Made by a program: the position numbers and the translations under genes | From: Utricularia gibba | Taxonomy: Eukaryota > Plantae > Magnoliophyta | Length of the DNA stretch: 64,000 nucleotides | Reading direction: 5' to 3' | Assembly (NCBI GenBank): GCA_002189035.1 | Contig: NEEC01000026.1 | Location: 186,001 to 250,000, forward strand | Notes under the pieces: generated by a model | What the model was told of the DNA's origin: nothing | Database searches by the model: none | Seen by the model: the letters and a program-made list of their open reading frames with translations, nothing else | In this document: positions 1 to 64,000 of the stretch, in pieces | How positions within the stretch are numbered: the stretch's first letter is position 1 | Layout: each line of letters begins with the position of its first letter

Positions 1-1280
1 ATTTCATGTGGGCGTGGGGCTGGGCTATCCAATGCAATGCAATGCAGCTGTCGGGTCGGGCGTATGGTGGGAAAAGCCTGGAGAACTAACTAACCAACTG
101 CAACAGTAACTGCTCTGCCAGGGGAAGCGGGTGCGGGGGCGCCTACTGGACTTGTAAAATTCTTCCTAATTTGAAAAATTAATCTAATACTGAATATGAT
201 TTGAATATATTGGAATACGATATGATAGGGCGGGCTTACTCCCGGTCACATGGGAATGGACCGAGCGGTTGGCCATCTGCTCACTCTTTTACACACGCAC
301 ACACGTTCAATTGCAGCACGGCAAATTTAATTAGAGATCAGAGGTAAATAATTTTTTTTTTGCATTTTCATGATAGTATGAATTCTAAAGTCACGTTTGG
401 TTGATATATAGAATGCTAAATCGATTTTATTTTATTTGAATTTAGATAAATATATTTTATATTAAATTGATATGTATAATTTATTTATATTTAAAATAAA
501 AACACATATGGTATGTGAATATAAAAATTAGCTATTTGATAATTTATATATAAAATTATGAATATATCTTTCACTTAAAAAATACTCAATTCCTTTTATT
601 TAATTTTTCCTTCACCTCTCACCTACCCCATTTCTTCCCTTGTGTTGTGTGATGGCACTATCTATTTTTTTGACAATACTAAGGTAAGTAAGAGCTTTGG
701 TTCATGGGTTATGCTTTGAGTGATTTGGATTTTAAATCACTCATTGTAGGATAATTGAACTGTATGTTGTTGATCCCTAAAGTACATTTTTCCTGCTTTG
801 TTTCCTTCATTGTAGGACAATAGAGATGCTTAACTCAATGGCTATGAAAGAATGTAGCAAAAAAAACCAAATGAAATTAGAAGTCTAAAGAGAAGAAGTA
901 TCTGTTATAGGACTTGAAGCAAATATTGAAAAATAATTGAAAGACCAAGAGCGGATTCAGAGGTAGAGATTATCTAGTGTTGCAATCAACTGAAAATCTT
1001 ATCATTGTTGGCTTTAAGTCTTGGTTGTGCCATCATAAAATCTGATGCACACCCCTCTGCATGTATGGTCTACTGCATTCAGCTCATTTAATGTTTTTTT
1101 ATATTATATCATAGTAAAATTAATTTGGGTTGTAGTAAAGAATCTTCTCAACTTGAATGCTTCACTTACTCTCTTTCGGTTCCTCCTAATAGCCCTCTTG
1201 ATTTCAGAATAGAAATCAAAATCAACTTTATAAGAAGAACACAAATGAATCAAATGAAACACACAACAATTAAATACTAT

Positions 1281-1301
1281 TCCCCGGCAGCGGCAGCAAT
1301 T
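1281..1301 (-). promoter_or_regulatory. Primer-binding site (tRNA-Asp type) of an Athila-like element
   Basis: Minus strand reads AATTGCTGCCGCTGCCGGGGA directly after the LTR end; resembles the Athila PBS TTTTGGCGCCGTTGCCGGGGA. Confidence 0.7.
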
Positions 1302-2430
1302 TCATAAATGAAAAATTCACACTCATCATATAAAAGAAAATTTCATGTATTAAATAAATTTATAAACATAATTCACAATCAATCATAATATAATTATGAG
1401 CATAGTGGAATTAAGGTCAAACATAAGTAGTAGTGTATTTGTTGTGTGAGGTTGATACATTCTATTTTTATCACGATAAAGATTAAGTGTAAGCTATGAC
1501 TAATACAATTATATGATAAAGTGTCGCAATAAATGAGTAAAATAGATTTATACCTAAAAGGAAACAATGTGATGTCTTGAAACTTTTAGTAACAACATTC
1601 TCATGATCATTTCACTCCACCCAAAAATCATGCATCTAACCAACAAAACTTTAAATCTATCTAAATCTTTGTTTTTCCCTAATCTTTATACTACTTCTAG
1701 TTAAAGTTGACTTATGATAAATGTAACATAATTTTCTCTTTTTGGATCTATCTAGATTTGTTAAGAATATAATCTAATTATATGGCTAGCATGGTTTATA
1801 AAACAATGAGCATACTTGTCCCATACTCATGTAGAAGAAGAATAAAACTAATACATAAAACATCATCCACAATATGTTCAAGTCGCAATCTCATTAAAGA
1901 AAAAACATAAATAGTAATGAAAATGTAAAAGTTTCATGCAAAATACGATAACGTTTGAAGTTTACTTTCAACTAGAATTAACATTCCTGAATAGAAGAAG
2001 TTCTCCAAAGATCAACTGGGTTCTTCATTCTTCATTCTCTTTGTGGATCTGGAATTTTCTTCTAGAACCTCTCTCTAGATTGTGTTGTGTGTTGTTGGAA
2101 GTCTTGGATATTTTTTTCCATCCTCTATCTAGTCCAAATATCTACTTTTCATTTCTTTGGAATTTATTGCTTCTCTTTTCTTTCTTTTGTCTCAATTTTC
2201 TGCCACATCAACTATTCACTATCCTTGGGATTTGGGACTACTGAAAACGTGTTATAATGCTTAAAAAAAAGATTAAAATAAAGATTGGGCCTGAATCTAG
2301 GATTTAGTCTCAATCTTGATATACATAGACAATATCATAAAAATACAGAAATGACTAACAAAATCGTAATTTTTGTTGTATAATCTTAATCATTTTCTGG
2401 TCATGAAATACTAAAAACTATGTGTTATCA
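1302..2430 (-). mobile_element. Athila-like LTR, family A (about 1.13 kb)
   Basis: Starts TGATAACACA on minus at 2430 and ends ...TTTATGA at 1302. Homologous blocks to the LTR at 49663-50817 (e.g. TTATGAGCATAGTGGA..GGTCAAACA). Right flank CATTATGCTACAAC..CTAGACTTGTCCTCAA matches the pre-LTR internal sequence at 50818. Confidence 0.75.
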
Positions 2431-5400
2431 CATTATGCTACAACAATACTAGACTTGTCCTCAAATCCAAATTAAGACTATCAAGAGTTACACAGTTAAG
2501 GAATCTCACAACAATGGTGCGAATGCTTAACGTTTCAGCTAAAAAATGCAAGAATTAACAACGTACAAGTGTGCAGGTCGCGTGGTCACTCAAGCAAACA
2601 TAACGCATTCATGAAGTAAAGTGCTTCTGAAAATTAAATAACCAAATATGACACATTTTAACTACTAAAGGAATATTGGATGTTACCTTTCCTTTCTTTC
2701 GTTGTTCTTTTTTTTCTACAAAAATTGAGATTAGAGAAGCCTCATTGTTGCTCTCCCTTCTTATATGTGGAGTATGGTTCAAATATTTATCTCCTTATTC
2801 CTCCTAGGTACTCTCTATTCCTTTGAGTTATTTTTTTTTTTCTATAATTAATTTCTAAAAATACAAATTTACGTATCCATATGACTTATAAGTCCACAAA
2901 AAAAAATATGAAAAATAAGTAATTGATCACAACAATGACATCTAGAAGTTTGTCTCTAATTATTCATAATACATCTATAGTAGTCTCACAAAAATGCCCC
3001 TCATGTATGGTAGGCTGATCTATTCGAAACAATGTGAACATCAAGTAACCCTTTAAGAAAAATACGTATTTTTTCACCTATTTTTAGTGATGCATAATCC
3101 CTATCGGTGTGTGTATAAAGTGTCAAAAAATTGATATTTTTTTCTTAAGATAAGCAAGGTTGGCTTTTTGATATAACATAGTTGGAAATAATAAGAATTA
3201 TTCATTATATTCCCAATTAACTTGTAAGAAGAATCGTCAATTTAAAAAGTTTATTGTGACAATCATACCTAATATTCAATCTATTTTTCACTTAGCACAC
3301 ATGACTCAACTGCTCCAAATAATATATTGTTAGCATTGTTGTGAATATCTAAAGTTGTATACGTAGTCATCGATTGGTCCCATATGAAAATTAATTTATT
3401 GAAAGACTAATTGAGTGATTACCTACAATTGATCCTTACAAATGATAACATATAAATTTTAAATGAGAAAAAAGATAATTACAAACTTTAACTATCACGA
3501 GATGACGAAATACCAATATCAAAGATTAACACCACCAAATAAATTCAATGGCATATGAACATAAATACGTTGTATGCATAAAAGATAAAATCCAACACCA
3601 CACATGAATTCTTAATATGCAAATGTATATAAAAAAAAAACAAAAATATGTGATGTTCTAATCATGTAAGTATCTAATTAGTCATATAGATGTTTGTAAG
3701 AAGAGTTTTCTGATCTTGATGATCTAAACTTGTATACTATGTCTGTGAACACACCCATTCACATCTTGTGTCACCTCAAGGTTATATCGAGGCTCCTTGT
3801 TCTCTTTCATTGGAAAAGTAATTCTATCTTATGGGGTCACATGTGCATTGTGGTTGTCCTTGTCTACATTATTAACCTCTCATGTTCTTTTCATTGTTAA
3901 TCGTATTCGTATCATTCTTATGTGTTTTTGGACTCTTCAATATACTACACCAACAGAATTTTGTTTTTAGTGCATCCACAAATGACAGTACAATATCACT
4001 AAAATTTCTTTTCATGCTTAAAATAAGATACATGAGGTCTTGAGTGTCACTTCTACTCAAAGTATTATATCCTATAATAAAAAAAGAAAGAAAAATTATG
4101 ACATATTTTCTATCATATTACTCATAAATGTACCTTTGAACTTATCTACTTCATTGGTATAATTAGCTCTATTGGAGGATAGTTACAAATGAAAGTGATA
4201 TACCATTCTTCAAATTCTCTCTTCACCTTTTTGATTAGTACCACAATTCTTTTTTCCTTGAACGTATAGTGGAAAGTATATCAAGTACAAATACTCACAA
4301 AAGTCATCACATATGCAATAGACCTTGGAGTCAAATGAGAAAATGATATCTCTAATCATTCTAATAATTCTACTTCAAATGAAAACAATGGCAATCGTAA
4401 TTTACAACGGAGATGCTCTGTCACGACCAACTTTTAGAGCTTGAGAAAGATGAGTCATGACCACCAAATCCTAGCTAAAAACTAGAACTCAAGGGTTTTC
4501 CATAATGTGATCCATTGATAGAAAAATGGATAAATACGTACGTAAATAGGACATAAGGTTTAATCCAAGTGTTTTTTGTCTCATGTAATTCATAATCATA
4601 TAGATTCAAAACATAACATACATTGCATACATTACTATGCATATTCCATATTTGCCAATCCTAACAAACATGATACACTACTATGCATACGTCCATACGA
4701 CTCGGAACAACTTGGTTGATCACTAAATCTCTACTAGCTCGCTTCATCAACTAAAATAAATTAAAGAGTGGCCATGTTTATGGGTTTTGAAACAAGTCAA
4801 AACTATAAAAAATATTATGAGTTCCTATAACTTATGTGTGCACTATTTTCATGTCGTGTTTTTAATGTCCAAGGTATTCAAATGCTTTCATCATCTGATT
4901 TACGTGCTCTATTACATGCTTTACTTTAGAAACCAGTGAAAGTTATTTATCGATATAATTTAGAGTAGAAACCCACTTCTAGAAACCTCTATGTTTAATC
5001 CAACTTATGCATAGCACCAACAACTAAAAATCGTTTGCTCTCTTTGGATCGATCTTGACTTATTGCTACTACATTAATTTTTTTTAAGAATGAAATATGG
5101 TTTTTTTTTTAGTTTACAATTTACTCTTAATGGGAAAAACCTTAAGACTTGCGACATCTATAGAATTTTTTATCCATCGCTCACCTTTCGTTTCACTTTT
5201 CCAAATCAACTTATCCTCCTCACTTTTTCCAAACCATCATATATGCCCCTTTGCATCCTTATCATGTATATAATATGAACATGTGACATATATGCAATAT
5301 GAACTTTTAGCACCATTTCATGGCTACATTTCGACACATCTGATTGGGCGAGTTAGTATGAAGTAGAAAAAGGTTAAAAGCTAAAACTCAAAGTCATTAA

Positions 5401-8199
5401 AACTTGAACTCTCACATTCTCTACCCTTATTGCAAATCCTATTGAACCCACGTGGCTTGGGAGTTCATCATGAATCATCTCATTGAGTTCTTTATCCCAA
5501 ATTTCATAATTGTCTGGTATTAAGAAATGAATTTTTATTTTATCTTAAATTTGGATCTAAAAAACCCATAAACACCTTATGAGCCATTGAATTACAACAA
5601 CTGCACATGATTACTTTAATTTCGAACACAATTTAGGAGATATGCCTCGCGAATATAAGAGTTTCTCTATTTGATTACCGAATATTGAAAGTGGGAGAAA
5701 TGGCCACTCGACTTGTTTCAAATTGATGAAATAGTTAAGTTGATAAATTTTTGTTAGGTATTCAAGGTTATTTTAATAATAGAGAGTGTGGACCTATTAA
5801 TTACATAATTATCCTTAAATTAAATATTCTAAGTTATTAGGATACTAATTTAAATTAATGATAGATAATTATAAACATAGTATGTAAATAGAAACCAAAA
5901 TAATTCATAAATATAAATTTACTTTGAAGACATAAAACTTGGGTTCGAATTTGGAACCAAATTTGACATCGAACTGAGATTTGTTAATCATTGTTTTGAT
6001 GAAACCGATCACTTTAGAACCAAAACCCAATAGTTCAAAACTGGTCACAACACTAATTCATAGGTATGGTCAAAGTTACTAACCAACACCAAATCGAGAA
6101 GTTACCAATTGTGAATATGAGAATAGGATTCAGTGGAAGTTTAATTTAGCCACAATTTTACTATCACTCTATTCAACTAGGATATATGGATCAATTGAGT
6201 TATTGTAAATCATTGAAAAATCCTATAATGCTAGATCATTCCTATGGATATTGATCAAATATTTTAAATAATACATTTGAAATTGTTGGAATAAATAATA
6301 TTGCATTCAATGCACTCCCATTTTGCTTGAATGGGTAATAATATGATTTTAATTATAGAAAATAATCATACACCACTCGATCGTTCATTTGATTTACATC
6401 AAATGGACAATTTTAAAAATTTAACAAATAACATGTAATAACATGCTACACTCAACCAAAGACAATGTATATTCAATGCCTAATAATTGAAATGATATAA
6501 CCTCATGTTCATCAACTCTAGTAGGTATTTCATAATTGAAAATGGTATATAACTCATAATATAATTTAGTACAATAAAAAAATAATTTCAAAAAGTGCTA
6601 ATAAATGTGTAAGCTTGAGTTTCTCACTAATGCATGTAAAGATTGATAGTCTAAAGTAGTGTTCCGGAATATTTCTGAATACTATTTTTATTTTTGAAAT
6701 AACAAAAATAATTTTTGCACGGAACACAATTAATTTCTAGTTTTAATTATAGTAGAAATATTTCTAAAATCAAGTTATATGAACAGTAAAAATTAAAAGT
6801 AACAACATTCCTACTTCTATAAATTATTTCTATTTCTACTTTATATTTTTTGGGAAGTAGAAATAGTCCGGAGAAATATTTTGAAACACTACTTAAATTA
6901 ATTGAGTAATTTCTTTATCAAACAATTTCTTCTTGCTTCTCAATTCAATTGCTAATATATTCAATTGTGGATTCACTAAAGAATGAGAATGCAACTTTCT
7001 AGATTTATTCACAATTTCCCCCACTCGGGCAATCCATTTGTTACTTGTTTTTCAATATTTACTCCTTGAATTAATACCTTCTCTTTTGTTTTCTCTCTTT
7101 CCTTGCATGCTGCTTTACTCATTTCTTTCAAAGGTGGCTCTTGACAGATGGAAAATTTTATAAATGTTACAAATGTAAAGGCTTTTACCATCAAAAGTAA
7201 TTTATAAACTAAACAAACAAACCACATTTCATTCACAAAGAAATTAATGTAGAAGCAATAAGTCCATGTCTATACACAGATAACAAACGGTTTTTACTTG
7301 TTGATCCTATGTGTAAGCTAGATTAAAAGAGGGGTTTCTGAAAGTGAGTTTATACTCTAACTTAAATCGATAAGAGACTTCTAATGGTCCCTAAACAAAA
7401 ATCAGATAATAGAGTTCGTAAATCAGATGATGAAAGCATTTAAACACGTTGAACAATGAAAACATTTAACATAAATAGTGTGCACATTCATGAAATATGA
7501 TGCAAGAAATAAGATTTGCGAGAAAAATAAAATGTTTTTTCGAATCTTCAGTTCTCATGGTCTCCATGTTTTCTTCTTTTCAAACTATAGGTTTCCAAGT
7601 CTACTTGTCTTTCATTCAAGTCTCAGATGCACTTCTGGACGTTGGAGATTAGTTCCACTATCACACTGAAACACCTCTTCCTTCGTCTTTTATTCCACTC
7701 TAATAATCGAAATGCTCTTGGTTTTGTAATAGAAGAATCCTCAAGCCAAAAAAACAAGTCTCCCAAGCAAAGCTGCATGTTAGGTTGTTCGGGTGTTTGG
7801 GGTGTAGGTTCGACAAATATTATGGAGAGCAAGGAATGCCCCTATACTCATAACAATTTCACATACTAGACAAATTATGCGGCCCAATCCAAAATGAGCC
7901 ACACTTACATGGGATTTGAACAGTAAAACCACATTGTACTTGGACTAAAGGAAAATGGCTCAAATCACATTTTTACCGAAAAGAATTTGAGCATTGCACA
8001 TTTTAACATTTTTTCTATTCAAATATACATAATCCTAACATTCTAATACTGAAGTTGACTCAAATACGTTGAAATATGGTGCAACATCACCCTTTTTTGC
8101 CTGATAATTCCTTTGATATGGTGTTTTGAGCAATTTCTTCTATGGAATATTTCCATAAGGTTCGCCTAGACGCTAGCTTGTTGCATAGGTGATGTTGAG

Positions 8200-8950
8200 G
8201 TTGAGTGAGTTGTTATTGCTAATTCTGGTGTAACATATGCTTATTCAATGTGTTGTCATTCTTCCAACTCAAATTGGGATGTTTAGAAGCATAATGCCAT
8301 GGTGGATGCCATCCTCCATGACTTTATGTGGATCTCATTATGTTTACTTCTACACTTTCTTCCATCAAAGTGCATCTTTCTATTATATATCTTGGTACAC
8401 ACCATACCTTGCATGGGATCATCTTTGATTGAACTCACTTATCTTCTTATCCTCTTATCCTCTAGCTCACTCATCTTCATAGTCTGGTGCCCTTGATGCA
8501 TCTTCCTATGTGATATCAAGCTTCCTCCAACAGAGCTAACCTTGTAGTAAACATTCATGTGGCATCGAGCTTACTCCAATAGAGCTTACCATGGGTAAAG
8601 GTGATTGTCCTTATGCTCCCTCTTGCAATGCCATCTAAATGAGTCGGCATGGATGACATTAATCCTTCTAGAAGAAATTTAACTAAGATATGCTATTCAT
8701 ATCTTTGATGGAGAAAACTAACAAGCAGCTTGTTGAATTGTAATAATATTTATGAAATGAGTCTCTCATTAATTGGTATATATGGTCAATTCTTTTTCTC
8801 AGCTCCTTGACCTTAGTAAATGAAAAATACTTTAATAAACCATTCTTTTGCATCTCCTTCAAGAATAAATCAAAAACTCTTAAAAGCATGCTATTTTTAG
8901 TAATTTCCTTAGGTCTTACAATAGCACCTATTGAGATGCATGTACACAAC
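8200..8950 (-). mobile_element. Degenerate Ty3/gypsy gag remnant
   Basis: Minus-strand fragments HPNLSWKNDN (cf. YNPGWRDHPNFRW in the family-A gag) and MLLRVFDLFLK (cf. retrotrans_gag IRLRLFPFSL); many stops. Confidence 0.45.
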
Positions 8951-10599
8951 TATTAATGTGCATCCTCTTTACTATTTTCATAAAATTTTTTATAAAGATA
9001 AATTGTCCCAAGTCAATGCACAAATACAACATCTTCTTCAAAAAAAAATGATGTAGATCACATGAAAAGAATAATATGGGATTTTATATCACTTATATCT
9101 ATAATTTTTATAACTCTATATGGTTGGTTTTGCACCTCTTTTATTTATGTTTTTCTGTAATTTTAGATACATTTTGTATCTTTTGTATCAATTTGATTTT
9201 TTTTGAATAGAAAATACGTTTTATGATTTTTCAGAATAATTTTGACCTAAATTAAACAAAATTAGAATGGTGCGGGTGGAGAATTTGGCTCATCTAGAAA
9301 GCTTAGCAAATCACCACCCTGAAGGCATGAGTATGAAATTGTTGGAGAGAACGAGTTTCCTTGAGTCAATATAGGAGTCTAGAGATGAGTCCAACATCTT
9401 TTGATTCATTTCTCTTCATTTTTCATCAGTTTTCATATGCTAGAGTCGAGCATGAGCATGTAGGTGCTATCGGCTAAACATTTGTGGTAAAGCCTGTTTG
9501 TGCAAGTGCTGTGCGTGTGACTTTTTGACCATGTTATTCAATATTTAATTTGAGATTTATTTATTTATTTTTTTGCTATGTTTTCTTTCTCAAGATACTC
9601 TTGAGTACCAATAACCTTAATAGAATGTGAAAGAATCTTGGATTGGCCTCAATCACCTAAGGATAAGGCCTCAATCATATATTGTGGGTAAGACACATTC
9701 TATCTAATATATCTATGAGATGTGAAGTGTAGAAGTTGGAATTGAGTATAGGGAAAATGTGGGTTATCACAAGAAATAAAAATGGTTGTGTTGGCGTGAT
9801 GGATTTTATAATCTTACTAAGTGAGAGATTGTACTATAATGGTTACCAAATAGTATTATTCTAGAATAATGCACCAAGAACTTTTTCTAACAATTTAGTT
9901 ATGAAGGTTTACACACATACGCATGTGCATGTTTTAACAAGATGGAACTTAGATCAAAGGTTACTTTTCTATATTGTTTTTAAACTAGTCTTTTGCTTTA
10001 AAGAAAATATTTAAATAATTAATTCCTTTTAGAGATGATTTTATTTATTACTTCAATAGTTTTTGTACACTTACAGAATTAACATCATTCTGGTTCAAAT
10101 ATAAATGAGAATATGCAAGCCATGAAGTAAGATAGCATTATAATAAGAATGTAACAAAAATTCTGAAAATAATTATGTTGATTCATCTAGGGAAGATGAA
10201 CATCACCAATACTCATCTCACTCTTTCATAGTTCCCACATTGTCATAGCTTCACCCTTTGTCATATAGAATGAAAATCATGTTGTTTTCCCCACCTTCTC
10301 ACTAGAAGTTTACTTGTTCTTCATGTCCTTCATTTTTCTTTGTGCAAATTACCAAAAAATATCTTACCTTCATGAGAGCTTCCCCAAACTATCACTAGCC
10401 GACCTACCTATTTCGGGCTAACCCTGTTTTTCTTGTTTTTATCTCCAATTTCAGTTTCCTATTAGAACTTATATTTTTTACTTTGCTCTTGTTCTAAGAA
10501 AGTCTCACATACGAGTTAAATCACATTATTCAATTGATGAACGTTGGAGCTTGTTGCTATATGTAATAGTCTAGCACATTCAACGTATGAAAAAGAATT

Positions 10600-13500
10600 T
10601 ATAAACCAACCTATAACTCTACATTCAATGCATCAATAGAAATGTTGTGATCAAGCAAAGGTCAAATCTACAGGAAATGGTTGTAATTTCTCGAAGTCTT
10701 TTACCTTTGCTGAAAACTAGGGGGATTTAGTAGTTCAGTTCTTATGCACATAGGACATAAAATAACAGTAATTGAAATACACAAATTGTAGAGGTGAATG
10801 GGAACAGAAAATAATAGGAATGCATAGAAAACATAAAGTGCAGGTGATTTGATTGGGTTTTACAACAACATTTAGTTCTTGTGTCACTCAAGAGAGTACT
10901 TACGCTGAAACTCAGCTTCATCACATCAGAGAATAGAGTAATGGATTGTGGAAACAATAGTCATATTGAACTCAAGAACTAAATGTTGATGTATTCAAAT
11001 AGGAACAGATTCATTGTCTAAAATAATATCCATAAAAAGTTTCTTATTCAAAACTAAGCATCATAATAGTTAGGAAAGCAGAGAAAAATACAAAAATGCG
11101 AGAACAAGTTCAACATTCGAAATAGAAGTGCAGAAAAAAACAATGTTGAGCGATTGTTGTGTGTCGTAGATCTGCTAGATCTATAGATTTTGGACGAAAC
11201 TGTTTGCCATAGATCTACCATTCTTCTTGCTTTACGCTACTCCCTTGTTCACTTTGTTCTCTCTGCTCCTTTCTCTTTTCTTATTCCATTCAAAAAAGAG
11301 CATCTCTATCTTTTTCTTTGGATTTCTAGAAGGAAGATCTCTGCATCATATCGTATGTTTTCAAAGGATAGTTACTTTCAACTAAAAACCACTTTTTCAT
11401 AGTTTTTCTATCCCTTTTGAATTATCAGCACAAAAGGTATGTTGTCAATACTAGCTCTTGCCATGTAAAGACTTAGAAAATACACTAGAAGGAAACATTC
11501 ATTTTTTCAACTCAATTGTTGCAAATTAAGTCTATTTTCACAATAAACACATTATTGCGAACTAAATGTATGAAAGAAAACAATTACACATATGAAACAA
11601 CATTTTATCACGTAAAACAATCTTAAAACACATAAAAATAGAATAAAACGGTGTTATCACCAAGCCAAATGTGCTTGACCTATATAGACTTACTTTGATA
11701 TCATACTAATCTAATTCAAGTTTTCTTTATGAAAAATTTGACCCAACACATTTTGGGCTACTTTCACTCTAATTCTCGTTTTTCTACTCATATTATGACT
11801 AAAAAAAACATAAAACCATCAAAATGAAGCATAGTATCATAAGTAGCACATCACTAGAGAGCTCATCAATGGTATGCTGGTACAATTGCCTACCATATAA
11901 CACTTTACCATATTGAAAATGATTAGTTCCAATCCTATGAGGTTAGGTTATTTTATTGCATGAACTTATTGTGAGAGAGAACTTATTGCCTCTGATCCTT
12001 GGCCTTGACACATTTGTGATGTATTTTTTTATTTGCAAACTAGATGAATTTTGCAAAGGGTTGAATGTCCTTCTTTTGACGTGTATGTGTACTTGTTATC
12101 TTATAGTCTGAATATTTAGATTGCAATTTATTATACGATGCATCTAATGATCAAAATACCCTCAAGTGAAAGGAGTTACATTATAGATGTATGCAATATT
12201 AAAATTTGTTTACTATGAAATTCTACAATGCATGAGCACTATGTTAGATGTTATATGGTGCTCATGAGTTATTGTAGGACGCATTACATACCAGCGAATG
12301 TGGTGTTAAGCCTTGATGAACCACCGAGTACAGTTTACAATGCTTCCCACAATGCGTAGGATAGCATGACATAAAATAACATTAGTTGCTTTTTTAAGGA
12401 ACAATACTGCATGTTGAAAAATGCATTGCTTTGTTGAGTTGCATTGAGACATACTTGATGATAAATGATCCTTTTAGAGATAGATAATTCATGCACCAAA
12501 ATAGTTTCTAATATATTGTTTCAAGTAATATCCATATGGAATAAGCTATGACTAGTTAGAAAACCATTACCTTATAAGGCTACCACAATAGATGCTACTT
12601 GTTTATCAAATGTTATCCTACTTGATGTCAGTCAATGCTTGTTGATACTTCCATCTCATCAACTAACATTTGCAAGAAGGTTTTTATATTACCTCCTCAA
12701 AGCAGTGAACAATAATTGACTATGGTGTACTTGTAGGTGGTTGGTATTATGACAATCTTGAGTTATCGCATGAAAATAAATCATACAAGTGTCGTAAAAA
12801 GGTGTTGAGTTATTAACCTGGTTAGTGAGAGACTTGGACAATGCATCATCAATGAGTAGGATATTGAGGCAATAGCATTTTTGCATAAAGTCTGTGTTGA
12901 CACATCGAACATGATTTCTTGATGTTCATTTTGAGTTTAACCATATTATTCTTAATATCATATAGGGATAAATTGATATCATCTATCTTGGATTCATTCT
13001 ATTGGAAGACAAGCTTGCAAGTAGCTTGAGATCTTAATTACTATTGGACAATGATGTGCAATTGTTTCCTATAATGCATTATTGTAAAAAAAAAAAAGGA
13101 CAATAGGATTGTATGTAATTGACATATGATAGTTGTAGTGCTCGACTCAAAATTGCATCATTTCTCTTGGCCTTGACCGAAGGTACACTAGAATAAGAGT
13201 TTACCCAACAAAAGAATTGTTGGGAGTGATATCAAACTTTTAACAACTACATGTGTATATGTTGCCTAGAATTAAAAAAATTACAATACTATTTCATTCA
13301 TAAACTATGGCATTTGACCTTAGTATTGTCCACTTCACATCTCGATCATTTACAATGTCTGCTAACACATCATTCATATCGAATATTAATAACATCCTTG
13401 TAGCAAGTGTGTCCTTCATTGATGGTCCATCATAAAGCTACCTGTAGAATTTAAAAGCATGCACATAGTTTATCGCAAATCCATGTCTACAAAAACATTG

Positions 13501-14500
13501 AGTTGATAGTCAAAGATCAAATATGAAGCTTGTCTATTGGGTGATCATATATGGGGTGCTACTCAAAAGGATATGATAAAAGAGATGAGTGAAAGAGTGC
13601 ACTTAATGTACTCTCTTTAGAAAAAATGAAGTTTTAAATGCCATCATAATAGCATTGCATGGTCTATGCAAATTCTTGCAAGTTATTCGAAGCACCTAAT
13701 CAAATTGAACAAAACGTTGTGCTTCTTGTAAGTAATTTCCAACATAAGTGTGAAATCCCAACAATCATAGAATGTAGTTTTTAAATGAATGCATAATCCA
13801 TATAACCTGAACCAAGCACCAAATACGTACGCATACGATTCTTGAATGAGATTTCACTACTTGTGCATTTGGCCAAGCACCAAATACGTACGCATACGAT
13901 TCTTGAATGAGATTTCACTACTTGTGCATTTGGCCAAGCACTGAATCATCAACCATCCGATGTTTTTACATGATACATAGATATCCACAAGGTAGTCCTA
14001 TAATGAGGAAGTATGTAATGTATTTAGTCAACTCATGAAAATGCAAATTTTCATGCATGCAAACCAACAACCATGTAATTAGATACGAATGTCTATATAA
14101 TAACCACATTCCACTAGCATTGCCTATGAGTTGCGAGTCATTATCATCATGCAAACATTTCACGATTGGTTTGAGTCAAGAACAACTATGTTGTCATATA
14201 TGACACTATTACCTTCAGCTTTATTTTAGAAATCCAATAGCATCTCATCTTTGATAGGATCGACAATTATTTTCAGGTAGAACATCATAGCATGTTCCAC
14301 CACATCTTTATTAAACCCCATGCTTATTCAGTGACATTTTTGGTTGATGTGTGCCACATAAGAACTCTTTGGCATTATGGGGAACCTGACTTCCTTATCT
14401 CCAATCTTTCACATGATAATGCGCATCTCTATATGGTGCTAAGAACCCTTACCTATTAACATATTCATCATATAGATAGTAATTTATTGTATAATCACAT
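10600..14500 (-). mobile_element. Highly degenerate Ty3/gypsy remnant (LTR-like start at 11659, pol-like traces to its right)
   Basis: Minus strand begins TGATAACAC at 11659; integrase-like trace (KVLYGRQ) near 11900. Boundaries approximate and homology weak. Confidence 0.3.
13812..13941. repeat. Perfect 61-bp tandem duplication (2.1 copies)
   Basis: CCAAGCACCAAATACG...GTGCATTTGG starts at 13812 and 13873; a third CCAAGCAC at 13934. Confidence 0.95.
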
Positions 14501-17500
14501 GTGCAATTAAGCTATTAAACTATTAAAATGATCAAGATTACATGCAAAGATGATACACATCTAATACCTATGGTACACAAAAGTCATATTATCTTGATAG
14601 TGCATCATTTAAAACTTAGCTATTTGCCACCATCCCTCCCACCTAACAAGCAAATATATATATTTCATCTAAACATCACTACACCCAAAACATTTGTTCA
14701 TATCACATTCTTCTAATTTCTATATCTTGCTTATTCAAATATCTTTATTTATATATCAATGTATGTGTCCATCTATGACCCCAACACACTTTTGCACATA
14801 ATTAATGAACTTTAACTAAATTATCTAAATTATTTGTGAAAGTTATGATATGATACTTGAAATCTACCATCGGATACACATTCACCAAGAGCTACTAGTT
14901 TATTCAATAAGAAGTTATAAATGCAAAGCACTATATGAAGCACCCTTTTGAAAGCACCATTCTATCAATATACTTTTGAACCTGTACTTTTTACGACAAA
15001 TCTTCTATGACACCTTGACATATTTCCTAGCCCTTAAACTCGAATAATTTTTCAACAAACTACATAATATCCCAATAACATTTCTACTAATTCTCAAATT
15101 CTCTATTGAAGCCCTCTTCACATCGTAATGAACCTATGAATATATTCTATTTATTTAGGAATCTTGTTTATAAAAGAATATATATATACACTATATAACC
15201 TTCGTGATAATATTCTCAATATAAGTGTATTAACCCATTCATCTCAATTAATTATTTGTTGATACCATCATAGCCGCACTTAAGACAACATGACACTTCT
15301 GTAAAAACACTCATATTGTCACTACATACAAGAAATAAAAAACAAGAAAACCCACAAATAAAAAACAAAAAACACAGAATCATGAAAGCAGCCACACATC
15401 GACACAATGTATTAAAGGTGGTGAAAACCCACGAATAACAGCAACAAAAACGCACCGAAGGATCCAAATGTTACCAATCAACCCAAGCGCAAATGCGAAA
15501 CGAATTTGGTCGCTGGAGCTTTATAGGCTTGAGGGCCACGAATGTCGTACACCTCTGTTTTCAAAAAAGAAAGGAATCTTATTATTATATGAAAGGTAGA
15601 ATTATAAAATGCAAATCATATTTACATAAATCAATCTCCTCATGCCCCCACCTCCACCCCCTTTGGTTTATGCAAAATTTATCCACTTAAAACTTACATA
15701 TCAAACATGAATTTATCCATAAACCTACATGAAAACCCATGAAAAACCTCTATGATTCATGATTTTAGGGATGAGAAAAAAATATTAATTTTTAACATAA
15801 TAATAATACATATGACTTTTTGTGTTATAAATATCCTAAATATAAATATATCTTAAATTAAAAAGAAATTAAATATAAAGTAATCTTAAAATTTTTATTT
15901 ATAATTGATTAATTTATAAATATATTAGAAATAAATGTTATATGAAATTTGTAAATAAATAAATTTTAAAATTATTTAGTGAATTTTCTGCTAAATTAAT
16001 AAATTGTTATGAATATCTAAAAATAACTTAAATTTTTTAAATATATAATTTTATATATTCATCATGGTTCTTATTATGTGGTAATTTTTTTTATATGATG
16101 TCGTTAAGCATGACTAGTTATATAATTTTCATGTTTATTTTTCCATTCAAATGTAACGAGTTTTGTTATGTTTTAATTCTTCACGAGATATTATCAAGTA
16201 TTATGCGTTGCTACATCCTATGGTTTTTTTGTCCAATTTGCCTTACTATTGTAATAGATTTTGTTATATTTTAATTCTTTACTAAGTGTAGTGGAGTGTT
16301 ATCATATCTTGTCAAATATATTATTTTTTCTAATTGTTTGTCTGAGTATGGTCAAACGTAATCGAGTATAAATTAGAGTCGAATTTTGTTAATTTAAAAT
16401 ATATTAGAACCAATTTTTCTTTATTTGAAAGAACCAAAGAAATTAAATTAGATTTGATTTTTTTGTATATTCAATTAATAATATAAATTATATTTAATAT
16501 AAAATACTATAAACTCTAAAAAAAAATTAATTATCAATCTTTTTAATGATATATAATTATTTTTAGTTATAAAATATTTATGATTATAATTTAATTATAT
16601 TTAATTAGTCATATTATATACATTCGAATTCAATACATTTATTATTATATTCAAATTATTTATTTTAACATTCAAAGTATTATTTTAATAATTCATAATT
16701 TATTTCCTTTTTAAATACTGAACTATTCAAACTAGTACTAAATTTAAAAAATAATCACCGTCACGGATAAACTATTTGAACTAATAATTTTATATTAAGA
16801 AATTAAATTGAAATGATCAAGTATATATAAAATTATATATTACTATTAATCAATTAAGTATAATATTGTATAATATGATTCATTTTTTGTGTACTAAAGA
16901 TTAATATGTGCTCGCTTGATTCATCCAATCTTTAATTTCATCATGGTATCAGAATATTTAACTTACGACATGACTGGAAAGCTAAGATGGATTTTAGTAA
17001 GAAGATGCATTGAGTTTAATTAATACAAAATTAAATCAATTTACGACCCGAGTAATACCCTAAACCCTAAACAAAAAGGCAAGTATTAACTGAATCAAAA
17101 ATCAATTTGATGTGAGGACAATTATTGGAACAAGTAATCAAATCTTGGAAAATTAAATTAAAATAATTAAACATATAAAAAAATTATAGATCAATCGTAA
17201 TTATTTGTATTTATCTTTTTCTAATATAATTCACATTTATAGTGTATTTTAATTTCATATATATGCTCATTCAAACATGACATACTTAATTTGTACATAT
17301 CTACATTGTCGCACCATCATTGATGAGGAGCATCTTCTCATCGGGTCATTCTTTCACACACACATTAATAGGTCTGTGCTGTACATGGAGGGTGCCTTGT
17401 TGTTGAATGGGGCAGCTCTTCCCTTTGACTTTGTATTAAATAATAAATAACAAGACATTTGGAGGAGGAGGGAGAAGGATGCCCCGCAGGAAGGCACTGA

Positions 17501-17680
17501 ATGAATGCAAGGCAAGCTTCAGCTTCAGCAGCACCACGCAGGCTTATAAACCCTTTCAACTCCCTTTCCTTGTTTGCTTTCCTGTTTGGTTGGTGGGACT
17601 GAATACGGACTGACAGGATCGCGACGGCGTCGCCATAAATGAGCGCCGTTGCTATTTCGCATCGCCCGCCCAGCCACCCA

Positions 17681-17716
17681 GCCACAGCCACAGCCACAGC
17701 CACAGCCACAGCCACA
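17681..17716 (+). repeat. (GCCACA)6 hexanucleotide microsatellite
   Basis: Six perfect units read directly. Confidence 0.95.
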
Positions 17717-18240
17717 GTGAGTGAACCGTAAACCTCGGCAGCCTCACCCAAAAAGACGCAGAGCGGCGATGGGTTGATGTTGTGTTTTTGTTGAGTGCGG
17801 ACAGATTGCTGGGTCCTTTTCCGGGTCATTAATGCGCGACACATGCAGCTACTCAGCGTTGCCGGTTTCTGAATAACGAGCTGATCAGGCTGGCTAAATA
17901 CGGCCGGCCAGCACACTTGGTCACGAACTGGACTGGAGCTGGTGAGTAGTTCTGAAGACGACGCATAATATGTAATTAATGCTCGCCGTCTCCTACGAAC
18001 TAATCCCACCCCCTCACACCTAATCCCAGTTTGATAGCTTGCAAGTTCCATCCATCCGTCTTGCAATTTCAGTTGTTAGCAGCATGCTAACACCTTTATT
18101 GCAAGGGAGAGATGAGATAGAGAGATGAATGGAGCCCAGTGTCTTAATGCAAACGCGTTCCCCTAACACAAAGTCGCACAGTGCATGTGTGTGTATTCTT
18201 CGCCAAAAAGGTTTTTGCGTATGACATAAAAACGTGGGTG

Positions 18241-18247
18241 TATAAAT
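18241..18247 (+). promoter_or_regulatory. TATA box of the ABCG gene
   Basis: TATAAAT about 140 bp upstream of the ATG, followed by a CT-rich leader. Confidence 0.55.
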
Positions 18248-18379
18248 GACGCCTCCCATCTCAACCTCCTCACTGCCCTCTCCATTCATGGCAGCAGCAT
18301 TTACTCAACAACGCTACCACTGAACCTCCCTCCATTCTCTTCTTCTATCTTCTTCCTCCACCTCAGGACACGACGCAAA

Positions 18380-21300
18380 ATGGAGATTGAATCTGCAAAC
18401 CCAGCATTCGGGGGTGACCTTGCCGAGGGAAGCAGAGGTGGGATCATCTCCGGCGCGTGTTTGGTCTGGCAGGACTTGACGGCGGTGCTTCCCAACTACG
18501 GCAGCGGTCCCACGAGGAGATTGATCAACGGCCTCACAGGATACGCTCTCCCTGGGCGCATCATGGCAGTCATGGGTCCTTCCGGCTCCGGAAAATCCAC
18601 TTTCTTGGATGCTTTATCAGGTTCCCCGTCACACATTCTCTCTCTGTTTGCATTTGGGGGTTTTCCTTTTACATATGGATTCAGAGCATGGGTATTAGGT
18701 TGCATGGTGGTGATGATTTAAAATCTGGAGCTTCATCATAGTCCCCTTTACACTGAAAAACAAGAACCCATAGTATTTCTGTGTAGTAGTGGTGGGTTGT
18801 GGCTGACTACACATAAATGGTTCCGTAAAGTGAAATTAATACTCCAACAGTCACGAGAATCCATCCTTTTCATTTCAAATCTAGTTACTCTTGGGATTGG
18901 AGGCGTGGTTTGTTGCTTGGAGATCCAGAAAAAAAAAAGAAAAAAAAAAGAAAAAGAAAAGAAAAAGAAAAGAAGCTTTCATATTCAGGTACCGAGGTTA
19001 GTAGAAATAATTGATCATTAGATGTTAAGCTGCAGAACACACACACCCCACCTCCCACAATTCCAAGGTTATGATGATAGGAAAAAGAGGGGTAAAAGAA
19101 ACTAGTTTGGTGGCAGAGATCAAGTGCGTGGTCCCGGAAAGTGCGAAGGTGAATTACTGTAGTAAACCTCACTGTTCTTTTTTTTTCTTTGGTTACCTTT
19201 AGTTTAGTAACTAGTTTAGTGTCCATTCTTCCTTAAGACAGATCTTAATAGACAAGAGGGTGTTTATCAGAAATTCATGGTATTTAGTCCACTCGATTAA
19301 GATAGTGGCAAACAGTTGTCCGGCGATGATATTAATGAGGGCATGTGCTGGTGGCCAGGCCAGTCTCTTTCATTTTCAAATATAATTTTACTCAGGATTC
19401 CCCTTGAAGGGCGAAGTGATTTCTGTACTGGGATTCTAGATGGTGTGCGTGCAGATTTATTGAGAATTTACTGCTGTTATATGCAGTTGGTGGGGTATTT
19501 AATGCTGTGTATGTACTGAGAATGTATGTGTGGGTGACGAAGATGGTTGGCAGATGTGAATTGAATGGGGTGAAAAAAACTTCTTGTAGGGAGGCTGTCC
19601 GCGAATGTCGTCTTATCAGGCAACTTGATCCTCAACGGGAGGAAAAGAACACTCAATGACAGCATCGCTGTAAGTTGTTTGCAGCAAGCTTAATGATGAT
19701 CATCTCTCAGCTCAGCCCAGCCCTTTTGTACTCATGCCCGGTTTACTAACCATACAGGCCTATGTCACTCAAGAATCTGGATTCCTGGGAACGCTTACTG
19801 TCAAAGAAACCATCACATACTCGGCAATGCTGCGGCTGCCGAGTAAAACACCGAGGAGCGAGCTGAATATGATTGTTGAGAGGACGATTTCAGAGATGGG
19901 GTTAGAGGAGTGTGCTGATACACTTGTTGGACACTGGCATCTGAGAGGCATAAGCGGAGGGGAGAAAAAGAGACTCAGCATTGCCTTGGAGATTCTAACA
20001 CAGCCTCGTTTATTGCTTCTTGATGAGCCCACATCGGGCCTCGACAGTGCGTCTGCTTTCTTCGTTGCACAGACCCTTAGGAGCCTGGCACTCAGCGGTA
20101 GGACCATCATCTCCTCCATTCATCAGCCCAGCAGCGAAGTGTTCGCTCTGTTTCATGATCTTCTACTGCTGTCCAATGGAGAGACCATTTACTTTGGGGA
20201 AGCTGAAAGGGCTATAGAGGTGAGCCACATAATAACGCAAGGGGCTTTGGATCAACGCCTGTTGCTTATGCTAAAATGAATTTTTTGCAGTTGTTTGCGG
20301 AGGCTGGGTTCCCATGTCCGACCAGAAGGAATCCATCGGACCATTTTTTACGCTGCACCAATTCGGATTTCGACAATGTGAACCGAACCTTGACAGGGAG
20401 TCTCAGACTGAGAGTAAGCCATTCCCCGTGATGATTGCACACGAGCTCATATCCCGAGTTAACTGTGTGCTCCCTCCCACCTGCAGGATAGGAAAAACGA
20501 GTCTGCCGGTTTACTGACGAACTTGCCTACAACGGAAATACGAGCAAGGCTAGTTCAGAAGTACCAGACTTCAAAATACGCACCAAGGGTGATAGCTAGA
20601 ACACGAGAATTGTCGAGCGTGGTGAGCACCCCTCAACCTGTACCACACCCACCCCACTTGTATCTTCCACACAAGTACTGAGAGAATTTTTTCAGGGAAG
20701 TACATCAGCATTTGAGGAGATTAAGGGGAGCCAAGCATCGTGGGTCAAGCAGCTTACAACTCTGACTAGGAGATCTTTTGTCAACATGAATAGGGACTTT
20801 GGTTACTACTGGCTACGGATCATAGTATTCATAGCAGTAGCCATGAGTGCTGGCTCCATCTTCTTCAGGGTCGGTGAAAATTTCACCACTTCTTCACTCC
20901 TACCAAGAGCAGCCTGCGGAGGTTACGTATCAGGTTTCATGGTGTTCATGACCATTGGAGGGTTCCCATCATTCATAGAAGAAATGAAGGTCATCAATTT
21001 TCTTCATTTGTCAGTCGTGAGTGATCAACTTATCAGCTAGCTACTCGTTCTCACCTCCTGTTTTAATGATGATAAAAACAACAGGTATTCACCAAGGAGA
21101 GGCTCAACAGGCATTATGGTGTTGTAGTCTACCTGCTTTCGAATTTCCTCTCTTCCTTTCCTTTCTTGGCGGTAATGGCAACATGCACATCTGGCATCAT
21201 GTATTGCATGGTGAAGTATCACGCCGGATTCACCCATTTTGCCTACGTTGTTATGGACCTGTATCTTTCCTTGGCCGTTATAGAGAGCTGTATGATCGCC

Positions 21301-21970
21301 ATTGCAGCTTTTGTTCCCAACTTTTTGATGTGTGTCATGGCCGGCTCTGGTTTTGTGGTCAGTCCCTGTTCGTCACACTCTTTGAAATTCAGCGAACAAC
21401 TAACCACAATGAAGTTACTCTCTGCAGGGGCTTATGATGGCTACTGCTGGTTATTTCCGTCGATTCTTGGATCTTCCTAAGATTTTCTGGAGATATCCCG
21501 TGTACTACGTCAACTACATGTCATGGGCATTGCAGGTAATTACCCCAAACCTGGAAATATGCTGCTGATCTTCTGCTCTTCAACTCACGGAAATCTTTGC
21601 TTGCAAGGGTGCCTTCAAGAACGAAATGATTGGGTTGGAGTTTGAGCCTCTGGTAGAGGGGCAGCCCAAGATTCCTGGTGAAACGATTCTTACTGCATAT
21701 TTGGGGGTTCCTATAACTCACACAAAATGGTGGGACTTGGCAGTCATAGTAGCAATTCTGCTCGCTTACAGACTGCTATTCTTGTGTGCCCTCAAGTTCA
21801 AAGAGAGAGCTATCCCCATCTACAGAAGTTATCATGCGAAGACGACTCTTCATCATCTCAAGAAGAGGCCTTCGTTCAGGCTGACAACACCGCAGCCCTT
21901 TTCATCGAAGAGACATCAAGTTGTGCACACTTTGGCTTCTCAAGAAGGCCTCAACTCTCCATTACACTGA
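18380..21970 (+). CDS. ABCG15: Half-size ABCG (WBC) transporter, ABCG12/13/15 clade; 9 exons: 18380-18620, 19590-19669, 19758-20219, 20291-20413, 20487-20621, 20696-20989, 21085-21357, 21428-21535, 21608-21970
   Basis: Walker A GPSGSGKS, signature ISGGEKKR, Walker B LLLLDE, H-loop SSIHQP, TM domain, C-terminus [10 protein letters not shown]. All introns GT-AG with frame preserved. Symbol is a best-match label, not proven orthology. Confidence 0.92.
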
Positions 21971-22439
21971 TAAATGATGATTCCACAGAAGTGATCTTGT
22001 ATGTGCGGGCCACGTCTGCATGGCCTGGCTCTCCCGGGGAACAGCGTGTGAATAAAAACAATCTCAAAACTCTCCGAAAGGAAACGTAAAAGAAGCATCT
22101 TACCACTGAGCTCTGATGGTCCATGGCAGTTTCCAGGCATCTACGGCATGGCCTCGGGGAAAGAGATGATGCTCTGATATTCAGTATATGGATACGATTT
22201 TATAGACTGTCTAATATTGGTTAACTTCATGTATCACTTGATTACATAAGAAAAAAAACAAAATATTTGAGTGTCGGTTGTCCCCGAGAAACAGCAGTTA
22301 AAGAGAACAAGGAAGAGCATCAGCCTCTTCCCTCCAATGCGTATGTACAGAATTTGATGGAAACGATCAGCACAAAAGAAAGAATGGTTTCTTCGAACTT
22401 CCAAAAACAAAAGACCAAACATATGTTAGAGCCTGCATC

Positions 22440-23633
22440 CTAGGTTGACTCGAATGTGATTCCCGAGTCCATAGAGGCATCGCCCACAGAAGAGGAATCG
22501 CAGCAAGTGATCCACCACATTTTATCTTCAAATCCGGCAGCAGGCGTGGAATTGTAGAGCGTAGATATATCTGAAAGTATCATGTCATCTATACCTGAAA
22601 ACTTCTTATCTCCCAACAATTCCAAGCCATTATGGGCTATTAAGCACGACCTTGGTTCCCCTCTAGACCCTGAAGAAACCTCGTTAGCGACGACTGAATC
22701 CGAGGCTGACTTTGCTGAGATGATCATGGAGTTCATCATTTCACAAGACGAAGTTTCTTCTTGTGAGAAAAAGGGATCCTTGAGTAGCTGCAGAGCAGAA
22801 GGCCTCAGAGAAGCAGGTGATAAGCACTTTTCTATCATCTCCTTCACCTCTGAATCCGCCACTCTCCCTAGAGCAACAGGCTTAATGCCTGAAGTTACTT
22901 TCTTGAATATCTGCCCTGGATTTGTGCATTCCGAGTAGGGATATTCCAGAGTAACCATCTCCAATAAACACATCCCAAAGGCATATACATCAACTAATTC
23001 ATCGTACTCCTCATCATAGTACTCTGTTGCCATGAACTCTGGTGTCCCAGCCAGTACCCGAATTGGGGCTTCCTCCATGAATATCGACAACCCAAAATCA
23101 CCAATTTTGATCTCCGTCTCCCCGTTGCAAGCATTAACAAATATATTCTCACACTTCAAATCACGGTGAACGATTTTGGGTTTCAGAGTGTGGAGATAGT
23201 GAATGCCCTGTAAAATCTGCCTGCCCCAGTTCTTGATCATCTGCTGATCCACATTGCCGAGTTTCTTCGCGTGCTGCCTCAGATTCCCACAACTGAAAAG
23301 CTCAGCCATGATGTTTACTCGCCTGTTGTTGGCATCGATCCAATGGCAATAGCACTTCATGACGTTATGGTGCGCCAGAGACTTCAATAAAACGGCCTCA
23401 AAGCACGACTTTTCGTAGGCACCCGGAGATGGCGAGGTGGTGACCTCATCATCGACAGAGATTTGGTACCATGCAATCTCCAATCCGTCAACCAAATCAA
23501 AACCCTTGAAAACTTCTTTGAATGCCCCCCTTCCAAGAATGTTGTTATACCTGACGTAACGCCCACAGGGAGATATCTCCTGGACCTCGGAATCCAAATC
23601 CATCCCAAAGAAGCGCGATTGGCGGCCACACAA
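22440..23633 (-). CDS. WNK: WNK (With-No-Lysine) Ser/Thr kinase, single exon, 397 aa
   Basis: GRGAFK with the catalytic Lys in subdomain I, IAW in subdomain II, HRDLKCENIFVN, GTPEFMA, YPYSEC, KKVTSGIKP. Confidence 0.9.
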   Translation of the reverse strand: MCGRQSRFFGMDLDSEVQEISPCGRYVRYNNILGRGAFKEVFKGFDLVDGLEIAWYQISVDDEVTTSPSPGAYEKSCFEAVLLKSLAHHNVMKCYCHWIDANNRRVNIMAELFSCGNLRQHAKKLGNVDQQMIKNWGRQILQGIHYLHTLKPKIVHRDLKCENIFVNACNGETEIKIGDFGLSIFMEEAPIRVLAGTPEFMATEYYDEEYDELVDVYAFGMCLLEMVTLEYPYSECTNPGQIFKKVTSGIKPVALGRVADSEVKEMIEKCLSPASLRPSALQLLKDPFFSQEETSSCEMMNSMIISAKSASDSVVANEVSSGSRGEPRSCLIAHNGLELLGDKKFSGIDDMILSDISTLYNSTPAAGFEDKMWWITCCDSSSVGDASMDSGITFEST

Positions 23634-23899
23634 ATCAGAGTAGGAGAAAAAACTAGAACGCAGAGATTGGGTCGGAAAAGGCTTCCATGGCGGCGGAAAA
23701 GGAGTTGTTTTGATGCGAAGAAGAGCGGAGGCGCGAGTGGGAGCATGGGATGAGGGAGAGCATCAGAGGAGTAGTGAGTATGTTCTCCATTGGGTCATCA
23801 AGGAAGGGATCGGGCGGGGGATGGAAACCTGGAAATGGCTGCCAATGCCGATGGGGGATTGAGGGAAGGTTTGGGTTTGGGCGTAAATCAAACTCCGCT

Positions 23900-23923
23900 C
23901 CCGCCCCGCCCCGCCCTCATCCC
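23900..23923 (-). other. G-quadruplex-forming motif
   Basis: Minus strand GGGATGAGGGCGGGGCGGGGCGGG (five G-tracts, short loops). Confidence 0.6.
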
Positions 23924-24038
23924 AGTAATATATCAATCTATCTATCTATCTATCCATCTATGATCCGATCCATATCCTTTTATTTCTTCTAAGTCGTCGA
24001 GATTTGATTTGATTTGATTTGGAGGCGGCTTCGGTTCA

Positions 24039-24059
24039 CCCCCGCCCCGCCCCCATCCC
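24039..24059 (-). other. G-quadruplex-forming motif
   Basis: Minus strand GGGATGGGGGCGGGGCGGGGG (four G-tracts, loops of 1-2 nt). Confidence 0.6.
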
Positions 24060-24195
24060 ATCGGCATTCCAGTTTGTTGGGATTCAGGCAGGCAGGCCCC
24101 GGCGACAACACCAATCAGAGTCGTCAATCTGTGGCAACAGGAATCCAAAGGATCCCTTCCCTTGCCCTCCCCTTTCCAGTTACGACACGCAGAAG

Positions 24196-24222
24196 CAGCA
24201 GCAGCAGCAGCAGCAGCAGCAG
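24196..24222 (+). repeat. (CAG)9 microsatellite
   Basis: Read directly; lies about 130-160 bp past the stop of the membrane-protein gene. Confidence 0.95.
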
Positions 24223-24354
24223 ATGAGTAGTGAATCAACGCGAGAACAACAGCATCATAACCAACCATAAGTTGTATTACTGAAAATCAAGGTAAAATAC
24301 ACACTTGTTCAAAGTAGCAAGCAAGCTTCCCGGATTTACCACCGGTGTTACGTA

Positions 24355-24987
24355 TCACACGGTCTGGGGTGCTGCGGCAGGCTTCTTGAGCTCACCGTCG
24401 GCGTCGGCTGCCTTGGCCTGGGTAGGGATCATCACATAGGCCCCCAATTTCTTCTTCTTCAGACCCAGATCATCGTCATCATCATCAGAGGACGATGACA
24501 CATCTTCCAGGTCAAATCTTCGAGGCGAGAACAACGCCCACAAAAAGTACATGATCGCAGCGGTGAGAGCACCGCATCCCACCCCGAAAAGCAGCGCATG
24601 AACCACGCTCATGATATCCTCGGAGCGATCGCGAATCGATCTCGACACCGACGAATAAAATTGAAAAGGGAAACCGGAGGCCTTCTCCACCGAAGAAGCT
24701 CGTGACGCGTCGTTTTCCGAGCCGGAAATCGCAACCCAACGCCTAGAAAACTCATCCGAGAGCCGATTGGAGGGAGATGAGAAGACGAGGGTGAGATATC
24801 GAGGGCCCTGATTCCGGATCAGGAACTGGGAATCCGGATTCGCAGTGAGTGGATTGAAGGGGTAAGCAGCAGAGGCGGTAGAAGCTGAGAAATAGAAGAG
24901 GGTTTTGCAGGGGCGACCGTAGGCTGTGGCCGCAAGGCACAGGAGGAGGAGGCTGCCGGTGAAGAAAACAAGGTTCGCCATTTTCAA
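24355..24987 (-). CDS. Uncharacterised single-pass membrane protein, 210 aa, single exon
   Basis: N-terminal signal peptide ending AYG-RPCKT, hydrophobic segment VVHALLFGVGCGALTAAIMYFLWALF, acidic then basic tail; GC-rich coding composition. Confidence 0.8.
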   Translation of the reverse strand: MKMANLVFFTGSLLLLCLAATAYGRPCKTLFYFSASTASAAYPFNPLTANPDSQFLIRNQGPRYLTLVFSSPSNRLSDEFSRRWVAISGSENDASRASSVEKASGFPFQFYSSVSRSIRDRSEDIMSVVHALLFGVGCGALTAAIMYFLWALFSPRRFDLEDVSSSSDDDDDDLGLKKKKLGAYVMIPTQAKAADADGELKKPAAAPQTV

Positions 24988-25298
24988 CGGAGAGAGAGCG
25001 TGTCGACGCGAGAGAGGGAAGTTTGGTGGTCGTTATAAAGAGGTGCCCACGGGGACTTGGGACTTGAATGGAAGTGGAAGGAAGCATCTAGAGTCTAGAG
25101 TACGCGGGCCGGCCGGGGCTTCCATCAAAGTCTAATAAAATTCCTTTGAACCCATTTTTGACACAAAAACAACAAGGATCTGGGATCTCAAGGGCCTCTA
25201 TCTAGCCTGGTACCAGCACTCCAACTCTACACACAAGCTAGAGGGAAGAAAGAAGAAAGGTAGCAGCAGCAGCAGCAAACTGATACATAACAACCAAA

Positions 25299-25319
25299 CA
25301 GCCAAGAATGAATTGCCGC
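25299..25319 (-). promoter_or_regulatory. miR169 target site in the NF-YA 3' UTR
   Basis: Plus strand CAGCCAAGAATGAATTGCCGC vs miR169 CAGCCAAGGAUGACUUGCCGA: G:U at position 9, mismatches at 14 and 21; 41 nt after the stop. Confidence 0.88.
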
Positions 25320-25359
25320 ACGCACCCAGCTTAGCGTCACCACTCCTGGAATCACACTG

Positions 25360-26531
25360 TCAACGGGACGGACATGGTGCCTCAGACAGGTTGATGTGTG
25401 TTCTAATGCTTTCTGATCCAGAAACTGTGGTGGCCTCGGCGGCATCTGCATCAGACGACTTCTTTGCGAACCGGCCACCCGAACCCCTTGCTCTATTCAT
25501 TGCATGTCGATGTCGAGACTCATGGAGGTATGGCTGCAACGCAGTGAGCTTCCTTGTCAATTTTGCACAATAAAACAACACACTACACTACAAGGACGCA
25601 GAGATGTGAACCACCTTCCGGGCTTTCACTAGTTTCTTCTCAAGCTCAGCCTTGGCACGGGATTGCCTCCGCCTAAGAATGCCATGGTACTGCTTCGCAT
25701 TCACATAAACGGGTTCCTGTGTCAACTCTAGGGGCAACGGAATTCTCGCATGATGCATGTCATATAAATGAGGAACCTATCACACAGACAAATGCATATC
25801 AGTCACCAAAAAGAAACAAGGATTTTAAGGCATGTGTAGTAGCAGTTGGAGTCCAAGAAGCAGAGAACAACAAATAATTTGCATGGTTTTTACCAAAGGT
25901 TGACCATAAGGTGCTATTAACCCCGCATAGTACGGCTCATAAGGATTTGAGCCGCAGGCCTGAAAAAGAGGAGATTTCTCAGCGCTAATTTCAAATCTCT
26001 TCCTTCAGATAACGATGCACATTATCTCGCAGTAGAGTATAATCCACAAATCTTACAACAGAGAGACCAATTAGCTGCCGGCCTTGAGCAAAGGTTCCAC
26101 CGATTCTCGGATATAAGGTTGGTGGAACCTGACCATCCCGCTCACAATTTTTGTCTGAACTCGAGAGAGGCACTGTCAAGCAATGAATTGAAACAGGGGA
26201 AGCACGCGAATGTTAGACAACTGATTGACTAACACAAGACCAGTTCACACAAAACTTCACATATTTTTTTATCACCTTGCTGGATTGTAGTGCTAGGTGA
26301 CTCTTTTGCATTATCATCATCTTCCTCATTTATTCCACCTTCTGAAAGCCATATTCCATCAGCAGAGTGTTCATTAGATGATGTGTCACATGAATTTCTT
26401 CGAGTAAGGGTGGGATCAAGGGAACCAGATACTGCATTGTTCCACCAAGGAGGAGCAGAGGGCGCAGAGGAGTCGCCAGCATCATCAAACTTGGGCTCTC
26501 TCTGACTGCCACTTTTAGGGTTCGATTGCAT
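25360..26531 (-). CDS. NF-YA: Nuclear factor Y subunit A; coding exons 26276-26531, 26057-26172, 25894-25959, 25615-25776, 25360-25533; probable 5' UTR intron 26574-26894
   Basis: [24 protein letters not shown] and [22 protein letters not shown] domains; GT-AG introns preserve frame; MQS N-terminus typical of the NF-YA1/9 group. Confidence 0.93.
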
Positions 26532-27362
26532 ATCCCTTGGTTCCTAAACGGCCCCAAACAGCTTCCTTTACTACTGCGACACATCAGATATGTGAAGTCA
26601 ATTCAACTTGTTGGGCAAGGATACACCCAAAACAAACTAATTCAGGGCTGATTACTGATATTCGGGAATTTTCATGAGACGCATCCACTTTCTGAACTGT
26701 TACAATCAAAAGAGATTCCATATGCATTCAAAAAAAAAAAAAAAAGAAGGAAAAACGAACTTGCGGATGCTAGCACAACGACCTAAAAACATAGAAATAG
26801 AACGAAAGAATGTGTCAACGGAAAAAAAAAAACTCCAGATTAGATAACCCTTCATCGCACAAAACATCCACACACGCACATACTCCACAAGTACCTGCCA
26901 CTCCAAAGACTGGCGACGATTGAACGAAAACCCAGTAGCGAAAGTTGAGGGGATCCCCCCGTCAAAAAGGCTCCCCCTTTGCGAGTCAGAAAGCAGTCCG
27001 TGGAGTCGACCACTGGAGGGTATTTTGGGAACTCTTCGGTAGCTAGCTACCCTCCAATGTCGCCCCCTTTCCCTTCCCCGCCTTGAGAAGCTTCTAGATT
27101 CCCATCAATTAATCCCATTACAAACTGCAAAGGTGAGCTGATCCCGCCGCCCTACCCACCCACCTCACGGCGGCCTGATTTTTCGTTACTCCAAATTTCT
27201 ATTATTATAATAATAGCAACTATTTCCGTATTGAAGCAACAAAACATAGGCATAATTTCCGTTAAGCCGGACCAATGAAGAGAGAGAGAGAGAGCATCTG
27301 CGGCTGGAAAACAAAAACAAAAAAACAAAACAAAACAAAAGGAAAGTAAAGGAATGACGGCG

Positions 27363-28935
27363 TCAGCGCCCCCTTGATGAAGCTTCATGCAGCTCTTCCT
27401 GTGAAGACGGAAAAAGCTCTATGTAACGGGCTCCCAGAGTCATCCGATCCTTCGACAATGCTTCTTTCGCATCTTCTGCGTTGCAGAACTCGATGAACGC
27501 TTCTCCTGTTGGCCTTCCCTCGGAGTTAACTATGATCTGGATCGACTCCTCTGATAATGTGAAGTTCTTGAAGAACTCTATTATATCATCCTTCCCGGCA
27601 GAAAATGGCAACCCCCTCATCCGCAGTATGGGAACTCTAGCCCCACCTCCATCCTTCCCCTCCACAACAGACTTTGAAAGAAGCCTGATTTGTCAAGGTT
27701 GTAACAAGAAACAAATAATTCTTGCCTAATCCAGGATTATAATCATGCGAAGCTAGCAGCAGGGATAGTGTTTCTCAGTGGTCAGGGGGCAAATATTAGA
27801 CACGGATTCTAGAGAAACGATATGTCAGCAGCACCCAGTAGACAGTTAAATCACAAGGGACGCGTACCTTCCCCTGTTAGCAGCTTCCTCCAGCTCCTCA
27901 CGTGATGCAGGGAAAAGCTCGATATAGCGATTTCCCAGGGTCATCCTATCCTTAGCCATTGCAGCTTTAGAGTCTTCGGGACTTGCAAACTCTACAATTG
28001 CTTCACCAGCAGGTCGCCCCTCAGAATTTGCTATCAGATGAATTTTTTCTTCTGGAAGATCAAAATCCTTGAAGAAGTTTTTAATTTCTTCCCTGGTGGC
28101 AGAGAATGGCAAACCCCTCAACCGCAATAATCCTTTAAACTCAGACAAGTCTCTCGCCTCATCTGGAGATCTTGCTCTTGGGGCAGCACGCCGAGGTGAA
28201 CCACCAGGAGCATCAAAAACTTCATTGGCTATGGCCTTGTAGTATTCCTCTTTTCTGCTTCTAAAAACTTCTACATATCTGCGGCCTATGTTTTGCCTAT
28301 TCCTCTGCAGAGCGAAATCAATCTGAAGAGGATAACCCAACACACAGTACGCTTCCCCTGTAAATTTCCCACCCTTGTGCACAAACAGGACATCAATCAC
28401 ATCCAGACCATGGAAGAAATCCACAATCTCAGCTTCTGCACAATCAAAAGGCAGTCCTCGAAGTCGAACTACAGGGAATGGCGGCGGTGCATAGGAATAC
28501 GAAGGCGGAGGTGGAGGGAGAGCGTTGTACATATAACTCGGACCAGAAGCACCATAATCCATCAATCTCTGCCTTTTGAAACTCATCTCCCGTGCATCGC
28601 CCGAATCAGCATACTTCCTTCATTGAAAAACCAAATAAAGTCAGGCTACCAAATCAGAAAACCATCATCATATTTTTTCAATGGGCATCCTAACTACAAA
28701 GTCATTTTTGGGTTTTGGCTCTATTCTTGCATTTTTGTTGAAGCACAAATTAGAAGCATTTTCTGCATAGCCACGAGGATCAAAGGACAAAATTTTACTG
28801 GTGAACCCACGCAAGAGATCCCCAATTTGAAGCCCAAAACGACGCAACAAGGCGCGGATGAAACCAGTGCATGGGAATCAATGATCCTAAAGCCAAAGGA
28901 AAGAAGAGAGAACGGGACTTACCCCGGAGATACAT
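27363..28935 (-). CDS. hnRNP F/H-like RNA-binding protein with three qRRMs; exons 28923-28935 (out of frame, see findings), 27868-28617, 27363-27684; usable in-frame ATG at 28586
   Basis: Three RLRGLPF/RMRGLPF...RYIE/RYVE qRRM units. A phase-2 GT-AG intron (27685-27867) joins the 246-aa and 100-aa ORFs in frame. Confidence 0.85.
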
Positions 28936-29457
28936 GTTTCTGGAATCTGGATTACCGGAAAGTGTTCGCGTATGGCTCCTGCTGCGTTCGGAGGCTCCCC
29001 TAATTCCTTTCCCCTACTGACTAAAACGACGTCGTCCTACACCTAATCCTCCCTCCTTTTTCTTTAATTACTGATTTTTTTTTTTATGAAGTATGAAATA
29101 TGTTGAGCTTTTTAACAAACTTGCCCCATTATAAAAAAAAGGTATTAGTCAAATAGTCATATTCTTTATTTTTTAGCAAACTAACTCTCTTTTATGTATT
29201 TTTTTGTTAAATAGGCACTATTGTTTCTCAATATTATATAATATCATATTTATACATTAAAAATAGCTAATTATATTCAAAAAAAGTAAATAATATATAT
29301 AATATGTCTACAAGAATATATAATTTTTGGTAATTAAACTACAATTTTCAATTTATATGAAAACAGTATTAATTCAAATATGACTACAAAAAAGTAATTT
29401 ATTAGTAGTATATTTTATTTAATTAAAATTTTATAAAAAAATATAACTTGCAATAAA

Positions 29458-29519
29458 GAGGAATCGAACCCATGATCATCCAATTTAGAGAATAAAAATT
29501 AACCAATTAAACTAGGGGC
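29458..29519 (-). mobile_element. Degenerate tRNA-derived SINE head or tRNA pseudogene
   Basis: Minus strand GCCCCTAGTTTAATTGG (A-box-like) ... GGGTTCGATTCC (B-box) at tRNA-like spacing; no intact cloverleaf. Confidence 0.4.
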
Positions 29520-30366
29520 ATAAGTTTATATATAAATCATACTCATGCACCATTTTTTACAGGCATGAATTGTGGGTAAGCACCATCCATGATTTGTTTA
29601 TATACGGTTGCAGTTATGTATAGCCCACGGTGATATGTGATAAAAGGTGGGATGAGGAAAGAGAATCGAGATTTGCTACGGACACGCCTATATGTGGTGA
29701 GGGGAAGGGAATCCGAGGATTTATTATGCCCGTGATTTTGTTATAATCACATCCTTATCTACTATTTTATTTGCTTTTGTATTTTATTTGAAATAATTAC
29801 AGTAATTAATTTAATTTACATTAAAAATAATTCTATTATTCTTTATTTAAAAAGATTGTTATAATATTATAACAATAAATAATTATTTATAAAGATAAGA
29901 ACTTATACATCTAATTCATTCAAATTGATTCTAATTTTTTTGTTAGAGTCAAATTTTAATAAAAAAAATTATATCTCATATATATATATATATATGTGCA
30001 ATTATATACAAAATTAAATACATATGTATATTTATTTATTTATAAGAAATGATATTTTGATATAATAATATTATATTTACAAGCATTATGAATAAATGAA
30101 ATTTAATAGTATTTTTAAGTTTCTAATAAATTATTTTTAATTTTTTAACATTCGACATCTATTTTTTAAAAACGCTAATGAATTGATTTCTTAGTTTGGG
30201 AGCCAAATTACAAGAATGGATTGGATTCAGCATGGTTAGATGTTCTATGATGATGATCCCTCAATTGATATTGTATAGTAAAATGAATGTGTAGAGTTTG
30301 TACTAATTGCACCTATCATATCTAGTATTAGAAGAGCTCTTGAGGCATATGAGGAATGTCGTACAC

Positions 30367-30424
30367 TTCAAGACACTATAGTACCTCTCTCCCCTTTCAA
30401 GACACTGTAGTACCTCTCTTCCCT
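30367..30424. repeat. 29-bp tandem duplication
   Basis: TTCAAGACACT(A/G)TAGTACCTCTCT(C/T)CCCT twice, two mismatches. Confidence 0.9.
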
Positions 30425-31074
30425 TGGTTTGGTGCTACTTCTCTTGGGTTCAGGTTACAGGTTGATGTTTTATGGCTGCAAGTTGTCGTATATTGTCCAG
30501 AATGACAACGCTAAGTTAATCTACTTGGGTTCGATACCAATAAGAATGGAACATCATCCCACTTAGCTTCATCTTGTAGGGGGCTAAAGTTATTTGCACC
30601 AAGTTTTTTCACTGAATATAACTTATTGAGAACCTTACATGAATCTATATTAAAGCTGTGACATGTCTATGTAGCGATGATAAGTAAGTGTTAAATTAGA
30701 AATGATCTTGTAACATGGCACTTGAAAATAGAGACCAATCTATTGTGTATAGTTGCATAAAACTCAAAAAGTTTTTCAAAATCGACAATGGCATGTCCTA
30801 TTGAAGATTTTAATAATGTGGATAACTTTACATGTGGGACTACTGTAAGATACAAAGCCTATCATTATGGCTCTATTGTACTATGTTGCTTTGTTCAATG
30901 TTGAATGTGTTTATGAAAAAGATAATTAAACAAGATATATCATGTGTAGTGAAGTGTGAAAGTATCATACATTGACAATGAATGTAGTTGACAAGGAATA
31001 CTCCTCTTAGAAAACCCATTGGCTTTTTGGGCGTGGTTTGTTGTCATAATGTCAAATCCAAAAATCAAGTGAAG

Positions 31075-32241
31075 TGTCAGGAGCCTCTTCTCGGAGGGCC
31101 GTTTGGGAATTGATAACACATATTTTTGAGTGGCTCAATGCATGTAATTTACTCATTTTGTACTACAAAAATTAAGCTTAATTGCCTGTTTATATATTTT
31201 TGCACATAAGTACCGTAGGAGTGCACTTTTAGTCTTAGATTTAGTCCCAACCTTCTAACAGTTCCCTTCGAGCAATGCAGCGTAGATCCTACACGAAGAG
31301 AAAGGTTAATGAATTGTTCGTTGTAAGACCCCAAATCCCGATCCATGCGAAGTTCAAACAAGTCTACCATGGCGGAGACTGTCACATTATTCAAAAAATT
31401 TTCGCAACAATCCCCTCTAACCAACTCCCACGTTAGGGGTTGAGCGCTCCGTGAGAGTTTCATAAACCAGGATTGTGCGGATCCATCCAGACTTGTGGCA
31501 ACTATTTGTAGTTTCTCCTCCTCTGTTGAAATAAGGTGATATGCAAAGAAATAATCCATCTTGTTCGCCTAATGGTTTGGGTCCGAACTGCCGTCCAATT
31601 TGGGAACATCGAGGCGAGCAGCCTTGAAGCTCCGTTGAGAAGAGCTGGTCTATTGCTCTCCGGAAGGTGGAGTACTCGGGTACCCACGAGGGCTCCGTCC
31701 CCCAGAAGCTTGCGAGCGTGTGCAACCTTATAGGGTTTCCATCCTATTCACCAGCTTGTCCAATTGTGATTGTAGCGTACGCTGAAATGAATCTATTCTC
31801 TCTAATCGATTTGTCAACATTTTGAATTGCTCTGGATCCATGGATGCCGATGAGGCCAAAGGAATCGACTGCTCTGATACCAAGTTGTCAGGAGCCTCTT
31901 CTCGGAGGGCCATTTAGGAACGAGTACGCGGCCATTCAGTGAGGAACTCAACCGGATCCAATTGCCGGTAGGAGTGTTTCTTCCTGTTCCCTATCGTGAA
32001 GACAAGAAAGAGGAATCGAACAATTCTAAAAGAAGGCTTCAAGAACTGAGTGGGTCAACTAGAAACTAAAGCTGTCATTACAAAAGCGGTCAAACCATAT
32101 ATAATGTCTAAGGCAAGACCCTGCTCAAAATACTACGGCACAATGGCTTCTAATTAAGCCTCCCTTTTTTCATGACTTTCTGTTGCTCTGCGTCTTCGGC
32201 TATATACCAGAGGGTCCTTCCTGGGAGTTGGGGTCCTCACA
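31075..32241 (-). mobile_element. Internally deleted chromovirus-type Ty3/gypsy element (5' LTR 31886-32241, iMet PBS 31871-31882, partial gag, 36-bp 3' LTR stub 31075-31110)
   Basis: 356-bp LTR TG...CA followed by TGGTATCAGAGC; gag DYFFAYH..EKLQIVATSLDGSAQSWF; TSD TGAAG at 31070-31074 and 32242-32246. Confidence 0.88.
31111..31293 (+). mobile_element. 5' fragment of a family-A Athila-like LTR
   Basis: Begins TGATAACACATATTTTTGAGTG and aligns with the start of the LTR at 50817 (minus). Confidence 0.8.
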
Positions 32242-32954
32242 TGAAGTAAGTCGTGTATTTAGTAGAACTCAAAATTAATTGAGCATATTGTATATGGAAA
32301 AGAAATTTAGTGTACCTTGCCTTTTCATTGCGCAATAATGTCCACATCTATAATGGTAGGTCCATTAGATACTAGTGAGCTCCCATATGAGTGCAATAGA
32401 TCGTTTCTATGAGGAGGTTGAAATCCTCGACATGTGGTGTTGATCCAACTGCTCCAACTAAGCCATCTAAATTATTATGCATAAGACAATTCAAGCACAC
32501 ATGATGTAGAAAAATTGATGATTCCCATTAGCAACCCATAACTAAGAAGAAAATTAATGTTTAGAAAGGAATTCACTCAAATTTACCCTCAAGAAAATGA
32601 ATTTCTTGCAACCAAATTATGAAAGAAAGGAGAAAAATTAGGAGACATATTTCATAATGAGAAAGAATTGGAAATAATAATTCTTGAACACCACAAGTTC
32701 AATAGCTTGATAAATCAAAAGTGTTTCAAGTACTCAAACAAAAATAAATTCCTCAGAAGATTTATAAAACAAGCAAACATCACCTAAAGAAGATATCTCT
32801 ATAGTATTTATACTCTAAATTTTGAGCCTTAACATAATTAAGTCCAAACAAAATAAAAAAACTGAACGATCAAATCCAATAGCACACATAAATATTAAGA
32901 CACATTTTGGGTTCTAAAGTAAATCCACATTCAAGCAGTTGAATTCCTTGGTGG

Positions 32955-35900
32955 TGATAACATATATTTTTGAGTGTTTTAAGGTAGAAAAATTATTAAT
33001 ATTTTATTATAAAACTCGGATTATATTGTGTGTTTCTATATTTTTGTGATTATCAGCATAGTATGCGTCTTTTATTCCTAATATATTCAGTCCCAACCTT
33101 AGTTCTAATCAATTTCTTGAGCAATATAACACCTTTTAATAATCCAAATCCCAAAGAGCCAAAAAATGAAAAAAGGACAAAAGCTGAAATAAGTACATCA
33201 AATCCCTATGCAAAGAAGAAAATTAGATTTTTGGAATAATGAATAAAAAGAAGACTATCACCCATTGGGGAACACGCCATATACAATTCTGGGAAAAGGA
33301 TTTGTTAGGAAAAGAGTAGTAGAACCATTGAGGAATAAGAAGACAAAACCATGATTCAAGCCATCTTTTGAAGTTTTCTTCTGCTTATGAAGGACACTAT
33401 TCTTTGCTAGGAGTTATTTTTGATTTTCTACAAGAAATATTTGTTGTTTATGATTCTGTTATGCGTTTTATGTTGTTGTTGAACTTTAGAACCAAGATAA
33501 TGTTCATAAAATGTTAGGAAAATATTTTTCTTTTCCTAAGTATAAGTGGCTAGGTACTTGGGAGTGCCTTGGGACAAAAGGGGATGACTATGCTTAATGT
33601 CACTAGAGCACACTATCATTGAATTACTCTAATACCTTAACAAACCAAGATAAATTCAGGAAGAGGGGGGGGGGGGGGTAGTGATTTTCATCTTAAATAA
33701 CCCTAATTAGAGTAGCCCAAAAATTAGAAAAAAACAAGGGTTTGAGTAGACTTAAACCTTTGCTTGTTAGGTGAATGACTTTAAGTTTGGGTGGGATAGT
33801 TGTAGTGATTAGCATGCTACCCCTAAGTGTTACAAGGTATCAACTTCTTTTATTTTATATAAACATATGCTTTTATCGATTTACTATCTTTCTGCACATT
33901 ATTGTCGAATTGCTTTAATCTTATCTTAGACTAAATCTCTTAACCGTGACAAAATTTGAATGCATTGACTTTCACATAGCAAATACCTAGCTCCTTGTGT
34001 TCAACCCTAGTTCACTATGCTCATATTTCTGTATGATTGGATGTGAATTAGGCTTATATATTTATTTGATTGGAAAAATTGCATATTCATGACGTGTGCT
34101 AAATTTTTAGTTGATGCATTTGTGTTCTTTTGGTACAGGTAATCTTGTTTTCTATCTAAAAATTGAAAGAGCTATCAGTAAGAACCACACAAGAGTGAGA
34201 GAAGACTCACTACTGCAACTCAAGCTAATTTGATCATAGCAAAACAAGAGAAGACCTTGAATGAACTTGATGCAGCTGACCATATGTACAAGGGGCTATG
34301 CATCAAGTTTTCTAATGATACAGGCAATGAATTAAAGACAACTATGATTAATTTTTTACTTAAGTATGATGAGAAAGTGGGTGAAAACTCACACGAACAT
34401 CTAGATAATGTCATTGATGTTTGCACCTCTTTTAAAAGTTCTAGGATGAATGAGGAGACCATATGTTTAAGGGCATTTCAATTTACATTGGAAGGAAGTG
34501 CAAAAACGTGATTCAACTCTTTGAAGACTAGGAGCATCATAGATTGGAGTGGTATTATTGAGTAAATATTTCCCTGTTTCAATGACTGAAGGAATAAGGA
34601 AGGAGATTAGTTATATTGAGCAGTCAATTGGCAAATCTTTACATGAATATTGAGAGCGATTTAATCACGTGCTAGGATCTTGCCCACACCACAGATTTCA
34701 GATCAATGCATTGGTTAAATATTTTTATGATGGACTTCTATATATAGACAAGGCTTTGGTGGATTCTACAATAGGTGGATTTTTAAGAAAAAAAACTCCC
34801 ACATAACCTCTTGCATTGATTGAGGAGTTGGTTCAGCACTCCAAACATATTATTAGAAAACAAGATTTGAACAAAAGAGTTAATGAGCTTGAATGCAGGC
34901 CAAAAGCATCAGAAAATGAGTTGACAAAAAATGTGGGTGTCATGTCTTAAATGATGAAGGAATTATTTTTATTCCAAACTAAGAATACCTGCTGCATAAT
35001 ATGTCCATTTTATGATTTATGATGTGCTATTTGTAAGAGACATAGGATTTAATGCCTTATATAAACGTGAATTGTTTGTTATGTGATGTTTGTTGCATAA
35101 GAAATCATTGAATTCAGGGGCAATTTTAGCAGAGAAAATGAACAAGGACAATAGACAAAGCACCATCAATCATCTTGGGTTTGATAATGTAATTACCCTC
35201 CTTGCTCAAAGATTGTGTGTTGATAGAATTTCTAAGCTAGAATATTTTCATGTGAAGACAAAAATATTCCTTTTAAATGCTCAAGAACATGTGAAGGCAA
35301 TGGAATATTTGGAGCCACAAAAGAAGAAATTTGATCCTTATTCAAACACCTACAATCCAGGATGGAGGGATCATCCAATTTTCAGATGGAGCAATAATGA
35401 TAATGCTTACAAGGGCGAAAGTTCATCTGCAGGACAGCAAGGATTTCAACAAAATTTCTAGGAGCAGCAACAACGTTCTTATCAGGCTCCACCATTTTGC
35501 AAGCCAAACTAGTAGATGCAACAGCAATTTCATCCACCAATCCAAAATAATTCTAGAGGAAATTCGGGAAATTTTTTGGAGGATATTTTGAAAACTTTCA
35601 TGACTCAATCCATCAAGAATTAAGCTGAGAACCAATAAGCTATCAAGAACTTAAAAATTTAAGTAACTCAATTAGTGACTGAAGTTGGGGAACTGAAACA
35701 AAAGGGAAGTCTATCGTCGCAAGCCAAACGAAATCCCAACATTGGGGGAGGACAAAATATTAGTGCGATGACACTGAGGAGTGGAAAAGAAAAGCCTGAA
35801 AGAGAATTAGTCCAAACTGAGAGTAATTTACAGGTGGAAGAAGAATATGAAGTTGTGGTGGAAGGAGATACTAAAAAACAGGAGGTGGAGATTGCTACAA

Positions 35901-38900
35901 AACCTCTCGTGGTTAAAGTAACCTCACCACCATTTCTAGGAAGGTTGAAGGTGAGAGAGGAACAAAATGAGAAAGAAAAAATTTTGAGAGCTTTAGGTAT
36001 TACCCAATTGAACTTGACTCTTCTTGAGTACATTGAATTAGTGTCAAAAAGTGTGAAGTACCTGAAACAGCTATGTATGTCAAAGCCAAAATTGAAGGAA
36101 AAAGGTAAAGTGAAGTTGAGTGAAAATTGTTCAGCCCTTTTGACTTGGAAGCTATTTGAAAAAACACGAGGACCTTAGAACTTTCTTTATTCCTTGCAAA
36201 ATCGGTGACTTGAACATCAGAAGAGCAATGGCTGACCTGAGAGCCTCCATAAATGTGATGTCATTTTTTGTGTACGAGAATCTCAAGTTAGGATCTCTAC
36301 AAGCCTCAGGAGTATAAATTGAGCTTGCTGATGGAAGAGTAATTTCTCCAAAACGCTTGATTGAAGATGTCCTAATGAAAATTGAACAATTGGTGTTTTC
36401 AGCAGACTTTTATGTGATAAATATGCCTACTGGAAGTTCAAGAGATATGACCATCCAATGCCATAATTAATGTGAAGATGAGCACAATAGAATTATCTTT
36501 TGATGAAGAGAAGAGCACGCTAGACATGAAGGAAGTAAACAATTATCCTAGTGATTTTGAGAGTGTATGCTTAGTGGTAATGATGGATAAGTTGGTTGAG
36601 GAGCATTTTGAGAAGGCCATCCAAGAGAAGGAAGAAGAGCATGAGGAACCAGGTTACTGAAAATGGTCATTACAGGTGAATGCTATGCATATCAAGACCT
36701 TGGAAGAGAAGACAATTGAGTTGAAGCACCCACTAGCCCTGATCTTCAACAAATATTAAAGATGTTGCAGAAAAGATACAAAGGGAAGGAAGAATTGGTC
36801 AGTGAGGATGCACATGTTGAGCAACCCAAGATCATGTATCAGAAAAAGAAGAATGGGAGGAAGGCTCAAAAGAAGAAGAAGGAGACCACAATGCAGATAG
36901 GTGCTATAACAGCAGCAACAAGGGTGGAAGAAGAGGTCGAACATGAAACAAAGATGGCAATAGTAGAGGTTGAGGGAACCTTGGAAGATACAGAAGGAGT
37001 GCCTAATGACATTATAGCAGAATCTGACATACTAGAATGCTCTCTAGTAGAAGAGAAAGAGCCAACTGATGGTGATTCTGCAAGTGTACAGAAACCGTCG
37101 AAGTAATAAAATAAGATCGTATCCACAGGGAATTGTTATTGGAATTTTCTTTTCAAACAAAGACTCAAAAAGACTCAAAACAAAAGAAAGATTTGGTTTT
37201 AAAAACAATAAGAAAATTGGCTTTGGATCCAGGACTTACCTTACTTGAAACTCGCCCTTGTGTGTGTGCAAACCTTGAAGACTGACCTGCTTGCGCAAGC
37301 TCTGGGGGTGTTATTCTAAAGTAGTGCTACTCGGTGACCGTTATAGCACCGTCCCTTATTTTGTGGGATTATGAAATCAACCATGCCACCAGAGCCATTT
37401 CACCTCTTTTGATAACCCATGTTTTCCCCACACCCAAATCTAACCCCTACACCTCACACCTCGCAGAAAAATTAGACAGAATGTGCCTTACCAACGATGT
37501 TCGATTGAGCCCTTCTCCTCAGGTGCTTGAGGCCAACCTTTGATTCTTTCACACTCCCTTAGGGTTATGTGATACTAGAGAGCACGTTGATAAAGAAAAC
37601 ATTGTGAAAAATAGAATAAACCAGTTTGCCTATATGGAAAGAAAATGTAGGGACCTCTCGACAAGGACCAGACATAGTGAAGGACGGAAAGGATTGCTGT
37701 TGCAAGGAAAAAATTGATATGATATATGACCGGGTTGGGGATTTGCTAAGGGAAGTGGAGGAGTTGAAACAGGGAGTGAAGGACTCCTCCCTCATCAAGT
37801 AACATTGCTGCAATGTGTTTCATTTTTATTTTTATTTTTATTTTTGTTTTATGGCGTTAGTCTAAGTTAAGAGTAATTTAGTAGTGTAATGTTATGGTCA
37901 GGAGAATTTTTTGAATGGTTGAGCAATTTTCTTACAAGCATGGGATGTTTCTCATGATGCACGAAATGCATGAAATTTTTTTTGGCCATTTATAAACCAA
38001 TGAGCATATTTTCCCTTGATTATTTCCATGAGGTAGCAACATGTTCAATGTAGTCAGATTGGTGCATTCAATATTTTTTTTAAGTAAATTGGCATGTGTT
38101 GATCTTTCATGGAAGATTGGTTGTCACGAAATCCGCAGACTATAAAAAAAAAGGGGGTCGGAAAAGCATCATCACAAGAAAAGCGATGAGACCCACATCT
38201 TGAAAAGCAACACACAACAAAAGAGCATGTGTAGAGGTAGAGTAAAGAGCAAAGGGAGGTTACAGGAGCAACTCAGAGGAGTATAAAGTCCCTTGGAGGA
38301 ATGAGTAGGGGAGTGCATTGCCCACACTCACATACGAAGAGGGGAAGCAAAAAAATAAGGAAGACAATGAAAAAAAAGAGGGAGACGAAAAATAGTAATG
38401 ACAACCAGCATTCTTTGGAGGTAATTACATGTTATTCTTGCTCATTTAATCTACGAATGCACCTTTCAGGATGAAACTATAATGCATGCTTGAGTGATCG
38501 CCTGACTTGCACACCAACACACTTTGAATTCAGTCATCTTGTGCTGAATATTAAGCATCCATGTCGTTGTGTACGAAAGCCATCAACTATTTTCCTCCTG
38601 TTAGTCATAGTTAGGATTTGAGGACAAGTCTAGTGTTGTTCTTGCATAATGCGAATAGTATCATAGTTGTGTTTTTTATTCTTAGTTGGGACTAAATCGT
38701 AATTTAGACCCAACCTCAGTTCTAATAGTTTTTTTTTTCTGAGCAATGCAGTGCATGTCGGCAACCCAATCCCAAAGAGCTAGATATGAACAATGTAGTG
38801 GCAAAGGAAGAGGGAAAATGCTGAAAAGGACACAAAATCCAAGAAAAGAAAAAAGAAGGATTTTGGACAAAAATTGAGACAAGATGGAAAAAGGGGGTCT

Positions 38901-39736
38901 TCTCCATGGGAGAACATGACACATTTTTTTGGAGAAGAGATCTGGGGAAGAACAAGGAAGGATGACATAGGAGAAAAACAGGAACGAAGCTGAAATCTGA
39001 AGATTAACTTTCTATTTTTCAAGAGCATTATTCTTAGCTAATAGTAACCTGTGACGGTTTGAGTTTGTTGAACTTTTTAAATTCCTTACTTGTTTATTTT
39101 CTAGTTTTCGATTGTGAGATGAGTACAATGTGGATGATGTTTTACTTTCCATTTTCATTTACCTTAAGCATGAGTGGCTGGCACTTAGGGGTACCTAGAG
39201 GCGAAAAGGAAAGAAATGCGCTAATTAATCCTTAGATTTTTTTAACCATAAATCACTTCACTTCCTTAACAAACAAGATAGATCCAGGAGAAGGAAGTAG
39301 TGAAACTCATATGAAAAACCCTACTTAGAGGTAGACCAAAAATTAAGCGGAAAATAAAAGTTCGGGTAGACCTAGACTTTGTTGGTAAGAAGTTTGGTTT
39401 GTGGTTTGTGTGAGCATGTTTTAGTGATAAGCATACATCCCCTAAAAGTCCCAAGGCATCACTCATTTTATCTTAGATACAACCGAGTTCAAAATTTTGT
39501 AGCTTTTCCTTACTGTATTTTATCGTGAATCTGCCTTAGTTCTAGTTAAAACTAAATCTATCAACGTGACACTGATTGCATGTATTGACAATCACATGAT
39601 AAGCACCTGCTTTTTGTGTTCGACCCTAAACACTATGCTCATAATTATATTATGTTTGGATGTGTATTAGGTTATAAATTTTATTTGATAGAAAAATTTG
39701 CAAGTTTAGCGACGTTGCTAAATTTTTCGTTTATTA
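32955..39736 (+). mobile_element. Decayed RT-less Athila-like element, family A (5' LTR about 32955-34110 with PBS deleted; gag-PR remnants 34230-36700; 3' LTR about 38651-39736)
   Basis: gag and protease fragments collinear with 54510-56966; LTR homology to 49663-50817; TSD GGTGG at 32950-32954 and 39737-39741. Confidence 0.8.
37067..37560 (-). mobile_element. Truncated LTR end of another Ty3/gypsy family nested in reverse orientation
   Basis: TGATGGTGATTCTGCAAGTGTACAG...GATCGTATCCACAGGGA resembles a reverse-complemented Athila/Tat LTR terminus; family-A homology resumes near 37620. Confidence 0.5.
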
Positions 39737-39899
39737 GGTGGCAAGACTTTAAACCTAACTTCTAATTCAATATTGTTGAGTAGATACTTAAATATAGTTT
39801 CACTTGATGTTACTCCTTATAATTGGTCTAAGTGGAATTATTTCGTTATCCATATTATTCACTTGTGTAACATCCTCATCAATCTTCAATTACTCTTCA

Positions 39900-40370
39900 T
39901 CATCTTGTTAGGCATCATCAGATTGTCTCCATTAGGAGGTTGAAATCCTCAGCATATGATAATGATCCAGCTGGCCATACTAAGGCATGCAGATTTTTGC
40001 TCCTATTATGCATAAGATAATTCGAGCCACAAACATGAGTCTCATTAGGTGGTCAAAACGCTGGGATCAAATTCAATGAGTCTAGCAATCCAATTCCGTG
40101 GTCACTCATTATTCATGTTGGATGTTGTCCACAAATGACATGCTACCCAATAATTATGAGAACCATGTCCATGCAGGCTTTGTCTCTTTGTCGAGGAGGA
40201 CATATGCATAGGGAAATAGTTGCCTCCAACATCCATAGCTATGGCAACAAGTAACTTGTAGTTACACCTTGCATACAAGTGTGTCTTATCTACTTGTATT
40301 ATTGGATGACAATGTTTGTAATCTACAATACAAGATCTGAAAGCCCAAAAAACACAGTGTGACATATGCT
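39900..40370 (-). mobile_element. MULE/MuDR transposase fragment (DDE region)
   Basis: VFWAFRSCIVDYKHCHPIIQVDKTHLY..LLVAIAMD..NYFP matches the MULE consensus VFWAF.PCI.GF..CRP.I.VDGTHLYGKY.G.LL.A...D....FP. Confidence 0.8.
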
Positions 40371-40861
40371 CTTCATACCTCCCATGAGCATTAAGGCAAA
40401 TAAGATGTGGAATGCTCCCATGTATTAGAAACCAGGTTATGGTTAACCCATGCCCATATGTGAAATCCGTATGACGCTCAATCCGTAGCTGTTATTTGGA
40501 TTGAGTACAAGTTTTTTTTAATTTAATTTGAAGGATACTTGATCCTAAGATTTGGATCGAGTGGAGTTTTTTTAAAAAAAAAATCCCAAGTTGAGTATAT
40601 TTATTTGGATCAAGTGAATTGGATGAGAATTAATGGTTTTGTTTTTTTTGTGGGTTTGTGATAATAAAACAAGACACTGTAATATATAATACAATCTAAT
40701 AGGCAAGAAAATATTCCATAATACAAAAGAGGCAAACCAACAATGTTAATCTATTGCTTTTGCATAGCATAGCAAAATAGACAACAAAATTGATACTCCT
40801 ACATAATACAAAAGAGATAAAACACGTGGCATCAAATCATTGTTTTTTTTTATTGAGAAAA

Positions 40862-42164
40862 TGTTAAGTGTCATTTTCTAGTTTATTATTAGGTATTATT
40901 ATGTGTTATTCTAGTGTTAAGTCATCCAATTAGAAATTATATTGATAAGTAATTGAATTTCCTAGAAAAATCCTATTTTTCTATTTTGTATATATTTTCT
41001 CTATCTTTTTCGTGTACTTTGACCGAGATATGTCAGGAGGCAGTTGTGGAGTGTTGCAGGAGGTCAGACTCTGACTTTTCGTGCCTTGTACGTGACTTGG
41101 AACAATTGTGGGTGGAAGAATGACACTGGTCAAGACCCCTGACTTACGGCATGTTAGAGTTTGCAGAAATGATTAGACGCTAACTTGCACGCAAAGGAAA
41201 GCTGGTGGTGCACGCAAGACAGAAGGAATGATGGGAAGAGGACTAGAAGGAGTTAATGCATGAGGAGAGTGAGATAAAAGCAACTTGGAACACTTATTTT
41301 CGGAGCTTCTTTTCGCACTTAGCCTTTGAACTTAGAACTTTTGAGTTCTTCCTCTCCTCAAGGAGGAAGAACACTTCATTTCCAATTTCATTTTCTGTTT
41401 TCATGGCCCTTTGTGGCTAAAACCTTTTAGTTTTTAAGAGTAGATGAAGTTTCCTTCCAAGTCTTGAGCAATACACTCGGTTCTTCGCTGAATACATTTT
41501 GGATTTCGCATACTTCCACGTATCTTGTTGCAATCTTTCTGTAACGACTCCTAGTCAAGGTCCATGAGTAGCTGGCCATTCTTCACGGATTTTGGTGAAG
41601 ATCAAGGTGAAGAGCACCAACTCCAATCCTACTAATTCGAGAGAAGTAGTGGATTGTTTATGGCCTAGGTATCACGACATTGGACAAGTTGTGACCTCGA
41701 GCCTGCCACCGGCCATTGGCAATAGTTGGGCGCACACGTGCAATTTAGTTTTGAAGGTAATCGACGGCAATCCTCTTGTCTTCTTAATCATCCAAGGGGG
41801 AATCACATGAGGCTATTCCCGTGTCTCCTTTTCAATCAAAGTGTAAGGGAGAGTAGACTATTCCTTGCTCCTATAACCAGCTATTCAGAAGGAATTAGTG
41901 AAAACCGAGGCAAGGATAGACAAAGGAAGGAGATGGAATCTCATTCCCACGAACTGCAACCCGTAGTCAAGGCCCATCATTTAGGTTGTATCTTTCATTT
42001 CTGCATTTCACCAAACCCTTTTTACAAAACCGTGACATTTTGTAGAAGTTTCTTACAAAACACTTTTCACGAAAAACAACTTCCTCAGATTGACACTTGT
42101 ACTATGCTTTTTTGTGTTTTACGTTTTATATTTTTTAAATTTGTTGAGGAAACGACACACAATA
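40862..42164 (+). mobile_element. Solo LTR, Athila-like family B (1303 bp)
   Basis: TGTTAAGTG...GACACACAATA; TSD GAAAA at 40857-40861 and 42165-42169; collinear with two other copies. Confidence 0.9.
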
Positions 42165-42276
42165 GAAAAAAAAACAGCACTTCGTGAAAATCACTTGTCA
42201 CATAATTTGAACTAGATTAGCAACCCACTCAAGGCGTCACTCATTTCAAAAAAAAAATTCTATTGGCATGCATGAC

Positions 42277-43555
42277 TGTTAAATGTCATTTTCTAGTTGT
42301 TTATTATGTGTTATTACGTGTTAATTAGATATTAAGTTGCTTAAATTAGGAATTAAATTGATAAGTATTCTTTTTTTCTTAGAAAAATTCTATTTTTTTT
42401 ATTTTATATATATTTATTGTTTTTTTTCGTGCACTTTCACCCAAAATGTCAGGTGGTAAGCTTGAAGTGTTGCAGGAGACTAGACACTGACTTTTCGCGC
42501 CTTTCACATGACTTTGGTCAATTGTGGGCGGGAGATTGACACTAATCAGGACCCCTAACTTACGGCATGTCAGAGTCTGCAGTAATAATTGGATGCTTAC
42601 TTGCATGCATGGGAAAGCTGGTGGCACATGCAAGATAACAAAAATGATGGGAAGGAGAGTAGGAAGAGTTAATGCACGTGAGGAGTGAGATAAAACCAAC
42701 TTGGAACAATCTCTTTCATGACTTTTGGCACTTTATTCTTAGACTTAGAACTTTTGGTTCTTCCTCTCCTTCGAGGGAGGAAAAACACTTAGTTTTCCAT
42801 TTCGTTTTCTATTTTCATGGCCATTCATGGCTAAATCCCTTTAGTTTTTGGAAATAAATAAATTTTCTTTCAAGTCTTGAGCATTAATCTCTGTTCTTTG
42901 CTGAATTCATTCCGGATTTTACATACTTTCATGCATCTTGTTGCAGTCTTTTTGTAATGTCTCCTAGTCATGGTTCATGAGTAGTAGGCCACTCTTCGTG
43001 GATTTTGATGAAGAGTACAATCTCCAATCCTACTGGTTCGAGGGAATTAACGAATTGTTTGTGAGTAAAGTACCGTGACAATGGACATGTAGTGACCTCG
43101 TACCTGTCATTGGTTCTTGGCAATAGCTGGGCACACATGTAGAATTCGGATTTGAAGGCAATCGACGGCAATCTTCTTGTCTTCCCGTGCCTTCTTGTCA
43201 ATCAGAGTGTAAGGGATAGTAGACTATTACTTGTTTCTATAACCAGTTATTCGGAAGGAATCAATGAAAGTCGAGGCAAAGATAGACAAAAAGAGGAAAC
43301 GGAGTCCATTTCCCATGAACTACGTCCCGTAGTCGAGGTCTATTACTTGTGTTGTCACTTTTATTTCTGCACCTAAAAAATCTCATTTTATAAACCCGTG
43401 ACAATTTGTAAAAGTTTTTTACAAAAACACTTTTCAAAAAACTCAACTCCATGAGATCAACACTCGTACTATACTTTTTTGTGTTTTATGCTTTCTAATT
43501 TAAAATTTATTGAGGAAACGACACGCAACAAATTTTTGACATCATTGCTTGGGAG
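42277..43555 (+). mobile_element. Family-B 5' LTR (42277-43530) with decayed tRNA-Asp PBS, truncated downstream
   Basis: TGTTAAATG...GACACGCAACA then AATTTTTGACATCATTGCTTGGGA, a transition-decayed Athila PBS. Confidence 0.85.
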
Positions 43556-43881
43556 TTGTGTGTTTTTGTGTTTAGTGTTGCGTATAGTTTTTCTTTTTCT
43601 TTCTTTCTTCTTGTTTTTCTTTTGCATTCAGCACTAAGGACCATAAAAGAAGAAATCACTACAACCATACTAACAGATCACTTTGTATCATCTTTGATGC
43701 AGAAGACAAGTTTGAACTATGCCCATATCTGTTTCAAACACTTCCTAAGTTTGGTGGGAGAGAGAATGATGACCCATACGTGCTCTTCATTTGGCACCCA
43801 TGCATGCTTTGATTTCTCTGAGTTTTATGCCATATAACATGTGAATTTGTGATTATAGGCTAAAAACTTGAGAAGCACGCT

Positions 43882-44094
43882 TATGGGTATGGATTAGCCA
43901 TAACCCACATCCGTGTAACATTTTTAAAAACAATATATAATTATTTATATATAATATTACATATACATTTAATTTCAATAAAATTATTTTATTTTACATT
44001 CAATTTGTATATTTTGTTTTAAATTTATATAACGAAAAGCATCACACCATTATGTAGTTTTACAAGAGAGGGTTATGGCTAATCCACGCCCATA
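43882..44094. repeat. 24-bp inverted repeat around an AT-rich spacer (MITE-like)
   Basis: TATGGGTATGGATTAGCCATAACC (43882-43905) vs GGTTATGGCTAATCCACGCCCATA (44071-44094), 22/24 complementary; no TSD seen. Confidence 0.6.
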
Positions 44095-45221
44095 TGTAGT
44101 TTGCTATACTCGTTTGACCACATACGGGCGGGTTACGTGCAGCGGAAGGTGGGAAAAACAAAAATTTCCCTTTTTGTAACCAGCGATATCTCATATCGCT
44201 ATAGAATGATGCCTCTAGCTCATCCACACGAACTAGAAATAAATCCGACTAGGTTAAAAACAACAAATGTATCACATATATTTTGCCCAAAATATGTTTA
44301 AACCATCTCACGGAATAAACATACATCTGATGCCAATATCTCATATTTGCACCAAGACTTGATTCAACTCTTGAATCGGTATATTGGGAAAACACAGTAA
44401 AGCCAATGCTAATATCTCATATTAACACTGGCTATCAACACAGAAGAAACACATGGAATCAGCGAAGAAAATTACCAAACTCGAAACCAAAGTCGAGTTC
44501 TCTTCTTCGTATCGCTATTCACCGGTTTCGTTTCTTCCTAGAGCGCTTTTCCTCTTTCGGAGTTTGAACACCTCTTCCCAGAAGAAGAACTCTAAAAACC
44601 CCCGAAAGTGGATCAACACGCATTTTAATGTGGCACAAAGTTTTGACGGCAAAATGAGAACTTGGAATCTCATTCCAATATCTCGACAACCTGGCTAGGA
44701 ATTTACCCGACGAAACAATCAGTAAATCTGAAGTCTCATCTCCGTTTACCCGGAGTAATGAATCCTATATTAGTTATTCAGAGATCTTCATATACTATCA
44801 CTTTAGACCATCACTATCGCTGACTTGTATATTTCAACAAGCCTAAATAGTAACAAATCTAAGGCAATAATATATAAGACACAATGAAACCTCAAGTCGA
44901 AGGATTTCCATAAAGCAATCTGAATAACATTGTGTTGAAATATGTAAAATACCATGCATATGTTATTCAGCGTCACATGTTCGGTCAGCTCATCTCATGA
45001 GCCCCCACATGTTTATTCTGACATCTCATGTCAAGCAGCATTCGACCCACTGCCTACTGTATCTTGATAAACACTTTATCAACACAGTAAATAAACAGAG
45101 GTGACAGTTAAGCCAACTATGATGCCCAATCAAAGTATTCAAACTGTGAACCATTTGAATATACATGTTACAGGAGAATCTGCCGAATATTTTTAACAAC
45201 TTAAAAATACATTCTCCAAAC

Positions 45222-45535
45222 ATATAATTCTGGACATTGCCCATGCAAAGGAACCAAGATCCCATAAGAACTCCAAACATATAGAACGGCGATATCACAT
45301 CCTACGAGAAATCGTGGCAAGGGGCGATGTGATAATGGAGAAAATAGCGTCGGAAGAGAATGTGGCCGATCCACTTACTAAGCCTATGAATCAACAACAG
45401 TTGGATCGTCATCTTGAGAAGATGGGATTGAGATACTATAGTGAATGGCTTTAGCGCAAGTGGGAGATTGTTGGAAATATGCTCAAAAGTCATGTAAAGT
45501 TAATGTAAATGTAAAATAATTTTATTGAAATCAAC
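45222..45535 (+). mobile_element. Ty1/copia (Angela-like) RNase H end, PPT and first ~67 bp of the 3' LTR
   Basis: KEPRSHKNSKHIERRYHILREIV..ENVADPLTKP, stop at 45452-45454, PPT CAAGTGGGAGAT, LTR start TGTTGGAAATATGC at 45469. Confidence 0.9.
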
Positions 45536-45575
45536 TATATATATATATCTATATATATAGATATATATATATATA
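45536..45575. repeat. (TA)n tract with symmetric C/G interruptions
   Basis: 45536-45573 is a perfect palindrome centred on TCTATATATATAGA. Confidence 0.9.
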
Positions 45576-46520
45576 CCGAAACCGATCCTAAGGACACTGC
45601 AGCAACACTTGCTTCGTTTCCCATCCGAAGAATCACCTCTTTCGATCGCAATGACCCTCGATCACTCCTAGTCAGCACATGCGTAACGATGTCAGAACTA
45701 GCACCGGTATCTACTACCCAAGTGAGTGGTGAGCCATCAAACACATTGGAAGATGAAGAATGCAAACCTTTTGCTTTCTCCTTGTCCTTACTTTCCTTAA
45801 CAGACTTAAGGAAATCCGGACAGTTCCTCTTCCAATGTCCCTTTTTACTGTAGTGGATACACTTTCCTTTACTGCTAGACTCGCCCTTCTCAAGAACGGT
45901 CCGTTTCCTCTTCATGGGAGCACTCTTAACCTTTAAGTCCTCATCGACCTTCTCTTTTCCCTTCTTCGTGGACTTCTTCTTCTTGTTTCCTGCAATGACA
46001 AGAGCAGCTTCTCTTGTCTTGCTAGAAGAGGAAGCGTTTCGTTGAGCAACCGTCAACTTATTATTGTGTTCTGCTAGCGAGCAGCTGATCTGATTCATGT
46101 GAAAGTTCGTTATGAAGCTTCCAAACAACTTTGGAAGCGACTGCAGAACCAGATCAATTTTCAGATAAGTGTCCATCTTGAAATCAAGATTTTCTAGCCC
46201 TTCTATGAGCATAATCATAGAATTCACATGGGCGCTGACATCTGAACCTTCCTCCATACGTGCACCAAACAACCTACTCGACATCTCATATCGAGAGGAT
46301 CTGCTTGACGCACCATACAGTTCTCACAGGTGTTCCAAGATGGAAGCTGCTGTGGTGTAATTCTCATGTTGCCTCTACAAATCAGAATTCATAGAGGCCA
46401 ACATGTAACACCTTGCCGTTGTCATCTATCTCCCACTGAACTAGCAACTGGTGCTCAACATCTGTGGGATTAGATGGGTCAACTGGCACAAGAGGCTTTC
46501 CATCCAATACACATGCCATT
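45576..46520 (-). mobile_element. Ty1/copia (Angela-like) gag-protease fragment
   Basis: UBN2-like gag (ARCYMLASM..RYEMSSRLF.ARM), zinc-knuckle remnant KCIHYSKKGHWKRNC, protease WVVDTGAS. Confidence 0.9.
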
Positions 46521-46604
46521 CTTGATATAAACACTCACATAGTCACAACATCTCATGCTTGAACTATAAACAAATAATATCACATATCATTCATAATATT
46601 GCCT

Positions 46605-46727
46605 GAATGGAGAGCCAAGAAATAATATCACATCTCGATTCAGATCCATATCCAACTTGTGTCTCTTGTCTTGAAGGGAAAATGACAAAGAGGCCTTTCA
46701 CGGGGCATTTCAAAAGAGCCATAGATA
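46605..46727 (+). mobile_element. Copia GAG-pre-integrase fragment
   Basis: PTCVSCLEGKMTKRPF matches the Copia C..C..GKM.K.PF motif. Confidence 0.85.
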
Positions 46728-47017
46728 ATTCACGCCAGAGGATTCCTTGGAAATTATACAAATTTCAGCGACTTTGTCCGATGGTATTCTGTTGTTATCT
46801 TTATCAAGATAGTACAGGCCGTCTTGTATCAAACCATGCCCAATGAGTTCCATTTTGCTAAGGATATATGTATGATATATTTTGCAAATGAACTCATTGG
46901 GCATGGTTTGATACAAGACGGCCTGTACTATCTTGATAAGGATAACAACAGAATACCATCGGACAAAGTCGCTGAAATTTGTATAATTTCCAAGGAATCC
47001 CCTGGCATGAATTATCT
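46723..47017. repeat. Long inverted repeat: 128-bp arms (46723-46850, 46890-47017), 39-nt loop
   Basis: 125/128 Watson-Crick pairs; both strands encode ELIGHGLIQDGLYYLDKDNNRIPSDKVAEICIISKES (Copia pre-integrase region). Confidence 0.97.
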
Positions 47018-47939
47018 GTTTGATTTCAACTTCATTTTTCCTGTAAATGGAGAACTAGCAAGATCTACATATATTCAAGCATCCACATCAATCAAGAAGT
47101 CACGGACTTCAACTAATTGATTACTACATTCATGTTTATCACATAAACAAGGTATGCACAATGTAACAAATAGAATTATCCTTGCTCTACATCTCCTCAA
47201 GTACATATGCTATTCTTGGAGCATGTAAAACAACAATCAACAGCTTGATTCACATATATCATATGCAATTCTATCTCTGCTCCTAACATTTCTATTCTCA
47301 GGTACCCATGCCATTCTTGAATAAAATGCTAGACAAGTAAACCCATTCAGCCAGCAATCATATAAGTAATTTAATATCTCAGGTACACATGCCATTCTTG
47401 ATATAAACACTCACATAGTCACAACATCTCATGCTTGAACAATAAACAAATAATATCACATATCATTCATAATATTGGCATTATGATTTATGTTATATAA
47501 AGTTAATGTAAATGTAAAATAATTTTATTGAAATCAACTATATATATATATATATATTATTTTAATAAATAATAATCTAATTTTTTAATACTATGAATTA
47601 TAATATTGTTGAAGATATAAAATTCTAATCTACTTTAATAAGAATTATCATTAATAATTAACTATATACAAAATTATTAATAAAAGATAGCTATTTTTCA
47701 TTTAATATTTACATTTTTAATATCAATTTTATTTTAAAAATAAAAAGTTAGTGTTTTAATATTGAGTTAAATCTATTGAACCATTTAGTTATGGTTTTTG
47801 GTTGAACTATTTTTCAAATGATTTGAACCAGATTCATTAATTTTTAATTATAAAATCACGATTTAATCCATCAAAATATTGAAAACATAGAAAATACAAA
47901 GTATGTCCTTAAATATATGATACAATTAAATTAAGAAGA

Positions 47940-48300
47940 TTCATCAAAGTCTTCATCATCGTTCTATATCTCAATGCTTCCAAATGAATTATAATCTAAA
48001 TCCATGTGATTATTTCTTCCTATCAATGCAAACATATACATAAAAAATATAATTATTAAAATTCATTGAAAATATATATATATCCAATACTTATAACATA
48101 CCTTCTATTTTCTCTTCATCATCTCCATTAATACATACAGGAGGCTCTAAAACTCCATAAAGTATGTATTCAAATTCTTCATAATCAAGAAATGGATCAC
48201 TTGGATCCTCAATAACTAATGCGTCTACCATTTCCAATAGTTCAACATCAATTGGATTGCATGTTATACACCATTATTAACCCAACTACATATAAAAATT
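47940..48300 (-). mobile_element. Possible hAT transposase C-terminal remnant
   Basis: NPIDVELLEMVDALVIEDPSDPFLDYEEFE loosely resembles acidic hAT C-termini; weak. Confidence 0.3.
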
Positions 48301-51300
48301 CAAAAATAAAACTTCGAAATTCAAACCATAAATCAAAGACAAATATAATCACATTTATCCTTCTAATTGTTAGTGTATGTGTTCTAAAGACAATCAACTC
48401 ATTGGCAAATCTTATCTTTTGATATTTATTTTGAATTGTGATCAAATTTATATCATTGATAAAATCCTCTACTTGATCTATGTGCTATAGAAATTATGAT
48501 GAGATCATAATGTGAGATTCTTCAAGCACTCATGATCAAGTTAAATCTCCTTGGCTAGGAGTATTTGTGAAATGAGGATATCACAAATACGGATAAGTTG
48601 GCACACATTGAGTTCCCTAAACAGTTTAGGCAATGGTTCTCACAATTGATGTAATGAGATTACTAGAACCTATGTGTGAGTGTCGATTAGAGAATCGATT
48701 CACTGGATGACTCATCTTCGAGATGCTACTATGGGAAGCTAACCAAGTGTCAGTAGCAAGATCTCGAATATGACAGCCGTGCAAGTAAACTTAGACTTGA
48801 GGTCAACAAAGTTATCTTGATCTTAAGCTCACATTTTCGTTCATTATTAATGGGAGCCTAACCATGGCTTGCCTAGTATGGATGAGTAGGGATGTGACTC
48901 CTTAATGTTGGAGATAGTTGATTGATCAATAAAGGATTCATCACTCATGTTAGCAATGAGATCATATCTCAAGTCATTGCATCAAAGCCTAACAGTAAGT
49001 CCTGGGCCCAAGGTAACGACACTCGAATTGTTTGAGTAGGTCATTGAGTGTTAGTGCTTGAATCCAATTATAAGTTCGAAACATCAAAAAGACACACACC
49101 CATGTTCTGGTACCGAATGAGATATAAGTATGATGAAAGCTGTTCATTGCATGGTGGCTGTTCATGGAAAGGTTCAATAAGTTCACCTGATTATTCTTTT
49201 TGTCACATTTGAAGACTAAGTCTTAGCTAAAACCAATGCAAGTCTACAATAAAATACAACAAATCAATAAATAGGTAAATTCGACTACGAACTAGAATAA
49301 GATAATGCAATATCTTAAGGATTTCAAGAGTCACATGATCATTACTATACATATTCCACCCAATCCAACAATCAATCATCTAAGAAATTAAGAGTTCAAT
49401 TCTATTTAAACCTTGGTTTTTTTCTAACTTTTGATATACCTCTAGTTAAGTTTTTTTATGATGAATATCACTATTTTTTCATTGTAGATCTATTCTGGTT
49501 TGATAGGAAATTAGTATAATTACCGAGCTAAGGTAGTATAATAAGTAATAATTATGCACACTCCCTTCTACCTCAAGGCATCATATGTGTTTAGCCACTC
49601 ATATTGAAATAAAATAAAACTAGCACGTAAAGCATCATCCACAACATATTCCTGTTACACCTTGATAAACAAAAAATTCACACGTCGTAAATGTAAACTT
49701 TCCTATCAAATAAATTTATAACCTAATACACATTCAAGCATAAAAAAATTATGAGCATAGTGGACTAGGGTCAAACACAAGGAGCTAGGTGCTTGCTATG
49801 TGAAGGTCAATAGAAGGAATTAATGTCACATTGGTAAAATTGGTCTTAGCTAGGACTAAGGCAGAATTAAAACGAAATACAGTAAAGAAAAGTAATAAGT
49901 TCTAGAGTTCGGTTGTTTTCGGAATGGAATGGGTGATGCCTTGGGACTCCTATGGGATGTATGCTCATCACTAAACAAACTCAAACAAACCACAAATCAT
50001 ACAACTAACTCACAAGATCTAGATCTATCCGGATTCTTGTTTTTCCCCCTAATCTTTGGTCTACCTCTAATTAGGATTGTTAAGTTGGGTTTCACTACTT
50101 CCCCCTCCTGGATCTATCCTAGTTTGTTAAGGAAGTGACGTGACTCATGGATGTTTAGATGTAAAGGTTGATTAACATGTTTCTCCCCTTTTTACCTCAA
50201 GGCACCCCTCCTAAGTACTTAGCCACTCATGCTTAAGGTAAACGAAAGTGGAAAAGAAAACATCACCCACAGTGTGCTCATTTCACAGTCAAATACCAGA
50301 AAACAAACAAGCAAGTAATGTGAAGTGTCAACAAAAACTGAAAAACTTCACTAGCTACTCTTAGCTAGGAGTAATATTCTTCGAAGACATAAAATAATCT
50401 TGAACTTCAGCTTCGTTCCTATTTGTCTTCCTTCTTCTTCCTCCCCAGAAAATGTGTTCGTGAGTCTCCAAGGGGAGATCTCATTTCTCTCTCCAGCTTT
50501 CCCTCTTTTTGTCCAAAATCTCCCTTTTTCCTCCTTGGATTTTGTGTGCACCACTTTTCAGACTTTTGGACTCATCTTCTGCCACTACACTGTGCATGTT
50601 CGGCTCCTTGGATTTGTGTTGCGACCTACACTGCATTGCTCGAATAAAACTATTAGAAGGCTGGGGCTAAATCACAGATTTAGTCCCAACTATGACTAAA
50701 ATCACACAATTACGGTACTTATGCACAAAAATATAAAACTAGGCAGTAAAACTAAATTTTTGTAGCACAATATGAATTTTTTTCATGTACTTAATCACTC
50801 AAAAATATGTGTTATCACATTATGCTACAACGACACTAGACTTGTCCTCAAGTCCTAACTAAGACTAGTAGGAGGTAAGCAATTGAGGGATTTCCAAACA
50901 GCCATGCAAACGCTTAACATTTAAGTCCAGAATACAAGAATTTAAAGAGTGTTAGTGTGCAAGACGGGTAATCACTCAAGCATACATGTGAATTTCATCA
51001 AAATAAGTCCCTTCAAAGATTAAATAAGCTAACATGACACAATTAGGCTTTCAAAGGGATACTGGTGGTCTCTTTTCATTTCTTCTTCTCTTCACTTTTT
51101 TTTTTCATTTGTACAGAAATCAAGAGTAGGGAAAGTTTCAAGCTTAACTCAGGCAATTTTCGCTCCCCTCCTTTATATATGGAGTGTGGGCCAGGCACTC
51201 CTCTCCTGAGGGTTTCCTACTACTCTGAGTCATTCTCATAACCTCCCTTCTCTCTTTACTCTGTTGTCTACACACGCTTTTCAATTGTGTGTTGCTTTTG

Positions 51301-51878
51301 AAGACATGGGGTCTCATCTCTTTTTTTATGATGATGCTTTTCTAACCTCCTCTCTTTTTTTTTCATCTCTCAATAAGCCTTTCGACCACCAGTATCCATG
51401 AAAGAACCAAATATGTCAGCTTGCACAAAAAAATCTCGATTGCACAAATCAGAGTCTATCACACATGGTGCTACCTCACAAAGATAAGTCGGTTAAAAGT
51501 CATGCTCACAGGTGTATAAATGATTAAAACAAATTCATGCATCATGTACTTCATGAAAAGCATCACGCATGCATATGAAAATTCCTCAATTAGCTTGCAA
51601 AATTCTCCTGATCCTAGTACCGAACTACTAAATTACTCCTAACTTAGACTAAGACCCCAAAAATAAAAATAAAAATAAAAATAAAAATAAAAATAAAACT
51701 AAGGCAATGCAGCGATGTTACTTGGTCAGGGAGGAGTACTTCACTCCCTGTTTTAGTTCATTCACTTCCCTTAGCAAATTCCCGAGCCTATCATATATTA
51801 TGTCAATCCTTTTAGTCCAGCAGAAAACTTTCTTGTTCCTTTGGGTCATGGCTGTCTGGGTTTTTCCTTTTCCCTTAA

Positions 51879-52946
51879 CTAGAGGTGCCTCCCCACAAAG
51901 TCCGCAAGAGACTTAAAAACAAATCCACTTCCTCGTGCACGAATCAATCCAGCAGTTCTAAGAAAATGAGCATTAAGAGGGGCTAACCTTGTTTTTACAT
52001 GCAAAAATTCCAACTCAGAAATTTTATCAGAGCATAAACTTTGGACAAGAAAAGTAATGACATTGCCGAATCCAAGATGGTTTATAGTATTCTTCCGATA
52101 TTCCCTATTCATTCGTTCTGCTAAAATTGCCCCTAAATTCAAGGGTTTCTTGCGCAACAAGCACCATATGACAAACAAATCACGCTTGTACAGAGAATTA
52201 AATCCAAAGGCCCTTCTAAATAGCACAACAGAAACAAGCAAGTGAACATATCGCATAGCAGGGTCTGTAAATAAATCAGCTTTCATCCCTTTGGATTTAA
52301 ATTCTATCACATGTTGATCAGTTAAAATTTCATAAACCTTTTCAGCATTAAAATCATCAAGGTAATCAAACAATGAAGTAGCAAATTCATGGGATTCAAT
52401 ATGCTTTTCTGTACAAAATCCTAAAGCTACATTCCATTCAGCAATTGATAATGAGAAATTCTTTCCTAGCAATTTAAATGTAATGGCTGATGGTGCAATC
52501 ACACTTTCTGGTTTCTCATAACAAAAGGTAGAAACAAATTCATACATCAATTCAACATAAGAAGGACGGTTCAAATCACATAAAGCAAGCAACGCAGAAT
52601 CCTCTAAAATTGAATGAACTTCAGTAATTATGCCCAATTCTACCAATATTTCGAAATCTATGACCCTACAAGGCAGCACCCTTGCCCCTTTTACCTCATT
52701 GTACCTGGCTGTGAATTCTTCTTCATCAAAGTGTAGGTACTTGAGGTTGAGCATTTTTGCATGTTGCTTGAAATAGGGGATGCCCTTGCTGGTCATTTTC
52801 CGCTGTGATTTCCCTTTCTCTTCCTCTTCAACCCTACCTGAACTCAAGAACAATGAAATGTTTGAAACAAGATGAACATTACAATGGAATTTACCCCCAA
52901 ATTCACCAAGCGTTTGAGGGTAAATTTGTAAAATCCTGAAAATCAA
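51879..52946 (-). CDS. Athila env-like/ORF2 accessory protein (355-aa frame; likely ATG at 52796)
   Basis: SYVELMYEFVSTF..ITFKLLGKNFSLSIAEWNVALG resembles the Athila accessory ORF; lies between pol remnant and 3' LTR. Confidence 0.7.
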   Translation of the reverse strand: MIFRILQIYPQTLGEFGGKFHCNVHLVSNISLFLSSGRVEEEEKGKSQRKMTSKGIPYFKQHAKMLNLKYLHFDEEEFTARYNEVKGARVLPCRVIDFEILVELGIITEVHSILEDSALLALCDLNRPSYVELMYEFVSTFCYEKPESVIAPSAITFKLLGKNFSLSIAEWNVALGFCTEKHIESHEFATSLFDYLDDFNAEKVYEILTDQHVIEFKSKGMKADLFTDPAMRYVHLLVSVVLFRRAFGFNSLYKRDLFVIWCLLRKKPLNLGAILAERMNREYRKNTINHLGFGNVITFLVQSLCSDKISELEFLHVKTRLAPLNAHFLRTAGLIRARGSGFVFKSLADFVGRHL

Positions 52947-53007
52947 CCGTTCCCCTGTACTTATCTCTCCTGTAACCGTAGATTAATTTCCCATTTTGCA
53001 ACAGGAA

Positions 53008-54312
53008 TGTTAAGTGTCATTTTCTAGTTATTATTTAAGTATTATTATGTATTAATTAAGTGCTAAGTCGCCCAATTATGAGTCTTATTATTAAGTATTT
53101 GATTTTTACTAGAAAATTCCTATTTTCCCATTTTGTGTATATTTTATGCATTTTTTCTCACACTTTGACCGAGGCATGTCAGGAGACTGTCAGGAGTGTT
53201 GCAGGAGTATTGCAGGTGGTCAGACTCTGAGTTTTCGTGCCTTGTACGCAAGTTGGAATGATTGTGGGCGGAAGACTGACACTGTTTAAGGCCCATGACT
53301 TACGGCATGTCAGAGTCTGCAGCAATTATTGGGCGCAAACTTGCATGCAAAGAAAGTCTATTGGCGTACGCAAGACAGAAGGAATGATGGGAAGGGGACC
53401 CAAAGGAGTTAATGCACGTGGGAAGTCATATAAAAGCCACTTGGAGCACTTAGTTTAGAACTTTTGAACAATTTCTCTTGTACTTAGAACTTTTGAGTTC
53501 TTCCTCCCCTCAAGGGGGGAGAACACTTAGCTTCCTTTTCGTTTCTGTTTCTATGGCCCTTTTGGGCTAAAAACCTTGAGTTTCTAGGAAGTAGATGAAG
53601 TTTCCTTCCAAGTCCTGAACAATACACTCGGTTCTTCACTGAATTCCATTCGGATTCCGCATACTTCCACGCGTCTTGTTACAGTCTTTCTGTAACGACT
53701 CTTAGTCAACGTCCATGAGTAGCAGGCCACTTCTCGCGAATTTTGGTGAAGATCAAGGTGAAGAGCACCAACTCCAACCCTGCTGGTTTGAGGGAAGTAG
53801 CAGATTGTTTGTGGCCTAGGTACCACGACAGTGGACAGGTTGTGACCTCGGACCTGCCACTGGCCATTGGCAACAGCTGGGCACACGCGCACAATTCGGT
53901 TTTGAAGGCAATCGAAGACAACCCTCTTGTCTTCCTAATCGTCCAAGGGGGAATCACATGAGGCTATTCCCGTGCCTCCTTGTCAATCAGAGTGTAAGGG
54001 AGAGTAGGCTATTCCTTGCTCCTATAACCAACTATTCGGAAGAAATCAGTGAAAACCGAGGCAAGGACAGACAAAGGAAGGAGATGGAGTCTTATTCCCA
54101 AGAATTGCGTCCCGTAGTCAAGGCCCATTACTTAGGTTGTATCTTTCATTTCTACATCTTAAAAACCCCCTTTTACATAACCGTGACAATTTGTAGAAGT
54201 TGCTTGCAAACACTTTTCACGAAAAACAACTCGAGATCGATACTCGTACTACGCTTTCTAGTGTTTTACGTTTTAAAATATTTAAAATTTGTTGAGGAAA
54301 CGACACGCAACA
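53008..54312 (+). mobile_element. Solo LTR, family B (1305 bp), nested in the family-A element
   Basis: TGTTAAGTG...GACACGCAACA; TSD AGGAA at 53003-53007 and 54313-54317. Confidence 0.92.
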
Positions 54313-54509
54313 AGGAACACAGCAAAAACTCTCCAAAATAACTCCTAGCTAAGTCTAAAAGTGCAAAAATAAAATGACAGGAAAATAAAACTAATAGAAA
54401 TTAAACTTGAGTTGCCTCCCAAGAGCGTCCTTGTTTCCAGTCCTGTTCTAGACTTTCTTTGAGGCTACGTTTTTGTTACATCTTTCAATACCATATCATC
54501 ACCAACGTC

Positions 54510-56966
54510 CTAGGCCTCATTCTGAAAAGTTTTACAAGAATTGTTCAACATTTTGAATACTCCATCTTTGCATCTCCTCCACCAATATGGATCGTCCCAC
54601 ACGTCAGATTTTTCATCATTGAAATACATGTTCTTGTCATTGCATCTGTCTCCAACTGGTACAATTCCTGCAGCAATGAAATTAAAAATATCAGTAGAAC
54701 CTCGTTCCCAAGTTATAGTCTTACCTAGGAGTAACTGTTCATCGGGATATGTTTCTGCAATCATGTAAGCATCTTCAAGTCCATCAATTTTCCTGAAATA
54801 ATTAACACAAACATTCTCCCCTTCAACCTTATCCAAAATTTCCTTTGGATCTTGGGTGAATCCTTCAAATAATGTTGATTCTTGGTCCAACATAAGACTA
54901 ACACTGAAATTTTTCTTCTCAACATCAACCAAAACCAGTTTCGTGTGAGCTAGAGAAGACTTGAAATTCACATATTTGTCTTCTGATTCACGTTCTATAG
55001 CATTCAAATGCCCCATATTCACCTCAATATTTGGTTCTTCAACAAAGCCTTCTTTATATCCATTTTCCTTTTTGTCATCTTCTCTCTCTATATGTTCTTC
55101 AACTAATTCATCCATGATGTCCACTGAGCATACACTCTCAAAATCGCTGGGATAATTGTTCACTTCCTTCATGTTCAGCGTAATCTTTTCTTTATCAAAG
55201 GATAACTCAATTGTACCCATCTTCACATTAATTATAGCATTGGAAGTGCTCAAGAAGGGTCTTCCAAGGATGATGGTCGTATCCTTTGAACTTCCAGCAG
55301 GCATATTCACCACATAAAAGTCTGCTGGGAACACTAGCTGCTCAATCTTCACAAGAACATCTTCAACAAAGCCTTTTGGAGAAATAATTCTTCGGTCAGC
55401 AAGCTCAATTTGCACTCCTGAGGCTTTTAGAGGTCCTAACCTGAGAGTCTCATATACAGAAAATGACATCACGTTTATAGAGGCTCCCAGGTCAGCCATT
55501 GCTCTCCTAATGTTCAAGTCACCTATTTTGCAAGGAATAAAAAATGTACCCGGATCCTTGCATTTTTCTGGAAGTTTTTGGGTGAGGAAGGTTGAACAAT
55601 TCTCACTTAAAAATACCTTCCCTTTTTCCTTCATCTTGGGCTTGGACATGCAAAGGTGCTTCAAATATTTGACACTTCGTGGCACCATGGAAATATAGTC
55701 CAAAATATTCAAATTAAGTTGATTATTACCCAAGACCTTCAAAATCTTCTCCTTCTCATCTTGTTCTTCTTTTGTCTCCAACTTATCAGAAAGAAGTGGT
55801 TCAGTAATCTCTTCTTTAGTAAGTTCTCGATGAGCCATCACTTCTTTCTTGTCCCCAACCGCAACACAAAATTCCTGTTTCTCATCAGTTTTAGTCCTAG
55901 ATTGGACTAAATTCCCGTTTGGCTTCCCCTTTATGTTCCTCAATGTCATTGGGCTGCAATTCATTCTTCCACCAGAATTTGAATATGACGTTGTTGGCTC
56001 TCCTTTCTTCTTTAATTCTCCAAGCTCCAATGCCAATTGAGTCACTTGAGTCTCCAAATTCTTGATGGCTTGTCGATTCTCCACTTCATTTTTGGTTGAT
56101 TGCACCATGAACATTTTCAACATCTCTTCTAAAGAGTTCCCAGAATTTCCTCCAGCATTATGTTGGTTTGGAGACTGAAATTGTTGTTGCATCTGCTGGT
56201 TTGCCCTGCAAAATTGTGGAGCTTGATAAGAACGTTGCTGTTGCTCCTAGAAATTTTTCTGAAATCCTTGCTGTCCAGCTGATGAACTCTCACCCTTGTA
56301 AGAATTATCACTATTACTCCATCTGAAATTTGGATGATCCCTCCATCCAGGATTGTCAATGCTTGAATAGAGATCATATTTCTTCCTTTGTGGCTCCAAA
56401 TATCCCATTGCTTTCACGTGCTCTTCTTCCATCAATTCGGGACATTTATCAGCAATGTATCCCATTCTGTGGCAGTTCCCGCAGGGCATGTTCTTAGCTT
56501 GGAATAAAAAGAGTTCCTTCATCATCTCATACATGGTTGCCACATTTTTCGTTAGCTCACTTTTTGATGACTTTGGCTTGCATTCCAGCTCATATACTCT
56601 TCTATTCGAGGCCTGTTTTCTGATTATGTGTCTGGAGTGCTCAGCCAACTCCTCAAGTAATGCAAGAGCTTCCGTGGGAGTTTTTTTTCTCAAAAACCCA
56701 CCTGCTGCAGAATCCATCATGGCCCTATTTGTGCATAGAAGACCATCATAAAAATACTTGACCAATGCAATGGTCTGAAATCCATGGTGTGGACAGGAGC
56801 CTAGCAGGTGATTAAAACGCTTCCAATATTCATGTAAAGATTCACCATTTGACTGCTCAATATCACTAATCTCCTTCCTTATTTCTTCAGCTTTTGAAGC
56901 AGGGAAATATTTGCTGAGAAATACTTTCTTCATCCCATTCCAATTCGTGATACTTCTAGGCTTCAA
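54510..56966 (-). CDS. Athila-like gag-protease frame with one in-frame TAG (56247-56249), fused to an RNase H tail; no RT or integrase core
   Basis: Retrotrans_gag, CX2CX4(Y)X4C knuckle, protease KCKDPG.F.IPC.IG..AMADLGASINVM, then FPDEQLL-like YPDEQLL and WDDPY linker. Confidence 0.8.
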
Positions 56967-57195
56967 AGAGTTTAACCACGTTATTTGGGGACGAATGAAT
57001 GATCAAGTGTACTCCTCAACTTGGTATGCAAAATTCCAAAAAATTCGGGACCATTTATCAACTTCGGAGATCAATTTTTTCATCAAGGACGAATCCTGTT
57101 TTATGGGGACTCATTTTGACTTCAAGTAAAACATTTAATACAATTTTCCCATTAAATATGCGCCATGCTCAAGGCGCAAGTGATTTGTGGATACA

Positions 57196-57216
57196 CAGAC
57201 AGACAGACAGACAGAC
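57196..57216 (+). repeat. (CAGA)5 tetranucleotide in the 5' leader of the reductase gene
   Basis: Ends 4 nt before the ATG at 57221. Confidence 0.9.
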
Positions 57217-57220
57217 GCAA

Positions 57221-58440
57221 ATGGAAGCAGGAACAGGCAGAATCTGCGTCACCGGAGCCACGGGGTTCATCGCTTCATGGACCGTCAAGTGCCTTCTCGA
57301 ACACGGCTACTCAGTTAACGCTACAACAAGAACTGCCGCAGGTACCCTCGCATTTCCTCCTCTCCAATCCAATCTTTCATGAAACCTCTTTTTTCTTGTT
57401 CAGCGGGAGCCGGTGGTGAAACCAAAAGGGATCTCACCTACCTCACAAGCCTCCCTGGAGCAGCGGAGCGCCTAAGGATTTTCCATGCCGATCTCCACGA
57501 CCCACAATCATTTGTACCTGCGATTGAAGGATGCATCGGGGTTTTTCACATGGCTCATCCCTTGGACATCCCATCCGAGGACTCGGAGATCCACCATTTC
57601 ACCGCAGCCGTTAAGGGAATCCTCAACGCCTGTGCAGATTCTAAAACTGTCAAAAGAGTGGTGTTCACATCAAGTGTTTCCGCATTTGCTTTCCCCTTCC
57701 CGCCTGCTGCTAATAGCAGCATCTTTGATGAGAGTTGTTGGAGTGACCTGGACACCGTGAGGAGGCTGAAAGTGTCCCTGGGGCCTTATGTCGTCACCAA
57801 GACCATAACTGAAAAACTGGCTCTGGAACTTGCTGCAGATCTGGGGTTGAATCTTGTCTCAGTTGGCCCAAGTTGGGTCACTGGCCCCTTCCTCTGCCCC
57901 TACCTTCCATTTTCTGTTCAAGCATCCTTGGCCTTGATCTGTGGTATGGTACTCTTCTCACGCTGAAATTATGAATGGCTTTTAGAGATGAGATTGTGAA
58001 GCGTGGAAGGAATTCTTGACCAGGGATTGAAGAGGCGTACATGTGTCTCAAGGATATTAGCCTCGTTCATGTGGAGGATGTAGCCAGAGCACACATTCAT
58101 CTCTTTGAACATCCTGAGGCAAAGGGCCAGCGATATCTCTGTGCTGCGGTCGATGCTTCCATTGAGGAACTCCATGAGTTGATTTCAAGGAAATACCCGC
58201 AGTATAAGCTTCCAAATCCAGAGTGAGTGCACAACGTGATTCCTCTCCTAACAAGGGACTTTCTTTTTTCTTGATAACAAGTATGTTTTTTCGTGCAGAT
58301 CTTGGGAGGGCCTTCTTTCAGTTAAAACTGCAGGCGCTTCCACCAGAAAGCTGCTCGAAACTGGATTCAAGTACAAGTATGGACTGGAAGAAATGCTTGA
58401 CGCAGCCGTTGAATGTGCCAAGGCCAAAGGCTTCCTGTAG
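57221..58440 (+). CDS. DFR/vestitone-reductase-like NAD(P)H-dependent reductase, 333 aa; exons 57221-57341, 57404-57943, 58024-58222, 58299-58440
   Basis: CVTGATGFIASW cofactor motif, TSS serine, YVVTK catalytic YxxxK, VHVEDVARAHI, C-terminus GFKYKYGLEEM; spliced length 1002 nt in frame. Confidence 0.9.
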
Positions 58441-58653
58441 CTGCCTGCAGCTCCTCCCATTTGAATGATGATTTGTCGTAATAACAACGAGTATTACTTT
58501 ACACAGACATTGGGTTGCAAGTGGGAGTCACGTTGTAACATTATTGTTTAAACAAGAGATGCATACATGAAAGACCAAGCATATAGCAGCTAATACTGGA
58601 AAGGAACACATTCACAGCGTGATGAGGCATGATGGGGTGGGTGGCAGGCTGGC

Positions 58654-58898
58654 CTAGATGCTGATGTGGGGGCGAAAATGCAGGTCGCCGACGAAGTTTC
58701 TGGTGATCTGGTCGACGCAAGCCATCCGTATTCGTTCGGGAGTCGCAGGAGTGTCCAGAGGAAACCACTCAGTAAGGCCTTCTTCTGTCCTTGCTGCGAT
58801 TATAGCGTCCTTTATGGCGAAGAAAACACAAGCCGCCAGGAAAAATGGGGGCTCTCCCACAGCTTTGCTTGAGTGTACCGCCTTGGGATTAGTGCTTC
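58654..58898 (-). pseudogene. XDH: Orphan terminal exon of xanthine dehydrogenase, with preceding intron 58899-59055
   Basis: [39 protein letters not shown]; CAG acceptor; no other XDH exons seen up to the window end. Confidence 0.85.
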
Positions 58899-59059
58899 CT
58901 GTAATTCCAACACGTTCAGTTTACATCAATCACACTCCTTTCTTCCCCCCACTCCCGATCAGCATGAAAAAAAGACCCAGCCCTCACACCAGTTGATGCT
59001 TTTGTATATCATGGACTTGTCCTTTGTCAACGAAATGCAGAAGCAACGTAATTACCTTT

Positions 59060-59310
59060 AATTTGAAGCCCAAAACGACGCAACAGGGCGCGGATGAAAC
59101 CAGTGAAAAGGAATCGATGATCCTAAAGCCATAGGAAAGAAGAGAGAACTCGACTTTACCCCCGGAGATACATGTTTCTGGAATCTGGATTACTGGAAAA
59201 TATGGTTCCTGCCACGTTCGGAGGCTCCCCTAATTCCCTTCCCCGTTCTGACTAAAACGACGTCGTCCGAGACACCTAATCCTCCCTCCTTTTTCTTTAA
59301 TTACTGATTT
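59060..59310 (-). repeat. Duplicate of 28824-29077 (promoter, 5' UTR, exon 1 and intron-1 start of the hnRNP gene)
   Basis: Collinear, same orientation, long identical blocks (e.g. GGAGATACATGTTTCTGGAATCTGGATTAC; CACCTAATCCTCCCTCCTTTTTCTTTAATTACTGATTT). Confidence 0.95.
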
Positions 59311-61289
59311 CATAAGATGTAAAATATCACATGTTTAGTAAATCTACATCACGTATCCCATGCAACTTTTTTATTTATATTAAAACACAAATTCTAAGAT
59401 GGATTTAATTAATTCTACCATACTAATCTTTTTAAATGATATGATATATAAATGTAATTATCAAAATATATTTATGTTTTTCAAATAATTTATTTATAAA
59501 GTTTTTTAATTTTCTTCTTATTAAAAGATGGGCAGGAATAATCCCCGAATTTTGATTTAATTGTAAAATTAGTCTCCATAGTTTCATTTTTCTTCCTCAA
59601 TATTTAAAAATCATGCATGAATGGTCTCCATTGTTTAATACTCATGCAAAATAAGTCTCTACTGTTTCCACACATGGTATTTTAATCCCAAAAAAACACA
59701 GTCCCCACTGTTTATTCAAACAAAAACAATTCCCATTCTTTGAAAAAATCCGCGTGGACAGTACCTAGTTGTTTGATATTGTGGTAAAATTAGTTCCCAA
59801 TGAATCTTATACATGTGGGCTGTAAGTCTTTATGTGTCAGTCCAATAATCCAGCTGAATTTACTTAGCCCAATACCCAAGTTCACGGTTGAGTAATTTGA
59901 GGAAGGAATAAATGCATTGGAGGTGCATTGACATAACATAAAGAGGGAGAAACAGAAGCATGCGTCTTTTTCTCATCATAAGTTCATCAAAGATAAGCAG
60001 AGGTTGTTAGAGTTTGAAGAACATTCTTTCTTCAATCTTTGATCAGGTTTTGATCTCAATTGATTCAGATACATACCGATCTTCATTTTCATCGGGTTCC
60101 CTAGTAAATCTGGAAATCGTTTTAGTGTTTTCTTGGTATTTAGAGCATATAATTGGAGCTTGTATGCTTTTGTATCAAAATACTGTCTAGTGGAAATTTT
60201 ATAACCTAGTATGAATTCTAACATCAATCAACGTAGCCGCAATTATTGGCCGCAATTAATGTGGCCGCAATGAATGGATGACTTTATGAGAGGCTTCAGA
60301 CAATCCACGAATTTCTATACATAAACAATATTACAAAATCAATTATTTTACCCTTCTTAAATATGGATCTTATCGATTGTATGAAGAACACTCTTTTAGG
60401 TTGCATAACTATTATTCTTCTTTCTCTTTGTTGAGGTGCTACTTTCTCTATGTTGAGATGCTATCATGGCATCAAAGTCTTCCTCTAATGGATGAAAGTG
60501 ATTCTACCCTACAAGTAGCGGTTAAAGCTGCCAAAAAGGGGTTTATCGATCCCTTTGAAAAAACTCTTCTGACACTTCAGTCGTTGAATTTTGACTCTGA
60601 GAATTTATGGATTTCAGGTGATTTTTCAAGAGAGATTCACCAATTTCGTATAGGGATCGATGATATGATATTCATGACTATGTGCTCTCAAATCTTAACA
60701 GAGGAACAACTGGGATCCTTCAGCTAGATAAATAATCGTATAATCCATGAAGATAAACATCGCAATATTAAACGCCATGATGCCAAGAGGCAATGTTGTG
60801 GCCCTAGCAACACACCACTCTGATAGTCATCCCTCTCATTCTTTCACAAGTGATAAGCTATACGACATTTGCGAATTCGATGAGCATGAGAAAGTTGGTT
60901 GCTTTTTTCTTATAAGATATCCTGAATAGTGGGAAGATAGACCGCGTCTTGCTCTTAATGATACAACAAATAGGGGGAGATGTTGCATTATCTACCACTA
61001 AAAATAGGGGATGCCATGATCGTAATCAGAGAAATCAAATCGGTTGTGAGGGGAAAGATGGAAATTGATGGAATCAAAATGATAGTCCTACAATTGGATA
61101 CACCTCTGTTCAAGCAAATGGAGTCATAGGAAGTGAACATGCCTTATCTACTCCTCTTATTTCTTTGACTCCTTACGACAAGAAACAATTGCCCTCTATG
61201 AGTGATTCTCAATGGTGAAAATTGCAGAAACTCATGTCTCAAAAGGAAGATTGAGAAAAACTATCAGGTATATTTTCCCACACATCCTG

Positions 61290-62053
61290 AATTTTGAATA
61301 ATGGAGCATTTGATCATATGACTCACCAACGTTATCAATTGATAGATTTGTATGGTACTCATTCTTGCTCGATCACTATTCCCAACAGTGCACGAGAGTT
61401 CTCTAACACATAAGAAAAGATGACTATTGAGGATGCTTTTGTCCTACACAATGTGTCTTAGGTGCCCAATTTTAACTCCAACTTGATTTCTCCCTATTTG
61501 TAGTTGCATGGTTGACGCTATCCTATCTCTCTATGTGGATCTATTCTTATTATTCAAGATCGGGTCTCAAGTGCAATGATTGGAATTGGTGAGCTAGTTG
61601 GCTGTGCTTATCAACTCATTTTGGTGACATCTTCATATGCGGGTTCTACGAATGCCACAACCAACCTGAACTTGTGACATAAACGGCTCGATCATTCTGG
61701 AAATGTACTAAATTTCATCTCTGGAATTTCTTTTTCTCAGACTTTGGTTCGCGATTGTTTTGCCAATTTGTGATATTTGTTGTCATTCCAAACAACATCG
61801 ATCACATTATCCAGTTCTTTTGAGTCATGTGAGTGTCTTATTTGATTTAGTTCATTGTGATTTATGGGATCCCTAACGCACACCCACATCACGCAGGGCT
61901 AGGTATTTTCTTAAGTTGATTGACATCATTCCCGCACCATTTGGGTTTATTTATTAGTGGAGAAAATCGAGATCCGTCTTATTGTCACTCGGTTTTGTGA
62001 TATGATCTCTACCCAGTATCATTACACCATCAAAGCTTTTTGAAATGATAATG
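61290..62053 (+). mobile_element. Ty1/copia protease, pre-integrase and integrase remnant
   Basis: ILNNGAFDHMT, LHNVS*VPNFNSNLIS, CDICCHSKQHR, FDLVHCDLWDP; cut at 62054 by the next LTR. Confidence 0.8.
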
Positions 62054-63438
62054 TGATAAATGAAAATTCCTATTATCGTTGCAATAAAAATAGAATTCTA
62101 TATCAAATAAATTTATAATCCTTAATCCTCACAAAATACAAATAAAACACAAAATGTAAAGTGGAATTCGGGATCGATCACAAGGAGCTGATGCTTGCAA
62201 TGTGTTTTTAACAGATACAAAATTCGGAATAAATGTTGTTCTTAGTTTTAGCTCAAACTAACAGTAATAGACAAACTCGCTAAGTAGAGTCAAGTTGCAA
62301 AGCAGAAAATAACAAGTGTTGGTTTTAAGCACATGATGATACTAAGATGCCTTAAGGTAATGCAGGTGATGTGGTGCTAAAATGCCTAATTTAATTTACT
62401 ATATTCCTATACTCATAACTCTAAACAATCTAAGTCTATCTAGGTCATTCATCATATTTTCGGCTAAGCTAGTTCTCAATATCAGCACCAACATTGTAAT
62501 TAGGTCTACCCGCATGAAGAATGTATAGAACTAGGTTTACCCGATTCTACTGGTATTACCCTGGACTATTACCTACTGCTCCCATTTTAATTTATTGGTG
62601 TATCTCTAAATCAAGTATCTAAGTTGCGAAGTTCTTTGTTCCCTTACTTAGATCTACCCATGGAATGATAGAAACAAGAACTAACTAAGAGACAAAAATA
62701 AATTGCATTTTTAACCCTAGCCCCACATCACCCTTCTAAACCTTAAGGCATTCCTAAGGTTCTAGCTACTCACGTGTGGAAAATAAAACAAGTTCTCATA
62801 GTCATAAACTGAAGAAAATATTCTTAACATTGTCAAATACACAACAACGAAAGCAAAGTTTCAGCAAACTAAGTAAAATAGAGTGTTCTATTTTCTGTCT
62901 GCTACTGTTCATAGTGTAGAACGGTAGCTCTAAACTGGATCTTAGTAGTGTTTCTTTGAGAGAATCTCCTCCTTCTCCCCTTCTAATCGATATTCGTAGT
63001 GTTGGAGGAGAAGCCCCTTGTGTGTCACTGTAGCTCAAGCTCTCTAAGTTCTCCTCTTTTTTGCGACTCTCTCTCCTCCTGATTTTATCTCCTCTCTCAC
63101 TTCCCAAAGCAAGTACATTTTCTCACACCACTACTGGTCCTATTCCTGACTTACACACTAATGTGATGGAAGTATACTTATTGTCTTATGCTCCTCCTAC
63201 TATATGGTGACTTGCATGAAATTTTTGTATCTTTTCGTGATTTTGGGACTTGATGCTGGACTCACAATTGGGTTAGAACATAGAGTGGGTTAAATTAAAG
63301 GATTTAACCTACTAACACACAAAAATCACATATTTTCTGAATTATAAAAAAATATTTAAAACTATAAAATAGCAACGAAAACATAATCAAAAAGTTATGA
63401 TTATTATATCTTAAAACATGTAAATTTGTGTGCTATCA
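62054..63438 (-). mobile_element. Athila-like 3' LTR related to family A, inserted in the Copia integrase
   Basis: Minus strand TGATAGCAC...TTTATCA; shares the CACAAGGAGCT block; right flank resembles the family-A pre-LTR sequence. Confidence 0.65.
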
Positions 63439-64000
63439 CACTATACTATGACAATGGATTTGTCCCCAAGTCATATCTAAGACTAACAGTAGTTCAATAA
63501 TTTCTTTTAGCTATCACTTTATTCTATCTGATTTTTTTTTATGGATATTTGCTTCGAGTCTTGCTCTAGTTGGACTTGTTATGGAGGGTTACGGATCAAA
63601 TAATAAATATTTTTCCTTTTCAGGTGGATTAAGGCTGCTGCCGAATTTATTTTTTTTCCAGTAAGTTGTCTTTATTGCAAGAAGGTTAAACGAGTTTTTT
63701 TTCATCTATCGTCATCACAGGTTAATGAACTAAATCAAAAAGTTATATGACTGAAAAAAATGTCTTATACATTGGTATTAATGAAATAAAAACTCATTTT
63801 CTATGTACAAGAATTAAATTAAAGTAAACAAGAAAAGTAAATCACACATGGTTGATTAGTTATCATAGTTTAAAGCAGGCTTACAAAATAAACCAAATGA
63901 GGTTTTTATCATCTATTTAAGTAGATATATTAAACATAAAAAGTGGGAGGTTTAAAAAACAAAGGATTAGTAGTTGATATTTTAGACAATGATGTTAATT

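Follow-up and report, generated by a model that had tools for sequence, protein, structure and literature searches.

A near-perfect hairpin of Copia coding sequence in Utricularia gibba as a probable by-product of error-prone repair

Positions 46723-47017 of the stretch of Utricularia gibba DNA analyzed here (64 kb in all, hereafter the window) hold a near-perfect hairpin made of Copia coding sequence. With a probability that we put at roughly two in three, this hairpin arose as a side effect when a Copia copy that had already diverged underwent a single complex event of error-prone repair or template switching. Judged by its letters, the hairpin locus appears to be an ordinary structural scar, of a known kind, in a dead and promoterless plant Copia fragment and, because it has neither LTR nor PBS and its gag is destroyed, its function is most likely none. 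The locus offers a worked example of a hairpin whose every base can be followed back to a putative snap-back copy of a 175-nt fragment within a multi-piece scar, and it suggests how chance repair events can turn transposon coding sequence into perfect inverted repeats in plant genomes.

Geometry of the hairpin

A repeat search delimits an inverted repeat with two arms of 128 nt each, separated by a spacer of 39 nt (Table 1), and together with folds of both strands it bears out the initial annotation, which had described a near-perfect 295-nt hairpin with exactly these arm coordinates. Letter by letter, 125 of the 128 positions pair (98% complementarity), the differences lying at 46733/47007, 46739/47001 and 46800/46940, i.e., at the very positions that had been listed; all three are transitions. 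It had also been proposed that two of the differences become G:U pairs in minus-strand RNA and that the loop pairs further, and both statements agree with the letters and the folds: the minus-strand hairpin RNA would contain two G:U pairs and one A/C mismatch at the three arm differences, the plus-strand RNA one G:U pair and two mismatches, and the spacer (46851-46889) shows further internal pairing in the predicted folds. The predicted folding energy is -243.3 kcal/mol on the plus strand (z -32) and -240 kcal/mol on the minus strand (z -37), and none of 100 shuffled sequences folded as well as the hairpin. A 40-nt core of the arm has only two sites in the 64-kb window, which are the two arms (expectation 0), and none of the 15-mers of the hairpin recurs elsewhere in the window. 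The locus is thus a long hairpin-forming inverted duplication of part of a transposon.

Long-read and amplified libraries can contain fold-back chimeras, and the hairpin could in principle be an assembly or library artefact of this type. In line with such an origin, one public run (X3) has no contig over 46739-46981, and another (X5) has only paralog letters there. However, X3 is a run of low coverage, and X5, which comes from another study, is without the exact locus throughout and holds family copies only. An artefact is also hard to reconcile with the three transitions that separate the arms, with outer junctions that are both unique sequence, and with the embedding of the hairpin in a coherent multi-junction scar with microhomologies. 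Furthermore, short-read contigs of a third run (X1, 2013) carry a locus-specific letter at 46749, where the family has another, and a single X1 contig connects 46714 with 46867, in keeping with the succession of zinc-finger piece, left arm and loop. The X1 contigs support the hairpin as real DNA, although, as the assembly may have been made from the X1 accession, this support falls short of proof. Taken with the anatomy of the scar, these observations make an artefact very improbable.

Another reading would make the locus a member of an annotated microRNA precursor family. Indeed, the Rfam model of MIR2630 (RF04097) matches 46745-46996 end to end and on both strands, at 125.7 bits and an E-value of ~1e-26. 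This score nevertheless falls below the gathering score of the model (144), the conserved 21 nt of the model are matched at only 13 of 21 positions, and unrelated long-hairpin models score as well, i.e., MIR2646 at 100 bits, MIR5512 and MIR856. The most telling control is L001, which together with L002 forms a pair of short contigs from one public run that represent un-rearranged, native-order relatives of the locus: the un-inverted sequence of L001, 84.6% identical to the arm, gave no match even at E<=10. In addition, miR2630 is a probable false miRNA according to its own discoverers (PMC4212123). Membership in MIR2630, MIR2646 and MIR5512 is ruled out by the L001 control and the gathering scores, and kinship with MIR2630 is effectively refuted, the match reflecting hairpin geometry. 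The case calls for caution in E-value scans of inverted repeats, as four models (MIR2630, MIR2646, MIR5512 and MIR856) returned E-values of 1e-12 to 1e-27 on 46745-46996 without homology; matches of long-hairpin miRNA models need a control with the un-inverted sequence.

Identity of the Copia pieces

The sole match of a word search to the arms is P0001, a protein of 123 aa that carries the gag_pre-integrs domain (PF13976) and is 70% identical to the arm translation over 54 aa, residues encoded by the loop being included at the start of P0001. By this match, the arms are Copia GAG-pre-integrase coding sequence, and the earlier view that they are internal Copia pol coding sequence, and not LTR, holds. 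Pfam searches of the arm ORFs and of the small neighbouring ORFs gave no match even at E<=10, so the domain identity of the arms comes through P0001 only. Immediately to the left of the hairpin, 46632-46722 (+) encodes an integrase zinc-finger motif (C-x2-C ... GK ... PF), and five long Copia polyproteins match 46607-46726 in tblastn. On the opposite strand, 46512-45575 reads as Copia gag running into the start of the protease, with a Retrotran_gag_2 domain (PF14223, 1.5e-9). In a search of representative proteins, P0002 was the one close relative of this backbone gag (about 82-83% identity), the other gag matches reaching at most 50% and the long polyproteins ~30%; the protein matches suffice to place the pieces and not to assign a Copia lineage. 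As the lineage-diagnostic RT or integrase core is absent from the locus, the Angela-like affinity named in the initial annotation is at most a tentative one. Farther to the left, 45236-45433 (+) encodes a 66-aa Copia pol C-terminal piece in the orientation opposite to the gag backbone, matched by aa 1761-1826 of P0065 at 50% identity (tblastn, E 2e-13). Beyond this inverted piece, tblastn with polyproteins found no further pol sequence in the window, and no other copy of the Copia family was found within its 64 kb.

All the pieces of the locus derive from a Ty1/Copia LTR retrotransposon, with which they share a gag of the PF14223 type, the PF13976 domain, the integrase zinc finger and a pol C-terminal piece matched to Copia polyproteins. 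In contrast to such an element, the locus is without LTRs, PBS, RT, RNase H core and integrase core, its gag is interrupted, and its pieces lie in both orientations. Instead of the Copia domain order gag, PR, INT, RT and RH on one strand, the locus holds gag, the start of PR, pre-INT, the zinc finger and the pol C-terminal piece in mixed orientation and order. No tRNA-iMet PBS was found within two mismatches in 45000-48000, and there is no LTR pair, the only long direct repeats at its flanks being those of 70 nt and 94 nt (Table 1 and below).

Other transposable elements occur in the window. An exact 12-nt match to the tRNA-iMet PBS consensus, the only one in the window, lies at 31871-31882 (-) and probably marks another LTR retrotransposon. 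An LTR-like unit of ~1.4 kb is found twice in tandem and again 12 kb away (40860-43508 and 53006-54288, 75-83% identity), and is associated with Athila-like gag, protease and ORF1 genes at 51879-56966.

Anatomy and origin of the scar

The Copia fragment is a mosaic (Table 1). Its backbone, on the minus strand, comprises a 5′UTR that runs from 47477 to 47036, a gag ATG at 47035-47033 and six codons to 47018, after which gag resumes at 46512. In place of 102 nt of native gag, six codons after the ATG, stand 504 bp (46513-47016) of patchwork made of segments of 117, 7, 91 and 295 bp, the hairpin being the largest.

Table 1. Segments of the shattered Copia locus and its bracketing direct repeat, in window coordinates.
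Feature	Position	Strand	Description
Right arm	46890-47017	+	Native-orientation pre-integrase piece, contiguous with the loop in family copies
Spacer (loop)	46851-46889	+	Native Copia sequence just upstream of the right arm; quasi-palindrome
Left arm	46723-46850	-	Inverted copy of 46890-47017; absent from native copies
Integrase zinc-finger piece	46632-46722	+	Inverted relative to the backbone and out of native order
Seven filler bases	46625-46631	+	Templatable from a 14-mer 48 nt upstream
Patch a	46508-46624	-	Second, direct-orientation copy of a segment of the element's own 5′UTR
Backbone, upstream	47018-47477	-	5′UTR, gag ATG and six codons; truncated at 47477
Backbone, downstream	45575-46512	-	Gag from about codon 41 onward, running into the protease start; truncated at 45575 against a (TA)n tract
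Pol C-terminal piece	45236-45433	+	Opposite to the backbone; part of the same shattered locus
70-nt direct repeat, left copy	45489-45558		94% identity; ends in (TA)n
70-nt direct repeat, right copy	47492-47560		Partner of 45489-45558

The sources of the segments can be named one by one. Within patch a, 46508-46601 repeats 47384-47477 at 99% identity (the 94-nt direct repeat, with one difference), and the patch extends 23 nt beyond this match; the fragment itself contains its source, at a distance of 876 bp. Three sites, 46572, 46620 and 47448, carry the 14-mer AAATAATATCACAT, and a family contig continues differently after 46624, where the filler begins. The hairpin unit consists of a native 175-nt pre-integrase fragment (46843-47017) and an inverted copy of its last 128 nt, and the inner end of the left arm shows a 5-8-nt inverted microhomology with native sequence (ATGAGTTC at 46843-46850). 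Microhomologies accompany the junctions: GTGTA (5 nt) between patch a and gag, AAATA/AT, AGATA (5 nt) between the zinc-finger piece and the left arm, ATGAGTT(C) (5-8 nt, inverted) and 1 nt. The two arms share one mirror position as their end, native homology giving out there too, and the donors of the pre-integrase and zinc-finger pieces have their native place 98-435 nt past the site at which the backbone is truncated (45575).

At its outer limits, the whole Copia mosaic is bracketed by the copies of the 70-nt repeat (in 45489-45575 and 47492-47572), each with a (TA)n palindrome at its end, and the pol C-terminal piece lies just outside the left copy. Contig depth at family level runs to 45497, and because family contigs cease to match there, the left copy of the repeat is for the most part not Copia. 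At 70 nt, the bracketing repeat is far too long for a target-site duplication.

The native order of the pieces is read in L001 and L002. The former runs from the end of the protease (45646 to 45575) through 98 nt into 46843-47017, then through 71 nt into 46632-46721; its positions 416-589 correspond to window 46843-47017 as a single block at 84.6% identity, and its positions 661-750 match the zinc-finger piece at 91%. The latter runs from 47152 to 47017, through the 102 nt absent from the window, then from 46512 to 45575 and, after 98 nt, into 46843-46900; its positions 1-136 correspond to 47152-47017 at 91%, its gag ORF starts at the matching ATG, and its positions 239-1151 correspond to 46512-45575 at 85%. 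Both native copies have only one arm, with which the loop is colinear. The Copia family is highly repeated in organism A, and its contigs, drawn from three DNA runs of this organism, tell the same story at each junction: they stop matching at 46512, 46624, 46727, 46843 and 47017, they include the native-order joints 46947/46960 to 46632 and 46512 to 47017, and past 46727 their letters encode LELIHSDVC, the expected continuation of the integrase. One family contig passes from the native context of the patch a segment (47244-47373) into that segment, and in the X1 and X5 family contigs the alignment to 46843-47017 is unbroken, with divergence beyond either end. Read from the two native-order relatives and the public-run family contigs, the loop and the right arm are thus one native 175-nt piece and the left arm is its inverted copy.

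Three further observations concern variation within the family. A variant in X1 and X5 family contigs joins 46417 and 47127 via 31 other letters and is a deletion-type subfamily without ~300 nt around the gag start. In L001, a Pol_BBD (PF22936) gene call lies on the opposite strand at 1000-1179 (-), ~250 nt downstream of the zinc-finger region, so that an inverted Copia piece may also lie in or next to the L001 copy. Finally, opposite-strand joints in X5 close to the centre of the hairpin (46814/46918) were considered as a second hairpin allele and rejected, since in mirrored coordinates they amount to a small indel in an ordinary family copy, one half of which aligns to each arm.

A patchwork with such microhomologies is typical of error-prone repair from a template or of a switch between templates. 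[quoted passage not shown] In the preferred reading, the element would have broken in several places at once, nearby pieces being copied into the gap; the location of the donors, 98-435 nt beyond the end of the backbone, suggests one multi-break event. The lower-strand 3′ end of a free 175-nt fragment would have snapped back, paired with a short inverted repeat that is native to the sequence and lies 39 nt away, and then been extended to the end of the fragment, yielding the left arm. Such a run-off would explain why both arms stop at the mirror position where native homology stops. The 8-nt inverted repeat is matched at only 5 of 8 positions in both relatives, so the priming overlap in the progenitor may have been shorter than 8 nt; the origin is read against L001, L002 and the family contigs, which include neither the progenitor element nor the pre-event allele. 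The insertions templated by polymerase theta are usually <25 bp (PMC12426944), whereas the patches other than the filler measure 91-295 bp, a size that speaks against a firm assignment to this enzyme or pathway. As the patches are longer than is typical of MMEJ, the scar also leaves room for a replicative template switch or for reverse-transcription jumps followed by capture.

The latter would place the same anatomy at another moment and in the hands of another enzyme. Template jumps during reverse transcription and self-priming of the minus-strand cDNA in the particle would have produced an LTR-less cDNA, captured at a break near the (TA)n tract, and the product would be equally non-functional. 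Every patch comes from the same element family, with nothing foreign among them, and the snapped-back strand has the polarity of minus-strand cDNA, with its 3′ end at 46843. Whereas integrase leaves a short target-site duplication, the locus has neither this nor LTRs and is bracketed by a 70-nt non-Copia duplication, as would fit capture at a break. On the other hand, local chromosomal templates explain patches from the same element equally well, and donors that adjoin the truncation point of the backbone point more naturally to the breakage of one chromosomal copy. Moreover, self-priming of a cDNA should give a copy much longer than 128 nt, and whatever the mechanism, further events are required for the opposite pol C-terminal piece and the duplicated flank. 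An aberrant cDNA is on balance an unlikely source of the scar, if one that deserves consideration.

The sequence of the arms also gives some timing. At 46922, 46925 and 46956 both arms carry the letters of the window, whereas L001 differs at these positions, as does every X5 family contig that reaches them. The source copy had therefore diverged, by roughly 12-15%, ahead of the duplication. As told from the family letters, two or more of the three arm differences (46940 and 47007) are changes of the right arm after duplication. At common plant substitution rates, 3 differences in 128 nt correspond to ~1 million years, with a Poisson range of several-fold either way. The impression that the arms are young was therefore well founded, the duplication being fairly recent (3 differences in 128 nt, all transitions). 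The 94-nt direct repeat, with its single difference, is compatible with the same age.

Silencing potential and comparison with known systems

The initial annotation had suggested that the hairpin could be a natural "killer" locus, which in the present terms would be an endogenous inverted-repeat siRNA source resembling a small Mu killer: a read-through hairpin would be diced and act in trans on the Copia family. Some features speak for such a role. The 128-bp stem is near perfect whichever strand is transcribed, the putative target family is highly repeated in organism A, and the rearrangement of transposons into inverted repeats can yield trans-acting siRNAs (PMC10827316, PMC3440606, PMC11624286). 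However, the locus contains no promoter-bearing part, LTR and PBS being absent, and the nearest ORFs with a host-gene Pfam domain lie ~18 kb away; these are an RRM-domain ORF at 27846-28586 (-) and a protein-kinase ORF at 22440-23633 (-; Pkinase, 1e-41). The public runs guessed to be RNA speak in the same direction: the sampled words of the locus are absent from them, none of the runs with locus words is recorded as RNA, and one RNA-guess run (X10) has no contig matching the 2.4-kb locus even at 88% likeness. This is a weak negative, as the check used contigs only and contig-based RNA runs drop rare transcripts.

The relation of the hairpin to its would-be targets also weighs against silencing in trans. 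The arms target pol and not the LTR; for the Copia element EVD, LTR siRNAs have been discussed as the route to heritable silencing, the start of which does not require PTGS (PMC11624286). Identity to the hairpin sequence is only 84.6-88% in the other family copies seen, the X1 and X5 family contigs differing from it at 22 of 175 positions and every X5 contig covering 46922-46956 differing at no fewer than four positions there. With L001, the one copy tested in this way, the hairpin has no exact 21-mer in common, the longest shared word being 20 nt. Near identity to active target copies is thus lacking among the copies seen (L001 and the X1 and X5 contigs), and, given the divergence of these copies from one another, the family may have been inactive for a long time. 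In addition, the hairpin is one patch of a repair scar and not a dedicated locus.

Weighed together, these points make an siRNA source of this kind improbable, and a silencing role unlikely. Given the transposon-dense surroundings, any small RNAs from the locus are more likely to be ordinary heterochromatic 24-mers than hairpin-derived trans-silencers. There is a slim chance that read-through from a neighbour element, or an unrecognised promoter in the retained 443-nt 5′UTR, gives rise to siRNAs against a close Copia subfamily. If this were true, one accident of repair would have created a natural "killer" from the coding region of a retrotransposon.

Among known structures, templated patchworks left by the repair of double-strand breaks, through MMEJ or through replicative template switching of the MMBIR/FoSTeS type and including snap-back synthesis, are close counterparts of the scar. 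As in these, a net deletion of 102 nt is combined with a multi-segment insertion copied from nearby in both orientations, microhomologies of 1-8 nt mark the junctions, and the filler is templated a few tens of bases away; the locus matches the description of a "molecular patchwork" (PMC12426944). It differs from polymerase-theta insertions in that its segments are much longer and that one of them appears to be a complete run-off snap-back product.

Endogenous inverted repeats are a recognised class of siRNA sources (PMC10827316), and the locus has the fold-back geometry of endoIR-siRNA loci and of young MIRNA genes, with a stem length between the two (class definitions in PMC10827316). These classes are, however, defined by Pol II transcription and DCL-dependent small RNAs, whereas what the locus shares with them is a predicted fold; it also differs from them in being derived from a transposon and not from a host target gene.

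With maize Mu killer (Muk), the locus shares a natural inverted duplication of part of a transposon that can be folded into a long RNA hairpin. In Muk, ~1.3 kb of mudrA and the promoter-bearing TIRA end of a DNA transposon are duplicated and transcribed, and antisense or hairpin RNA brings about a dominant silencing of MuDR that has been demonstrated genetically (PMC3440606). The present hairpin, on the contrary, has arms of 128 bp taken from internal retrotransposon pol, and its duplicated part is GAG-pre-integrase sequence that includes neither promoter nor 5′ end. Of the features behind the effect of Mu killer, which are a promoter region, long arms, near-identical targets and transcription, the locus is without the first two, has no near-identical target among the family copies seen and showed no sign of transcription in the contigs of the RNA-guess runs. 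Mu killer-like loci or young hairpin RNA genes could nonetheless take their start from scars of the kind described here.
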